Origin: Selaginella moellendorffii
Lineage: Eukaryota; Plantae; Lycopodiophyta
Assembly: GCF_000143415.4 (NCBI RefSeq)
Contig: NW_003314280.1
Span: 922,235 to 986,234 of the forward strand
Length of the DNA stretch: 64,000 nucleotides
Direction of reading: 5' to 3'
Shown here in pieces: positions 1 to 64,000 of the stretch. Positions within the stretch are counted from its first letter, which is position 1, and each line of letters opens with the position of its first letter. Both the position numbers and the translations under genes were made by a program. The notes under the pieces were generated by a model, which was given only the letters and a program-made list of their open reading frames with translations, was not told the origin of the DNA and searched no databases.

Positions 1-280
1 AGGGAAAGATTATAGGTGTTTGATAAAAGCATTAAATACTTGATTAAATTTATAATGCACTTTATCGCTTTAAGAAGGCACTCTTTTTTGAGTTAGCAAA
101 GAAAACTAAGCGAACTTAAAACTTTCGTGCTTAAAGCTTACCACCATCCTCCTTATATCCATCTTGCATTTTAGGTGGATCAGTGCACCAGTGGAGAGCT
201 GTGAGGAAAGTTACCTTCTCCTTGTCCTTACATTTGATCTCGGAGTTTGCTCCATCCATTTTCTTTTAGGGCGCGGGAGA

Positions 281-1942
281 ATGTGGATCGAATGTAGCGT
301 GTTCCAAGGCGCTTGTCTGGGCGCGATCACGCGAGATCGCTGCGGCGCTGGCGCCAGCATCATCGGCGTGGAGCGGCGATCACCCGGTAATCGGCGGCAG
401 AGATGGAGTGATCGCCCTTGCGTGCTCAGCGCCGCTAGAAACGCACGAGTGGCGCCTGGACAAGCGCGACGCTCTTCTACTTCTTCTCCTTCTACAAGGT
501 TCGCTCGTTCTTTCTTTCTTGTGCTTGCGTGCTTTCATTCTTCTTCGTCATGCGCGTGTGTTTTGTTGCCTTGGTGCTTCTTTTCCAGGTAGCAAGTGTA
601 GCATTTGCTCTAAGTTTTACTTTCCTATGCTTTTAGATCGCCTCAGGCGGTGGAGCTCCTCCACCACCTTACCATGGTGTCGATGCTACGCTTCGGGGAC
701 TGGCAGGAGCAGCGGAAGGATTTGGTGCCGCTTCGATCGGTGGCCTCGAAGGCGATACTTATTCCGTCACCAATCTCCTTGGTAAGAAACGGAAATGAAA
801 GCTTTCATGGAGTGTTTCTTAGCTCGTGTTCCCGTGCTTGTGCTTTTATAGATGACGGTCCTGGAAGTCTTCGTTATGCTGCTGCTCGAGACGAGCCACT
901 CTGGGTTGTGTTTAACGTTTCAGGAACAATTTCTCTAGCGTCCCCGCTCAGAGTCACGTCCCACAAGACGATCGATGGCCGCGGCCAACGGATCAAAATC
1001 ACTGGAAACGGTCTGCTCCTGCAGAGCTGCGAGCATGTCATCGTAAACAATCTCGAGTTTGAGCGAGGCCGCGGCGATGCCATCACAATTGTCGCTGACG
1101 CCAAAGACGTGTGGATCGATCGCTGCACGCTCTCGGACTACAATGACGGCCTCATTGACATCACGAGACGGAGCACTCGCGTGACGGTTTCCAGGTAACT
1201 CGAAGAAGTCCACGCAAGTTTTTTACTGGGTCTTTCCCTTTCGTTCTCTTTTGCAGATGTCACTTTTATCGGCACAAAAAAACGATGCTTATCAGTGCCA
1301 ATCCTCGTCACGTCGGGGATAGAAACATTAAAGTTACAATCCACCATTGTTACTTTGATCAGACGCAAGAACGACATCCTCGAGTGAGATTCGCGAAAGT
1401 CCATCTTTACAACAACTACTTTCGGGAGTGGGGGGTGTATGGTGTTCGCGCTAGCGTGGAAGCTCAGGTGCTCTGGTCTGATCTGATCTTATTCCATCAC
1501 GCTTAACTTCATCCTCGTTTTTTTCTGGTAAATGCTGGCAGATTGTCTCGGAGCACAACGTTTATGAGGCCGGAACCAGCAAGCGTGCTTTCGACTATTT
1601 TATTGAAAAGGTGACGCATCGCGGCCCATGTCCTTGACTGTCTTTTTCTCTTTTGGGCATGAAAGCCACTCAACTTTTTCTCCTTTCTCCCTGTCAATCT
1701 CGTATTTTAATCTTTGCCCCTTTTTGTTCCAGGCTCCCGATAGTGATATAGCCGTTGCTGGCAGCATCAGCTCTGATGGAGATGTGTTTCTCAATGGAGC
1801 CGAAGGCCCAGCAAACTCCACTGCCTTCCTTCCAGAAGATTACTACTCGGTGAATCCCAAAGTGCAACCGGCAGGCAAGCAGCTTGTCAGAGTGATCAGG
1901 GAGACGGCTGGGTGGCAAAACATACCGCTTCCCGGCAGCTAG
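281..1942 (+). CDS. Pectate lyase-like protein (PL1, At3g55140-type), multi-exon
   Basis: Spliced reading gives PYHGVDATLRGLAGAAEGFG...DDGPGSLR...PLWVVF...KTIDGRG...WIDRC...DGLIDI...RHPRVRFAKVHLYNNY; GT-AG introns; stop at 1942. Start codon (281) uncertain. Confidence 0.9.
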
Positions 1943-3233
1943 TCCGTCAAGGTAAGTTCGATTTCTTTTTCGATAAGTGCCTCGATCAATTCCCGTTTGA
2001 TTGCAGAAAAGCGACTCGCGTTTTGATGAGCACCACCGTTGTCATCACCAAGCGTCTTACTGCGCAACGAGAAGCTAAATTCCGAAGAAGGAAAAGCCTG
2101 CCGGATCATGGGGACGGTATGGTGGAGCTCACGAACTCTGGAGTCGGTTCCTTCACGCGAGCAGCCTGAGAGCCACCGCCCATTCCAGTGAGACTGGAAT
2201 TTACGTTTTTTTTTTACTCGGCTCTAGAAGGTACGCTAAAACACAGGTCGCGAAGAATCGACCAAATCTCGACCAACTTCGGACCGAGCCAAGCGAGAAA
2301 CGAGCCATTGATTCCATCCAAGACCAAGTTAAAGAGACCCGAGTGAAGAAGATGGTAGGAAAAGTTTATCTATCTTTTCTTAACAAAGAACTTGTGTGTC
2401 AGGTTGACTACTATGGCTCTCTCACTCTGGTGAGCAAACTTTCGAGTAGAAAAAAAAAACAAAGAAAAAGAAAAATGGAGCAGTGAATTTTTTTCCATTC
2501 TTTTGTTTTGGGCGATGAGCTACGACGAGCGAGAAGTGACACGGTTGGTTTTGGAGTGGTTTGGCTCTTGTCACGGAGCCATGAAAATCGTTTCGTTGGT
2601 ACCAGCGTCTCAGGCAAAAGGCTGGCGGTATCCAATGTTGGCTCGCTGGAGCTCGGTTGGCTATGGCGGTCATACATAGAGATTCATTCTTACACACAAA
2701 AGAAGGTGGTTTTTTTTTTTTTTTTTCTTAGCTAAGTTTAAGCAGCGGGTGTGAGTGATTCCAGTGTTCCCCCAAATTTGGGGAGGGAAACAAGGGCCGC
2801 TGATTCCACCACCACTGATTAAACTCGGGGCCTTGAAAATTCCTTGCGTTTCTCTCCAATCAGTTCTAAAGCTCGCGAGCTACTAAGTGAGAACTCGAGG
2901 TCTTCCAAGTAAGCTCTCTCAGATCTTTTCTCTAGTTTCTTTTTGGTCGCTCCTTTCACACATGTGAGAATTCATGCCTTTCATTGATTCCTCCATTCAT
3001 AGATTCTAATTTCTGCGCTAGCTTTCTTTCTCCACTAGCGAGGCCGAGCTAGTGCTAGCCTAGTAGCTAGCGTTTTCTTTCTCCGCGCGCTTTCTTCCTC
3101 TCTATCGAGATTCTTTCATCGATCCATCCCTTCTTGCCGAGCTCCCGCGTTTCGCTACGCATCCACATTTCGTCCAGATCGCGAGCACCATCCGGATCGC
3201 CAGTGAAGAACAAGGAAGGAGAGCTCCAATCCA

Positions 3234-5354
3234 ATGGCGATGGCGTCGCCGCTAGCGCTGGTGGCGATGCTAGTCCGCTACTCCCTGCTGATCACGGCGA
3301 TCCTGGCGATGGTGGCGATGGTGGCGATGGGGGAGGAGGACGACTCCCTCTTCACCGTGGCCAAGCAGTTCAAGCGCTCCGTCCAGAACGTGGCGGCGGG
3401 CGAGCCGAGCTCCGGGCTATGGACGTCGCGCGCGCGGCAGCGTCCCCTCCCCACCAACAAGTTCTGGCAGAACTTCGTGCTCAACAGGGGATCCTCGCCG
3501 GAGTACATCCATCCCTACACCATCCAGGCGGGTAACTCCTCCATCGCCATCGGCTACCCCAAGCGCCAGGCCTCGCCCACCTTGATCGCCCAGATCCACG
3601 CCAACGATCTTTTGGTCTCCGCGCGATCGCCATCATCGCCCATCATCCAGGTCTCCCACCACGACGACCTCACCGTGACGCTCTCCCTCGGCCAGGCAAT
3701 GCGCGCGCACCTCCTCCGCGGCAGCCCCTACGTCTCCTTCGTCTTCTCGGACGCCACGCCGCTCATCGCCAGCGCGCACGCCATCGCCAATCTCTCCCGG
3801 AGCGCCGACTCCACCAAGCACACGCTCTTCCTCGCCAATGGCCAGAGGTGGGTCGTCTACTCCTCCGCGCCGATCCATCTCCAGCTCGATCGGTCCGCGC
3901 AGCAGCTCTCGGCCAGCGGCGATGGGTACTCGGGCGTTCTTCGCATCGCGCTCGTCGCCACCCCCAGCGCCGAGCCACTGCTCGATCGCTACAGCGGCTG
4001 CTACGCGGTGGCGTCCTGGGTCTCGATCGACACCGTCTCCTCCGCGCCGCGCGCCTCCATGGCCTTCACCTACAAGACCCAGGGCCGCGGCGACCTCCTC
4101 CTCCTCGCGCTCCCCCTCCACCGCGCCGCCATGGACTACGCCACCGCCGGCGCGCGCCCGCTCCCCCAGCTCCGCTACGCCAGCATCGACGGCGAGCTCC
4201 AGGGCGTGGTGGGCAGCCTCTGGAAGCTCGACTCCAGCGCGCCCATGGCCGCCATAGCCTGGCACTCGGTGGCGGGGATCCGCGAGCCCACTGCAGCTGG
4301 GCGGCTTGGCGCGGCCCTCGCCCGCGACGTGGCGGCGCTCCGCCCGATCAACACCTCCTCGACGTACTTCTTCGGCAAGGCGGTGGCGCGCGCCGCGCGG
4401 CTGGCGCTCATCGCTGAGGAGATCGGTGCTCCCGACCAGGCGGCGGCGGTGGCGGCGTTCCTGGATTCCAACCTCAGCCCCTGGTTCGATGGATCCAACG
4501 CGGGGAACGCGATCGTCTACGATGGGCAGTGGGGTGGATTGGTGAGCCAGGCCGGGGCTTTCGACTCGGGCGCGGACTTTGGCCTGGGAGTGTACAACGA
4601 TCACCACTACCACTGGGGCTACTTCGTCTACGCGGGCGCCGTGCTCGCCAAGCTCGATCGCGGCTGGGGCGAGCGCTACCGCACGAATCTCTACTCGCTG
4701 GTGGGCGATTACATGTCCCCGGCGCCGCCGCGCTCCGGATCATCGCGCGCGAATTTCCCGCGCTTCCGCCACTTCGATCCGTGGGTGATGCACTCCTGGG
4801 CGGGCGGGCTGACCGAGTTCGCGGATGGGCGCAACCAGGAGAGCAGCAGCGAGGCCGTGAACGCCTACTACGCGGCGGCGCTGCTGGGGCGAGCCTACGG
4901 CGACGAGGATCTCGCCAACACCGGCAGCGCCATCGCTGGATTCGAGGCGCTGGGCGCGAAATCGCTGTGGCACATCCGCCGCGACAGCGATCTCTACGAG
5001 CCGGAGTTTGTTCGCGAGAATCGGATGAGCGGCGTGGTGTGGGCGAACAAGCGGGACACTGCGCTGTGGTTCGCGGCCACGTCGGTGCTCGAGTGCCGCG
5101 TCGGCATCCAGGTCATACCGGTGACGCCCGCCACGGAGGCGCTGTACGACGACGTGGACTACAACCGGCAGCTGTACGAGTGGGCGTCGCCGGCGGTGCA
5201 GAGCGACACGTGGCGGGGGTTCGCGCTGGCGGTGCAGGCCACGTATGATCCGGCACGCGCGCGTGCCAACGTGGAGCTCCTGGAGAGGTTTGACGATGGG
5301 AATTCCTTGTCCAATATGTTGTGGTGGGTTTACACGAGGCCCAGCATCACGTAG
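3234..5354 (+). CDS. GH81 endo-1,3(4)-beta-glucanase / beta-glucan-binding protein, intronless
   Basis: 706 aa ORF; PLPTNKFWQN, RGSPYV, STYFFGKAVARAARL, YNDHHYHWGY, DGRNQESSSEAVNAY (catalytic D/E motifs), FDDGNSLSN; hydrophobic N-terminus. Confidence 0.95.
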   Translation: MAMASPLALVAMLVRYSLLITAILAMVAMVAMGEEDDSLFTVAKQFKRSVQNVAAGEPSSGLWTSRARQRPLPTNKFWQNFVLNRGSSPEYIHPYTIQAGNSSIAIGYPKRQASPTLIAQIHANDLLVSARSPSSPIIQVSHHDDLTVTLSLGQAMRAHLLRGSPYVSFVFSDATPLIASAHAIANLSRSADSTKHTLFLANGQRWVVYSSAPIHLQLDRSAQQLSASGDGYSGVLRIALVATPSAEPLLDRYSGCYAVASWVSIDTVSSAPRASMAFTYKTQGRGDLLLLALPLHRAAMDYATAGARPLPQLRYASIDGELQGVVGSLWKLDSSAPMAAIAWHSVAGIREPTAAGRLGAALARDVAALRPINTSSTYFFGKAVARAARLALIAEEIGAPDQAAAVAAFLDSNLSPWFDGSNAGNAIVYDGQWGGLVSQAGAFDSGADFGLGVYNDHHYHWGYFVYAGAVLAKLDRGWGERYRTNLYSLVGDYMSPAPPRSGSSRANFPRFRHFDPWVMHSWAGGLTEFADGRNQESSSEAVNAYYAAALLGRAYGDEDLANTGSAIAGFEALGAKSLWHIRRDSDLYEPEFVRENRMSGVVWANKRDTALWFAATSVLECRVGIQVIPVTPATEALYDDVDYNRQLYEWASPAVQSDTWRGFALAVQATYDPARARANVELLERFDDGNSLSNMLWWVYTRPSIT

Positions 5355-5662
5355 GAGCTTTTTTCATCGTTTTTACTTTCTACTATCTATTACACCTGTT
5401 GTAAAAAGAGCTGCGCGCCAATCTTTGAATTCGAATCAAGCGGGATATACTCCGGCATCTTGGGGATTTGCGCGCTAATTTCATGTTTCCCTCGAGTAGA
5501 AAGTTTCTTCTCTCAGCGCAATGGAAGAAAGAAAGTTTCCTCTCTCAGCGCAATTGGAAGAAACCTCGAGGAATCGGGTGCCTATAAGATCGATGTCGAG
5601 AGTTTCTATCAGCGCAATCTCCAGCAATCGGGCAGATCCATGCGCGAGAATCCTACGAGAAT

Positions 5663-6169
5663 ATGGAATTGCTCCTTGTGATTGCTCTTGTCTCTATGAC
5701 CATCGGACTCGCCGACAGCTACAGCGCTGCGATTCGGGCCAGCCTCCAGCAGGATAATTCCATCGATCAAGAGTTCCTGGACGCGCACAACGCCGCCAGG
5801 GCCGCGGTAGACGTCCCGCCGCTCTCGTGGGACGCGAGCCTGGCCGAGTTTGCTCGGGGCTGGGCGTCCAGGCTGCGAGACGCCGGCTGCACGAACTTGG
5901 TTCACTCGGGGGGCATGTACGGGGAGAACCTGTGGTACGGGCCCGGAAGACCCAGCGACGCCGTGGGGCTGTGGGTGGCGGAGCAGCGCTTCTACGATCC
6001 GGAGAGCAACCAGTGCAAGAGTGGCGAGGTGTGTGGGCATTACACCCAGGTTGTCTGGTCGAGGTCCCAGAAGCTCGGATGCGCGTATCTGAGCTGTGGA
6101 AATGGATTGTTTGTGGCGAGCTGCAACTATTATCCGAGAGGAAACATTGTTGGAGAGACACCATTCTAG
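5663..6169 (+). CDS. PR1: Pathogenesis-related protein 1 (CAP/SCP domain), secreted
   Basis: Signal peptide; FLDAHNAARAAV, YGENL, CGHYTQVVW, CNYYPRGN. Confidence 0.95.
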   Translation: MELLLVIALVSMTIGLADSYSAAIRASLQQDNSIDQEFLDAHNAARAAVDVPPLSWDASLAEFARGWASRLRDAGCTNLVHSGGMYGENLWYGPGRPSDAVGLWVAEQRFYDPESNQCKSGEVCGHYTQVVWSRSQKLGCAYLSCGNGLFVASCNYYPRGNIVGETPF

Positions 6170-6760
6170 AGCGGGGTTTAAGGTTTAACAAACCCTAAAG
6201 GTAGTATAAAGGTAGGGTTTAAGGACCTTAAAGGTATAGATCGTTCAAGGGTTTAACGATCTGTTGCTAAAAGTTGTGAACAGGAGTTTGGATAGGCTTG
6301 GCTGCGTGATCATGAGCAGAATATGCGCCCTTCTTCTACGTTTGCCTGAATCGTTGGATCCAAGCCGGCGCCGACAAGATTCCCGTGCACACAAAGCGCT
6401 GTTTTCTTGCGCTCGCTTTTGTTTGTTATGGCTCGCCTCGCGTCAAAGCACAAATTCCATGACACCCCAAAAGCCTTCCCTCGTTCTCCTCCTCCTCCGA
6501 GAGCAAGAACAAGGAGAGAGAGAGGGAGAGGGAGATCGGGGAGATAGTTTGTTTTGCTTATGGTTTGGGCGATAATAGATATAAGTATTCTCAGTCGACA
6601 CAACACAACAGAGAGTCGATCCATGCAGAACTGCGCCACCCCACCCCCACTCTTACCCTTCTCCCAGCTCCACTTGGAGTGATCTTTGGAAGTTCCAGTA
6701 CCAAAGATCCAGCGAAAGCCCAATTTCTCATCTCGTCAAGCTCGCTGGATTCGAGAGATC

Positions 6761-8878
6761 ATGACCAACAACAACAGCTTGATCACATTCATCCTTCTCG
6801 CAATCGCCGTCAAAGCACTCGCGGGAGACGATGATCAATGCTTTGGCAGCATCAACAACGCGGCGGCGGGCATTCCCTCGCAGCTCTGGTCCACCGATCT
6901 CCGGAGCTCCGGCGCTCCACTCCCCACCAACGCATTCTGGCTCAACTACGTGCTCCAGGACGGATCCCAGCCCGAGTACATCCACCCCTACTCGATCCGA
7001 TTCAAGCAAGGCCTCGTCTCCCTGTGCTATCCCAAGCGCCTCCTCCAGCCCACCGCCGTGATCCAGGTCCACACCGACGATCTCTCCATCTCGTGCAAGG
7101 AGGAGCCCGGCACCGCCTTCGCCGTCTCGGCCTTCGACGACCTCAGCGTCACGCTGGCCAGCCAGGGCCGCCGCCTCACGGTACCGCTGGTCCGCGGCAG
7201 CCCCTACGTCACCTTCCTCTTCCGCGGCGGTACGCCGCTACTGTCCACCATCAACGCGGTGATCAACGTCACCTCCAACCCGGACGCCACCAAGCACAAA
7301 ATCCTCTTCAACAGCGGCCAGACCTGGCTCCTCTACTCCTCCTCGCCGCTTCCAATCTCCATCGACGCCACCACCAGCAGCTTTGCGCTCCGGGCCGACG
7401 CCAGGCCCTTCACCGGCACGATCCGCGCGGCAGTGCTCACCGACCCCGCCTCGGAGCCCACCCTGGACACGTACAGCCAGTGCTACGCGACGCGCGGTAC
7501 CGTGGAGTTTCCAGCGCCCTTCACAATGCAGCACAAGTACACCACCGCCGGCGGCGCGGGGGAGCTCCTGCTGCTCAGCCTGCCCATGCACCGCAGCATA
7601 CTGCAACAAGCCGGCGGCACGGGTACGAACGCCGCCCGCGGCATGCCGTCGCTGACGTACAACAGCATCGACGGTCAGATGGAAGGCGTGGTGGGCTCCA
7701 CGTGGACACTCCGCGCGGGCGGTGCCAACGTCAGCTGGCATTCACCGCGCGGACTCCGTGCGGACCCAGCGGCGTCACACGAGATCAGCGCCGCGCTGCA
7801 GCGGGACGTGGACGACCTCCCGGGCGTCATAGTGAACTCGTCCACGTACTTCTTCGGCAAGGCCGCTGCCCGTGCCGCGCGGCTCGCTCTCATAGCCGAG
7901 GAGGTGGCCAGGCCCGACTTGACGGGGAGGATTGCCGCCACCTTGAGGAGCTCGCTCGCGCAGTGGCTGGACAGTAACCACGCTGTCAATCCAAACATGA
8001 GTAACAGCATTGGCTATGATCGCCAGTGGGGAGGCCTCGTGAGCAGCGACGGTGCCGCCGACAGTGGTGCCGACTTTGGCCTTGGAATGTACAACGATCA
8101 CCACTTCCACTGGGGCTACTTCGTCTACGCGGGAGCCGTGCTCGCAAGAATGGACCCGGAGTGGGGGAGCCAGCACCGCTGCCAGCTCTACTCTCTCGTG
8201 TCCGACTACATGCAGCACGGTACCTCGCAGCACAACTCGGGCAGTGCCGCGCGGTACCCCCGCCTCCGCCACTTCGACCACTGGCTCATGCACTCGTGGG
8301 CCGCGGGGCTCAAGAACTTCGCCGACGGCCGCAACCAGGAGAGCACCAGCGAGGCCGTCAACTCGTACTACGCGGCGTCGCTGCTGGGCTCCGCCTTCCA
8401 CGACGCGGCGCTGGCCGAGCTCGGCGTCACGCTGGTGGCCTTCGAGACGCACGCCGCGCAGTCGCTGTGGCACGTACCGCTGGGCAGCGAGCTGTACGAG
8501 GCCGAGTTTGTGGCGCGCAACCGGATGATCGGGGTGCTCTGGGCCAACAAGCGCGACACGGCTCTCTGGTTCGGTCCGCCCGAGTGGCTGGAGGTCCGGC
8601 TGGGCATCCAGGTGCTGCCCGTGACGCCGGTGACCGAGGTGCTCTTCTCGGACACCGGCTTCGCCAGGGAGGTGGTGGAGTGGGCGTCTGCGGATATGGA
8701 CTCGCGGCCCGAGGCCTCCGACGGCTGGAAGGGGTTCGTCTTCGCGCTCCAGGCGAGCTACGACCCCGCCACTGCTCTCCACCACGCCAGGCAGCTCAAG
8801 GAGTTTGACGACGGCAACTCGGCCTCCAACTTGCTCTGGTGGATCCACACACGGGCTGCCAATCCCGAGAGGCTCTAG
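6761..8878 (+). CDS. GH81 endo-1,3(4)-beta-glucanase, second tandem paralogue, intronless
   Basis: ATG at 6761 followed by a signal peptide; PLPTNAFW, YNDHHFHWGY, DGRNQESTSEAVN, FDDGNSASN. Confidence 0.95.
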   Translation: MTNNNSLITFILLAIAVKALAGDDDQCFGSINNAAAGIPSQLWSTDLRSSGAPLPTNAFWLNYVLQDGSQPEYIHPYSIRFKQGLVSLCYPKRLLQPTAVIQVHTDDLSISCKEEPGTAFAVSAFDDLSVTLASQGRRLTVPLVRGSPYVTFLFRGGTPLLSTINAVINVTSNPDATKHKILFNSGQTWLLYSSSPLPISIDATTSSFALRADARPFTGTIRAAVLTDPASEPTLDTYSQCYATRGTVEFPAPFTMQHKYTTAGGAGELLLLSLPMHRSILQQAGGTGTNAARGMPSLTYNSIDGQMEGVVGSTWTLRAGGANVSWHSPRGLRADPAASHEISAALQRDVDDLPGVIVNSSTYFFGKAAARAARLALIAEEVARPDLTGRIAATLRSSLAQWLDSNHAVNPNMSNSIGYDRQWGGLVSSDGAADSGADFGLGMYNDHHFHWGYFVYAGAVLARMDPEWGSQHRCQLYSLVSDYMQHGTSQHNSGSAARYPRLRHFDHWLMHSWAAGLKNFADGRNQESTSEAVNSYYAASLLGSAFHDAALAELGVTLVAFETHAAQSLWHVPLGSELYEAEFVARNRMIGVLWANKRDTALWFGPPEWLEVRLGIQVLPVTPVTEVLFSDTGFAREVVEWASADMDSRPEASDGWKGFVFALQASYDPATALHHARQLKEFDDGNSASNLLWWIHTRAANPERL

Positions 8879-8886
8879 CCGAGAAG

Positions 8887-9218
8887 CCTGCTTGTGTGCG
8901 TTAACCAGTAAAGCTCTCACCACCTTGTTGATGAGAAGCTCCAGCTATGGCATAGAGTTGAAAGCGTTTCCCAGCTGACTCGATAGATCTTCGCCTGTAC
9001 TCTCAAGCTCCGAAAGATTCGACCACCTTGAAAAGAAAGCTCGAGTTTTGCAGCCTGTGTGTGTTAACCAGCTTCAAAGTTCTGACCACCTTGTTGAAGA
9101 GCTATCGCATAGATTTGCCAGCGTTTCCCAGCTGACTCGATAGATCTGTCCCTTGTACTCTCAAGCTCCGAAAAAAGTCGAGAGATTCGACGACCTTGAA
9201 AAGAAAGCTCGAGGTTTT
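8887..9218. repeat. Imperfect tandem duplication of ~165 bp (two units)
   Basis: Blocks such as GTTAACCAG, CCACCTTGTTGA, AGCGTTTCCCAGCTGACTCGATAGATCT, TGTACTCTCAAGCTCCGAAA and ACCTTGAAAAGAAAGCTCGAG each occur twice in the same order. Confidence 0.9.
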
Positions 9219-9227
9219 CCCACCTGG

Positions 9228-10853
9228 CTATCTTCTCTGACCGGCCGCCGAGGCTTTGAAAGCGTTTTCGAGCTGAACAAACACCGCCGAAGTTCTCAGC
9301 TCCTTGGATCCGAAAAGAAGAAACTCGGCCGCCTGCTGTCCCCGGCCGACGTCCTTGTGGATTCCGCAGCCTCCCAGCAACGCCTCCAGTGTCACCGAGT
9401 CGGGATCATACGGAGTAGCGTCGATCACATCCACGGCCTCGTCCAGCCGGCCTGCTCGGGCCAGCATGTCCACCATGCAGCAGTAATGGTCTCTCGTCGC
9501 CGCCACGTCGTGGTCCGCGAGCATGGAGCGAAAGCAGCCGAGTCCCACGTCTACGAGCCCGGCATGGCTGCAGCAGCTGAGGATGGTGATAAAGGCCACC
9601 TCATCCAGCTCCATTCCCTGGAGCTCCATCTCCTGGAACGCTTGGACGGCATCTCTCCCGTGCTTGTTTAGAGCGTAAGCTCCCACCATCGCCGTCCACG
9701 AGACCAGGCATCGGTGTGGAGCCGAGTCGAAGGCCTCTCGAGCTTCTTGCAGGCTTCCCTTCAAGCCGAAGGCCGTCACCATTGCGTTCCAAGCCATAGC
9801 CGGGTGGCAGGGCATTCTCTCAAACACCGCCTTGGCTTTGTCGTGGCGGCCTGCGAGAGCGAAGGCCTGGAGCAAGCCGGTCCAGGAAGCAGCATCGCGG
9901 CTGTGCATCGCCTCAAAAATCTTCTGCGACTCTTGGAGATGGCCGTGTTGAGCATTCCCTGCCAGCAAAACATTCCACGTAAACGAGTTTCTCTCCGGCA
10001 GCCTGTCAAACATCTCCTTGGCTTGCTCGAGCTCCTTGCGCTGGACGAGAGCAGCCAGAATCGCCGTGCACGACACCACGTCGTGCTCCACCATCCTGTC
10101 GAATCCCATCTTGGCCGATTCATAGTCGTCGCGAAGAACATAAGCTTGCACCAAAGAGGTCCACGAAACCACTGTTCTCTCGGGCATCTGCTCGAACAAA
10201 CCCTTCGTGTCTTCCACACTGCTCTTCCCCGAGCCAGACAAGGCCAGCATCGAGTTCCAAGATACCACCGTCCTCATCGGGATGTTCTCAAACACGGTTT
10301 GACAGTCGCAGAACCGGCTGCCGCTGGCAAAAGCCGAGAGCATGGCGTTCCAGGACACCTCGTTGCGTTCGGGCATGCTGTCGAAAATGCTCTTGGCTTC
10401 CACCACCAGTCCCTGCCTGGCAAATGCTTGCAGCACTGAAGTCCAAGTTACTGTGTCCACCAGTGGCATCCTGTAGAACAAGCGCTCGGCTTCCTCCATA
10501 TACCCTGCCTGAGCATAGGCCACCAGAACCGTGTTCCAGGTTGCAATGTTCCTCTCGGACGAGCAGTCGAACAAGTGCTTCACCCTGTCCAGATACCGGT
10601 TCCGGGCATACGCCTTCATCATCAAGTTGACGGAGTACGTGTTCGGCTCTGCGATACTATCGAACACTTGGACTGCATCCCGTAAACTTCCACACTTGCT
10701 GTACATTTCGATGAGAAGGTTGGCTAGGTAGATGTTTCCCCTGTTGCTGCCGCTGGAGATGAAGTCATGAATTCTCTTCCCCTGAGAGAGGTCCTTCAGG
10801 TCTCCGCATTGTCTCAAACTGCGAGCGAGAGCTTCGATGGATACAAAACGCAT
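9228..10853 (-). CDS. PLS-class pentatricopeptide repeat protein (many S-type repeats, partial E domain)
   Basis: 541 aa; NLLIEMYSKCGSL, repeated FDxMPERNxVSW, ILSCCSHAGLV, HYCCMVDMLARAGRL; no DYW domain. Confidence 0.93.
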   Translation of the reverse strand: MRFVSIEALARSLRQCGDLKDLSQGKRIHDFISSGSNRGNIYLANLLIEMYSKCGSLRDAVQVFDSIAEPNTYSVNLMMKAYARNRYLDRVKHLFDCSSERNIATWNTVLVAYAQAGYMEEAERLFYRMPLVDTVTWTSVLQAFARQGLVVEAKSIFDSMPERNEVSWNAMLSAFASGSRFCDCQTVFENIPMRTVVSWNSMLALSGSGKSSVEDTKGLFEQMPERTVVSWTSLVQAYVLRDDYESAKMGFDRMVEHDVVSCTAILAALVQRKELEQAKEMFDRLPERNSFTWNVLLAGNAQHGHLQESQKIFEAMHSRDAASWTGLLQAFALAGRHDKAKAVFERMPCHPAMAWNAMVTAFGLKGSLQEAREAFDSAPHRCLVSWTAMVGAYALNKHGRDAVQAFQEMELQGMELDEVAFITILSCCSHAGLVDVGLGCFRSMLADHDVAATRDHYCCMVDMLARAGRLDEAVDVIDATPYDPDSVTLEALLGGCGIHKDVGRGQQAAEFLLFGSKELRTSAVFVQLENAFKASAAGQRR

Positions 10854-10888
10854 GTGTCAATTTACAAATCATGTACAGACTTTTACCG

Positions 10889-13800
10889 CTACCGCCAGTA
10901 CTGTGCCCACCGATGGATCGTCTCTACCATCTGAGGAAACAACGCACTGACACTGTCGTTTATGAGCGTCTGGAAGAACTGAACGGCTTCTTCGTCATCC
11001 AGGTCGAGGCGGAACTTTTCTTGAAGCTGAAAACAAAACAAAGAAGCTCAGTACCGGAAAGATGAACGGGCGAGGGTATACTTTTAAGACTCCCTTTTCT
11101 GGATCAGAGGAGATGTCAGGCAGATTGGCCCCCGACATGAGAAAGAGAAGGTTCAATATGAGATTGCTTGACTTGCGCAGTATATTGTAAGCCTCGCAGC
11201 AGTACATCTTGAACTTCGAATAATGTTGGCTGTAAAGAGTACCCAAATGAAATCATCCAAGTAGCAGCTTTACCACTAACAAACCTGTCCATTCCGCCCA
11301 TAGCTTCCACCATTTCTTTACATAGCTTCATTGGAGGGGGAAACGGTTTTGAATCCCTTCCAAGAATGAAACCGAAGTCGACATGAAAGAGCCTTCCATC
11401 CTGCTGGAGAAGTAGATTGTCAAGATGCCTGCATAGAAAAGGAAAAAAACGTCAATAATTTTTAAACAGCATTCAATAGTACCTGTCGCCAACACCGAGT
11501 ATGTACGTTATAACACAGTATCCCGCACAGCTCTTGACAAAGGTTTCAAGGCAAGGAGAACTTATCCCGAATGGGCCCTCTTCATCGGGATGGAACTGTT
11601 TAAAGAACTGGATGATCGTCTTGTTCTCGGCCAAAACCTGTAAGAATCGTCAGAAACACAAGAGAATGCACATGAATCCCGGTTACCTGAGCCAAAGGTG
11701 TAGAATGTATAAATTCCACCATACCTTCCTCGTGCGAAGTGGAGAGAACTCTGTAAGGAGTTAGCTGCAAGTCAAGGTTTTCAGACTTAAGCAGCTTGTC
11801 CATGAGCGTTATGAGCTGAATCACCTGTAAGTTTGACAATAAAGCAATGATCAAAACACTTAAACATTTGAAATTGCATACCAATTGATCTTGCCGCAGA
11901 TCGTCCCCTTTCTTGAATATCACTCTGCACTTGCCACCCTCGACGGTCCGAAATGTCAATCGCAGCGGACTGAGGTTGCTTTTGAATACGGATGACTCGG
12001 CCGGTAAAATACCGATGAGCATAATTGTGGGATCCAACGGGAAAGGCAAAGCTTCGAAAGATGTGAGTTCGTTCATAATCCCCTGAAGCATTTCCCGCAA
12101 CCTGTCGATCTTCTTCTGTAAATTTCCGCGGACATTCTTTACATCCCGTGCGATAGTGCAAAGCTTCGCAAGCAGCTCAGACTGATGATGTAGCAGAGCA
12201 GCCATTGGAGGAGCAACGGACTCGTTGAAGTGCTCCAAGACCAACCAAAAACGCTTCGCATATACGACGTCGGCAAGTTCTACGTTGAGATACCACCGCA
12301 AGAAGTTTGCTAGCTCAGTATTGTGGACAGCTGCAAGAAACAAATATAGTGTAAAACTAAAAAATACGCAATGCTTACCTCTTTGAACCAGAAAATTCGC
12401 AAGGCGGGACTTGTCAGATCGCTCAAAGCGTAGGGCCTGCACAAGTTGGAATAGATACGACTGCAGTTCCTCATCGCCGGTCCTCTCGAGCACGTCAATT
12501 GCGTGGCCTCGAACCTCCTCACTTTCAAAAGCATGCGATAAAAGCTCCAACGCGTCAGCGATGTCAATCGTAGTCCACTTGTGCATTAGTTCTAATGCCT
12601 GCTTTGCTTCCTGCACCAAAAGTAGTTATAGATAAACAATAACAACTAGCTAATACCGTTGCATCGCTCCAGTCAACACATTTCAAGAACTTGGTGAGCG
12701 CTCTCTTCTCCCCCGTTAACGAGAACCGGAATTTCCACAGCGTCTGTCTTTCTTCTCCGTTCAGATTTCTTGTAGGGGGGTACTGCAAAATTCGCGCTAT
12801 TTCCCTGCATCATACACCCGAGTTGTGAGAAATAGTAATCAGGAACAAGCTCTAAAGCATACTTCCGATCCGTGATGCTGGGCTTTAGTTCGTGATCAAT
12901 GACGCCTCTTGTCACATGACGAGCCAGTTTTATTTGCTTGTTCTCGCAAGGATTTTGACGACCAACTTCTGGATCAGGTATCACAACCAGTTGATGTCTA
13001 GGGGATTGGAGCACTAAATCCTGTTCGAAGAGAAAACATCAGAGCCCGAAAAGAGAAAGAACACGTCACAACAAACCTGGAATGCGACAGGATGCATAAA
13101 CGATAGAAGCTCCACGACCAAATGCAAGTTCTTCTGACCGATCCGTTTGCTTTCTTCCTCTTTGATTCGGTCGATGGCTTTGAAAGTCAAGTTGTCCAGC
13201 CAATCTATACGTTCGATTTGGCCTCTCTCGTATTTATTGAGAGCCTTGTCAAGCCTTTCCAGCTCTCCCCTTTCATGCTTCGGAACCTGCAACTTACTTG
13301 CTCGTCAAGAGAAAGAAAGAGCTGAAAACTCACCTTGCCTGGCGTGCTACTAACGACTGCTCCATCAGCGATCCTACCACGCCACAGCCGGAGCTTTTGC
13401 TTGCCAGTCTTGAGCTCTTTCTTCTTGCTGAAAATCCGAAAGCTTGCACCACCGACAGCAACTTCTTGCCTTGGGTACGAGACGTCCCAGACCTGCAAGG
13501 ATTTTTTTCTCCATTGCTCAAGACTCTTCCTCAAAGAACAAAGAAAGAAAAGGAAATTTCTTACAGTGAATGTCAGCTGCGTAGTGGCCGTCAAATCTCT
13601 GTACTTGGCGCTGAGCGTGATCATCTCGTTCCATTTGTATGGCTTCTCGATCGGTGCCAAACTAAGGACAGCTACATCAGACACAGAGAGAAAGAATTCG
13701 AAATATTTTCCTACCGCGTCTTGGTCGGCAGGCCGAAGAGCACGCCATCGATGTAGAGCGAGCATTCCACGAACAAATCAGGGACAGGGCTGTGCTCCGC

Positions 13801-13938
13801 CAACGCGAAATCCGTGGCATTCTTGAGAGTAGCCTCCGTGTACCGCTGGAGATCGCCCTCCAGCGACTCGACGCGCAGCGTGACGGGCAGATTGATATCG
13901 GAAGAGAGGAAGAATCGCTCGCCATTGCTGCCCGCCAT
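10889..13938 (-). CDS. VPS34: Class III phosphatidylinositol 3-kinase VPS34, multi-exon
   Basis: [12 protein letters not shown]-terminus, C2 domain ([10 protein letters not shown]), PIK helical region, [32 protein letters not shown]-terminal WAQYWR*. Confidence 0.97.
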
Positions 13939-14160
13939 GAAGCATACTCACTCCCCCAAGAACCCTAAACACTGCTATTACTAAAAATGCAAAGAGGAAA
14001 ATGTGAATATTCGTTATGAAGTTGAAAATATTCTCCACAATGAACTTTTGCTACTATCAAATCAAAGAGTTTCTAAGAGCATGCTTAAAGCAAAGAGACC
14101 TGTACAGCTTGGAGCGAGGACCTCGCTATTCTTTTTTCACCCTCTCTCTGTGGAGATTGA

Positions 14161-15041
14161 TCACCAGATCTCCCGCAGGATCCCAAACAGCGACGTCGGC
14201 TCGGCTGCTGCTTCACTCCCGGCTGGCGTTTCTTCGCTGAACTCTGGAAATTCGGTGGCTACGTCGTTGATCTTCTGGAATTCACGACCCAAAAAGAGAG
14301 AACAACGACACTCTTAGTAAACAATGTGAAAGGGAAAGGAGAAAAAGGAAGAAATGCAAGTAGTACCTCTTCCGCGCTCAATGATTCCATATCCAAGTCC
14401 AAGTTCTTCAAACGCTCCTGGTACCATCGTCTTCCAATGATGATCATGCCGGTGACGGTGGCGACCACCACAATCGACCAGAGGGTGCTACTCCTGTTCA
14501 CCTTCTTTGCCACAAACTGGAGCCTCCTCTTGATCCATTCTTTGCCCCCACTCTTATCCTTGGCAGGGGTCTTGTTGACAATGGTGGCGGCAGCGACGAT
14601 CTCCCCCGTGACAACTCCTCCCTCGCTCTTGATCTCACGCGAGCCCTGGCCGGAGTCCCCGAATTCCAGGGGGGCGGTCTCGCCGCTCCTCGGGCTGGAC
14701 AGCGACGACACGAGAATCTGCTGCTCGATCTCCGCCGTGCCGCTGGAAATCTCGCTGGCCTTGGCCGCAGCAGCGGCGGCGACATCCTCCTGCTTCGCCA
14801 CATCCCCGCCGAGAGCAAAAATTTCTCCCGGAGCCGAGCCGCCGCCCACCGCCTGGCCGAAATATTGCGAATGCAGAGTGAGATCCGCCACGCCGCTGGA
14901 AGAATCGTGGGACGGCGCCGCTTCGGCAGCTGCTAGGGCAGATTTGAGGTCCGCCGCGGAAGATCCTGTCATGGACATGGAGAGAAGCTCCCAATCGGTG
15001 GGGACGTCGGATTTCTTGTTGTTGCCGCTGCTGTCGTCCAT
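14161..15041 (-). CDS. ATG8-interacting protein ATI1/ATI2-like single-pass membrane protein (2 exons)
   Basis: N-terminal AIM-like DWELLS; TLWSIVVVATVTGMIIIGRRWYQERL resembles the ATI1/2 TM + WQQERW block; last exon KINDVATE...LREIW*. Confidence 0.72.
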
Positions 15042-15399
15042 CGCGCTGGGCGATCGAAACCCCACCTGGAACAAAGAAGAACCCTAGAATCCGGAATGCT
15101 ACACACTCGGAGATGAGACTGGAAACCCCAGTGCTAGTCACTATTTTTGCCAAGCCCGTCCTCCACGTAAGCGAAACACCGGTATCCACGCAAGTAAAAT
15201 AAAGAAATATCTATCGGCATCGTATTGATTGCTAGCCTTCCAAAAAATACCGAGATTTGGATTACCTTTGGAACGATCTAGCTCGAAACTGGCAAACTAT
15301 TTGAGATCTTTGGAACGATCGAGCTCGAAACTGGGAAAACGATAAAGAATGATGCAGATGTATCGAAAAGAAAATTCGTCTAATCAATCAATCGAGTTC

Positions 15400-17200
15400 T
15401 CATCCTTGAATGAGTGGGAGGCCAACAGCGATGACGATGAACGTTGCAGGAGCTCCAAATCTCAAGTGATTCCAGAAGGAGAGATTGTATGGATGCTCCT
15501 CCATTCTGCTGGCCTGCTCGCTCACGATTATGTTGGCCGCCGATCCAACCAGCGTCAAGTTTCCAGCCACGGTGCTCACCCAGGCGAGGATCAGCCACGC
15601 TTTCTTCACGCTCGCTCCCTCGGTTGCGGCGGCCGAGGCTGCTACTCGAGCACCCAAGAGAAGAACTAGAATGAAAACCAGAAAGAAGAGATCATGAGCA
15701 AAGAAGAATACTCTCGTCCTTCCAAACTTACCTGTAGGCACATTTGATGCAACGTTGGAGAGGAGGATTACCACCGCGGACAGAATTGCAATTCCAGCAG
15801 CCGTGTTGATGCGAGCGTGTGGTTCGACGGCGTCCCAGAGTTGTCCAGGAGCGCCAGTCCGGTTGAAACCACGCACTGCTATAAACATCCCCGAGAAGAA
15901 TACCAGCAGGGAGTATGATACCTGGTGTAACCAGTGACGCAAGCAAGTACCACCAAAGAAAAAGATAGAAAAGTTTGGCGCTTGCCTGGTCGAGGCTCGG
16001 ACTAGCATCCGTGAAGTCCAACACCATGAGAACAATCGCCGCGGTGATGGCCGTCCATGAGAGATCCAAGCCGTAAAGGAACGCCACCAGCATGCCGATC
16101 GTCACCAGATACACGGACACCTTCCAGACCTTCTTCCGGAATCTTTGAAACCGACTGAGACTTGCCTGTGGAGTGTCCTGAAGCTCGGCGTGAGGAGGAA
16201 CTTGGAAGTGCCCGGAACCTTTGGGCTCTAGCCGCAGGATCTCGTTGATGGCAATGAGCGACGCGCGTTGAAGGTGGCGGGACGACGAACTTGATCTAGG
16301 CAGCGGAGGAGCTCCAGCTTCTTGCCTCAATTGTCCGTCGGGTGTGCTAGTAGATGCTGCTACACTCTTTCCAAGGTCGGGTGTATCAGCTGCTTGTCCT
16401 TCCAGGTCTGGAGTTTGGTAAGAACTGTCCTGCTGTTTTGGTTCTTGTCGATGATCTTGCTGCTGGCTTCGTTGTTCTTGAGTGAAGCTCAATCCAGAAT
16501 TGAGCAGCTCCGTCTCCGGCCGCTGCTGCTCTAGTTTGATCGAGATGTCACTACTCTCAGCGTCCTCGTCCACACCTCGCAGCTTCTTCCAGTAGTAAGC
16601 CAGCAAGAGCAGCGTGTTTGCAATGAGTCCCAGGACCATGGCCGGCACCACCCCACCCAAAAACTTGCCAAACGCGATCTTGCTCTCCACGGCGATCACC
16701 AAGTTCTGTGGATTGCCGATCGGGGTGGCCGCGGAGCCAATGTTGGCACTGGAAGCAAGAGCAATCAGATAGGGCTGAGGGGGGAGCTTCTTTTCTCTGC
16801 ATACCTCGAGAACAAACTGCGTGAGCACGACACAGGTGGTGTCATTGGTGAAGAGCGCGCTACACAGCGCCGAGAGGAGGCAAAGCCGACATAGCAGATC
16901 CTTGCCGCCGAGGCTCCGCCACGAGAGGGCGTGGCCCAGGTACTTGAACGCGTCGGCCCTCTCCAGATAGACGCTTACGACCATGGTGCCGAAGAGGAGC
17001 CCCAGAATCGGCAGATCCACGGCCGCGAATGCCTCGGCCGGCGAGAGAACCTGGAAGACGACCATGAGGCAAGCGCCGAGCAGCGACCCGGCAGTCCTCC
17101 CGATCGGCAAGAACGGCACCACGGGCACCACCGCCATAATCCAGAAGACGCCGAAGGCGAAGCATCCCAGGACGACCTTGGGCGTCGACGCCCACGCCAT
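15400..17200 (-). CDS. Lsi2: Silicon efflux transporter Lsi2 (ArsB/CitM family)
   Basis: [77 protein letters not shown]; two introns in the 3' part. Confidence 0.93.
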
Positions 17201-17511
17201 GGCGGCAGCTTCTCCGCACCGAATCGATCAAGCCTGGCTCGCCGCCCTAGCGCGAAGCTGCGCGACCTAAAATATTTTCATCCCACCGTGACACATTTAA
17301 GCGCGCCAATGACGTCGGCATATTCTGGGTTTAGGGCTCAAGTAAAATTCAAAGTTTCGCGCCAATAGCCCTTAGAATATGCTGGAATTTAGGGTAAGCA
17401 CTTTCTCGCCTTTTAGCGATGCGGTGGACGATGGCCACGAAGACTCCCCTCGGCTCTCGTTAGGTCCCTAGCGATGGTCGATAGGGATCGATAGGGAAGA
17501 TCTTGCGTCTA

Positions 17512-20500
17512 ATGGGGGCGGCCCTTCTCCTTGTGATAGCGATTCTGCGCAGCTGCCACTCCTTGACGATCCACCAGTGCGATTTGGACGCCGGCGAGGA
17601 GAATGCTCTCGCGGCCCTGATGCAATCACGCATCGGCGTGTTCTATTCCTGCGATCGGTCGGGGCATGTTAAATCCTTGGAGCTGTATGCGAAGGATGCG
17701 AGAATCATCCCCAGGCAAGTTTGTGATTTTCCATGGCTGGTAAGCTTGTCCGTCGTTGGTGGTGAGAATTCCCTCCCCTCTTGCTCTTGCGGGATTGCTA
17801 GCCTCGAGCATGTAGATCTCTACTCGTTTTCGTCGGAGTCCTTTCTTCCAAGTTGTGGTCCCCGTGATCTTCCTAGCTTGGTGTTTCTTCAGTTTTATAG
17901 TGTCAATGCCTCGATCCCCATGGACACGGTTTGCAGTCTCTTCCATCTCGAACAGCTCCATATTATAGAGAGTTATTTGTTTCTAGGATCCATAGCTTGT
18001 GTTTCCAGGCTTTTGCATCTTACCACCATTCAACTGACTAGGTGTGGCTTGATGCTTGAGATTCCATCGGAGTTATGTGAGCTAGAACGCTTGACAGAAC
18101 TGGATATGAGTCAAAACTCCCTCTTTGGTCCCATCCCTCCGTGTCTAGGATCCTTGAAAAATCTTACTGAGCTTCTTCTCTTCCAAAACAACCTGAGTGG
18201 GAAAATCCCAGCCTCTCTCGTCCAGCTTAAACTTCTCAAGAGCCTAGTCCTGTATGCCAATAACTTGGAAGGTCCTATTCCACCACTTCAAGGGAATAAG
18301 ATCGAGGTCTTGGATCTATCAAGTAACAACCTCACAGGTGCATTGCCGGACGTCATAGCAAACTTATCGAGCTTGAGAGTACTCTCAGCAGCCAATAACT
18401 CACTTAGCGGCGTTCTTCCTCGTTTCGCCAGCAGCTCCAGGATACAGGAACTTGATCTTTCAACAAACGAGTTTTATGGGCCGCTCCAGCCAACTATATG
18501 CAACCTCACAAGGCTAAGTGTTCTCAGGCTTTCACGTAACTATCTCAACTCGGACTTCTTGTTAACTCCCAATTGTTTCCAGAGCATAACAGAGTTGGAC
18601 TTGCACGCCAACCAGCTCTATGGACGCTTGCCTCCAGGTTTGCTGAGCTTATCCACTTTGGAGAGAATAGATCTTTCTATGAATCAGTTCACAGGCTCTC
18701 TACCAGCACTAGGCCACAACATGACCGGTTTGACATCCATGGAACTATCTAACAACTGGCTAACAGGAACTCTGGAAGACTTGCGTTTTAACGAGCAGTG
18801 CAATCTTGGAGGTTTAGACTTGTCACACAATGACATCGGTGGCACCATACCAGGCTACATAAGCAACTGCAGCGGATTAAATGTGCTAAATCTCAATGAC
18901 AATTCTTTTCAAGGGACTATTCCATGGGAACTCGGCAACTTGGTTGGCTTGGGTACGGTAATGCTTCGGGGTAACAGGCTAGGCGGGGAACTCCCAGAGA
19001 GTTTAGGAAACTTGACAGTGTTAACTGTTCTAGAACTGAGCGAAAACAGTTTTACAGGGAAGCTGGAATCGACGGGTATAAACAGGCTGCGGTATCTCAA
19101 CCTTCTCCTACTCAGGTCGAACGCCTTCGATGGATTAATTCCAAACTGGATAGGGAGCTTTTCGGCTTTCCTCTCTGGGATAGATCTTTCACACAACAGG
19201 TTCTCTGGACAACTCTCTCATGACATAGATATGACGGGCTTGGGAATCATTCCCCTTCCAAGGTGGCCATTGCAGCTGCTTGGCTTCCCAATAGTAAACG
19301 ACATACTTATCAATCAGAAAGGACAGCTTCGTCGTTATGAGAGCATGCCATACCAGATAAGTTTTCTCGATCTCTCCAGCAACTTTTTAGAGGGAGAGCT
19401 TCCGGACTCTTTCGGTAACATGCAGCGGCTCATGTACCTGACACTCTCGGGAAACAGGTTCAGTGGAAAGATCCCGGCTAGTTTTGGAAGACTTTCAGTG
19501 CTTGAGGGCCTAGACTTGACAAGGAACAGACTATCTGACTCAATTCCGGAGACTCTCGTCAATCTTACTAAGCTGGGATACTTCAACGTTTCTTACAACA
19601 ATCTCTCAGGAACAGTTCCCTCCAAAGGCCAGTTTTCTACTTTCGGCTGCGATTCATATATCGGAAACAAGTACCTCAACCTGCCCTGCTCCCAAGTTCT
19701 AGAAAGCGGGCTTGTGCAGAGAAAGATGGTAATTGGTTGGCATCGCGGGTTGATACTTGGTTTGATAGGCGTGGCCATTGGCTGCGTCGTACTTCTGGTT
19801 GGGTTTGCGTTCCTCTACTACTACAAATGGAAAGTCAGAACTCCAGCAGCAGCTGGCGAGCAGAAACTTTGCTCGATCTCGTCAAGCATGAGAAAAAGCG
19901 AGCTCTGGACCGCCACCCAAGGCTTTGACGCCAAAAACATAATCGGAACAGGCGCTTCGAGCACTGTTTACAAAGGCAGGCTAGCCCGGGATGGAAAGTC
20001 TGTGGCCATCAAAGTTTTCAGGCCTCGGAAGGATGATTGGAACTCGGCAACGGAAATTGAAGCCTTGAGCAGAATCAAGCACAGGAACTTGGTCCGTTTT
20101 CTCGGGGTCTGCTGGGAGGACGACTGTAAGGCACTTGTGTTTGATCTCATGCCGAATGGAACACTCGACTCACATCTCCATGACGTTTCCGAGAAGGTTA
20201 AGGTTTTCACCATGAAACAAAGGCTGAAGGTTGCTCTCGGAGTGGCTTACGCTGTTCGATACCTCCACCACGAACTCAATGCCGGCGAAGCAATCGTTCA
20301 CGGAGACTTGAAGCCGAGCAACATTTTCCTGGATGACGAGATGGAAGCGCACGTCGGAGACTTTGGAGCGGCCAGACTCTTGCAAGCTGTTAATGCCTAC
20401 GAGGATTCCAAGTCGGAGTTGAGAGGCTCCATTGGCTACATGCCACCAGGTACGCTTTACAGCTTCTTTTTAAAACTTTTTCGATGCTTCGAGTTTCCAG

Positions 20501-20826
20501 AGTTAGCGGTCTCGAACAAGCTTTGCGCGAAGACCGATGTCTACAGCTATGGAATCATCCTTCTGGAAATGCTCACGGGCAAGCGACCCACGAATAGCAT
20601 GTTTAAAGACGGGAGAACCCTTCACGACTGGGCTCGTTCCAGCTTTCCAAATCTGGAAATCTTGCTGGATCCAACACTGTTGTCCCAGGAAGAGCCTCTC
20701 GAGTTCCCGGTGGCAAGAGAACTCTTCCGGCTCGGCATTCTCTGTAGCAGCGAGCAGCGCGAGCACCGGCCAACTATGGACTTCGTCACGTCGATGCTAG
20801 CTCAAATAAGCAGCCTGGGAAACTGA
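17512..20826 (+). CDS. LRR receptor-like kinase with non-RD kinase (LRR-XII/FLS2-like kinase); one 51-bp in-frame intron at 20450-20500
   Basis: Signal peptide, ~20 plant LRRs (LxxLxLxxNxLSGxIP), TM segment, IGTGASSTVYKG, HGDLKPSNIFL, DFG, GSIGYMPPE after splicing. Confidence 0.93.
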   Translation: MGAALLLVIAILRSCHSLTIHQCDLDAGEENALAALMQSRIGVFYSCDRSGHVKSLELYAKDARIIPRQVCDFPWLVSLSVVGGENSLPSCSCGIASLEHVDLYSFSSESFLPSCGPRDLPSLVFLQFYSVNASIPMDTVCSLFHLEQLHIIESYLFLGSIACVSRLLHLTTIQLTRCGLMLEIPSELCELERLTELDMSQNSLFGPIPPCLGSLKNLTELLLFQNNLSGKIPASLVQLKLLKSLVLYANNLEGPIPPLQGNKIEVLDLSSNNLTGALPDVIANLSSLRVLSAANNSLSGVLPRFASSSRIQELDLSTNEFYGPLQPTICNLTRLSVLRLSRNYLNSDFLLTPNCFQSITELDLHANQLYGRLPPGLLSLSTLERIDLSMNQFTGSLPALGHNMTGLTSMELSNNWLTGTLEDLRFNEQCNLGGLDLSHNDIGGTIPGYISNCSGLNVLNLNDNSFQGTIPWELGNLVGLGTVMLRGNRLGGELPESLGNLTVLTVLELSENSFTGKLESTGINRLRYLNLLLLRSNAFDGLIPNWIGSFSAFLSGIDLSHNRFSGQLSHDIDMTGLGIIPLPRWPLQLLGFPIVNDILINQKGQLRRYESMPYQISFLDLSSNFLEGELPDSFGNMQRLMYLTLSGNRFSGKIPASFGRLSVLEGLDLTRNRLSDSIPETLVNLTKLGYFNVSYNNLSGTVPSKGQFSTFGCDSYIGNKYLNLPCSQVLESGLVQRKMVIGWHRGLILGLIGVAIGCVVLLVGFAFLYYYKWKVRTPAAAGEQKLCSISSSMRKSELWTATQGFDAKNIIGTGASSTVYKGRLARDGKSVAIKVFRPRKDDWNSATEIEALSRIKHRNLVRFLGVCWEDDCKALVFDLMPNGTLDSHLHDVSEKVKVFTMKQRLKVALGVAYAVRYLHHELNAGEAIVHGDLKPSNIFLDDEMEAHVGDFGAARLLQAVNAYEDSKSELRGSIGYMPPGTLYSFFLKLFRCFEFPELAVSNKLCAKTDVYSYGIILLEMLTGKRPTNSMFKDGRTLHDWARSSFPNLEILLDPTLLSQEEPLEFPVARELFRLGILCSSEQREHRPTMDFVTSMLAQISSLGN

Positions 20827-20861
20827 ATGGTAAGCCTTCTTTAAAGAAGAAAACCCGAGGC

Positions 20862-22492
20862 TCATATGCTTATATCTTTGTAGCGCTTGAAAATCTCCTC
20901 TACTCCTGCGGTAACTTCCGCCGGAAGGGGCCTCGGAACTTGGAAGGCATCGATGTTCTCTTTGAGCTGCTCCATCGTCGTGGCACCAATGATGGTGCTG
21001 GTCACAAAGGGACGATCGCGCACAAATCCGAGAGCAAGCTGGACTGGAGTTAAGCCGTGCTGCTTCCCGAGGCTCACGTATTTGTTTACGGCTTCCTGAC
21101 AGAAACGGCACCCACATCGGGTAAGTATGATGGAAGCTTGTCATGACCGACCTGTGCAAGAGATGTCTTATATCGTCCCATGTATCCAGGGAACGCGTTC
21201 AATCGTCCTCGCTTCGCAGCGGGGCTGTCAGGATTGGCGTACTTTCCACTCAAGGCACCGCCAGCCAGTGGAGAGTACGCCAGCAATCCAACGTTGCAGT
21301 TGTGATGGCTACACACCTCCGTTAAGTCGACTGTTCACAGGAAACGTTGTCAGACGAAGTCCACGGGATGCGAGTTTGCACCTTCAAAGCGGCAGCGAAC
21401 GAGCAAGCTGTAGTTGTTTTGGATGCTCACGATCTTGGGAAGGCCGAGCTTCTCCGCAGCATCAGTGAATCTCATGATGCCAAACGATGTTTCGTTTGAG
21501 ACGCCAACGTAGCGAACCTGGCGTATCGTGAGTATCGTGAGAACGATGAATCAAAACAAGCCTTCAAGCGAGAACCTTTCCCTCCTGAATGACCGAGTTG
21601 AGAGCTTCCAGTTGCTCCTCGAACGACACGCTCTCTCGCCACCTCGATACATCGTAGAAAAACTCGCCAAAGAGGGGCACGTATCGATCAGGCCTGAATC
21701 AAACTATATAGGAGAAGAAGCAAACAAAAAGATAGAGGAAAACCATACCAGTGTATCTGTAGAAGATCAATGTGGTCCGTCCCGAGGCGCAGCAAGCTCT
21801 TCTCCACACTTTCTTTCACGTTTGCTGCGTCGACTCTCACAGTCTTTCCACTCTCGCGGAGGTAAGATGATCGATCGGAATAGCCTGAAACTTTAGTCGC
21901 GATTATTACCTGGAGAAACCAACACGCATGCCAACAAGATAGTTTGCAACAGTAAAAAGGAAAAGGAGGAAAATATAAGCTAGGCAAACAAAAGCATCAA
22001 GAAATCTAGAGCTTACCTTGTCGCGCGATTGGTTTTTCAGCCAGGAGCCAATGTAGCGATCTGTCCGCCCTTGTGTCTCTTTGGCCGGAGGAACAGGATA
22101 CTGTCAGACAAACCATGTAAGATACTTCCCAAGATAATACCAAAGCATTCTATACCATCTCGGCAGTGTCGAGTATGTTGATTCCATTCTCGAGGGCATA
22201 GCTTAGTTGCTCGTGAGCGTCGGCCTCGCTGTTTTGGACCCCCCAGGTCATCTAGAAGCAAGCCGCAAGCAGCGCGATGGATTGATACTCTCAAAATCCA
22301 AGCAAAAAAAACAGTGCAACTTACAGTTCCCAGCGTGACCTCGCTGACGACGAGCTCCGAGTCGCCGAGCTTGTTGTAGCGCATCGAGGCGCTGGCGCTG
22401 GCGCGGGCAGCTACATCTCTCCTGGATGTAAATCGAAAACTCCTGCCAGCATTGAGAGCTTGCAATGGAGGAGGAGGAGCCACGGTAGCCAT
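20862..22492 (-). CDS. Plastid aldo-keto reductase (Tas-like), multi-exon
   Basis: Transit peptide; MRYNKLGDSELVVSEVTLGT, NILDTAE, IIATKV, SLLRLGTDHIDLLQIHW, LLAYSPLAGGALSGKY, STIIGATTMEQLKENI. Confidence 0.92.
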
Positions 22493-22607
22493 GGCAAGCC
22501 CTAAGCTTTAAACCTTGCATGGATTCATTTTTATTAGGGAGAATTATTCGATTTAGTAAAAGTTGATTTTAGTAAAAGCTTTTTTAAGATATATATATAT
22601 ATGTATA

Positions 22608-22781
22608 TGTGAGGGCCAAGTGTATGGCTACGATGCCGTATACTAATATTAGCGTAATAGATTTTGGTAGCTGTCGGATTGGTTTCAATCCGGACCACTC
22701 GCTCATGTATATAAGCTAGGGTTTTTGGGCTAATTGAGATGCACATTTCTGTATTCCCTTTCCATATTCCATGCACTCACA
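22608..22781 (+). repeat. 5' LTR (174 bp)
   Basis: TG...CA ends with TGTGAG/CTCACA inverted termini; TATATAA box; 7 mismatches to the 3' LTR counted by eye. Confidence 0.95.
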
Positions 22782-22782
22782 T

Positions 22783-22798
22783 TGGTGGAGATGAGGGG
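22783..22798 (+). other. Primer binding site, tRNA-Ala-like
   Basis: TGGTGGAGATGAGGGG just after the LTR; the complement of a plant tRNA-Ala 3' end, as recalled, is TGGTGGAGATGCGGGG (1 mismatch). Confidence 0.75.
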
Positions 22799-23014
22799 CA
22801 CCTTTGATTGTCCCTGGGGAGTGCTTAGATTTGGGATTTCGGTTTAGATCTAGCTTTTCCATTGGCTAGATCTAGCTTTTTCCATTTCCTTTCTTTTGTT
22901 CTTTCCTTTCAGGAATTTGGTTTAGATCTAGCATTTTGCATTGTCTAGATCTACCATTTCTTTCCAGCTTTTTGTCATTTCTCTTCTTTTGCTCTTTCTT
23001 TCTCATTCATTTTC

Positions 23015-26000
23015 ATGGCCGATCCACAATCTCCTCCTTTGACTCTAGAGCAGCAGTTGGTTCAATTGCTTGATGCTATGCGCCTGCAATTGAACAACCA
23101 AACTCAGTTGATGGCGGCGTTCACGGCACATGGTACAACTCCTCCTGCTTTTGGTGCCAATCCTCGCGTTCGGCCGGAGTTCTTTCGTGGGAATCCTGGG
23201 GATGATGTGTACTATTGGTTCGATCACTTCACGGTGATTGCCACATATCATTCTTGGGATGATGCTCAACGTTTGCGTGAGTTCCCCACATGTCTTCCCT
23301 GTTGGTGCTGCTACAGTGGAAGGTTTGGACACCGAGATGAATCTGGGAAACAAGGAGTCGCGCGAGTAAGGGAGGGACCTTGCGCGAATAAGTCAGTGAC
23401 CCCTCTATCTTTCTTTCGGGAGTATCATCAAGGGGTTCACTCGGCACCAGTTCATCCAGTGTTTACTTTCCAAGCTCATCTTTATAACAAGAGGTCTCCT
23501 ATTCTTCTCTCCATGTTGGTTGATACAGGTTCGAGTTTATCTTCTATTGCTCGACCTGTTGCCACACGTTGTCGTCTACACTTGCGTCGTGCGGCGGATC
23601 CAGTTTTCATTCTTTATGGCAACGGCCGTACACATGCATGTGCACGAGATGAGGCGGACCTGGTTGTGCGTGTGGGCGATCTCGAGCTTGAGTTGCAGTC
23701 GTTGCGGGTGGTGCCGAGTCAAGCTTTTGACCTCATTCTTGGTATGGATTGGTTGCAGCACAATCATGCCAAGTGTGACTTTGAGGCTTTTCCCCCTTGT
23801 CTCATACTTCCTTATGTTTCATCCATTCCTCTCACTTCCGTACCTCTTCGTCCCTCTACTTCTACCTCTGCTTCCATTACTTTTGTTCCCCCATTATTTC
23901 CTCTTGTGTTTCCATCTTGTTCTGCTCTTCCCTTTTCCGATCCCTCCGATGATCTTTGTGTTGCAGCTGTTGACCAGCTCATTAAGGAGTATTCTGATCT
24001 CTTTGAATTTGACCTATCGTCTGGGGCCAAGATTGCCACACGTCATCCCATTCCAACCGGGGATGCTCATCCAATTAAGGTTCCTGTTCGTCGTCGGTCA
24101 CCCAAGGAGATCAAGATTTTACGTGCAAACGTCAAGGAGATGTTGGAGAAGGGTGTTATTCGGAAGTCGCGGAGTCCTTGGGCATGTGAACCTCATCTTG
24201 TGACGAAGCCTGATGGGAGTATTCGTTTCTGCATCGACTATCGTCCGTTAAATGAAGTGACGATCCCGGACGTGTACCCTCTTCCTCACACTGCTGATCT
24301 CTTGGATCGTCTAGGGCGAAGTCGTTGGTTCACCAAGCTAGATCTTGCTTCTGGGTATTGGCAAGTACCGATGGCTGAAGACGATATTCCTAAGACTGTT
24401 TTTCGTACACCATTTGGTTTGTATGAGTTTTTGGTGATGCCGTTTGGTTTGAACAATGCTTCAGCAACTTTTCAGCGAATGATGGACGAGGTTCTTTGCA
24501 ATATGCCGGAGGTGACGGCTGACTTCATTGATGATGTCTTGATCCACTCGGAGGGGACGTGGGAGGAGCATGTTCGTGATGTTTGTAAAGTGTTGGATCG
24601 GCTACGTGACGTTGGTTTAAAGCTGAAGCGGTCGAAGTGCGTGTTTGGGTCCAAGGACACAACTTATCTTGGGTACCGTATTTCTCGTGAGGGTTTGCAA
24701 GTTGATCCTGACAAACTTGTGGCTGTTCTAAAGTTCCCTACTCCGAAGTGTGTGAATGATGTGCAGCGCTTTTTGGGTAAGGTGCAGTATCTCGGTCGTT
24801 TTGTGGATCATCTTTCCGATCGCACTTTACCATTGCGAGCGTTGCTGAAGTCATCAACGTCATCTTTCATCTGGTCTCCCGATTGTGAGCGGGCGTTCAT
24901 GAATCTCAAAGAGCTATTGACGACTCCTCCGGTTTTGGCATATCCTGACTACACTCGACCTTTTATTTTGCGCGTGGATGCTTCTGACATTGGTCTTGGA
25001 GGTGTGTTGATGCAAGAGAGCTCGAGTGTGCCTGGTCAGCGCCATCCCATTGCATACATAAGCCGTACATTACAACCAGCGGAGATGAACTACTCCACGA
25101 CGGAGAAGGAGTGTTTAGCAGCAGTCTGGGGTTTCGAGAAACTTCATGCCTATCTACATGGTTCTCGGACGTTACTTGAAGGTGACCATGCTGCTGTTAC
25201 TTCATTATTGAAGCGGAAGAACCTGGTTGGTCGTACGGCTCGATGGGCTTTGAAGCTTCAGATATATGATTTCGATGTTGTTCATCGCCCACGGAGTTCT
25301 ATGGCTGATGCTGATGCCCTTTCTCGAGTTCCTCTTCCTTCTCCACTCACTTCTCATGTTTCTGACGAACCTGTTGTTCCAGCATCTGTGGATTTTCTAG
25401 ATGAGGATTCTGTGCCATCGGCGGTTGCTGTCCTTGACGTTCAGTGTCCACAGGGCGTAGAGCAAGATCTACCTTCTCTGGATGAGGTTCGCGAGGCTCA
25501 AAAGATTGAGCCGTGGATTCGAAGGCTTCGAGATGGGTTTGAGAATCCTGCATCACTTGCTGATGACTTGCCTTTTCGGCATTTACATTCTCAATATCGC
25601 CTTGAAGATGGCCTTCTTTATTTTGTGGGGACGGATCCTGATGCTCATTTACGGCTGGTGGTGCCTTCGGTGTTTATTCCGCGGTTTCTCCATGCCTACC
25701 ATGATTCTCCTATTCTAGGTGGGCATATGGGACACCGTCGTGTCACCAAGAAGTTGCGCAGATCTTTCTATTGGCCAGAGATGCGACGTGATATTATCCG
25801 GTATGTGCGTAGCTGCGTTTGGTGCCAAGCTCGTAATACTCCCCCTTGTGCTGCGGAAGGACGGTTGGAGTCAATTGCAGTTTCTCGTCTGTTTGAGTTG
25901 GTGGCGTTTGATCTTATGGGACCTTTTCCGCGATCGACTGCTGGCAATGAGTATGTTATTATTGCTTCTGACTACTTGACTCGTTGGGTGGAAGTTGGTG

Positions 26001-26833
26001 CTCTTGCTAGTGCCTCTGCAACTGCTGTTGGATACTTCCTCCTCAATCGAGTGGTGTTCCAGCATTCTTGTCCAGAACGGATTCTTTCGGATAATGGTCT
26101 TGCATTTATGGCTGAGGTATTTCATGTTTTGACATCTCGGTTGGGGATACGCCACACTTTTACGAGTGCTTATCATCCACAATCAGACGGTCTGGTGGAA
26201 CGGCTCGTTCGGACGTTCAAAGGGATGATTGCGAAGTATGTGAACTTTCAACATTCGGATTGGGATGGTTATTTGCCGTCTCTTCGGTATGCTTATGTCA
26301 CAGGGGTGCAGAGTTCTGTTGGTGCTTCACCATATAAACTTCTATATGGTCATGATCCAATATTACCAACAGAGCTAGGTTTACCTTCACGATTGCCACG
26401 AGCTCCTGATGCTAGGTCATGGGATCAATATTTGACAAGCATTCTTCCACTTGTCCGAGCAGAGTCTGCTGAACACTTAGGCCGCGTACAAGTGGAACAA
26501 CAACGGCGCTACAATTCCCATCATTGTCCACCAGCGGAGTACAAAGTGGATGATTTGGTGTTAGTCCGTTTTCCCCATCTTACGGTACGTGGTTTATCTA
26601 AGGGGCTCCTTGCGCAGTGGAAAGGACCGCATCGGGTGTTGCGGCAAGTTGGACCACAAGTTTATGAGGTTCGGCATGACGTTCAGCAGGCCGATCCTCC
26701 GGAGATTGTGCATGTGCAGCAGTTAAAACGCTTCATACTGAGGGATCAGGAGCAGTTAATACCGTCTATAGATCCACCGATGCCTCCTCCTGACGTTCCT
26801 CCAGATCCCGGCCCATCTACAAGAGAACCCTGA
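23015..26833 (+). CDS. Truncated Gag fused to Pol polyprotein (protease, RT, RNase H, integrase)
   Basis: LVDTGSS; RFCIDYRPLN, YPLP, KLDLASGYWQ, MPFGLNNA, FIDD; VDASDIGLG, EKECLA; H..H..C..C, FDLMGP, SDNG, YHPQSDGLVER; WKGPH. Confidence 0.95.
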   Translation: MADPQSPPLTLEQQLVQLLDAMRLQLNNQTQLMAAFTAHGTTPPAFGANPRVRPEFFRGNPGDDVYYWFDHFTVIATYHSWDDAQRLREFPTCLPCWCCYSGRFGHRDESGKQGVARVREGPCANKSVTPLSFFREYHQGVHSAPVHPVFTFQAHLYNKRSPILLSMLVDTGSSLSSIARPVATRCRLHLRRAADPVFILYGNGRTHACARDEADLVVRVGDLELELQSLRVVPSQAFDLILGMDWLQHNHAKCDFEAFPPCLILPYVSSIPLTSVPLRPSTSTSASITFVPPLFPLVFPSCSALPFSDPSDDLCVAAVDQLIKEYSDLFEFDLSSGAKIATRHPIPTGDAHPIKVPVRRRSPKEIKILRANVKEMLEKGVIRKSRSPWACEPHLVTKPDGSIRFCIDYRPLNEVTIPDVYPLPHTADLLDRLGRSRWFTKLDLASGYWQVPMAEDDIPKTVFRTPFGLYEFLVMPFGLNNASATFQRMMDEVLCNMPEVTADFIDDVLIHSEGTWEEHVRDVCKVLDRLRDVGLKLKRSKCVFGSKDTTYLGYRISREGLQVDPDKLVAVLKFPTPKCVNDVQRFLGKVQYLGRFVDHLSDRTLPLRALLKSSTSSFIWSPDCERAFMNLKELLTTPPVLAYPDYTRPFILRVDASDIGLGGVLMQESSSVPGQRHPIAYISRTLQPAEMNYSTTEKECLAAVWGFEKLHAYLHGSRTLLEGDHAAVTSLLKRKNLVGRTARWALKLQIYDFDVVHRPRSSMADADALSRVPLPSPLTSHVSDEPVVPASVDFLDEDSVPSAVAVLDVQCPQGVEQDLPSLDEVREAQKIEPWIRRLRDGFENPASLADDLPFRHLHSQYRLEDGLLYFVGTDPDAHLRLVVPSVFIPRFLHAYHDSPILGGHMGHRRVTKKLRRSFYWPEMRRDIIRYVRSCVWCQARNTPPCAAEGRLESIAVSRLFELVAFDLMGPFPRSTAGNEYVIIASDYLTRWVEVGALASASATAVGYFLLNRVVFQHSCPERILSDNGLAFMAEVFHVLTSRLGIRHTFTSAYHPQSDGLVERLVRTFKGMIAKYVNFQHSDWDGYLPSLRYAYVTGVQSSVGASPYKLLYGHDPILPTELGLPSRLPRAPDARSWDQYLTSILPLVRAESAEHLGRVQVEQQRRYNSHHCPPAEYKVDDLVLVRFPHLTVRGLSKGLLAQWKGPHRVLRQVGPQVYEVRHDVQQADPPEIVHVQQLKRFILRDQEQLIPSIDPPMPPPDVPPDPGPSTREP

Positions 26834-26865
26834 CGGCCTTCCATTATTCCGAGAGGAGGGGATGA

Positions 26866-27035
26866 TGTGAGGGCCAAGTGTACGGCTACGATGCCGTATA
26901 CTAATATTAGTGTAGTGGATTTTGGTAGCCATCGGATTGGTTTCAATCCGGACCACTCGCTCCTGTATATAAGCTAGGGTTTTTGGGCTAATTGAGATGC
27001 ACATTTCTGTATTCCCTTTCCATATTCCATGCACT

Positions 27036-27039
<4 letters not shown>
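26866..27039 (+). repeat. 3' LTR (174 bp), preceded by polypurine tract GAGAGGAGGGGATGA (26851-26865)
   Basis: Direct repeat of 22608-22781. Confidence 0.95.

Positions 27040-27093
<54 letters not shown>
27040..27093. repeat. (TA)n microsatellite
   Basis: Perfect TA run abutting the 3' LTR; a shorter TA run abuts the 5' LTR. Confidence 0.98.
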
Positions 27094-27096
<3 letters not shown>

Positions 27097-27224
27097 CCTA
27101 CTTTATAATTAATTTTTCATTATCACTATAAAATCCCTTTGAGTGTAAGGTGTAATTTATAAATAAATTATATTTTAAATTCAAATATAATACCAATATC
27201 TTCCTTTTTTTCAATGTTATGAAT

Positions 27225-27869
27225 GTAGCGAACCTGGAGTATCGTGAGAAAGATGAATCAACAAGCAAGAACCTTTCCCTGAATGAGCGAGTTGAGAGCT
27301 TCCAGTTGCTCCTCGAACGAGACGCTCTCTCGCCACTTCCATATATCATAGAAAAACTCGCCAAAGAACTCTCGCAGAGGTAAGATGTTAAGCCTGAAAC
27401 TTTCGTTGCGATTATTACATGGAGAAACCAACACGCAGCAAAAGTAAAAAGACAAAGGAGAAAAAGACAAACTAGGGAAAGAAAAGCATCAGGAAATCTA
27501 GAGCTTACCTTGTTGCGCGATTGGTTTTTGGCCAACGTAGCGATCTGTCCGCCCTTCTGTCTCTTTGGACAAAGGAACAGGATACTATCAGACAAACATC
27601 CCAAGATACCAAAGCATTGCATTTCACTCTATACCATCTCGGCAGTGTCGAGTATGTTGATCCCATTCTCGGCATAGCTTAGCTGCTCGTGAGCATCTGC
27701 CTCGCTGTTTTGGACCCCCCAGGTCATCTACAAGCAAGCCTTGATCAGTCAAAATCCAAGCAAAAAAACCAGTGCAACTTATCGCTGACAATGAGCTCCG
27801 GGTCACTGAGCTTGTTGTAGCGCATCGAGGCGCTGGTGCTCACCGGGCAGCTATATTTCTCCTGGATGT
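27225..27869 (-). pseudogene. Degenerate partial duplicate of the aldo-keto reductase gene
   Basis: Colinear with ~21509-22429, including introns (e.g. GAGTTGAGAGCTTCCAGTTGCTCCTCGAACGA, CTATACCATCTCGGCAGTGTCGAGTATGTTGA); internal deletions; no start codon and no 3' exons. Confidence 0.88.
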
Positions 27870-27969
27870 CGGCTATATTTTATTATTTTTCTAAAGAATA
27901 AAAAACTTATTAATATTTTGTTTCTTTGTGAAGGAAACAAAATTAAAAAACAAATCTCTTATAATCTTT

Positions 27970-28238
27970 TTGGTTTGCTTAAGTAGTGGATAAACCTAGA
28001 ATAAACTTGAATATTCTATTCTACCATTTAACGGTTAATCTTGTATTTATAATTTATAAACATGTTTATAATTTATAAACTTTCCTAAACACTTCCTAGT
28101 ATATTTTTATTTATTCTAATGATTGATATGAAATAAGATTAATCTTGATTTATAAATTATAAACATATTTATAATTATCAATCAATTAAATTATTCAAAA
28201 ATACAAAATAATAATGACATTACTATTAAGCAAACCAA
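27970..28238. mobile_element. AT-rich MITE-like element
   Basis: Terminal inverted repeat TTGGTTTGCTTAA / TTAAGCAAACCAA; internal TTTATAATTTATAAAC repeats; related copy at ~43800-44036. Confidence 0.75.
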
Positions 28239-28444
28239 GCATTGTTGCATGCAATGTGCAGCAAATTATTATGATTACTATCACTCTTATAGATTTTATA
28301 GATGAAATAAATGCTTTAACAGCCCATAATAAATCTTTACTAGCCATAATTTTTTTATCCTAGCAAAGCATCTTCAAAAACTTATTACAGTCCAGGTTTA
28401 TCAATTAAATTATCATGGCTAATCAAAGTATAATATTAAAAAAA

Positions 28445-28873
28445 TTACCATTCATAAGCTCTAACAGGTGTAGACCACCCTTGAGATGTATGGGTTTGAA
28501 ATATTGCATAATCAAAAACATACCATTCGACACCAGCTTTACCTCCATATTCAGAATTTCCTTGTTTATATGCTGTTATAACTTTGGATTTCCCATCACT
28601 TACAATCTTTAAATTGCACCAAAATTCAGTTGTGCCAAACCATCTATCATTGAATGTAAATGGGGGATACATTGCTCTATCCTGGATAACATACTTTTGG
28701 AGATCATCATCGTTGGATTGGCAATGTACTTCTAGTGGAGAACCTGCTCTATTTATAACATGTATTGTGGTACCATAGGCATGAATGGTTGCATTATTAC
28801 ATTCACACATAGATATTATATCAATTAGAAATATTAACAAAACCACCTTATAGTTGTATTTCGCTAGAGCCAT
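28445..28873 (-). CDS. S-protein homologue (SPH / plant self-incompatibility S1 family), secreted
   Basis: Signal peptide; IHVINR...LEVHCQSNDDDL, F.FNDRWFGTTEFWC, VEWYV, C-terminal YEW; intronless. Confidence 0.88.
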   Translation of the reverse strand: MALAKYNYKVVLLIFLIDIISMCECNNATIHAYGTTIHVINRAGSPLEVHCQSNDDDLQKYVIQDRAMYPPFTFNDRWFGTTEFWCNLKIVSDGKSKVITAYKQGNSEYGGKAGVEWYVFDYAIFQTHTSQGWSTPVRAYEW

Positions 28874-28978
28874 AACAATGTGTATATTAACGGTTTCATT
28901 TATAATAAGTAAGTTGAATACTTCGTTTTTAATAATGATATTTAAATAAAACAAAATTTGTTTTGTTCCATTCCAGCT

Positions 28979-30227
28979 ATGGACGGGGTCTCCAAGAGCG
29001 TGCTCGTCATCGGGGCCACGGGTTACATTGGCCGCTACATCGCCCTAGCCAGCGCCGCGGCCGGATTTTCGACATCGGCGCTCCTGCGCGCCAATTCGGG
29101 GGCCGCGCCAAATCCAAGGAGGGACAAGGCCATTGAATCCTTGCACGCCGCAGGGATCAGCATCAAGAATGTGAGTGTCGTATCATAGATTTCGGGCTGG
29201 CTATCGATTCCCCCTGTCCTTTGCTCCATCCAGGGATCCCTTGACGATCGCGAGAGCTTGATGCTCGCCCTGGAGGATGTGGACATCGTAATATCGGCCG
29301 TCGGGATACCTCAAATTCTAGAGCAGCTAAATCTCGTCGAGGCCATGAAGGAGAAGAAGACTGTCAAGGTCTCGAAAGAAAGAGAAGATCTCTCCCCCAT
29401 CTCATAGGTACTTCTTTCTTCTTCGTAACTTAGGCTAACGCGAGTTTTTTTCTTTGTTTTCTTTTGCTATGTGCTACTAGAGATTCGTTCCATCGGAGTT
29501 TGGCCAGGACGTCGATAAGGTGGTTTGTCTAAAGCCGGCCCAGGAGGTGCTGAGCGACCCAAAAATTCGCGTTCGCCGTGCCATAGAGGCCGCTGGAATC
29601 CCATTCACGTACGTTATCACGAATGCTTTTGCAAAGTTCCATTTCAACATGCGAGAGGAGAATGGACGACTCTCTCCTCCCGAAAGGTTCGTCATATATG
29701 GTGATGGAAACATTAAAGGTATATACATCTTCTCTCCTTTTTTTTTCTTTTCTTCTTCCTCGCTTGTCTGATGCTATGTGTGCACGCAGCTAGTTTTGTT
29801 ACTGAGGAAGATATCGGAGCCTTCACTGTCAAGGCTGCTGCCGATCCAAGAGCATTAAACAAGACGCTACACATGAGACCACCTGCGAATGCCTTGTCGC
29901 AGAACGAGACTGTCGCGATCCTGGAGAGAGAAACCAAGCGGCAACTGAGAAAGGAGGTGGTGTCGCAGGTTGAAATGCTGGAATCCATACGAGGTCATGT
30001 TTTCCTTGCCTTCGAATGTTGTGACAGCCCACGCTCACACTCAGCCCACTTGTTCCACAGAATCCTCCGGAGGCTTCCAAGCCGTCATACTGTCGCTCAT
30101 GTACTCCGCTTACATCAGAGGCGATACTTTTGGTTTCGAGCTGGGGCCGAATGACGTGGTGGCGCATGAACTATACCCGGACGCCAGTTTTACCGATGCA
30201 CACGGTTATCTCAGTAAGTTTGTCTGA
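28979..30227 (+). CDS. Isoflavone reductase-like / PIP-family NADPH reductase (NmrA fold), multi-exon
   Basis: VLVIGATGYIG, VDIVISAVG, KRFVPSEFG, KIRVRRAIEAAGIPFTYV, YGDGNIKA, DPRALNKTL, ELYPD. Confidence 0.93.
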
Positions 30228-31331
30228 GGGCTCGCCTCTATATTGCTTGCCTCCTTTCTCTTTTGTAAAGTGGTGAGTAAATGTCTACGCATAACACTTT
30301 TCTTTTAGCCTTGTTGGACTGAGATAGCGCTCGAAAGCTTGTGCTTGCTCTGAATCTTGCAATGGTGGCAAGCGAGAGAAATGCTTTAGTATTTCTGGAA
30401 CAGGAGGAGCTCACTCACCCACACAACACACACAACAGTGGTGCGATGGGACAGGGAGCACAAACTCACGCAGTAAGCAAAGCATTATCGCTCCGCCTGA
30501 TAACACGTGCTTTGTTTTATTCGCTAAACAGGTCCCCGGAAAGCTTGGCAGCCGCTTTGCTCGATTTTTTCTCGCAAAAACTTTTGGATGAGAGCCGAGC
30601 GAGCGAGCCATGTTCAAGACGACAGAGAGCCAATCATGCCCTGCAAGCTTTGACTGCTTACTTCCGTCTTGCAACCATCTTCGTTCCATACAAGGAAAGG
30701 AGAAAAAATGAGAAGAAGCATTCTCTCGGCTGGGGGACTGGGAGGAAAATAATTCACACGACCAAGTAAGCAGTAATGCCTGGACCACCTGCAATAATTT
30801 TGTGAGACAGATCCCTGTGGCCGAATGGAATCGGAGTTTAGTGTTCCTGTTCACAACGAATTGGTGGCCACATATTCCCATGGTAGTTTCTCTCTTCCTT
30901 TTTCATGTCTTCTTTGTTCGTTTTTTTTATAGTTTCGTTTCGTGGCAGTACCGATGCACCTTTATTTGTTTCAGGTTTTGGAGTGACTCTTCCAAGCAAG
31001 CAAGCAAGCGCTTCTAGTTCTCACATGCCGCTTTCATCTTTCCTTGCACATATCGGATGTGGAGTCCAACTGGCTCCAAGTTGGGAATGATTCAAGGCTC
31101 AGACATCTGCCGGGCGTGTCGCGCACTTCATGCAGGTACTTGATCATTGGATTTCTCTCAAGCTTCCAGTATTTAAGTCGCTTGTTGGTGTTGTCTGTGC
31201 ATGTAGCTACAAGATCGCTGTGAGATCCTTGGCAGCCAAAACTTGGTGAGTTTGCAATTGCTTTGGTTATACTTGCTGCATCGCGTTGGCTCCATCCATC
31301 TAGTCTAAACTGGTTTTCCTCTGCAAAGGAA

Positions 31332-33263
31332 ATGAAGAAATCCTCGGAGTCGCAAGAAATCCTACAAAATGGATCCATGGACTACAAGAGGAGGCCGGCT
31401 GTGAAATGCCAAACCGGTGGCTGGAAGTCGGTGATCCTCATACTAGGTGCGTGAGTGTTTTTGCAACTTTACTCTCACGCTACAGAGATTGATGAGAGGG
31501 ACACTGTTGCTGATCCCTTGCAGGAACCGAGCTCTGCGAGAGGCTTGCCACTCTCGGAATCGGTCTCAACCTCATCACCTATTTGGTCACCGAGTTGCAT
31601 CTCTCACCATCGCAAGCTCCAAACATCGTGACCAACTTCCTCGGTACGTCCTACGTGTGCTGCCTGATCGGAGGATTCGTGGCCGACACTTGCCTTGGCC
31701 GGTTCTGGACAATCGTGAGCTTCTCCTTCGTACAGTTCATGGTATGTTTTCCACACGCTTCAAATGCCACAGAAAGAGGCTGACTTTTCCAGTTTTTCTC
31801 GAGCAGGGAATGCTGCTTCTCACACTCTCCGCCGGCATTCCGTCGCTAAGGCCTTCCAAGTGCAATGCCGAGGACTACAAAACTTGCCAGCCAGCTCGAG
31901 GCATGGAACTGGCGGTGCTCTACATGGCCTTGTATATGACCGCTCTTGGGACGGGAGGCATCAAGGCATGCGTGTCCGCCTTTGGAGCCGACCAGTTCGA
32001 CGACTCGGATGCCAAGGAGAGGCGCAGCATGGGGCATTTCTTCAACTGGTTCTTCGTGGCGATATCCATCGGAACTCTCCTGGCGGTGACGGTGCTCATC
32101 TACATCCAGGACAACGTCGGGAGGAGCTGGGGATATGGCAGCAGCGCAGGCTCCATGTTCATGGCGATATGCGTCTTCCTCGCCGGAACGCCACTCTATC
32201 GCTACAGAGCTCCCAACGGGACGTCCATCGTCTCCATTGCGCACGTCCTGGTAGCCGCATTTCGCAAGCGACACGGCATTCCAGGAGACGAGAAAGATTT
32301 ATACGAGGATCCGGGGCAGCAGAGCGCCAGATTCACTAGAACCAGTGGCTTGAGGTACGAGATTTTCTAGAACAAAGAACGTGCTTTACAAAATCTTTCC
32401 TTGCCAGCTTTTTGGACAAGGCCGCAATCGTGGAGACCGGCAGTAGCAGCGAGAAGCAGAGCCCCTGGAGGCTGTGCAGCGTCACCAAGGTGGAGCAAGT
32501 GAAGATGCTGATCCGGATCCTGCCGATATGCGCCACCTCCGTGCTCGTGTACACGGTCTTCGCGCAGATGACGACGCTGGCGGTGGAGCAGGGTGCTACC
32601 ATGCGCAGGAACCTCGGCAAGCACTTCAAGTTCCCTCCGGCATCGCTGGGAGTGTTCGTCCAGCTGAGCGTGATCATCGCCACCCCTCTCTACGACCAAG
32701 TCTTCCTCCCGGCCGTAAAGCTCCTGCGGCGGAACCAGATCACCATGCTGCAGCGCATCGGTGGCGGGATGATCTTCTCGTGCCTGGCGATGGTGATCGC
32801 GGCGATGGTGGAGAGGAAGCGGCTGGCGTTGGCGAGGGAGCACGGGCTGCTCGATCGACCAAAGGCCACAGTACCGATGAGCATCTTCTGGCTGGTCCCC
32901 CAGTACGCGCTGGTTGGAGTGAGCGAGGTGTTCACTTACATCGGCCAGCTCGAGTTCTTCTACAGCCAGTCACCCGAGGAGATGCGCAGCATGGCCACCG
33001 GGATGTTCATGAGCACCATCTCGGTGGGCTTCTTCGCGAGCTCCTTTCTGGTGGCTACCATCAACAGGGTGACGGGGGGGAGCGGCCATGGCTGGATCTC
33101 CAACAACATCAACAGGGGGAGGATTGACAACTTCTACTGGATGCTCGCGGTGCTCAGCCTGGGGAACCTCGCCATCCACATTGCCTGCGCGACTTGCTAC
33201 AAGTACAGGGCTCTTCCAGTGGCTCCCCCTCCTCGTGTCGCTGATGCTGCTCAAGAGGCTTGA
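31332..33263 (+). CDS. NRT1/PTR (NPF) transporter, NPF6/NRT1.1-like
   Basis: TGGWKS...ELCERLA (ExxER), LGRFWT, ALGTGGIKACVSAFGADQFD, FFNWFFV, FLDKAAI, WLVPQY, GQLEFFY. Confidence 0.93.
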
Positions 33264-33505
33264 AGATACGCTCGCTCGAGAGACAAAAAAGGCCTTTTTC
33301 TTGTTTCATTCGGGAAAGGAACTATACATACGACAAAGGAACTATACATACATTCATACAGTCTTATATGAGAGAGATTTTATTCGATTGTTCTCTGCAA
33401 AGTTGGGATGATTGGGAATTTGATCATGATGGGTGTATCTCCTGTCTACAATGTAAGAAAAAGAATGTTTTTTTTTTTCCTTTTCGAAAGATCATGCTCG
33501 AAAGA

Positions 33506-34267
33506 TCATGAGGATTTGGTGGAGGAACTCAAAGATCGCAGCACTTCCTCGGCAGTGATCCATCCGCCGAGGCAACCCAGCGATTTATACTTGACGGCCC
33601 CCCACCTGAGAATTCGAGAAAATCGTAGGAGGTGAGGCTTGATCGAAGAGAACAGAGGAGGGAGCTTACCAGGATTTGAAAGGCATGGCGATACAATGTA
33701 GATGGAGGTGGCTCACGCTGTTATATGGAGGCCGATGGAATCCAAACCTGTAAGCACGTAAACTCGAGAAAATGTGAGTGAGGAAGCATGAAACACTCCA
33801 AGAAGGTCATAGATATGATCACTTGTAGCTCTCGGCCCCAGGAGCGTCCTTCCGCAGCAACGATTCTCCAAGTTTGAGCATCCGCTCGACTGGCAAGAGG
33901 AAGAAAGAATTATCTCTCTCTCTCTCTCTCAAAATCTAAGGAAACGCGGAAGGTTTTATTACCGAGTAGAGCATGCTCGTCACCCCTGAGGCTGTTGATG
34001 TTCTTGATGTGCTCGACTGGAACCACAAGGTAATGCCTGCAGCGAGCAATGAAAATTTTCATTCCAAAACTTTGTCTATGCTACTTGGATCCTGATGGGC
34101 TCCGGTCCTCAAATGCTAGCAACTCGTCATCCTGCAGTGGTGATGGCCATGATTCCAGCTCAAGGAAGTAGAGCTGAATAGAGAACCTGGAAGAGAATAT
34201 TGCTGGTCCGGCCTGCGCATTTCCCCAGCGCGATCTCACAAAAAGGGCAAAGAGCTCCAGCGCCCAT
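33506..34267 (-). CDS. Histidine triad nucleotide-binding protein (HINT4/aprataxin-like HIT), multi-exon; not in the ORF track
   Basis: Manual splicing: MGAGALCPFCEI.../DDELLAFEDRSP/HYLVVPVEHIKNI/.../FGFHRPPYNSVSHLHLHCIA (HxHxH triad)/...SSSTKSS*. Confidence 0.88.
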
Positions 34268-35373
34268 CAGCCCTAAAACAAATTCGTTTTAGAAACAAGT
34301 GTTACATTTTAGAAACTAATGATTTAAAATGTCGCGAGATCATTTCTAGCTGGACCTGCAAAAATAAAAACTTTATTCTATCATCTAAAGAACTAGAGCA
34401 AAAAAGAATATACCTTTTTATGTTGTTAGCTTGCACTTGGTAATGGTGGGAACCCTTGTGATATTAAACTCGTCCCTTAATATTTGCTACATAGAGAGAT
34501 CGAGCCTCCCATCTCGCCATCTCATGCAAGTGTGTTTTCTTCATTTTAAAAACGAACTGGTTTAGGGTTTAGTGTGAAAAACCAGGCGCAAATAATATTG
34601 GGTTTTTAGGCATCTATTTGGCTGCCAAAAAATCTGACTATTTGCAGAGGAAGCCTTTTTCGATGAACGACTCGATTGTGCGCTTGCGCACTTTTATAAC
34701 CGAAGCTCCTCACTCCGCAACGCGAGTCGGGTGGCTTCTTGGTTGAGGAACTCGTCCATGGCCGAGAAATCGTAGCAAAGTTGGCCCATACATGGCTTCC
34801 TTAGTACTGCGAGGGAAATGATGGACAAGCAAAGCTGCAAGGCAAGTCACAGGCAAAAGCATATTATAAGCCATGCCTTCATTGCCAGAGAGATAAACAC
34901 TGCAGTCTTGTATTGTTCCTCATCGAGTTTCAACTCTACGTGGCAAAGATCCAGTACTCTGACTACGAGTCCCTGCAAGAATGATCATGATGTCCGCTTC
35001 GATAGGAATTTTGACAGTTTGCTGAGCAGCCACACTTCAAATTTAGTGATTGTCAAAATTTCTATCCAAGCCTCCGGTATCAGCACTGCTCTCGCCAGCT
35101 TCCAGATTTGCTGCTGCTCGGGCCAGTTTCCATATCTGCCAGAGGGTGCCCATCTGCTGGAGAGAAAAATGAGTGTTAGAACTTTTTCAAGGCACACGAC
35201 GCAGCTATTCGTGCTCGAGTTGAAGCAGTTCCATTCGATTTGGACGGGCTTGCAGATTCACTGGTAGACCGGCTTGTGATTCCCAATACTTTGATTTGAT
35301 CAATGGAAATAGTGCTAGAATTGTGTTTGGTGAGACTGTCATTCAAGGATACCACAAGATCTCTGGATTTGTA

Positions 35374-35493
35374 GCATACCTTGCTACAGTTTTCCCAGGG
35401 ATAACAGCAAGCATTACCAGTGCTTGCTGTAATCCCGATGCTGCCAATGCTTGCTGTGTTCCAGATCCCTGGGAAATTTCTAGCAAGGTATGC
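35374..35493. ncRNA. Inverted-repeat foldback; candidate miRNA/hairpin RNA precursor
   Basis: Left arm GCATACCTTGCTACAGTTTTCCCAGGGAT..ACAGCAAGCATT pairs with right arm AATGCTTGCTGT..ATCCCTGGGAAATTTCTAGCAAGGTATGC. Expression unknown. Confidence 0.45.
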
Positions 35494-35499
35494 ATGGGA

Positions 35500-35640
35500 A
35501 GAGGAGAGTTGTTGTGGAGGCCCCGACCTCGAACTTGCGGCAAGAGAAATCATCCACATCATGAGATCACGGCACAGCATCCTGTCGAAAACCGTTTGCC
35601 CGTTCACGATGCTTCCATCCATTCAAAGAAAGCATGATGT
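35500..35640 (-). pseudogene. PPR gene remnant
   Basis: GSIVNGQTVFDRMLCRDLMMW resembles a PLS repeat junction; no sustained ORF. Confidence 0.5.
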
Positions 35641-36563
35641 GGGTGGGCATGGCATCACGACTTTCAAGCTTCTGTGCCAAAGTTGTCGTCGAGAATTCCT
35701 GTAAGATTCCATTGGCATAAAAAAAAAGTCAGAATCCGGCCATGGGCAGGGTGGCATATCCATGAGCTGGACGCCTTGGTCGGGGATGCCTTGCAGCGCA
35801 GGTAGCGAGAGACAGCATTATGCCAGACGCAAGTTGCGTTGACAAATCGAATGAACGTTTCCAGCAGCTCCCTGTTACGATCTGCCCATAGAGCTCCCAG
35901 TTCTATGTTCCGCACTGCGCAGACATTGGCAGAGAAAGATAAGAGGAAATCAAGAATCTAGCTTCGTAGAACCAGATTTGGATGCATCATGTGGGGGAGC
36001 CTCCACAAAATCGTCGACCTGTTCATGGGATCGCAGCACAATATCCAATATGTAGCAAACTGCAGGCGCGCCGTCGGGGAAGCCAGCAAAATCCGCTCGG
36101 CCATTTCGATGTCACTCGGCTCGCCCAGCTCGGCCATGACGATGTCTCTCGGCTCGCCCAGCGACGATGATCCACTCACTGCCAGTGCCCTCGATCAGCC
36201 GCAGGACGACGCCTCAAAGAGCAAGGACGATCATCCGACGGCCTGGATGACCATGCAACACACGGACGGTGGCGATGTAATCTCTGAAAACATTCGTACA
36301 CTCGAAGATCGTTCGTACAAGTCCTTTCAAATAACAAGTTAAAACCTGTTATAGTTATGATAATAGTTATAATAAGAATATCCACTGGATCCAGAGGTTT
36401 GTCGATTCTTTTGGGCCCTAGGTTTTAGCTATACATATTTTCTTTTAATGAGATCATCCCTCCAGGGAGATTAAAATTACAGCGCCGTGGTATCCGCACC
36501 TCGTGGTGCTCAAAAGAATCGAAGACAAACCTTCAAGAGAGAAACAAAATCACTTTAAGAAGC

Positions 36564-38990
36564 TCACATGCCAACGAGGGTGGCCGACTCGTTGGCTGTG
36601 CTGCCCGAGTGCTTGACGCGAGGCTTTGGCGGAGGAGGAGGATTCTCCAGGCACATACAGTCCGGGGCCGGGTACGTGTAGATCGAAGCGCTCGACTTGC
36701 GCATCTCGTGGCCCTTGACGTCGTTGTGTCTTTGCATTGCTTGCAAGTGCTTTGAGAACGATTCCCAGCTGCAGTCGAGTGAAACTTAGAGAACAGAGAA
36801 AGGAAAAGAAGGGAGGAAGACAAGCTTGCCTGATGCTGGGTCTGTCCAAGAGTTGCACCAGCTTTCGCTTGTCCGGACGTATCGTTTTCGCGTAGCCCTT
36901 GTTGAGAAATCGCCTATGGCCGATCAAAAAATGTGGGAAATTGCCACCTTGTGTCGTGACAAAAGCCTCGCTGTGCAGACAAACTGTATAGTCCAGTGCG
37001 GCTAACCTCGAGGAGTGCATCTGAGGAAAACAAAAGAACAAGTCATATGGTCAGGGCCTCGTTCAATATCAAAATGTAGAGCTTGCCTTGAATGGTGCAA
37101 GCTCCTCATCTGTCAGTAACGTTTCTTTAGTTTGCAGGCTCGGAAACATCTGCTTCAGCGGAAGCATGGTTCTCTCCTCCTTGTAAATCTTCCCTGCAGC
37201 CAGAAATATGGGCGTAGAGTTCTTGAATCCCATTCCCCTGAGCATCATTCCGACCTGCAAGTGGCTTTAGACGCGCCAAAGAAGTCACGAGAGCAAAGCG
37301 ACGGTACCTCCAGTGGAGTGAGGGGACACTTCCCATCCATCCTGTTACCACCTGGACTGATTATACGGCCCTTCCTATTGAACTTGCCTTTCCAGCCCTT
37401 CTCGCGTGCAGCATCCATCTCCTGCTTTTCCTCTTCGCCTCCATCGTAAATACAACACGAAAACGCCACCATGTCCTGTAAAGAAACGAGGAAAAAGAAA
37501 AACAAAACGACACCGTCGTTTGTTGACATCTGCTCAGAGATGGCGAACGTAAAAAACACGTTACCTCTTCAAACCGCAAATGCACAGCGACATACTTCCC
37601 ACCGTTCCCAGAGCTGCGCTCTACCATACGCTGAACTAGCAGCTGGCCAATGTCGGATATCGGCTTTGCGAATCTCAGAGCCTCGTAGTTAGTGAAGCAT
37701 CTAAGCCGCTGCAGAGGTAGAGGAATGTGATCATACGCTAAACGGTTTGCAAAGGGAGCTATTCTGATGACTCTGTTGCCAGCAATACTGTTTGAATTAG
37801 ATGATAGTCAAAAGGTAGAAAAGAAAGAGCTTACCCGGTTTCAAGGAGCTTGGGGAGGACTTTGTCGAGATAAAAGCTGGGTGGAGATAGAGCCTTGATC
37901 CTAAAGTTGAAAATATTACTGAGGTTGCCTACGCTGTCCATGAGATCATCGGGGAGCCGGCTGACAACTCTCACGTCCCTCTGGAGCGCATTAATAAAAT
38001 GCTGCTCATCATATATCTCCCCGAAAGTGCTGCAATTAACAATCACACACATGAGAGCGAAGAAAGCAAAACAAAAGGCACGCACCTCCTATCCTGCCAA
38101 ACACTATTAAAATGAAACTCCGGGACAACAAGGGTCGCGTTCAAAAGTGCTGCTACAGCAACAGCGTTGCATATCTATCACCAAGGAAAAAGAGCCACGA
38201 AAAGAATCTCAATCAGCCACGGCATTCTTCGAAGAAGAAAAAAAAAACCAAAAAAATCCACAGACTTACGGAAGATCTCTGCTGGTTCAAGCCCCCGTTT
38301 GCCTCTATCATCACGAATCCATTCGATGGAGGCAAATCTGGACACACATGCACGAACAAAATCCAAGATAGTTAGCTCTTCTTCGTGTTTTTTCTCTAAT
38401 CGAGATCGAGAAAGATGGTTGTCACTCACCAGTGCTATTCGAAGAATGACGATCCAAACAAGGAACCCAGCCCTCTCCCTCCTTTGGAAACTGCCACACA
38501 GCCTTAATCTGGAAGAATTCGCGAAGAACCAAAAAAAAAAAAACACAAAGGGAGAGGAGATTTTTCTTAGTCACACCACACAAAAGCAAACAAATCTCAT
38601 CGATCATACCCCGGTGTTGTTGGAAGCCCGCATTGCCGGCCACAAATTCGCGAACACCTCGGGGCTCCGGTACCTGGAGCCGGGAGGATCCGGCTTCCTC
38701 ACCCGCGGCAAATCCAGCGTCATGGTGCTCATGTAGAGCAGCATTCCCGAGATGTAGATAATGGGCGCAATCAGCAAGAGCTTGTGCTGCCGGAGGAGAA
38801 TCGAGAGGACGAGGCAAGAGAGGCGCTGCATGAGCGTTCTTGAGGAGGAAGAAGGGGAGCGCTTGCTGCCACTGCCGCTGCCGCTGCTCCGCCCATTCGT
38901 GCTGGCGCTGGGCGAGGACGAGAGAGGAGGAGGAAAAGAATTCTGCTGCGGCTGCTCCTGCTGCTGCATGGATCGGCTAGGCGGCACCAT
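36564..38990 (-). CDS. O-fucosyltransferase family protein (DUF246/GT106), multi-exon
   Basis: TM anchor; [79 protein letters not shown]. Confidence 0.94.
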
Positions 38991-39181
38991 CAAACCCGAT
39001 CCATCACTCGATTCGCCTCGCCGCCCGCCCAGCAGCAAGCGACAGATCGATCGGGACGATATTAATGCCCAGCTCCATCCAAATTCGTATCCCAGGAACC
39101 CTAAAAAAGGGCTCGCCCACAAATAAACCCTAGTGGATGAGAGAGAGAGAAGAAGAACGTTGGCCCCTTTGAGTCCTCGAT

Positions 39182-39949
39182 CTAGGCGGCGGTGGCGGTA
39201 GCGGTGGAAGAAGAAGAAGCGGCGGAGCTCTCGTCCTTGGCGGCGCCGGATCTATCCTCGCCGCCCTCCTGCTGCTCGGGGTCGCCGTAGAAGAGATTGA
39301 GCGGGAAGAGATCCTTGGAGAGGGAGATTGGGCGCTTGAGATAGACGTAGCACTTCTTGTACGAGGCGGTGCGATAGAAGTACTTCTTCCGGGGATTGAA
39401 TTTCTTCTTGGCGTCCATGTTCATCGTGTGGACCTTCTCCACGTCCAGGCCATAGACGAGCTGGAGGACCCTCTTGATCTCTAGCTGCATTGGACGAGAG
39501 AGAGAGAGAGAGATCGATCGATGAGTCTCAAAGAAGAGATTTCTAGCGCTCACCTTGCCGGCCCTGGGATACGTCCGGAAGCACAGCTCCTTGAGATCGT
39601 TGGGGCGGGGCGGGAGCTGCAATCGCAGCGGGATGTTGGCGAGGTAGATGACCCGGCCCAGATTCTTGCACGTCGTCTTGATCGGCCCGCGGTGGCTCCA
39701 CTGCCCGAATGGCGCGCCCTCCAGCGCTCCCTGCTGCGACGCCTCCAGCGCCGGGCCTGCCCTCCTCTCCCACGCCCTGGATCTTCCAGCCGCCGCCGCC
39801 GTCGCGGCTCTAGCCCCCGGCCCAAATCTCCTCGCTCTCGACGCTGCTTGCGGCGATGCCGATGATGCTGGCGCTTCAGGATCGCGCCGCGCTCCAAACC
39901 TGGCCACCGCCGCTGCCATGCGCGTCCCGAATCTCCGAGCGATCGGCAT
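39182..39949 (-). CDS. RPL23: Mitochondrial ribosomal protein uL23m with N-terminal extension (one intron)
   Basis: LGRVIYLANIPLRL, K/LEIKRVLQLVYGLDVEKVHTMNMDAKKK, YKKCYVYL. Confidence 0.85.
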   Translation of the reverse strand: MPIARRFGTRMAAAVARFGARRDPEAPASSASPQAASRARRFGPGARAATAAAAGRSRAWERRAGPALEASQQGALEGAPFGQWSHRGPIKTTCKNLGRVIYLANIPLRLQLPPRPNDLKELCFRTYPRAGKVSARNLFFETHRSISLSLSRPMQLEIKRVLQLVYGLDVEKVHTMNMDAKKKFNPRKKYFYRTASYKKCYVYLKRPISLSKDLFPLNLFYGDPEQQEGGEDRSGAAKDESSAASSSSTATATAA

Positions 39950-40015
39950 TGCCTCAGGGGATTTTCTCTAGAACCCTAAAATGACATAACGGGCCACTAG
40001 AACCCTAAAACTTCG

Positions 40016-41661
40016 ATGAAGCAGCGGCCATGGCGGATGGCGCTGGCGAGGGCGCTCCACTGGGAGAAGGATCAGCAGCCGGTGAAGCAGGCCGAGCGCA
40101 AGCTCGTGGATCGCTACATTCTCCGAGTCAAGGGCGGGCATGGCGGCGGCGGATGCAACAGCTTTGCCAAGAGCTTGAGCTCTCGGCACGGCCGTGTCAA
40201 TGGTAAGCGCTCTCTTCTTCTTTTCTCTTGCATCGCAGAGGCTCCAAATATGATGATCTAGGTGGAAATGGCGGCATTGGAGGGAAGGTGATTCTCAAGA
40301 GCACGCCAGAAGTTTACGACTTCAAGAATCTACAGCACGCTGCGGTGATCTTCTTTTTTCTTTGTTTGTTCTTGCCTTCGATCGAGCCTTTATTCTGATC
40401 GATCTTTCATTCTTTGTTTTTCTAGACAGGCTGGTGGAAACGGGGGCTCGGGGCTTGACAGGAAGCAAACTGGGAAGAGAGGCTTGGATGAAGTAAGTCT
40501 TTGTTCTTGCCTCTCTAAGTTCTAGCGAGAATGATCGAATGAAATCTCTCTCAGGTTCTCTACGTCCCTCTGGGAACAGTCGTCCATCTTTCCGAGGGAA
40601 CTCTCCCGGACATGACCCAAGACTTCCGGCAACGAGTAGCTCGGAGAACAGTGAAGCAAACTTGGGACGGTGACAAAGACTGGGTGAGGCTGAGCCAGAT
40701 GTTCTCCAAGGACATATACTCGCACAGGCCCGATCATCCTCCACCACCCCAAGAAACCTCAGAAGAACCGGAAGAGACTAGCGACGACAGTGATCTAGAC
40801 GAAGACGAAGACGAAGAAGAAGATGACGATGACGACGGTGCCTCTTCCTCGTCGTCCGAGGACGCACCGCGCGTCCTCAAGATCCCGAGACCGATCATCC
40901 GGAGCAACGTAGCCGAGCTGCTGGAGCCCAACCAGACGCTGGTGGTAGCCGTGGGTGGCGCCGGGGGTCGAGGCAACGCGGCACTCCCCCGCTCGCTCCC
41001 GAAGAAGAGCAAGTGGCCGAACGGACTCCCGCGCCTGGAGAACGAGCCCGGCGAGCCCGGCAGCGAGGCGGTGCTCATCCTGGAGCTCAAGAGCATCGCC
41101 GACGTTGGTCTCGTGGGGGCTCCAAACGCCGGCAAGAGCACGCTCCTGGGCTCCATGTCCAAAGCGAAGCCGTGCGTGGGGAGCTACCCCTTCACCACGC
41201 TCAGGCCGATCATCGGGAGGGTGGAGTTCCCGGACTACTACTGCTTCAGCGTCGCCGACGTCCCGGGGCTCATCGAGGGCGCTCACGAGAACCGGGGACT
41301 GGGCTTCCACTTCCTCCGGCACGTCGAGCGCACGAAGGTGTTCGTCTACGTGCTGGATGCGTCGCTCGGGGTGGCGGGCAGGGAGGGGGACTACGCGTGG
41401 GATCAGCTGGAGCAGCTCAAGTATGAGATGGAGTGCTACCGGAGCGGGATGACCAAGCGGCGGTCGATCGTGGTGGCGAACAAGATGGACGAGGAGGGGG
41501 CCGAGGAGGTGGTGAGGGAGCTGAGGAGGAGGACGGACCTTCCCGTGTATCCGGTGTGCGCTGTTCTTGGCGAGGGTGTTGAGGAGCTCAAGGAAGGGAT
41601 GCGGCAGATGGTGGAGTGCGATGATGGGGATGCGCCGGACTTGCAGGAGCTCAAGATTTGA
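40016..41661 (+). CDS. Obg-family GTPase, probably mitochondrial (OBGM-like), multi-exon
   Basis: VKGGHGGGG, GGNGGIGGKV, GGAGGRGN, LELKSIADVGLVGAPNAGKST, YPFTTL, ADVPGLIEGAHENRGLG, ANKMD. Confidence 0.92.
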
Positions 41662-42343
41662 AGGTGGTTATCTTTTGAGTTAGAGTTCCAATGTTGGCAT
41701 CTCACTACTCGGATCATCTTAGTCCTACAAGATAGCTTTTGCTCAAGATGCCGCAGTACAGTACCTTTTTGTGGGTGGTGATGCTCCATCTCTTGTGAAT
41801 TGCCCAAGAAAAAACCAGCTTATTGAAGATATGTTGGAGCGCAATCTGTGATTGTGAAACAAGAGGACTAAGATGTTTGCCACCAAAGGGCATTTGCTAG
41901 AAAGAATGCGTCAGTGGAACGATTGGGTTTGGTGCTACTCCCCGTCCAAACAGCAACGATTTCTTGTGAAGATAGCTTTGAAGTATGCGGGAGTTTAAAA
42001 TCCCAGCACAGTAGCTAGTCCAAGATTGGAATAAAGCGAAGAAAGAAGGGTGGCTCCTTCGTGTTTGGGAGATCTTGCAGTGGAGCATCTATCACATTGG
42101 TGGTGGTCACCAGCAAGATAGCGCACTTTGGACGAAGAACGTAGGAATTTTTTGCTTGGTCTCTCCGTGTGGGGTTGGAGGACTGTAGCTAAAGCTTCAC
42201 GACGCAAGGCCTTTCACTCAAAGCAATCAGTGTTGTGGGCTGTGGAGGCAACTTTCTTGTTCGCCGCTAGTACACGCCTTTGAAGATGGGGAGCAGCGGT
42301 ATAAAGCTGGCAATCGCGAAGAACGCAGCAGCATCTTTGCGAC

Positions 42344-43475
42344 ATGGAGCTCACGGTTTTGGCGTTGCTCATAGTCGCGGCGGCTTACAATCTTGCAGAA
42401 GGTGCGACGAGGATTGGATTCTACGACGGCTCGTGCCCTCGAGTGGAAGCCATCGTTAAGTCCACAGTGAGATCACACATGAGCTCCAATCCTATGATTG
42501 GAGCCGGCGTTCTTCGCTTGCATTTCCACGACTGCTTTGTCCGAGTGGGTTTGAAGCTCGTTTGAAGCTTTGATTTGATCCTGAGCTTCCGTCCGCTCGT
42601 TTCTACAGGGCTGTGATGGCTCCATTCTCATCGACGGCCCGAGCGCGGAGAAAGCGGCGCTGGCCAACCTCGGCCTCCGGGGCTTCGAAGTTATAGACGA
42701 TGCGAAGCGGCAGATCGAGGCAGCGTGTCCGGGAGTTGTCTCGTGCGCCGACATTCTTGCGCTCGCTGCCAGGGACGCGGTCTCAGAGGTATCAAATCAC
42801 AAACTTTCGATCGTCAGCTATTATAACAATCGTGGCTTGATCAATGACCTTAGAGTGGAGGACAGTTCTGGCCAGTTCCTCTGGGCCGACGGGACGGAAG
42901 AGTGTCCTCTGCCTCGGATGCATCAAACATGCCCTCGCCACTCGACTCGGTCGCGGTGCTCAAGCAAAAGTTCTCGGCCAAAGGACTCACAACTCTGGAT
43001 CTCGCAACTCTCAGTGGTACGTGAAGTCACTCGAGCTTTCTCGATCAATCGACAAATCTGCCATACAGGTGCTCACACGATCGGCCAGACCGACTGCCGC
43101 TTTTTCAGCTACCGCCTCTACAACTTCTCGTCCACCGGCAAGCCGGATCCATCCATGAGCCAGAGCACTCTCGCTATGCTCCAGCAGCAGTGTCCCAGGG
43201 GTGACGCGGGGCTCAACAAGGTGGCGCTCGACACGGGCAGCCAGGGCTCGTTCGACAGCAGCTACTTCCAGAACTTGCGGAATGGTGGCGGGGTGCTGGA
43301 GTCGGACCAGCGCCTCATGGACGACACGGGGGCGCGCATCACGGTGACGGCGTTTGGGGTGGCCGGGGTGACGTTCCGGGCGGGGTTCGTGGCGTCCATG
43401 CTCCGGATGAGCGACATACAGGTGCTCACTGGGAGCGATGGAGAGATTAGAAGAGCTTGCAATGCAGTGAATTGA
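42344..43475 (+). CDS. Class III secretory peroxidase (4 exons)
   Basis: [52 protein letters not shown]. Confidence 0.96.
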
Positions 43476-43799
43476 ATGGAAAAATCTGGCAAAAGTTTGT
43501 GAAGTTCACAAAAACAAAACCTTTGGGAGGGTCTGTTCTTGGGCATGTCTAGCTTATTATATTCCTCCTTTCCTTGCAATCGGCCGAAGAGTTTTTGGGG
43601 GAGCTCAAGGCGTTTCAAGCAGCTCAATTACAGAAAGCTCAAAAGCAATGAGACATGGCTGGAGCTCATCTACCCGGACATGTACAACAGACAGTGTTTA
43701 CTGGTGATTGTCGACATTTCATTTCTCACAAATCTTCATAAGAATTTATAACATACAAGAAAATATAATGCCTTCAAACATTCTTCTTTTTAAATAAAT

Positions 43800-44036
43800 A
43801 CATTTGCTTAAAAGTAGTGTTATTTTTACTTATTAATCCAATTGATCAAATAAAGTTTATAATTATAAGCATGTTTGTAATTTATAAACACAAGATTAAT
43901 CTTATTGCATGGTTTAAGAAAGTTTATAAATTATAAATACGAAATTAATCTAAATAAATTATAACCGTTAGATGGTAGAATATTCTAAAATATTTAAACA
44001 TATTTTTGTATTCACAGGTTTGCTTAAGCAAACCAA
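43800..44036. mobile_element. Second copy of the AT-rich MITE-like element (opposite orientation)
   Basis: Ends TTTGCTTAAAAGTAGT and TTAAGCAAACCAA; reverse complement shares ATTCTACCAT.TAACGGTTA and AATAAGATTAATCTTG with 27970-28238. Confidence 0.7.
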
Positions 44037-44184
44037 AAAATAAAGCATAAAATATCGTTGACATAACCCCACCCTTTCTCTTCGTCGAGAAAGTGTCCAT
44101 TTTACTATAAATCCACACGAAAAAGAATTGATGGTAGGAATGGACCTTGAAGATTATTCCCCTTTGAGAAAAGTAACAAATATA

Positions 44185-45459
44185 TTACTGCACCCAGCTT
44201 CCTTTCTTCATACGTGCCTTTACTACTCCAAAGCCTGCTTGGGCAACCCCATCCACAAACGTATTGAACTTCACAGCACGAAGTTCACCTCTATGGTTGC
44301 AAGTCACAGGCATTCTTCCGTTGTTCTCGATCCATTTGAGTGCCACTCGAACCCTACGCTGCTCATCGTCACTGACGCAGCGTCCATAATGCAAGTGGCC
44401 ATTGTCAATGAAGTTGTAAAACGCGCCATGATTTTGAACAAAAACCGTTTTGATAGTGGCCTCACCTATTCGGTGCTCCACGTAATCCCAGCCATTAGAA
44501 ATCCCAAACTTTTCTTCAAACTGCCCTTCATGGGCTCCGTTGAGGGAATCAATATCAGCTGAGCTGAGCTTCATGAAGGGATTAAGCTCCCGAGCCTCGG
44601 GCTCCTCGAGAGCAGTCAAGTCGGGGTAAAAGTAGTCGGCACAGCATGTCCCAAACACCAAGACGCCCTCACCTTTGCGCACGTAGTAGAAGTTCCTCAC
44701 AACCTGGTCACAAAGCCTGAGGCGTGGACTAATGGTGCACAAGAAAGTGGTGACGAAATCCCTGTGCGTGAACTTGGCAATTCTGCTGATCCAGAGCCTC
44801 GCGCACCCCACCATCACGTCCTTCATCGCCATCCACATCCGGTTCGCTGGATAGCTCAGCAGATCTAGGGCTATAATCCCAACCGAAGCAAACCGCGAAG
44901 CAACACCATAGCCGTTGGCGTCAAGCATCAGCGGCAGGAGGGATAGCAGCCTCGTGAAATCCTTGTTGAGGAAGTGCTCCCGACTGCTCATCAAGAGGAC
45001 GCGCTTGGTGAACGTCTCAATGGTTGCTCCCTCTGCCATGAAGCTGTCGAATCCCTCGCCCCAGGCGAAGGCGTCTGCAATGCACAGCTGCGGGAGGAGG
45101 TGATCCACTTTGCTGCAGATGAATTGGGTCCCGTGCCTTTTGAGAATGTAGCTGCTGGAGATGGCGCTGTAACCAACGATGTATGCGGTACCCTGCCTGC
45201 GCTGGAGGAAATGGGCGCTGTTGCCCAGCCGGGTGTCGCTTGAATCCAGCTGATGCTCCACTGTCATGGGATACGTCCACTTCTGGCCCTGCACGACCAA
45301 TCCGAATGTTGCAGTGGAAAACGGAGGACCGAATATGGGATCTGTTAGCCACTTGAAGGTGTGGTAAATTAGAGCGGATGGGATCCTGAAAAACTTGGCC
45401 TCTCTGAGAAATTGCCACACTGCATAGGAGAACTGGAGCCATAACCACACTGAAGCCAT
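44185..45459 (-). CDS. Hypothetical intronless protein (~424 aa from the first ATG), no recognisable family
   Basis: Uninterrupted 443-codon frame with globular-like composition; no motif recognised. Confidence 0.6.
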   Translation of the reverse strand: MASVWLWLQFSYAVWQFLREAKFFRIPSALIYHTFKWLTDPIFGPPFSTATFGLVVQGQKWTYPMTVEHQLDSSDTRLGNSAHFLQRRQGTAYIVGYSAISSSYILKRHGTQFICSKVDHLLPQLCIADAFAWGEGFDSFMAEGATIETFTKRVLLMSSREHFLNKDFTRLLSLLPLMLDANGYGVASRFASVGIIALDLLSYPANRMWMAMKDVMVGCARLWISRIAKFTHRDFVTTFLCTISPRLRLCDQVVRNFYYVRKGEGVLVFGTCCADYFYPDLTALEEPEARELNPFMKLSSADIDSLNGAHEGQFEEKFGISNGWDYVEHRIGEATIKTVFVQNHGAFYNFIDNGHLHYGRCVSDDEQRRVRVALKWIENNGRMPVTCNHRGELRAVKFNTFVDGVAQAGFGVVKARMKKGSWVQ

Positions 45460-45516
45460 GTCTGTGATCCAAGAAACTTGTACATTAAACTTTCCTAAGA
45501 GAAGATTATAAGTCAA

Positions 45517-45555
45517 CTCTTACCCAGCTATCCGGGTTCAAATCCTGGCAATGGA
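45517..45555 (+). pseudogene. 3' half of a tRNA-Glu-like sequence
   Basis: CTCTTACCCAGCTATCCGGGTTCAAATCCTGGCAATGGA resembles the anticodon loop, T-arm (GGTTCAAATCC B-box) and acceptor strand of plant tRNA-Glu; no 5' half seen. Confidence 0.55.
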
Positions 45556-46715
45556 TGCAAGATTTTCCTTTCAGAGCAATTCTTTTCCATCTGATTCAAT
45601 TCACTGAAGTTTCAATTAGTGTTCATGGAGTGGAACACCAAAACTCGTGCATGAGTGCTGTGTGGATGTAAGAGCAACCTCAACAGCTTTGCAGCATGTC
45701 CAGGAGAGAGGATTTTTAACCTAATTTTCAGTACTGATTTCCTTTGGAATTATTCAGAGATGAAGTAGCCCATTATGAAGCATGAAACCAAAACATTTGG
45801 AAGTGCTTTGTTACAATGTTCGCACCTATGGTGAGAATATATAAAGATAGAGTAATGCACCATCTTTGTTAAAATGCAGAGAAACAGTCTGCTTTCGTTT
45901 GTATGATGAAGACGTATCTCATTATGCCTTGCTTAGTTATTTAACTATTACTTATTGGAGTTTTCCACCACATAAGCGCTGAGATTTTCCATGATGTATA
46001 GTGGATTGATATTGGAGTTAAAGGGGATGCCAGGTGACTTATAAATGTCTGGAAGTTAAACGTTTCAACTGACCCGTTTTGAAATACGGACAAGGAGTTG
46101 CTGGAACTTCGGCATTCCATCCGACCCATCTTGAAACAGACTTTTTTATGGACTCTAGCTTTTAGAAAAGAATCAACGTGAATCCCCCACCAGATACAAC
46201 AGTTTAGAAATCCTTTTTCACCAGCATCACCATCGGGTTTGCTTTCAGGGCCACCTCGCACAAAGCTGGGATCTTGGATCAATGCAGGACCAAACAATGT
46301 TCTTCACATAAACTGTGCTTATAAGTTTTCCTTATCTAGAACGGGCCATGGCCAAGCTTCTTCTGAAGTTCTCAAGAATGGACATTGCATAGCTTCAGGC
46401 CATAACCAAGGAAATATCGAGGCTTCCCTGGAATTTTCCAAAAGCTTTTACAAGATTTTTTTTTTACTATTAATGCACGTCAACACTTTAAATAAAAGAA
46501 AAAAATACTCTGAGTGCATGGAATATTTGGACCTCACATGTATAGAAATAATTTTTTAAAAGAAAAGTCAATGAGCTCTCAAGAAATAAAATACATATCT
46601 AGAAGTGAAAGAAATGATTGTACTTAACTTACTAAAAGAACATAATAATAAAAAAGATATAGATAAAATACATTAACATAACAAATCCGGTTTTGTGTTT
46701 GTTTCTCGCTCTGCA

Positions 46716-47450
46716 GGAGGATGAAGCTGTCGCTTACTTGAAGCATACATCAGGCAAAACCGAAGAGGGGTGTCGATTACGTGCAAGGAGGATCCAGCAT
46801 TATACTGGCTGGGTGCCGGGGCTGCTTTCGCAATACCTGACGGAAAAATGCGTAGTCGAGCAGACTAGGAGATTGCTGCTAAAAGGTGTTTCGGATGCTT
46901 TGCATTCGGACGAGGTGGCCGAGGTTCTCACAGCTGTCGCAGAAGGGCGTTTGAAATACGAGTTGTCAGACGCTTTGGATTCGGGTGCTACTTCCGAGGG
47001 CAAGATGGCAAGGGCCGCTGCTTGGCACCATCGCTGCTGCATGGCAGCACCATCGCCTACGTAACACAGTGTGCGAGGGAGAAGCTGCTAAGTGCATATT
47101 ACTTCACTGAGCCATTTGGCTGGAACGACTAGCGTATTGGGCTAAGGATGGACGTGATCATGGAGGTCATTATACTGGACGAGAAAGAGCTCCACGAAGA
47201 AGAAGCTGCGAGAGGGGGCACAGAAGAAGATCCTGTACGTCCCAGGCAACCTTAGCCAATGGCTTATTAACAGTGCCATTACTGTCGCTGCCAGTCCAAA
47301 GAGATGCCATCCCAAGACCGAGGAGGTGGGCGAGCGGCTGTTTGACGGAGAAGGGCGGTAAGGGTGCACGGCCTCACTTGAGAGTATTGTCGAAAGACCA
47401 GACGGTTCACGTCTCGTTTGGAGAGCTGCAATGCACTATTCCATAGATGA
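46716..47450 (+). pseudogene. Disrupted gene remnant, possibly the post-NTPase helical region of a STAND/Crinkler-RHS-like protein
   Basis: EDEAVAYL...IQHYTGWVPGLL (GxP-like motif) after a splice acceptor; downstream frames are broken by stops. Confidence 0.35.
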
Positions 47451-48247
47451 GAAGTGTGTGTGTGGGGGGAGGATAAGGATCACAAGTGTCGGATGTGAGC
47501 AGGGATTTTGCCCTGGAAGCGTAACGTGATTTCTGTAGCCAGGCCTATCACAAGAACTGTGTTGGGGTGCAGGAGGAGCCATGGTTTTGTCTAGATTGCA
47601 GGATGGAGATGGGGAATTGATGATGAAGAAGATCGAGTGATGATGAAGACAGTAAGATCGACAATGATGTTTAAGTGTATCGAGACTTGAAAAATTTCTA
47701 TATATCGTGAGCTCCGAGTATCTTGTTCTGGAAAATAAAAAGGATCAACCATCGCCCTTCTACGTTAATTTGTCATCCATTCTTCACGTCGGAGATGCCT
47801 AAAAGGATGTTGAGAGCAGCTCCACCTGATAATTCCTCCTTTGGTTTGAAGGAATGAACATAGGCATCCAGCCTCAGGTGCTCTGAAGGTGATCAATAAA
47901 GCCATCACCAAGTATTTCTTTTGGGAACGAGAAGAGCTGGTCATGAGCTCCCTGCAGCTCCCCTGCCGGGGTGGACTTCGACAGTCGAAGTCGAGCTCGA
48001 TGTACAACACACAAACACAAGTCCAAGAATATTTGCTACCTTGTGTATAGTTGATACACGCAGGAACATAGTGTTGCTTGCATTGCGTTGCATATATACT
48101 TTACCCTTATTGTGTGACCACCACCATCTAGAAGCTATTCCAATTTCTCTAGTTCCTCTCCCATTCAAAAGGAAAGCTCTAAAACGCGAAGACGGTCCCC
48201 GCCTTTGCAAGAGTTGCCCCCTCTTGGGCTCGGCTCTACCATCTTTC

Positions 48248-49042
48248 TCACTTGAGACCGCCAATTATCTTCATCGCTTCTTCTACGTGCCCAGGCAAGC
48301 AGTGCATCAGCGCGTCGTCTCCTTGCTTCATCTTGTTGGAGAGATCCGTGGCGTCGGACGCGTAGCCGTGCTCGGAGTAGGCCCCGATCATCGTCTGCCA
48401 GGAGCAATCGTCCCACAGCGGCATCCTGTCAAACACCTCCCTCCCTTCCAGCAGATACCCTTTCCTGGCAAAGATCTTCACCACCGTGTTCCACGACACC
48501 AGGTCGCGCCCCGGCATCTCCTCGAAGATCGCTTGCGCCCCCGCGACGCGGCCGTGATGGACGTAGCCCGAGAGCAGCGCCGTCCAGGAGAAGACGCTGT
48601 GCTGCGGCATCCTAGAGAGGAGATCTCTGGCGCGATCAAAATGCCCGTACCGGGCATACGCCGAGACGAAGCTCGTCCATGGCTTGACGTCCAGGCCCCG
48701 GGCTCTCGCGAAGACGCCCATCGCCTCGTGGAAGTGGCCCTTGTCCAGATACGCGGCCAGGAGGGCATTGGAGGCGAGGCTGCCATGGGAATCAAGCACC
48801 GCCCGCGCATCCTCGAGGCTCCCACACCGGATGTACATCTCCAGCACCTGGGCCTGGAGATCAGGGAAATGCGGCCCCCCCCTGCCGACGCGATCCTGGA
48901 GCTCGCGCGCCTCGGCGAGATTCGTGACGCTCGCCAGAGATTTCTGGAGAGATTTCAATGCCGCCGCCGAGGATTCCGCTAGAGAAGAAGAGGAGGAAGG
49001 ATCACTCGCAGCTACGGCATGGAGAGCCCGGCATAACCTCAT
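48248..49042 (-). pseudogene. Truncated PLS-class PPR gene
   Basis: EMYIRCGSLEDARAV, FEEMPGRDLVSWN, VFDRMP; collapses at GHVEEA..II with no E/DYW domain. Confidence 0.75.
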
Positions 49043-49342
49043 TCGTGTTAGAACCCTAGATTCGAGGAATATACATGGTTTTCACTTTCTTTTCTTCACC
49101 ATTTTGGTTTAGAACCCTAAGTAGATTCCAATCCATCAACTTTTTCGGCACTGTTTTTTACTTTTTCTCGACTTTTTTTCACTTTTTCTGCGTTACATAA
49201 CGACACATACACCTCCCCCTTTTCTCTCTAAAACGACGATGAAATTTCTTCTTCTGGGACGAGAAAAGATGAAATTTCTTCCAAGCAATCAAATAGCTCA
49301 AATCTCTCTTCCTCTTTCCTATCGCCAAACCATTGCAAATCT

Positions 49343-50417
49343 TTAATCAAAAGCGTCGTCCTCGTCGTCTGGGAGTGGCTGAGCAGCAGCATTATTCATC
49401 TCCTGCTCGTTCCTGTGAAAGAAAAATGGATCCAAGAACGTCAATCGGGACAGAATCTAGAAACAAGGGAACTTACAGTTGCTGGGCAGCAAGATCGATG
49501 TGAACTTCCGGTGGTGCCAACGCAGGAGTCTCGACAAAGTGGAGATTCGCGTCCCTGGATTGGGCAAAAAGAAGAGAATTAGAACTTGAGGTGAACTTGG
49601 GGGTATCTAGAGTTCTACCCAGCAAGCTTCCTGGCGAGATAAAGGAAGGGTTTTTCGAAGTTGTAGTTGCTCTTGGCAGAGATCTCGTAGTACTGGAGGT
49701 TCTTCTTTCTGTGGAAGGTGACCTGCTTGGCCTTGACCTGCCTGTTCTTAACGTCGACCTTGTTTCCGCAGAGAACAATCGGGATGTTCTCACACACCCT
49801 GCGAGATGAGAATGCGTTAGAAAAAACAAAGCCATCGGAAGGGAAAGAGCGAAACTAGCCTGCAAAGATCCCGGTGCCAAGTTGGAACGTTCTTGTATGT
49901 CAAGCGAGCAGTGACATCGAACATGATAATCGCGCACTGGCCATGGATGCTGCAAAAGGAAGTTAAAGCAACGAATCATTAAGGAGTGAAGAGCTTACTA
50001 GTAGCCATCGCGAAGACCACCGAACTTCTCCTGGCCGGCCGTGTCCCAGCAGTAGAAGCGTAGCCTGCCGCAGTTCGTGAAGAAATCGAGAGGATGGACT
50101 TCCACACCCATCGTAGCTGCAAGGAAGAACAGGCATAAGAGATCATCCCAAGAAGAGAGAACCGAGCTTACGTTCGTATTTCTTCTCGAATTCACCAGTC
50201 AAGTGGCGTTTCACAAAGGTCGTCTTCCCTGCCACCGAGAGATCCATAAGAAACCAAGCCAAAAGAGGAAACAAACGAAGCGCTCACCAGTGCCGCCATC
50301 ACCAACGATTACGAGCTTGAAGGAAACCTCTCCAGGGGTTGCCTGACCGGGCATGGCCTGTCGCAAGCAGAGGAACGAAAATCACCAAACAATTCGCGAG
50401 GAAACGGAGCTTACCAT
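49343..50417 (-). CDS. RAN: Ran small GTPase, multi-exon (first exon is ATG only)
   Basis: [61 protein letters not shown]. Confidence 0.98.
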
Positions 50418-50816
50418 CGTCTCCGAGCGATTCGATACGAAGGCGCAGAGATCCGAAGCGCCTAGCACGCCGCCCTCACCGAGCACAACACAAACAAAAC
50501 CCTAGTCTCTTAGGGCTCTTAACCAGAAACTTTTGTCGGTGGATCTTTGCCCACGTGGCAAGTATCGACGGTAGTGGCCACGCTAAAAGCTGAAGTGGTC
50601 CAGTCTAAACCCTAAACCACTAAGAGCCCTAATTTCTTTGCTTGAGCGCCAAGCATCCTATCCGCCCCGCTCGTCGCCGGCGCGCACAAATCTTCACGCG
50701 ACGCGACGCGACGCTCTCCGGATTTCCATCGCGGCGCAGCCGTAGCCGAGGTACATTTCCTGGTTGTAGGTTAACAAAGATTGAGCCGCGCGTGATATTT
50801 CCCCAGCGCTCTCCTC

Positions 50817-52052
50817 ATGGATCGCTATCAGCGAGTGGAGAAGCCACGAGATGAGACATCGATCAGCGAGAATGAAATTCGCATCACGACGCAGGGCAAG
50901 ACGAGAAACTATATCACCTACGCTATCAGCTTGCTCCAGGTAGAAAATTTTCTTCCTCTCTCTTTCCGGAATTCACTTCTCTTTTCACAGGACAAAAGCT
51001 CTGACGTTGTCTTGAAGGCGATGGGCCGTGCAATCAACAAGACTGTCACCATTGCCGAGATTATCAAAGTAGAGAACGAGGTTTATGCGAGCTCGAGGTC
51101 ACTAACAGTCTTTTTCTCGTCCAGAGGAGGGTCGCGGGGCTTCATCAAATCACCACAATCGGCTCCGCGGACTTCACGGATACTTGGGAGCCGCTCGAGG
51201 AAGGACTTGTGCCGTAAGTTGTTGTCTTTGTTTCCAGCTACCTCATGTGACTTACTTTGCTTTCTCATCTTCTAGTCTGGAAACGACTCGGCATGTTTCT
51301 ATGATCAGTATCACACTGTCAAAGACGGAGCTAGACAGCACCTCATCAGGGTGGGCTTTTCTCAATGTTTCATAATCGTTTCTTGACTTGAGAGAACTGT
51401 CACAGATATCAGGCTCCTCTTCCTGCTGATCAAGTGAAGCCGTTGGTGGAGCCGGAATACGACGGAGGTTTAGTTATCTCTGTTTGTTTTTTCTTCGCCT
51501 GACGGCCGTGCACTTCACAGAAGTATCACCTCGAGGAGGCAGAGGCCGAGGCCGGGGGCGCGGACGAGGCAGAGCTCGTGCTGGAGGTACATGTAGTCTC
51601 GAACGCCATTACGTTTGCTGTAATGCATGTAATCTCCAGGGAACGAAGTTGCGGTCGCTGACTACGGTGGTGGCTACGATGCTGGTTGGGGGCGAGGCCG
51701 AGGTGGCCGAGGCCGTGGAAGGGGCCGCGGGTTCCAAGGCCGTGGTAGAGGCTATGCCACGGAGTTTTATCAGAACACCGGGAGGGGAAGAGGAGGCTAC
51801 GGAGACAACGTTTACGAGGACAACCGGGGCCGCGGTCGAGGCGGATACCAACAAGGCCGGGGCCGTGGTGGAGACGAGTACCAGGAAGTGGCGAACGAGG
51901 ACGCCGGAGCAAGGGGCCGAGGTATGCTTTTCGTTTGAGAGAAACGACTGGCTAAGTTGACAACTATGTCTATCACAGGCCGTGGTCGAGGAAGGGCATT
52001 TCGTGGCGGCCGTCGGGGAGGCGGCAGACCCCGCGGAGGATTTCAGGAATAA
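50817..52052 (+). CDS. Alba-domain RNA-binding protein (Rpp25-like) with RGG-rich tail
   Basis: MDRYQRVEKPR, ENEIRITTQG, LKAMGRAINKTV, WEPLEEGL, TRHVSMISITLS, GRGRGRG repeats. Confidence 0.93.
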
Positions 52053-52244
52053 GACGAGATCTCTCTCTCCATACTTCGTGGTAAAGCCTCTCTCCTCTAG
52101 CGGCATCTTTTGTGTTGACATATAGACTAGCTGTGGTGGTAGTCACCCGAGTTTTCTTGCCTCTGACACGTTACAATTTGGAGGTGTTATATTCCTTTCT
52201 TGTTTCTAACTGTACAAAACAAAAGCTTTTTTTACTGGGAAGTT

Positions 52245-53411
52245 TCAGATCACGTAGTCCAGGATCTCGGAGGTGTGATCCATGCTTTGTCCCGGGAAGT
52301 CGCACGGCGGTGGTGGAGTGACTGCCGCTGCGGTGTTGCGAATGATCCTGGCGGGGACTCCGACCGCGGTGCAGTAGCAGGGAACGTCGATGAGGACGAG
52401 CGTGCAAGCGCCGATCTTGGCACCGTCCCCGACTTTGATTGGGCCGAGTAACGTTGCTCCAGCTCCGATGAGGACTCCGTTTCCAACTTTTGGATGCCGG
52501 TCCATGCAGCGGTTGCCAGTCCCGCCAAGCGTGACGTGGTGGAGAATGGAGACGTTGTCGCCGATGGTAGCGGTCTCTCCCACCACTACGCCCGTGGCGT
52601 GGTCGAGAAACATGCCTTTGCCAACTTGAGCTCCTGGAACTTTGGAAGATCATTGCAAGAAGAGACGAGGAGGTTGGAGGACGTACCGGGATGGATGTCA
52701 ACTTGGAAAACTTCGGAGATCCTGTTCTGGAGTGCCAGTGCCAGTCCCGTGCGATCTTGACGCCAGAGCCTGTGAGAGACGCGGTGCGCTTGGCAGGCCA
52801 GGAACCCCTTGTAGTTGAGCATGCCATGGACGTAGCTTGTGCACGCTGGATCCCTCTCTCTGAAAGCCTTCATGTCCTCTCGCATTGCTTCCTAGGTGCC
52901 AAAGTTCTCCACCCATGAGATGAGATGATCTTGGAAGTTTAGAACTTACTTGTATGCTTGTATCAGCCGAGAAAGTCTCCGAGAACAAGGAGAAGAGCTG
53001 GGTGGAAAGGAGCGTCATGTTTGCTAGCTTGTTGGCGAGGTGGAATGCCAAGGATCTCTCCAGCGAGGGATGCGAAAGAACCGTGGCGTAGAGAAAGCTC
53101 GCGAGGTATGGCTCCGCCTGGGATTGCTCCATTGCTTCTATTCTCAACAATTGCCAAATATCCATGTCCTTCTTTGCTAAATCGTCCTGGAAAAAAGATC
53201 AACACCATGAGAAAGGAAAAACTTCAGTCGCTAAAAAGAGAGGACTATTTACTTGCACACCTGCGCAGCACAGGAATTGGCGGCGATCGGCGGCGCCGTG
53301 GCTCCTCGGCCGCATTGAGCAGTGATCTAATCCGGATCGACTCCATTCGATGTGGTTGCGATCGCCGAGTCGGGGCGGAGAGATTGAGAAGCGGAGCGAA
53401 GAAGACGCCAT
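52245..53411 (-). CDS. SAT: Serine O-acetyltransferase, probably organelle-targeted, multi-exon
   Basis: Transit-like N-terminus; EPYLASFLY, ERDPAC, KGFLACQAHR, VDIHPGA, DHATGVVVGET, TLGGTG, DRHPKVG; C-terminal DYVI. Confidence 0.96.
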
Positions 53412-53648
53412 AGATAGAATTAGCTACAGGGAATTAGGGTTAGGGCTCTTTGGCGCCCAGGAATTTCAATCTTCGTGCCCGCGATCGCGGCATTTTGTCT
53501 TCCATTCGCGCCTAGGGTCGGAGCTCGTGATGGATTCTGGAAGCTGATCGGGTTTTTTCATCCAAAGGGGGATTCTAGACCGCAGGAGATGGAAATCTTG
53601 CATTCCGGGATGAAAGATCGCGGGCAGAGGTAGCAGAAATTCGTGGCG

Positions 53649-56352
53649 ATGGCGGTCGGACCGTCATGGGAGGGGCATCACATCTGGGAAGGTTGGGTCA
53701 CGCTAACGCTCATCGGCCTCATGTTGGCAGCTCTAGTGCTAGAAATCGCCCCTCCATACCTCGTCATGACTGGCACCCTCATTCTCTTTTTGCCGCTCAA
53801 CATCCTCACCTTGGATCAAGCTCTTCACGGGTTTGGCGATCACGCGGTGCTCTCGATTGGCGTTCTCTTCATCGTTGCCAAAGGTAGCTCTAAGTTTGTG
53901 ATTGATTGATCGCCCACATTTTTTTCTTCTTTGGTGATTCAGGTATCGAGCAGTCTGGAGGTCTGGAGTACGTCTCTAGGCTGCTCTTCAGAGCCGACGA
54001 TGATAAGAAGGAAGACAATCCAGCGAAACAAGGGAACATCGTCGGAGTGATGCTGAAGTTCACGGTTCCTGTGGCGATTTTTAGTGCGTTCCTGGCCAAT
54101 ATACCACTGGTGGCGATGATGATTCCGCCGATTGTGGAGTTCGCGAAGAAGGTACGCGGCTCTCGTTACCTTTCTCATGCCAGTGTTCCATGGATTCGGT
54201 CCGGTCGTGAAAATGCTTTGTTTGCTTGACTTCATTCATGTAGGTGCATATGGCTCCGTCAAAGCTGCTCATGCCTCTGAGCTTCGCTGCGCTCTTGGGT
54301 GGCACGCTGACATTGATTGGAGCCAGTACAAACCTGGTAGTTGTCTCCCTGGCCGCGAAGAAACTCCCCGAGCTTCAAATGAATCTGTTTGAGATAGCTA
54401 TTGTTGGTTTGCCTGTGACAATTGCTGGGATTTTGTATATGGTTGCTGTGTCCGGCAAGCTTCTTCCAGATCGTCTTGCAATTCAACCAACGACTATAAA
54501 CGTGAGGTGAAGATTTGTCACCAGGAATCCAACATTAAGATGCACATCATATAATTTCGCGGCACTTGACGAACTCACTGAATTTTTTGTACTGCAGGGA
54601 ATATAGCGTTGTATTAGAGGTGAAGGCAACGTCTTCATTGACAAGGAAAACGATTGAGAGGGCTGGTATCAATCGTCAACCAGGGCTCAACCTCGTTCAA
54701 ATACAGAGAGAAGGTGTAGTCACTCCAAATCCTGGGCCAGACTTTGTTATAATGCCCAAAGACAAGCTACACTTTGGTGGTGTTATAGATGCAGTACTTG
54801 GTTTGACACAGTTAGATGGATTGGCTCTTTCAGAGAGTGAGGTACGCTCAAGATTAACAATTTTCTTTTAGACTCGCTCATTTGTTGTGCGCAGGGTGAA
54901 GAGCAAATCGATTTGAATCGGTTGAAGATCAATCAGTGCCTAGTTGAGGCTGTTGTTGCAAGTGGATCTCCGATGGTTCACAAGCGCGTTGCTGACTTGC
55001 AACTCCGAGCACGTTATAAAGCTGCTATAGTTGCTATCCATAGATATGGAGTGCGACTTAGCAGGTAAGCTATCTTCTTCGTACGTCGTTTGTTGCAACT
55101 GTGTTCTTTCTTTATAGTGCGATTGGGGACATAATCTTGGAAGCTGGAGATTCACTTCTTATGGTGGCTGATGGGACAGAGTTCGTTGCGAAGAATCGAA
55201 ATAATTCTACGTTTGCGCTTGTTGCAAAGGTAGCATGCCTACTTTGCTTGTGAAATGTAGTGCCCTTCATAAAGTTCTGATTTTGTGCAGCTGCCAGGAT
55301 TTGTGCCGGTGCAGCGACATAAAGCTGGAATTGCAGCGTTGATTGTTCTCGCTTTTGTGGTTGCAAGTGGCATTGGTGTTGATCTTATCACGGCTGCTTT
55401 GTTCACGGCATTCTTTTTGTTGGCGACGAAGTGTCTGACTCCTAGAGATGCAATGGTATAATATTTGCATTTCTGACAGCATCAGCATCTGACGTCGTTA
55501 TTCTTCTCAAGCTTTACAGGAATCTATAGAATTACCGGTTCTGATTCTGATCGCTTCGTCCTTTGGCATCTCAGAGGCCATGGTCCAGAGTGGTGCAGCA
55601 GATATGGTGGCAAAAGCCCTCATGGGTCTTGCAGGTACCACAAAAGTAAGAACTATCACCCTTCAGAGAATAGGCCGTTGTTACTAACTAATCTTCGTTC
55701 GTGCCTTGCAGTTTGGTCTAATCAGTTGCACATACATTGCAACAACAGTTTTCTCGCTGGCTATCACGAATAACGCTGCTGTGACGATTATGTTCCCAGT
55801 TGCTCTCACAGCGGCTCAGAAAGGAAATCTCGATTTCAGACCGTTTGCCTACACGCTCATGATGGCATCATCGGCAGGGCTGATGACCCCCACTGGCTGT
55901 GCAACAAATCTCATGGTTTACTCCCCGGGTGGCTACAAGTTTGCGGACTACGTTGTTTATGGTGGTCCTATGCAAGTAAGTTCTTCCGTCAACTTAAACA
56001 GGAGTGTCATGTTTAATGCAGATATGGTTACTGGTTGTGACAATTGGAGTGACGGTGACTATAGAATGGTGGTGGGCATGGACCATAGCGATATTTATTA
56101 CCACAGTCGCTACCACACCGATCTGGATGAGACAGGTTCTTCTTCCTCCATTTACGTTCCTCTCCACTGAAGTTTGTTTCGATGCAGCCTTGGAATCTGA
56201 TAAAGTCTGGACCACTTTCCTCTGCCGAAGATCAGGAGGCCGCGGCAACGTCCAGGGGACGCCGGGGCGACGAAGAAAGAGTTTCTCTCACAGGCGGAAG
56301 CAGCAGTCGCGGTAGTACCAGTTCGGCTTTCATGCTGGCGTCGCAACAGTGA
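53649..56352 (+). CDS. SLT/SAC1-type SLC13 (CitM + two TrkA-C domains) putative Na+/sulfate cotransporter, multi-exon
   Basis: WEGWVTL...PPYLV, GIEQSGGL, SAFLANIPLVAMMIP, PSKLLMPLSFAALLGGTLTLIGASTNLVV, two TrkA-C-like cytosolic repeats, ITNNAAVTIMFP, TPTGCATNLMVYSPGGYKFADY..YG. Substrate is inferred. Confidence 0.88.
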
Positions 56353-56410
56353 ATTTGCATTTAGCTGTACATAGCTGAAGCTCATCAAGGTCCTGGAAAG
56401 CTTTTCTTTT

Positions 56411-58666
56411 TCACCAGAAGTCGCCACACGAGCAGCAGCCATCGCTAAAGACGTGGAACCGGCTCGCATCTCTACACACAATGCGCCTGTTTTCCACCTT
56501 CGACAAAACAGCAGTGGCTCTGTGACAGTCATCGCACACTCTCAAGTTCTTGGCAATCCGTATCACCGTACCGGGAGCTGTATTAACGAGTGCAAATGCA
56601 ATGGCCAGCTTTTCGCTGTGGCCACAGAGAAGATTTTCCTTTTCAACGTCAGAGACATGGTGGACGAGACAGTTCTGGTCGGGAACATATCCTCCGGCCT
56701 TCATCTTCACTAGCACTTCCTCGAGCTTCTCCACGACGCCTTTGTGACGGCTCCAGTCTCCAGCTTTGAAACTGTGAACGTTCCCGGCCTCGTCGGTCCA
56801 CCAGCTCAAGCCGGGTTTCTTCCACGCCCGGAAGTTGTTCTTCATGATGAGCACCTGCGACTGCTCCTCCCACATCCCAGCTCTGCCGTAAATGTCCGCC
56901 ATCGACATATAAACAGCAGCGTCCTGCTCGTCGATCCTCAGCAGCGATTCAAAGGCCAGTCGCCCGACTCCAACGTTGGTAAACTTCTTGGCCGCGGCAA
57001 GTATCGTCTTCCAAGTCACTTGGTCCGCTTCAAACGGCATCTCGTGGACCAACTTCACGGCACTGTCAAGGTGATTGGCTCGGCCAAGCATGTCGATCAT
57101 GCAGTGGTAGTGCTTCATCTCGCGGCGGATTCCCAGCTTCAACGTCATGACCTCGAAGAAGTCCAGCCCGGATTCAACAAGCCCGGCGTGGCTGCAGGCA
57201 GTGAGAACGGACAGCAGAGTTACACCGTTGGGTTGAACGTCGGCTTCTCGCATGCTGTGGAACAGATCAAACACCTTGGTCGCGTCTCCGAGGTGACTAT
57301 ATCCTGCTATGAGCGAGCTCCAAGTTATCACCGTTCTCGCTCTCCCGGGCATCGAGTGAAAGACAAGCTCGGCTTCGGACATGCTGCCGCACTTCCCGTA
57401 GAAGTCCACCAGGCAGTTCGCAAGGAACATATCCTTATGGAGCTCCCTCCTGGACACAATCTCGGCGTGGAGCTTTCGACCGGTTTCTAGAGCTGCCAAG
57501 TTCCCGCAGACCATCAACGCGGCAGCGAAGGCTCGAGCATCCGGCTGCGTCGGTGCCATCCTTGAGAAGAGTCTCAGCGCTACTTCGGACTCCCCGTTCT
57601 CAGCGTAGCCGAGCATCAGCGAGGTCCAGGAGACCACGTTCCGCTGCTGGTGCTGGATGCTGTCAAACACCTTGCGGGCCTGGATCATGTTGCGGCACTT
57701 GGAGTACATCTCGACGAGCGAGTTGGCAACGAAGATGTTGGCGGCGACGCCGCTCTCCGCCGCCTGGGAGTGAAGAACCGATCCTTTCTCCTCCAGGCTC
57801 TGGATCAAAGCAGAAGAAGCGGCGTCCTCGCCTCTGGCCGCTGCCGCTGCCAAACTGGAACACGCCGTCAACGCAGCAACGAAAGTTCTGGCCTCGGGTG
57901 CTACTCCGATCATCCTGGAAAAGAGCTCCAGCGCGAGCTCGCCACTGCCGGTCTCGGTGTAGCCGAAGAGCAGCGAGTTCCACGACACGACGTCGTGCAG
58001 CGGCATCCTGTCGAAGACCATCCGAGCGTCGACCATGCTGCCACACTTGGCGTACATCGCCACCAAGCTATTCCCGAGAAAGGTGGTGCTGGAGTCGATC
58101 ATACTGCTAGCAGCGCGAGCGTGGATTCGCATGCCAAGCTCCAGCGATCGCGGTTTCACCACCACCGTCTTGGGATCCTCGGTTCCCTGTCCATGCTCGG
58201 TGTCGGCCATGGTGGAACACGCAGTGATGGCTGCGACGTAAGTTCGCGAGTCGGGTTGTATGGACTCGTCGTGGAAGAAGAGCTCGAGAGCTTTGTGGCC
58301 GTCTCCGTTGTCAGCGTAGCCCAGGATCACGGCGTTGAGGAGCGCCAGATCGTGGCAAGGGAGCTTATCGAAGAGCGATCGAGCGTCGGCCATGGTGCCG
58401 CATCTAGCGTACATGTCGATCACGCTGCTGGCGGCGACAATGCCTGTGCCAGGAGGGAGAAGAGATTTGGAGGAGAGAAGATAATGGATCCTCTTACCGC
58501 AGTCTAGGTCTCGCAGCGCCTTGCAAGCTCTCAATGCCGCGATCCAGAGAGGAATGGGGGAAGAATCGTGGAGCAATGCCGCCGTGATCGTGCTCCTGAC
58601 CGCGATCCAGATGGCCTGATCGAGTAGATTGCTTTGGCGAGTGACGAGGCATCGCGGGATGGCCAT
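56411..58666 (-). CDS. PLS-E-DYW PPR protein (C-to-U RNA editing factor), intronless
   Basis: PLS repeats, PG box (KKPGLSW), HSEKLA, KNLRVCDDCH, RDASRFH, CSCGDFW. Confidence 0.96.
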   Translation of the reverse strand: MAIPRCLVTRQSNLLDQAIWIAVRSTITAALLHDSSPIPLWIAALRACKALRDLDCGKRIHYLLSSKSLLPPGTGIVAASSVIDMYARCGTMADARSLFDKLPCHDLALLNAVILGYADNGDGHKALELFFHDESIQPDSRTYVAAITACSTMADTEHGQGTEDPKTVVVKPRSLELGMRIHARAASSMIDSSTTFLGNSLVAMYAKCGSMVDARMVFDRMPLHDVVSWNSLLFGYTETGSGELALELFSRMIGVAPEARTFVAALTACSSLAAAAARGEDAASSALIQSLEEKGSVLHSQAAESGVAANIFVANSLVEMYSKCRNMIQARKVFDSIQHQQRNVVSWTSLMLGYAENGESEVALRLFSRMAPTQPDARAFAAALMVCGNLAALETGRKLHAEIVSRRELHKDMFLANCLVDFYGKCGSMSEAELVFHSMPGRARTVITWSSLIAGYSHLGDATKVFDLFHSMREADVQPNGVTLLSVLTACSHAGLVESGLDFFEVMTLKLGIRREMKHYHCMIDMLGRANHLDSAVKLVHEMPFEADQVTWKTILAAAKKFTNVGVGRLAFESLLRIDEQDAAVYMSMADIYGRAGMWEEQSQVLIMKNNFRAWKKPGLSWWTDEAGNVHSFKAGDWSRHKGVVEKLEEVLVKMKAGGYVPDQNCLVHHVSDVEKENLLCGHSEKLAIAFALVNTAPGTVIRIAKNLRVCDDCHRATAVLSKVENRRIVCRDASRFHVFSDGCCSCGDFW

Positions 58667-58916
58667 GGCGCGGCGACCGGGGAGGCATCGTCGATTGATG
58701 GATGAATGTAGTTACCCGGGCAAGCTGGAAATTTTAGGGTTCTTCGTTTGCCTTTGCAGGGCCATTTCCCTCTGCTAGGGTTTGGGGTTTTCTGGCAGTC
58801 GGAGCTCGAGCTGCTGCCGGTGGCGGATCTGTGGCGCCCGACGCTGCGAGCAGCGGAATGCGAAGGCGCCTAGCGTAGATCTGACTCACCGGCTCTAGAT
58901 CTCGACGAAAAGCAAA

Positions 58917-61007
58917 ATGGTTTGGATCTGTCTGGATCAGGGAGTTATTTTCTCACGAATTTCGTGCGCTGATTGATGCAGGTAGTTCTAGCGTCCTCCA
59001 TTATCAACAAGAGCGGGAAAGGTGAGAAATTGAGGCTGCGATCCACTCGATCCTTGCGCTGATGCTGTCTCCTTTGTGATGTAATAGCGCTCGTTTCCCG
59101 GCAGTTTGTAGACATGACTAGAATACGAATCGAGGGCCTCCTCGCTGCGTTTCCCAAGCTCGTTGGCTCTGGCAAGCAGCACACATATGTGGAGACTGAA
59201 AACGTCCGGTATGTCTATCAGCCCATGGAATCCTTGTATTTGATCCTCGTCACCAACAAGCAAAGCAACATTCTAGAGGACCTAGAAACACTCCGGCTTC
59301 TCTCTAAACTGGTACTCTCTTTTTCTTTCCCTTAAGTGCTAAAGTTTACACCTTGATCTTCTCCCAGATTCCTGAGTACTGCACGTCTCTCGAAGAGGAG
59401 TCCGTTTGCAAGAATGGTTTTAAGCTTATCTTTGCGTTCGACGAGGTGATATGCCAGGGTCACAAGGAAGCCGTCTCGGCTTCTCAAGTAAAGGAATATA
59501 TGGAAATGGATAGTCAGGAGGAAAGGATGCATAGGATGATGATGCAGACTAAGATCAACGAGACTAAAGATTTGATGAAGAAGAAAGCGAACGAGATTGA
59601 CAAAAGCAAGGTAAATCTTGGAATTCTCTTGCATTCCGTTGCTGACGATTATTTCTTTTTTCAAGCTGGATAAAACAAGACCAGACAGAAGCGGAATCAT
59701 ATCTGTGCCTATCAGCTTCGACAATGGGTATGATCTTCCCTCGACTGGAAGAAGCAATGGAACTTTTGTGGCGGATGAAAGCAAGTCTAAAGGTATGCTT
59801 CTCGTACGTGCAAGCATGTCTAATTTGTAATGTCTGGAATTGCAGGCCGTCCTACAACAGCGGCAGCTGGTTCTAGCAAAAAGGGAATGCAGCTGGGCAA
59901 GGGACAGAAAACCAGCCGAATCATAGAGTGTCTGAAGGCCGAAGGAGAGGACATCGTCGAAGATGTTCAAGCTGCTGCCGTGGTAGGCTTGACAGCAAGT
60001 GTACCCACGGATCCCATCGCCGTTCTAGTCGAGGAGAAGATCACCGTCCAGTGTAAACGAGATGGTGGCTTGGAGTCGTTCGACATACAAGGCACATTGT
60101 CTCTTGTGGTCCAGAACAGAGACGACGCCTTCATTCGTGTCCAGGTACCATTTCTGGCCTTTTTCTTAATCTTATTCAACCGCTTTTTCGTACAGGTTGA
60201 AAACGGAGCCAACGATGGAGTTCAATTCAAACCTCATCCCAACATTGACAAAGATTTGTTTGCAAGAGAGAGCATTTTGGGCCTAAAAGATTCCCGTCGG
60301 CCATTTCCAACTGGAACTCCAACAGGGATTCTAAAGTGGCGCATGACAAGCAAAGACGAGTCTTTAATTCCTTTGAACAGTACGTTGGTTTCGCCAGCTT
60401 GTTTATGCCACTAACTAATGCTGTATGTTTCCAGTTAACTGCTGGCCTTCAATCTCCGGGGGCGAAACGTACGTGAGCATCGAGTATGAGGCGTCGCAGA
60501 GGTTCGAGCTTCAAAATGTGAAGATTACGATACCTCTACCCGCTCTCCGTGATCCTCCGACAGTCAATCAAGTGGACGGAGAATGGAGGTAATTCTCTGA
60601 TGTGTTTCTTCCCGTTTTAACTCTTTTGACATGATCGTAGGTACGACTCAAGACGATCAGTTCTGGAGTGGTCCGTAGTCTTGATTGACAACAGCAATAG
60701 GAAGTAAGCTAGAGCTCGCTTTACAGTTTGGCAGCAACACTCACTTGCATTGATTTCTTTCAGTGGAGCGATGGAATTCGTGGTCCCGGCAGCCGACGCG
60801 TCGGTGTTCTTCCCGATTGACGTCAAGTTCACTGCCACAAAAACATTCTGTGATCTCAAGGTACAAAGCCTTGTCACTCGATTTAACAGCGATTCCAATG
60901 GTGAACTTTGCCGCCAGGTTGTGAGCGTTCTTCAGGTGGATGGAGGCAACAGCGTGAGATTCGCCGGAAGCACGCAACTCCTAGCGGATAGCTATCAAGT
61001 GGTATAG
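58917..61007 (+). CDS. Coatomer subunit delta (delta-COP), multi-exon
   Basis: [76 protein letters not shown]. Confidence 0.96.
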
Positions 61008-61452
61008 CACCGGAAGACGATCGAGAAGACGAGGTGTCAGGAGATTTTGATTGGAAAGAAAACTTAGTTACTCTATTCATATCAAATAGCGTGCTAAACT
61101 TTGGACTAAAGGATGAGCAAAAACAAGCATTGCATAAAACTCTCTCTCTCCTCTGTGCGGTGGTTCTCATTTAACCATGGGAGAACCATAGTTTAGCTAC
61201 TTTAAAATGATACGAATATGCCTTTTTCGACTTTATAATACCCGGCATATTCTTCGAGGCTTGGCCACATTTTAAAAACTCTGTTAAGCCCTAAAACTTA
61301 GAGAGGCATGCGTGCCGTCCATTTGAACGGTGTAGATGTTACTACAAAGAACGATCCTTGCCGTGGATTTTTAGGGCAAGGGTTTATTTTCCGATTTAGG
61401 GTTTTTGCTCGTCGCGGCTGTGACCTAGAGGAGGAAGGAGAGGCGCAGCGCG

Positions 61453-62546
61453 ATGAAGCTCAACATCGCCAATCCCACCACGGGATGTCAGAAGAAGGTC
61501 GACATTGACGACGATCAGAAGCTGTAAGCTTGTCGCTTGGATCTCTGGATGGAATGGTGATTTTGTTCTCTTTTCGTGCAGGAAAATCTTCTATGAGAAG
61601 CGCATCTCGCAAGAGGTGCCCGGAGATGGGCTCGGAGAGGTGAATTCGTCGGCATTTGAGCTTTGCTGTTTGTTCTAAGATTTGCAGTGCAGGAATTCAA
61701 AGGCTATGTCTTCAAGATCATGGGAGGATGTGACAAGGATGGCTTCCCTATGAAGCAGGGCGTTCTCAAGACGAAGCGTGTGCGCCTCCTGTTAAACCGA
61801 GGTAAAACGATGCTTCTTTTTTCTTTTCTCCCTCTTTCGTTCTGATTTGAGATTCGTGACCAGGCGACACTTGCTTTCGTGGGTATGGGCGACGCGATGG
61901 TGAGCGGAGGAGGAAGTCAGTTCGTGGTTGCATTGTCAGCCATGATCTGTCTGTTCTCAATCTCGTGATTGTCAAGCAAGGTACTCCCATCTTTTCTGGT
62001 CTTTTTATTTTTTCCTCTTTGTTCATTTGATTTGATTCGTGATGTATTGTTTCTTCTTTCACGTTTGCAGGTGAGAAGCACTTACCCGATCTCACTGACA
62101 CCGAGAAGCCACGGATGAGGGGCCCTAAGAGAGCTAGCAAGATCCGCAAGCTCTTCAACCTCGACAAGGAGGACGATGTCCGCAAGTACGTGAACACGTA
62201 CCGCCGGAATTTCACGGCCCCCTCCGGTAAGTTCCTCCTCGGACCTTAAACCGTGCATCCAAACTCACTAGTGTCGTGTCGTGTCGTGAACTCCTAAAAA
62301 CCAGGCAAGAAGCGCAGCAAGGCCCCCAAGATCCAGAGGCTGGTTACTCCGCGGACGCTGCAGAGAAAGCGCGATCGCATTGCCGAGAAGAAGAGGCGCG
62401 TCCAGAAGGCCAAAACCGAGGCCGCCGAGTACCAAAAGCTGCTATCTCTTCGCCTCAAGGAGCAGCGAGAGCACAGGAGCGAGAGCTTGGCCAAGAGGCG
62501 GGCGTCTCGTCTCTCGGTCGCTTCCAAGAACTCCACCGACGTGTAA
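61453..62546 (+). CDS. RPS6: 40S ribosomal protein S6 (eS6), multi-exon
   Basis: [56 protein letters not shown] tail. Confidence 0.98.
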
Positions 62547-63015
62547 AACTCGATTGAGTTTTTTGTTCCTCTAAATTTTTGCTTAAAACGATCTTTCTCT
62601 ACTTTACACTTCTTTTAGCTTAGCTAGTGATATCTATATTATAGAAGTGGCCAATCCTCTAGAGTTTTGACACCGGGGTCGAGCAAGTTGTCCAGGAACT
62701 GGTACATGTAGATTTTATCATCAAAAGTTTGTGGTGTTTTTTTCTTCCTCCAGGAGAAGGATTTGATTGAGTTGGAATGCTTTGCAGCCTCAAGTTTTTT
62801 GGAGGTGGCAAGAATAAGGATGATTTGTTAAGGGATGCTATATAATGATAAGATGGATTTTAAGCAAAAGTCCAGATTATGCTATAACACTTTTCCAAAA
62901 CCTCAATTGGCAAATCCTTAAAGAAATAAAGTATTAATTTAAATTTAGCATAATGAATCACTATTGAGAATCTAGTCAAAACTATTATAATGTTATTTCT
63001 TACAAGAAAACTAAC

Positions 63016-63115
63016 NNNNNNNNNNNNNNNNNNNNNNNNNNNNNNNNNNNNNNNNNNNNNNNNNNNNNNNNNNNNNNNNNNNNNNNNNNNNNNNNNNNNN
63101 NNNNNNNNNNNNNNN
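63016..63115. other. Assembly gap (N run)
   Basis: 100 N. Confidence 1.
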
Positions 63116-64000
63116 CTAAGGTCAGGATACTACCAGATCAGGGTAGCAGAGGAAGATGTCGAGAAGACAACCTGTCGAACAAGGTATGGGAGCTTCAAGT
63201 TTCTAGTGATTCCCTTCGGGCTATGCAATGCGCCGGCAACGTTTTCAGCATTGATAAACCATATCTTTGTACCCTATTTGGATCACTTTGTGGTTCTTTT
63301 TCACAAATAACACCGGCGCCCTATACGGCGACTTGCTCAACCTAACATGCCCTTTGTCCACCAACTCCTCTAGTTGGCGCTTGAGCTCCGCAAGTTCTTT
63401 TTCGTTCAAATGATAGGGGGGACGAACCACCGCCTCAGCACCCTCGACTAGCTCAATCTTATGTTCTATCGGTCGTGCGGGGGGCAATTCTGCCAGTAGC
63501 TCCTCTGGCATGGTATCCTGGAATTGGTCCAACACCCGCTGGATCACTAAAGGTACTTCTTCCGTTCCAATCTTTTTGTGGCTTCTCACCGAGAGTAAGC
63601 ACAAAAATGCAGCCTTGGTCCCTTTAGTGAGTTGTCCTTTCGTGGACATCAGGTTTAAGCAAGAATCTTTGGCCTTGCATTGCCCTACCTTTAGATCCTA
63701 GGCCTCCACCCTAGATCTTCTTCCTTGGGCATTCGCCAGTACCACAAGGTTCCTGCCTTGTCCATGTAGGGCTACCACGAACCGATTGAACCAATCCATC
63801 CCGAAGATCACGTCAAATCCCACCATGTTCAACACGGTGAAGTCCATGTCTACTTTCCAAGTCCCTACTTCGACTCTCGCTTGTCGAAGTATCTCATCGG
63901 TGTTTTGGCTACCTTGAACAAACTTTATAGTCCTTGGTTCACCCAGCCGCTGCACCATTAGTCCGGCTTGCCGGACTATGTCTGCAGCCACAAAATTATC
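63116..64000. mobile_element. Degenerate Ty3/gypsy pol fragment with an internal inversion
   Basis: + strand: [10 protein letters not shown]...[11 protein letters not shown]...YLDHFVV; - strand: [37 protein letters not shown]; in-frame stop present. Confidence 0.9.

What the first reader, a model, noticed from the sequence alone, without database searches (positions are those of the whole stretch)
17512..20826. Mosaic immune receptor: RLP-type island domain (Kx5Y + ~4 LRR) on a non-RD kinase
Seen: the LRR array is interrupted at ~19220-19355 by a non-LRR island (DIDMTGLG...ILINQKGQLRRYESMPYQ), followed by about four LRRs and a capping region. The kinase has HGDLKPSN (non-RD) and a single intron in the GYMPP/E motif. 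Known: island + 4 LRR ectodomains with KGx4Y (Kx5Y) are typical of kinase-less LRR-RLPs and of the RD-type BRI1/PSKR group, whereas non-RD LRR-XII receptors (FLS2, EFR, Xa21) lack an island. Inference: a domain-shuffled PRR architecture that might signal without SOBIR1 and may inform on RLP/RLK evolution.
Basis: partly seen in the sequence, partly recalled or inferred. Interest (0 to 1): 0.7.

Follow-up and report, generated by a model that had tools for sequence, protein, structure and literature searches.

The report
Island-bearing receptor with immune-type kinase
This Selaginella gene encodes an intact cell-surface receptor that joins the "island plus four repeats" outer module of kinase-less immune receptors to an EFR/Xa21-type kinase, and the same design in ferns and another lycophyte shows it is an old receptor type relevant to how plant immune receptors arose.

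Summary
Window 17512-20826 (+) of Selaginella moellendorffii is one uninterrupted ORF. It has about 21 LRRs, a 38-residue non-LRR island (19243-19356) containing KGQLRRY, then exactly four LRRs and a Cys cap. A GxxxG-rich TM and an HGD (non-RD) kinase follow. A 51-nt phase-1 intron sits in GYMPP|E.

The two halves have different affinities:
- **Kinase.** It falls in a 98/97-supported clade with EFR/Xa21/At3g47570-type LRR-XII kinases. Xb (EMS1, PSKR-like), XI and MIK2-like kinases fall outside. It shares the XII intron site and phase.
- **Last four LRRs.** They fall with kinase-less LRR-RLPs and PSKR-type receptors (97/80). They carry the QxxT loop and the E2 residue typical of that clade.

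The gene is not a one-off shuffle. A Selaginella paralog (HRD), Diphasiastrum (HLD), Adiantum (HCD and HLD) and an unidentified, intron-free RNA-seq-run contig (HCD) have the same design. Whether this reflects an ancient domain swap or an ancestral state is unresolved. SOBIR1 independence is untested, and the TM is RLP-like while the outer juxtamembrane is not.

The scan found this design before on another piece of this genome (s1-421072). That note agrees with this report and adds conifers, which I could not confirm.

Verdict: a new variant of a known kind, of moderate interest.

The parts
17512..20826 (+). Whole coding region of the receptor kinase (ATG to TGA). Exon 1 is 17512-20449 and exon 2 is 20501-20826.
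   Evidence: Single ORF. 96% identical to S. moellendorffii XP_024545094.1 on the other haplotype. Pfam LRR_1/LRR_8/LRR_14 plus Pkinase.
17512..17946 (+). Hydrophobic N-terminus (probable signal peptide, by eye) and a Cys-rich N-terminal region with degenerate repeats. There is no LRRNT_2 hit.
   Evidence: Sequence read. Pfam lists no LRRNT_2. The signal peptide is inferred, not tested.
17947..19242 (+). LRR1-LRR17, regular plant-type 24-residue repeats (aa 146-577).
   Evidence: Regex LRR parse. AF2 model of aa 430-745 shows a regular solenoid at pLDDT around 90-97.
19243..19356 (+). Island domain (aa 578-615, 38 aa) with KGQLRRY (Kx5Y, nt 19318-19338). A beta-hairpin is predicted at aa 598-602/605-609 with KG at the turn.
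   Evidence: K603 aligns to a lysine at least 90% conserved under a KGxxxxY consensus. AF2 hairpin. 8 of 46 allelic substitutions fall here, 7 of them nonsynonymous.
19357..19692 (+). C3 region: four LRRs (aa 616-711) plus a Cys cap (aa 712-727). E at position 2 of the penultimate LRR. GQFST (QxxT loop) at nt 19627-19641.
   Evidence: The C3 tree places it with RLPs and PSKR-type receptors at 97/80. HMM log-odds for RLP versus XII is +3.7, which is marginal.
19693..19926 (+). Outer juxtamembrane (1 acidic, 2 basic residues), TM helix (about aa 746-771, GLILGLIGVAIG with GxxxG motifs) and inner juxtamembrane.
   Evidence: three GxxxG motifs. GxxxG occurs in 79% of 14 RLPs versus 1% of 207 XII receptors. 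Mean acidic residues in the outer juxtamembrane are 7.1 in RLPs and 1.0 in XII.
19927..20823 (+). Protein kinase domain, interrupted by the intron. GTGASSTV, VAIK (K834), HGDLKPSN (20299-20322, non-RD), DFG (20359-20367), GYMPP|E.
   Evidence: Pfam Pkinase E=1e-38. Motif coordinates. The kinase tree places it in the XII clade at 98/97.
20450..20500 (+). 51-nt phase-1 intron (G|GTACGC...TTCCAG|AG), in frame and without a stop.
   Evidence: It is removed in the NCBI model of the other allele. That allele has a 1-nt deletion inside it. The paralog and a Magnolia LRR-XII gene have an intron at the same site and phase.

Best explanation
This is a functional single-pass LRR receptor kinase of Selaginella moellendorffii. 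It belongs to a small, old family of seed-free vascular plants that combines two modules normally found in different receptor classes.

**Outside the cell.** About 17 LRRs are followed by an RLP-type island (a beta-hairpin carrying the conserved lysine of the Kx5Y motif) and the four-LRR 'C3' module with a QxxT loop. In RXEG1, PSKR1 and BRI1 this module is the docking site for SERK/BAK1 co-receptors.

**Inside the cell.** The kinase is a non-RD kinase of the LRR-XII (EFR/Xa21) clade.

**Most likely mechanism (inferred, not shown).** A ligand binds the inner LRR surface together with the island. The island plus C3 then recruits a SERK co-receptor as in RLPs and PSKR. The SERK kinase trans-activates the receptor's own XII-type kinase, which gives an immune-type output without an obligatory adaptor kinase. 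The GxxxG-rich TM leaves room for an additional SOBIR1-like partner.

**Shown here:** the anatomy, the intact state of the gene, the discordant affinities of kinase and C3, the shared intron, and the presence of the design in other lineages.

**Inferred:** ligand binding, SERK recruitment and immune function.
For: - **Intact gene.** The ORF is intact in both haplotypes, and nonsynonymous differences are few in C3 and the kinase.
- **Kinase tree (52 rows, LG+C20).** The focal kinase sits in a 98/97* clade with EFR/Xa21/At3g47570-type kinases plus fern, Marchantia and lycophyte kinases. Outside it are EMS1 (Xb), PSKR-like proteins (confirmed against PSKR1 and BRI1 structures), RGI- and PEPR-type XI and MIK2-like kinases.
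- **Nearest kinases.** By word search and BLAST they are all XII, at 38-41% identity and 204-229 bits, against 156-172 bits for EMS1.
- **Intron.** The same phase-1 intron at GYxAP-G|GT occurs in the focal gene, its paralog and a Magnolia XII gene. EMS1 is intronless.
- **Island plus C3.** The best matches are the paralog, then kinase-less RLPs aligning from the KG..Y motif. XII receptors align over the LRRs only. The C3 tree gives a 97/80* clade of 25 rows: the focal protein, all 5 other island-bearing XII-kinase proteins, all 14 RLPs, all 3 PSKR-type proteins and 2 stray rows (one XII, one RD). 25 of 26 XII rows fall outside.
- **Motif frequencies.** QxxT/S is found in 86% of RLPs versus 11% of XII; E2 in 86% versus 28%; TM GxxxG in 79% versus 1%. 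The focal protein has all three.
- **Structure.** The AF2 model (pLDDT 85.6) shows the island leaving the solenoid as a hairpin. The top fold matches are the island-bearing BRL2, PSKR1 and BRI1; RXEG1 ranks 29 and FLS2 ranks 40-44.
- **Same design elsewhere.** P0125/P0066 (Selaginella), P0021 (Diphasiastrum), P0412/P0491/P0091 (Adiantum) and P0482.
Against: - The C3 HMM log-odds is only +3.7, between the RLP range (+8 to +48) and the XII range (median about -53, with a tail up to +18).
- The C3 tree rests on 116 columns and its bootstrap had not converged.
- The outer juxtamembrane is not acidic, and the F at the end of the penultimate LRR is K, so two RLP/PSKR contact features are missing (and sequence reading).
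- The third glycine of the P-loop is Ser, and APE is PPE.
- I saw no expression or biochemical data for this gene.
- No BRI1, bona fide Arabidopsis EFR or FLS2 sequence could be put in the tree. Names of the XII references are database names.
Confidence: 0.8

Rival explanations
1. The gene is an LRR-RLK-Xb (PSKR/PSY1R-like) receptor that merely lost the arginine of the RD motif. Its island plus four LRRs would then be ordinary for its subgroup.
For: - 94.7% of ID+4LRR receptor kinases are Xb (PMC10834447).
- The best PDB kinase hit is BRI1, at 171.6 bits against 144.6 for FLS2.
- The Selaginella paralog has HRD.
Against: - The kinase tree separates the focal protein from EMS1 and PSKR-like kinases with starred branches.
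- A clear XII kinase from Ginkgo also hits BRI1 best (187 versus 133 bits), so the PDB ranking is uninformative.
- A true PSKR-like kinase scores 263 bits to BRI1.
- The intron is XII-type and EMS1 is intronless.
- Fewer than 5% of Xb islands carry Kx5Y or Yx8KG.
Confidence: 0.04
2. The design is a recent, lineage-specific domain shuffle or a gene-model artefact: an RLP gene fused to a neighbouring XII kinase in Selaginella only.
For: The kinase and C3 trees disagree. Many long database hits are obvious fused models.
Against: - One uninterrupted ORF runs from signal peptide to kinase in both haplotypes.
- A diverged paralog (about 40-50% identity) has the same layout and intron.
- The same layout occurs in Diphasiastrum, Adiantum and an intron-free RNA-seq-run contig.
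Confidence: 0.05
3. The family arose by one ancient swap, in an early vascular-plant ancestor, of an RLP/Xb-type island plus C3 (and TM) onto an XII receptor kinase. It is a true mosaic, but an old one.
For: - Kinase and C3 give discordant, well-supported placements.
- XII receptors carry a 25-residue LRR exactly where the island sits, and align collinearly from the first post-island LRR to the kinase end.
- No bryophyte member was seen in the hits examined.
Against: - Monophyly of the seven island-bearing kinases is borderline disfavoured (AU p=0.048, delta lnL 16). This would imply several swaps or poor resolution.
- The base of the XII clade is a polytomy.
- The census was limited to a few hundred hits.
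Confidence: 0.4
4. The design is ancestral. The common ancestor of XII kinases and/or of LRR-RLPs already had island plus four LRRs. Seed-plant XII receptors lost the island, and RLPs lost the kinase.
For: - Island-bearing kinases sit at the unresolved base of the XII clade.
- They carry RLP hallmarks beyond the LRRs, namely TM GxxxG, and both Yx8KG and Kx5F in Adiantum P0412.
- The published model posits an unknown ancient ID+4LRR receptor.
Against: - There is no rooting and no bryophyte members.
- The C3 tree does not place these proteins clearly basal to RLPs.
- PSKR-type Xb receptors share the same C3 clade, so Xb ancestry remains equally possible.
Confidence: 0.2

Closest known systems
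LRR-RLK subgroup XII pattern-recognition receptors (EFR, Xa21, At3g47570/At3g47110-type; FLS2 more distantly)
   Same: Same kinase clade (98/97). Non-RD catalytic loop. Same phase-1 intron in GYxAP|E. About 21 LRRs. Collinear from the last four LRRs through the TM to the kinase.
   Different: XII receptors have a 25-residue LRR where this protein has a 38-residue island. They have GVF-type rather than QFxT-type last LRRs (11% QxxT/S) and almost never have TM GxxxG (1%). FLS2 binds BAK1 through more N-terminal LRRs (PMC10834447).
Immune LRR-RLPs of the ID+4LRR clade (RXEG1, RLP23, Cf-9, EIX2-type)
   Same: Island immediately before the last four LRRs. KGxxxxY lysine motif. E2 and the QxxT loop. 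GxxxG-rich TM. The best local matches and C3 tree clade are with these proteins.
   Different: RLPs have no kinase and an acidic outer juxtamembrane, and they depend on SOBIR1. This protein has a complete kinase and a non-acidic outer juxtamembrane. Its island is short (38 aa) and lacks Yx8KG.
LRR-RLK-Xb PSKR1/PSY1R (and BRI1/BRL)
   Same: Receptor kinases with island plus four LRRs and a QFxTF last LRR. Same C3 clade. Top fold matches.
   Different: Xb kinases are RD and form a separate clade. They are much closer to BRI1 (263 versus 171 bits). EMS1 has no intron at this site. Their islands rarely carry Kx5Y.

Membership tests
LRR-RLK subgroup XII (defined by kinase phylogeny) | Kinase domain groups with EFR/Xa21/At3g47570-type kinases to the exclusion of other LRR subgroups | tested here: met
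   a 98/97* clade of 34 rows holds the focal kinase and all named XII kinases. Xb (EMS1, PSKR-like), XI (RGI and PEPR-like) and MIK2-like kinases fall outside.
LRR-RLK subgroup XII (defined by kinase phylogeny) | Non-RD catalytic loop (typical, not universal) | tested here: met
   HGDLKPSN at 20299-20322. XII hits are mostly HCD, with HGD, HSD and HRD variants.
LRR-RLK subgroup XII (defined by kinase phylogeny) | Single phase-1 intron in the activation-segment motif GYxAP|E (supportive gene-structure character) | tested here: met
   same site and phase as Magnolia XII gene P0026, and the same in paralog L001. Only one XII comparator was checked, and XI genes were not checked.
LRR-RLK subgroup XII (defined by kinase phylogeny) | Uninterrupted LRR ectodomain without an island | tested here: not met
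   38-residue island at aa 578-615. XII receptors have a 25-residue LRR at that place.
[quoted passage not shown] 2024) | Gap of 30-90 residues placed before the last four LRRs | tested here: met
   38 residues, followed by four LRRs.
[quoted passage not shown] 2024) | Lysine motif Kx5Y or Yx8KG in the island | tested here: met
   KGQLRRY. K603 aligns with the lysine that is at least 90% conserved. Yx8KG is absent from the focal protein but present in Adiantum P0412.
[quoted passage not shown] 2024) | QxxT/S loop in the last LRR, and E at position 2 of the penultimate LRR | tested here: met
   GQFST and LEGLDL. The F at the end of the penultimate LRR is K, so that feature is not met.
[quoted passage not shown] 2024) | C3 region clusters with RLP and Xb C3 regions | tested here: met
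   Tree at 97/80*, from a short alignment with an unconverged bootstrap. The HMM log-odds of +3.7 is only marginal.
LRR-RLP (receptor-like protein) | No cytoplasmic kinase; short tail | tested here: not met
   Complete kinase domain.
LRR-RLP (receptor-like protein) | Acidic outer juxtamembrane and a GxxxG TM for SOBIR1 association | tested here: inconclusive
   GxxxG is present three times. The outer juxtamembrane has 1 acidic residue against an RLP mean of 7.1. Binding was not testable.
LRR-RLK subgroup Xb | Kinase groups with BRI1/PSKR/EMS1; RD type | tested here: not met

The most novel reading that the evidence does not exclude
These lycophyte and fern receptors would be surviving kinase-bearing relatives of the ancestor of immune LRR-RLPs. 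On this reading, RLPs arose from an XII-kinase ID+4LRR receptor by kinase loss and SOBIR1 capture, and seed-plant XII receptors lost the island. This differs from the current model, in which RLPs are sister only to developmental Xb receptors.
Probability: 0.15. Interest if true: 0.8.

Novelty: new variant of a known kind. Interest (0 to 1): 0.57.

Why it matters
Current models (PMC10834447; PMC13006823) derive two branches from an ancient island-plus-four-LRR receptor: kinase-less immune RLPs and developmental Xb kinases. They treat XII immune kinases as island-less.

A conserved family in lycophytes and ferns couples the RLP-type SERK-docking module, and partly an RLP-type TM, to an XII immune-type kinase. 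That family is a natural version of the chimeras built in the laboratory. It gives a direct handle on three questions:
- whether island plus C3 suffices for SERK recruitment in front of an XII kinase;
- whether SOBIR1 dependence resides in the TM and outer juxtamembrane;
- which kinase the RLP ancestor carried.

It is not a new kind of molecule. The gene is already annotated under a generic automatic name, 'GSO1'.

Tried and rejected
- **PDB ranking of the kinase** (BRI1 above FLS2). Rejected as evidence for Xb after a control XII kinase gave the same ranking.
- **Total scores of the region searches**. These are inflated by repeated LRR matches, so I re-ranked by single HSPs.
- **Supplements of Ngou et al. 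2024.** They hold only per-species counts, with no per-gene subgroup or island calls.
- **Dufayard et al. 2017.** It reports islands in Xb, IX and XV only.
- **Missing or unusable DNA.** No DNA could be fetched for Diphasiastrum P0021 or Adiantum P0412. The Marchantia P0157 model is too irregular to read an intron site.
- **AU test for one clade of all island-bearing kinases.** The result is borderline (p=0.048) and the group was named after seeing a tree, so no conclusion is drawn.
- **Fold search.** It ranks island-bearing receptors first, but all plant LRR ectodomains score similarly.
- **Island as an intron.** The only GT..AG pairs inside it give 13-, 32- or 55-nt segments that are too short or break the frame (reading).
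- **N-terminal LRRs.** They show no class preference, at about 35% identity to everything.
None was seen among the gymnosperm hits examined.
- **Joined spliced protein.** I did not build one. The focal gene was searched as the uninterrupted ORF by reference, or through the database's own spliced allele P0001. For the paralog, only the exon-1 part of the kinase entered the tree.
Full report
**Identity and anatomy**

The window is from Selaginella moellendorffii. The ORF at 17512-20826 (+) is 96% identical to XP_024545094.1 (1087 aa), which lies on another scaffold with the same neighbours (a CitMHS/ArsB-type transporter upstream and an aldo-keto reductase downstream). That scaffold is therefore the other haplotype. 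The window's own database model (P0121, 1104 aa) is the unspliced ORF.

Pfam finds LRR families and a protein kinase domain. A repeat parse gives this layout:

| Feature | Residues | Window nt |
|---|---|---|
| Hydrophobic N-terminus and Cys-rich, poorly repetitive start | 1-145 | 17512-17946 |
| 17 regular 24-residue LRRs | 146-577 | 17947-19242 |
| Island, no LRR periodicity | 578-615 | 19243-19356 |
| Four LRRs | 616-711 | 19357-19644 |
| Two-Cys cap | 712-727 | 19645-19692 |
| Outer juxtamembrane, TM (about 746-771) and inner juxtamembrane | 728-805 | 19693-19926 |
| Kinase | from about 806 | 19927-20823 |

Motif coordinates are KGQLRRY at 19318-19338, GQFST at 19627-19641, HGDLKPSN at 20299-20322, DFG at 20359-20367 and GYMPP at 20434-20448. 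Its island start at 19220 only includes the tail of LRR17.

**The intron**

Nt 20450-20500 is bounded by G|GTACGC and TTCCAG|AG. It is 51 nt, phase 1, in frame and stop-free. Three results show it is a real intron:
- Removing it gives exactly the 1087-aa NCBI product and restores GYMPPE-x11-DVYSYG.
- The other haplotype has a 1-nt deletion inside it.
- The Selaginella paralog and a Magnolia LRR-XII gene have an intron at the same codon position and phase.

Searches used the uninterrupted ORF by reference or the database's spliced allele P0001.

**Is the island coding and RLP-like?**

- It is kept in RefSeq's model.
- The paralog P0125/P0066 has a 33-residue island of similar pattern (PL..L...V......(K/R)x5Y) at about 40% identity.
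- In an alignment of 34 island-bearing ectodomains, K603 sits on a lysine that is at least 90% conserved, within a KGxxxxY...IDLSxNxLxGEIP consensus.
- An AlphaFold2 model of aa 430-745 (mean pLDDT 85.6) shows the solenoid interrupted by a lower-confidence loop that ends in a beta-hairpin (aa 598-602 and 605-609) with KG at the turn.
- GT..AG pairs inside the island give only 13-, 32- or 55-nt segments, which are too short or break the frame.

The island is thus neither an intron nor a pair of decayed LRRs.

**What the kinase is**

- A kinase-only word search returns almost exclusively At3g47570/At3g47110/Xa21/EFR-named or 'LRR-XII-1' proteins.
- Single-HSP BLAST gives 204-229 bits and 38-41% identity to these, against 156-172 bits to EMS1-type Xb kinases.
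- A maximum-likelihood tree (52 kinases, 289 columns, LG+C20+F+G4) places the focal kinase in a 98/97-supported clade of 34 rows. That clade contains all seed-plant XII references plus fern, Marchantia and lycophyte kinases.
- Outside that clade are EMS1, two PSKR-like kinases, RGI-type and PEPR-like XI kinases, and MIK2-like kinases. I checked the identity of these groups against solved structures.
- The base of the XII clade is unresolved.
- BRI1 is the top PDB kinase hit, but this is uninformative. A clear Ginkgo XII kinase gives BRI1 187 bits against FLS2 133 bits, whereas a real PSKR-like kinase gives BRI1 263 bits.

The refutation condition 'kinase clusters with Xb' is not met.

**What the island plus four LRRs is**

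- With aa 571-735 as query, the best single alignments are the paralog (about 50% identity), then kinase-less RLPs (EIX2, RLP6/7/12-named) that align from the KG..Y motif onward. XII receptors align only from the first post-island LRR.
- A tree of the four LRRs plus cap (57 rows, 116 columns) has a 97/80 branch uniting 25 rows: the focal protein and its paralog (97/90), the Diphasiastrum, Adiantum and Logan island-bearing proteins, all 14 RLPs, all 3 PSKR-type receptors and 2 stray rows (one XII, one RD). 25 of 26 XII rows lie outside. The alignment is short and the bootstrap had not converged.
- Profile log-odds (RLP-HMM minus XII-HMM) are +3.7 for the focal C3 and +11 for the paralog. They are +24 to +35 for the fern and Diphasiastrum proteins and +20 to +28 for PSKR-type. 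Leave-one-out RLPs give +8 to +48, and XII gives -68 to +18 with a median near -53. The focal C3 is on the RLP side, but only just.
- Discrete features agree with the RLP/PSKR type:

| Feature | RLPs (n=14) | XII (n=207) | Focal protein |
|---|---|---|---|
| QxxT/S loop | 86% | 11% | GQFST |
| E at position 2 of the penultimate LRR | 86% | 28% | E |
| TM GxxxG | 79% | 1% | three motifs |

- Two features are not RLP-like. The outer juxtamembrane has one acidic residue against an RLP mean of 7.1. The last residue of the penultimate LRR is K rather than F.
- The fold search ranks the island-bearing BRL2, PSKR1 and BRI1 first and FLS2 at 40-44, but differences among plant LRR ectodomains are small.

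**Not a one-off**

- An exhaustive HMMER search with aa 571-1104 found only a few proteins whose best stretch runs from the island motif through the kinase.
- With names from cluster look-ups, these are: Adiantum nelumboides P0412/P0491 (island with both Yx8KG and KGYVAYF; HCD), Adiantum P0091 (HLD), Diphasiastrum complanatum P0021 (KGGFLTY; HLD), and P0482 from an intron-free contig of sequencing run SRR32617115 (HCD).
- All of their kinases lie in the XII clade. The Adiantum and Logan kinases form a 97/96 subclade.
- An AU test of all seven island-bearing kinases as one clade is borderline (p=0.048). One origin is therefore neither shown nor excluded.
- Within the family the RD position varies (G, R, L, C).
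- Among the hits I examined there were no bryophyte or seed-plant members with this layout.

**Literature**

- Ngou et al. 2024 (PMC10834447) report that 94.7% of receptor kinases with an island before the last four LRRs are Xb, and that fewer than 5% of Xb islands carry Kx5Y or Yx8KG. They also report that EFR lacks the QxxT/S loop and that RLP TMs with GxxxG are needed for SOBIR1 binding. The remaining 5.3% are not described.
- A 2026 review repeats the two-branch model of RLP and Xb (PMC13006823).
- Dufayard et al. 2017 list islands only in Xb, IX and XV.
- Full-text searches found no description of an XII-kinase ID+4LRR family.

**Interpretation**

The gene is best read as a functional receptor kinase that pairs an RLP/PSKR-type ligand-and-SERK-docking module with an XII immune-type kinase. 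It belongs to an old family of seed-free vascular plants. The mechanism is inferred by analogy with RXEG1, PSKR1 and EFR and is untested: the ligand is held by the LRRs and island, a SERK is recruited through K603 and the C3 QxxT region, and the receptor's own non-RD kinase is trans-activated.

Whether the family stems from an ancient swap (my estimate 0.4) or preserves an ancestral arrangement (0.2) cannot be decided with these data.

**Allelic variation**

Between the two haplotypes, 8 of 46 coding substitutions fall in the 114-nt island (binomial p=2e-4). Seven of the eight are nonsynonymous, while KGQLRRY is unchanged. The nonsynonymous-to-synonymous contrast with the rest of the gene is not significant (Fisher p=0.07). 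This fits a variable ligand-contact surface but could also reflect relaxed constraint.

**Earlier scan note**

Note s1-421072, on another piece of this genome (probably the allelic or paralogous locus), reached the same reading. I saw it only after my own analyses.

Noticed in passing
L001:5640-5720 (S. moellendorffii GL377579.1, paralog XP_002970184.2 / P0125): The NCBI model reads through the GYVAP|E intron and ends in a nonsense tail. In the +1 frame after an intron of about 60 nt, the kinase continues normally (EYGSDGTMTTAADVYSYG...RPRM). The 898-aa allele model stops at the same point.
   Followed up: partly
window 19243-19356 versus L005: The island is a hot spot of allelic change: 8 of 46 substitutions in 3.5% of the coding length, 7 of them nonsynonymous, with the KGQLRRY motif untouched.
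   Followed up: partly
about 100 XII-type proteins: In EFR/Xa21-type receptors, one repeat within the last few LRRs (four to five LRRs from the end) is consistently 25 residues long (IPxE(I/V)xxLxSLSxxLxLSxN). This is the region where the island sits in this family.
   Followed up: no
window 15728-17200 (-): A 490-codon ORF for a CitMHS/ArsB-type membrane transporter ends about 300 nt upstream of the receptor's start, in divergent orientation. The same neighbour is present on the other haplotype.
   Followed up: no
window 20862-22000 (-): An aldo-keto reductase gene with short introns has its 3' end only about 36 nt from the receptor's stop codon (tail to tail). This is the tight gene packing typical of this genome.
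   Followed up: no
window 17512-20826, database entry P0121: The window's own deposited protein model (1104 aa) keeps the 51-nt intron as 17 extra residues inside the kinase activation segment. The allelic model removes it.
   Followed up: yes

Follow-up and report, generated by a model that had tools for sequence, protein, structure and literature searches.

Head-to-head serine acetyltransferase and SAC1/SLT-like transporter genes in Selaginella moellendorffii: a probably incidental pairing in a tightly packed genome

In Selaginella moellendorffii, a serine acetyltransferase gene (SAT, or SERAT) on the minus strand and a SAC1/SLT-like SLC13 gene on the plus strand lie head to head. We regard them as two ordinary, separately functional nuclear genes whose pairing is incidental and lineage-specific, reflecting ordinary tight packing without sulfur-specific regulatory logic, and we give this joint reading a probability of about 0.7. 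The head-to-head position would have arisen by chance in the Selaginella lineage because the genome packs its genes very tightly. An initial annotation of the 64,000-nucleotide stretch of DNA analysed here (the window) had described the pair as a sulfur module of a seed-free vascular plant, and S. moellendorffii is indeed such a plant.

The SAT start codon ends at position 53411 on the minus strand, with the stop at 52245, and the transporter ATG stands at 53649 on the plus strand, with the stop of the fully spliced form ending at 56352. The ATG positions and the 237-bp distance given in the initial annotation agree with the sequence coordinates; the spacer spans 53412-53648 (237 nt). With divergent orientation and starts less than 1 kb apart, the two genes have the layout of a bidirectional pair. 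The pair is found in both S. moellendorffii haplotypes (97.6% identity), and the identities of both genes far exceed chance.

Our transcript evidence consists of transcriptome contigs from four runs of four studies (X1, X2, X3 and X7). Both genes are transcribed in 4/4 runs, with the proviso that contig depths cannot rank expression; these depths were kept out of the evidence on co-expression. The contigs retain the commonest path only and hence give no isoform ratios. Both genes are already annotated in public databases, and the presence of the SAC1/SLT family in Selaginella was published in 2012 (PMC3355512). A literature search for the gene identifiers and for a SAT-transporter pair found no description of the pair, in keeping with what the initial annotation had stated.

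The two genes and their predicted products

The SAT coding region (52245-53411, minus strand) encodes 329 aa in four exons (53411-53253, 53186-52950, 52891-52687 and 52633-52245). Spliced contigs confirm 3/3 introns with GT..AG ends on the minus strand, the model reads through without a stop, and an equal 329-aa gene is called in the other haplotype. Its exons match the Pfam domains SATase_N (PF06426; exon 2, E=8.5e-19; exon 3, E=2.8e-11; jointly profile positions 1-105) and Hexapep (PF00132; E=1.3e-13). The best NCBIfam matches on pieces of the protein are cysE and PRK11132, with the name serine O-acetyltransferase, and the last exon aligns over 125 aa with the best solved relative, the soybean SAT 4n69 (E=2e-45). 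The catalytic His (DHATG) is present, DHATGVVVGETA being kept in the alignment to 4n69 and 4h7o, and the catalytic Asp motif VDIHPG can be read directly in the model. The protein ends in DYVI followed by the stop at 52245, so that the C-terminal Ile is in place as far as a residue check goes. Thus the Pfam matches, the match to 4n69 and the translation uphold both the SAT identity and the C-terminal Ile of the initial annotation.

Judged by these features, the minus-strand gene is a serine acetyltransferase, with a predicted acetyl-CoA:serine O-acetyltransferase activity; its product is probably targeted to an organelle. Like the plant SERATs, represented by soybean 4n69, it has SATase_N followed by the left-handed beta-helix hexapeptide domain, and it shares their DHATG His, VDIHPG Asp and Ile-ending tail. 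Unlike other plant SERATs it carries a lineage-specific 53-aa Ser/Arg-rich N-terminal extension, and unlike 4n69 a short Pro-rich insert ahead of the C-terminal tail; apart from these it has nothing unusual. In the cysteine synthase complex, the C-terminal Ile of SAT inserts into the active site of O-acetylserine(thiol)lyase. O-acetylserine is both the precursor of cysteine and a signal of sulfur starvation.

The transporter gene (53649-56352, plus strand) encodes a 688-aa SAC1/SLT-like SLC13 (DASS/CitMHS) membrane protein in 11 exons (53649-53883, 53943-54151, 54244-54506, 54598-54841, 54895-55064, 55118-55229, 55291-55455, 55520-55645, 55712-55975, 56022-56135 and 56188-56352). Most of its introns are confirmed by spliced contigs (four runs, four studies), and the model equals EFJ26391.1, XP_024533226.1 and XP_024545096.1 except in splice choices. 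Its exons match Pfam CitMHS, TrkA_C and Na_sulph_symp. PF03600 matches in two stretches (E=2.5e-51) and PF00939 on the C-terminal half, which gives two CitMHS/DASS halves. Two TrkA-C domains lie in the central loop: PF02080 is scored at residues 333-392 (E=1.5e-16), the first of the two, in exon 4, scores less well (E=2.6e-5), and the Physcomitrium and Diphasiastrum orthologues likewise have TrkA-C scored as two stretches.

This architecture bears out the initial annotation of an SLT/SAC1-type SLC13 protein with TrkA-C domains, and the grouping follows a published tree that places the Selaginella protein in the SAC1/SLT family and that contains no bacterial sequences (PMC3355512). That study (Takahashi et al., PMC3355512) records the family from green algae, bryophytes and lycophytes, with none among the angiosperms it analysed; we also find a member in the gymnosperm Taxus chinensis. 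The plus-strand gene is the only one in the genome for a SAC1/SLT-like SLC13 protein that carries TrkA-C domains. As in Chlamydomonas SAC1 and SLT1-3, its SLC13/CitMHS halves are parted by a cytoplasmic TrkA-C (RCK-C) loop; in land plants, a role of such proteins in sulfate transport or sulfur-starvation signalling is putative. Among the matches listed, the nearest relatives outside the streptophytes are bacterial SLC13-TrkA-C permeases (41-42% identity) and choanoflagellate proteins. Ten long or SAC1-sized representatives considered as Chlamydomonas SAC1/SLT were rejected, being Paulinella, Diphylleia or metagenomic proteins.

If the transporter carried di- or tricarboxylates, or some anion other than sulfate, it would have no pathway in common with SAT. 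Consistent with such a substrate, most of the bacterial relatives are labelled "di/tricarboxylate transporter", no Chlamydomonas SAC1/SLT sequence is among the best 120 or best 150 transporter relatives listed, and NCBIfam assigns the protein to the general DASS subfamily only, below the cut-off. However, the bacterial labels are automatic and some read "Sulfate permease, Trk-type", the NCBI name of the Selaginella protein is taken from SAC1, and the published tree places it in the SAC1/SLT family. We consider a substrate other than sulfate unlikely.

A probable shared promoter region with a telo-box

The inter-ATG stretch (53412-53648) is nearly all transcribed. The SAT 5' UTR extends to ~53420-53430 (53430 in X1, ~53428 in X3 and 53420 in X7) and the transporter 5' UTR begins at ~53428-53464 (53428 in X1, 53464 in X3), these positions being contig ends rather than mapped starts. 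In X2, one contig runs unbroken across the starts of both genes, from 53260 to 53881. The transcripts thus begin almost back to back at ~53428-53430, which leaves the spacer as nearly all transporter 5' UTR, with two upstream open reading frames (uORFs). The contigs of the two genes stop only a few bases apart, and merge in one run, which supports the common promoter region proposed earlier. As is usual for divergent pairs, an open promoter region probably serves both genes. In both directions transcription would begin close to a generic telo-box that acts as core-promoter element (53434-53445), with the two starts nearly abutting, and the proximal promoter of each gene would consequently fall inside the first exon or 5' UTR of its partner. 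Opposite orientation, a distance of 237 bp, abutting transcript ends and one common core-promoter motif are features of bidirectional-promoter pairs; unlike conserved pairs of this kind, which are defined partly by their retention, this layout was seen in S. moellendorffii alone among the species compared.

The telo-like motif reported in the initial annotation is present as TTAGGGTTAGGG at 53434-53445, at the inferred start of both transcripts. It reads CCCTAACCCTAA on the minus strand and has its core AACCCTAA at 53434-53441. The 12-mer alone is not beyond chance, with one match in the window and at least one in 12 of 100 shuffles. Its 8-mer core AACCCTAA has 11 copies in the window against 1.07 expected (~10-fold), a number reached in 0/100 shuffles, and each of the five copies in the annotated 15 kb precedes an annotated ATG by 23-191 bp. 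This enrichment ahead of start codons, including that of the ribosomal protein gene RPS6e, resembles the plant telo-box (AAACCCTAA-type); unlike the 7-mer telomere unit of plants, the Selaginella element is doubled as a TTAGGG-type hexamer. Arabidopsis telo-boxes mark the promoters and 5' UTRs of many housekeeping genes. A telo-box stands at nearly every promoter of this region.

The spacer 53412-53648 holds no GAGAC/GTCTC, EIL-type site or TATA; in particular, GAGAC is missing from both strands, as the initial annotation had noted for this SURE core. A comparison of the haplotypes as a test of constraint on the spacer was uninformative, since the spacer is 97.5% identical and the introns 96.6% (exons, 99.6%).

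Close divergent pairs are the local norm in this genome. The 15-kb neighbourhood has three, with ATG-ATG gaps of 399, 237 and 250 bp, and AACCCTAA occurs in each of the three gaps. The two neighbouring pairs, Arf/Alba-like and PPR/AP-mu, are unrelated to the sulfur pair. Because gap size and telo-box are common to all three, we take the spacing and the motif to be generic.

Sulfur module or chance neighbours

The proposed adjacency was looked for around the orthologous transporter gene in seven further streptophytes, at eight loci in all: Diphasiastrum (two copies), Ceratopteris, Adiantum, Physcomitrium, Riccia, Calypogeia and Closterium. At none of these loci is there a SAT within 10 kb of the transporter, as judged from the gene table for Ceratopteris and from gene tables plus tblastn with the SAT model (E up to 10) for the remainder; flanks of 10 kb are small for the large genomes of ferns and clubmosses. 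The orthologous transporters group in a single streptophyte clade (100/100 support) with a branching order that matches the species tree, which backs the orthology of the loci compared. Exon 1 of the transporter (78 aa) had no match in other Selaginella species among gene calls of exon size on their short contigs. Among the species compared, the head-to-head arrangement is therefore seen only in the two S. moellendorffii haplotypes; within this reach the adjacency is unique to this genome. A PAPS_reduct-domain gene ~9.4 kb from the Closterium orthologue was considered as a trace of an ancient sulfur neighbourhood and dropped, because it is separated from the orthologue by two unrelated genes, FAD synthases contain the domain as well and nothing similar is seen in the other species.

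Assuming ~50 sulfur-pathway genes among ~22,000, ~0.1 adjacent sulfur-sulfur pairs are expected by chance per genome, which is not negligible in a scan of thousands of windows for any functional theme. Some points speak against the incidental reading. The a priori chance that one of the transporter's two neighbours is a sulfur-assimilation gene is ~0.3-0.7%, and divergent pairs with abutting starts tend to be co-expressed. The products are also functionally linked via O-acetylserine, an observation that counts against incidental pairing.

The rival reading is a selected, co-regulated sulfur module of Selaginella or Selaginellaceae, in which a zero-spacer promoter would couple O-acetylserine synthesis to a sulfate transporter/sensor, both rising under sulfur limitation. 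In its favour, the two products do have a functional link (PMC3355512), their transcripts meet or overlap at the 5' ends, both haplotypes retain the pair and the nominal a priori chance of such a neighbour is below 1%. However, the haplotypes are only 2.4% apart, so that their agreement says nothing about selection, and the comparison is post hoc within a genome-wide scan. Moreover, the pair is not conserved at the eight orthologous loci in seven other streptophytes, the Arf/Alba-like and PPR/AP-mu pairs have the same spacing and telo-box, and no known sulfur-responsive element was found in the spacer. A special, selected sulfur module is thus not supported, and we judge it improbable.

Splicing of the transporter and its consequences

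Two uORFs lie in the transporter leader: the first (53530-53547, plus strand, 5 codons) is within the contig-supported 5' UTR, and the second (53589-53633, plus strand, 14 codons) shares the reading frame of the main ORF and ends in TAG. Many transporter transcripts also lack exon 3 or are spliced to an acceptor lying 8 nt upstream, with an early stop in either case. In three runs the main assembled transcript leaves out exon 3 (54244-54506, plus strand; CitMHS profile positions 117-189) through a GT..AG joint, 54151|54598 (X1, X2 and X7), which by computation shifts the frame and stops it after 150 aa; the exon is covered at reduced depth in X1, X2 and X3 and uncovered in X7. At intron 7, the alternative acceptors are separated by 8 bases (55512-55519, plus strand). 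The upstream one (exon from 55512; X1 and X2) shifts the frame to a stop after 5 codons, and despite its RNA support it was rejected as the coding form because of this early stop, in favour of the exon from 55520, whose junction X7 supports with a loose end of 15 nt. Both frame-breaking events occur together in the longest of the assembled transcripts (2203 nt, from X2). The last intron (56136-56187, plus strand) is removed in X2 and X7 but kept in X1 and X3; where it is kept, the protein has another C-terminal tail, with the stop at 56315, and the two NCBI transporter models differ by carrying the spliced and the retained tail.

With two uORFs and frequent frame-breaking splice forms, how much the transporter gene yields seems to depend mostly on post-transcriptional control. 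In an elaborate form, the pair would be a zero-spacer bidirectional unit induced as one by sulfur limitation, its transporter/sensor arm gated by the uORFs and by switchable splicing (the exon-3 skip and 55512 versus 55520); we hold this to be highly improbable. Also highly improbable is that the transporter is losing its function, most of its mRNA being mis-spliced and the pairing with SAT hence without consequence for sulfur uptake: the recurrence of exon-3 skipping in three studies, the lack of exon 3 in X7, the early stops and the doubly broken X2 transcript would fit. Against this, neither haplotype has a break in the full reading frame (exons 99.6% identical), the protein is 77% identical to its Diphasiastrum orthologue and sits on a short branch of the tree, three runs have coverage of exon 3, X7 has the productive junction of intron 7, and the contigs show the commonest path without isoform ratios. 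Models from Psilotum and Taxus likewise skip an exon after exon 2, which points to splicing that is regulated and not in decay.

As by-products, our analysis provides an RNA-supported gene model for the Selaginella SAC1-like gene and evidence that much of its mRNA is non-productive. As the evidence stands, the pair illustrates how easily a compact genome yields suggestive neighbours. A sulfur-induced zero-spacer unit, if real, would amount to an operon-like sulfur circuit in a eukaryote, specific to this lineage. A functional pairing would place a transporter/sensor and a pathway enzyme under one promoter, which is rare in plants, and would offer a handle on the role of SAC1-like proteins in land plants.

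Gene models and the transporter family

Twenty public transcriptome runs contain this stretch, and we placed contigs from four of them (X1, X2, X3 and X7, from four studies) on 51900-56700. These contigs are spliced, identifying them as transcript assemblies. The serine acetyltransferase (SAT) gene occupies 52245-53411 on the minus strand as four exons, pieces of which match the SATase_N and Hexapep Pfam domains. Its three introns (52634-52686, 52892-52949 and 53187-53252) are each bounded by GT..AG and backed by spliced contigs, and the model translates without interruption to 329 aa, from the ATG at 53411 to a stop at 52245. The top-ranked NCBIfam models are serine O-acetyltransferases, and soybean SAT (4n69) matches the last exon with E=2e-45, with DHATGVVVGETA kept. 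The protein ends in DYVI before the stop, as the initial annotation had noted. A Ser/Arg-rich N-terminal extension of 53 aa (9 Ser, 8 Arg, 4 acidic residues) resembles a transit peptide, and targeting is putative. An alternative junction of intron 1 (53185-53260), present in one X2 contig only, excises 74 nt rather than 66 by reaching 8 nt deeper into exon 1.

The transporter gene lies on the plus strand from the ATG at 53649 to a stop ending at 56352, in short exons matching CitMHS, TrkA_C and Na_sulph_symp (Pfam); the outer coordinate of the initial annotation is therefore the stop of the fully spliced mRNA. Eight of ten introns have contig joints (53884-53942, 54842-54894, 55065-55117, 55230-55290, 55456-55519, 55646-55711, 55976-56021 and 56136-56187), and the two around exon 3 (54152-54243 and 54507-54597), with no contig joint listed, were set by GT..AG sites and reading frame. 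Given inclusion of exon 3 and use of the 55520 acceptor, the mRNA encodes 688 aa. This model agrees, save for differing splice sites, with the public S. moellendorffii models EFJ26391.1, XP_024533226.1 and XP_024545096.1, named 'putative sulfur deprivation response regulator'. Two CitMHS halves flank a loop with TrkA-C domains (Pfam), bearing out the proposed SLT-type architecture.

Annotations already exist for both genes, and the SAC1/SLT family in Selaginella is already published: a homologue is known there and in Physcomitrella, and none in the angiosperms analysed (Takahashi et al., PMC3355512). The grouping with Chlamydomonas SAC1/SLT rests on that study, since our tree holds no Chlamydomonas sequences; in our searches the nearest non-streptophyte relatives are automatically named bacterial SLC13-TrkA-C permeases with 41-42% identity. 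The tree recovers streptophytes (100/100) and, within them, lycophytes, ferns, mosses, liverworts and Zygnematophyceae. It matches the species tree, with a single copy in streptophytes and two in Diphasiastrum. The second Diphasiastrum complanatum copy (L002:10001-11983, CM055111.1) lacks introns and encodes 660 aa in a span of 1983 bp. No neighbour is called within 10 kb of it, and its branch is longer than that of the 12-kb paralogue, which has introns. Its features resemble those of a retrocopy whose frame has stayed intact. Two SAC1/SLT-like proteins of the gymnosperm Taxus chinensis (KAH9328313.1/KAH9328315.1, P0007/P0008), from a 1.05-Gb chromosome record, group within the vascular-plant clade, so the family was not lost in all seed plants, against the 2012 statement of zero seed-plant homologues.

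Splice forms of the transporter

Exon 2 is joined straight to exon 4 (54151|54598, GT..AG) in X1, X2 and X7. Skipping of the 263-nt exon 3 shifts the frame and ends the transporter after 150 aa; the exon itself has reduced coverage in X1, X2 and X3 and none in X7. At intron 7, X1 and X2 begin the exon at 55512, 8 nt upstream of the productive 55520, leading to an early stop, and the only trace of the productive junction is a short loose end in X7. Two runs keep the last intron, which accounts for the two C-terminal tails among the NCBI models. Non-productive forms are clearly common, with isoform ratios outside what contigs can give.

Decay of the gene is unlikely, as both haplotypes have an unbroken frame and the protein is well conserved, sharing 77% identity with that of Diphasiastrum. 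We therefore read the frame-breaking forms as splicing-level control or noise. In the Psilotum (P0153) and Taxus (P0008) models the equivalent of exon 2 is joined directly, in frame, to that of exon 5, which may make alternative splicing at this point an old trait of vascular plants.

A probable shared promoter region

The two ATGs, at 53411 and 53649, are separated by 237 nt. This spacer (53412-53648) carries the telo-like motif TTAGGGTTAGGG at 53434-53445, and GAGAC, the SURE core, is absent from both of its strands; neither an EIL-type site nor a TATA box was found in it. The initial annotation was accurate in every element of what it observed, from genes, positions and outer coordinates to the motif, the missing GAGAC and DYVI.

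SAT contigs end at 53430 (X1), ~53428 (X3) and 53420 (X7), and transporter contigs start at 53428 (X1) and 53464 (X3). In X2 one unbroken contig (53260-53881) combines minus- and plus-strand splice junctions, so the two mRNAs overlap enough for the assembler to merge them. Taken at face value, these contig ends, as distinct from mapped starts, place both transcript starts at the telo-box-like element, only a few bases apart. Transporter 5' UTR would then make up about 185-220 of the 237 nt, and it holds uORFs of 5 codons (53530) and 14 codons (53589). The upstream region of each gene falls within the other gene. Together with the abutting transcript ends, this makes a shared promoter region very likely, so that this part of the proposed bidirectional promoter stands.

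Pairing, spacing and motif in context

Support is lacking for the rest of that proposal, a dedicated co-regulated sulfur module. The window represents one haplotype, and the other one (scaffold GL377626.1, locus L001, 97.6% identical) has the same SAT(-)/transporter(+) pair and 237-bp gap. Their agreement is no evidence for the module, since divergence between the two is only about 2% throughout. We fetched orthologous transporter loci with 10-kb flanks from Diphasiastrum complanatum (both copies), Adiantum nelumboides, Physcomitrium patens, Riccia fluitans, Calypogeia fissa and Closterium sp. NIES-65, and used the gene table only for Ceratopteris richardii. No SAT was among the called neighbours at these eight loci of seven species, and tblastn with the SAT model against the flanks (all but Ceratopteris) gave no match even at E=10. 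Among the species compared, S. moellendorffii alone has the pairing. In Closterium, a 595-aa PAPS_reduct-domain gene (L004:1-580), which could be an APS reductase or FAD synthase, is located ~9.4 kb upstream of the orthologous transporter gene; two unrelated genes intervene, and the proximity is probably coincidental.

If the genome has ~22,000 genes, 30-80 of them in sulfur pathways (our assumed figures), a sulfur gene would flank the transporter on either side with a probability of 0.3-0.7%, and 0.04-0.3 adjacent sulfur-sulfur pairs are expected per genome. This is low, yet not negligible given thousands of windows scanned for any functional theme. A literature search found no description of the pair.

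The annotated 15 kb holds three divergent pairs (Arf-like/Alba-like, SAT/transporter and PPR-DYW/AP-mu), with ATG-ATG distances of 399, 237 and 250 bp. Convergent neighbours are only 60-190 bp apart and their transcripts fuse in assemblies; SAT and the transporter each overlap their convergent neighbour at the 3' end. Contigs continue at 51919-52245 from the plus-strand Alba-like RGG-tail gene (intron 51920-51976) into the SAT 3' end, and at 56315-56425 from the 3' end of the transporter into the PPR-DYW gene, which has its stop at 56411, only 58 bp from that of the transporter. The 12-mer TTAGGGTTAGGG is not significant by itself. Its telo-box core AACCCTAA is present in 11 copies across the window (sites between 6191 and 61403, e.g. 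49113, 50608, 53434, 58734 and 61396) against 1.07 expected, an enrichment of about 10-fold. The annotated part has five copies, each 23-191 bp upstream of a start codon; every divergent gap holds one, and another precedes a ribosomal protein S6e gene. AACCCTAA therefore looks like a general core-promoter element of this genome and not a sulfur signal.

The module idea is not supported: the pairing is absent elsewhere among the loci tested, and the spacing and motif are the local default. SAT and the transporter are real genes that probably share a promoter, in an architecture that is the default of this part of the Selaginella genome.
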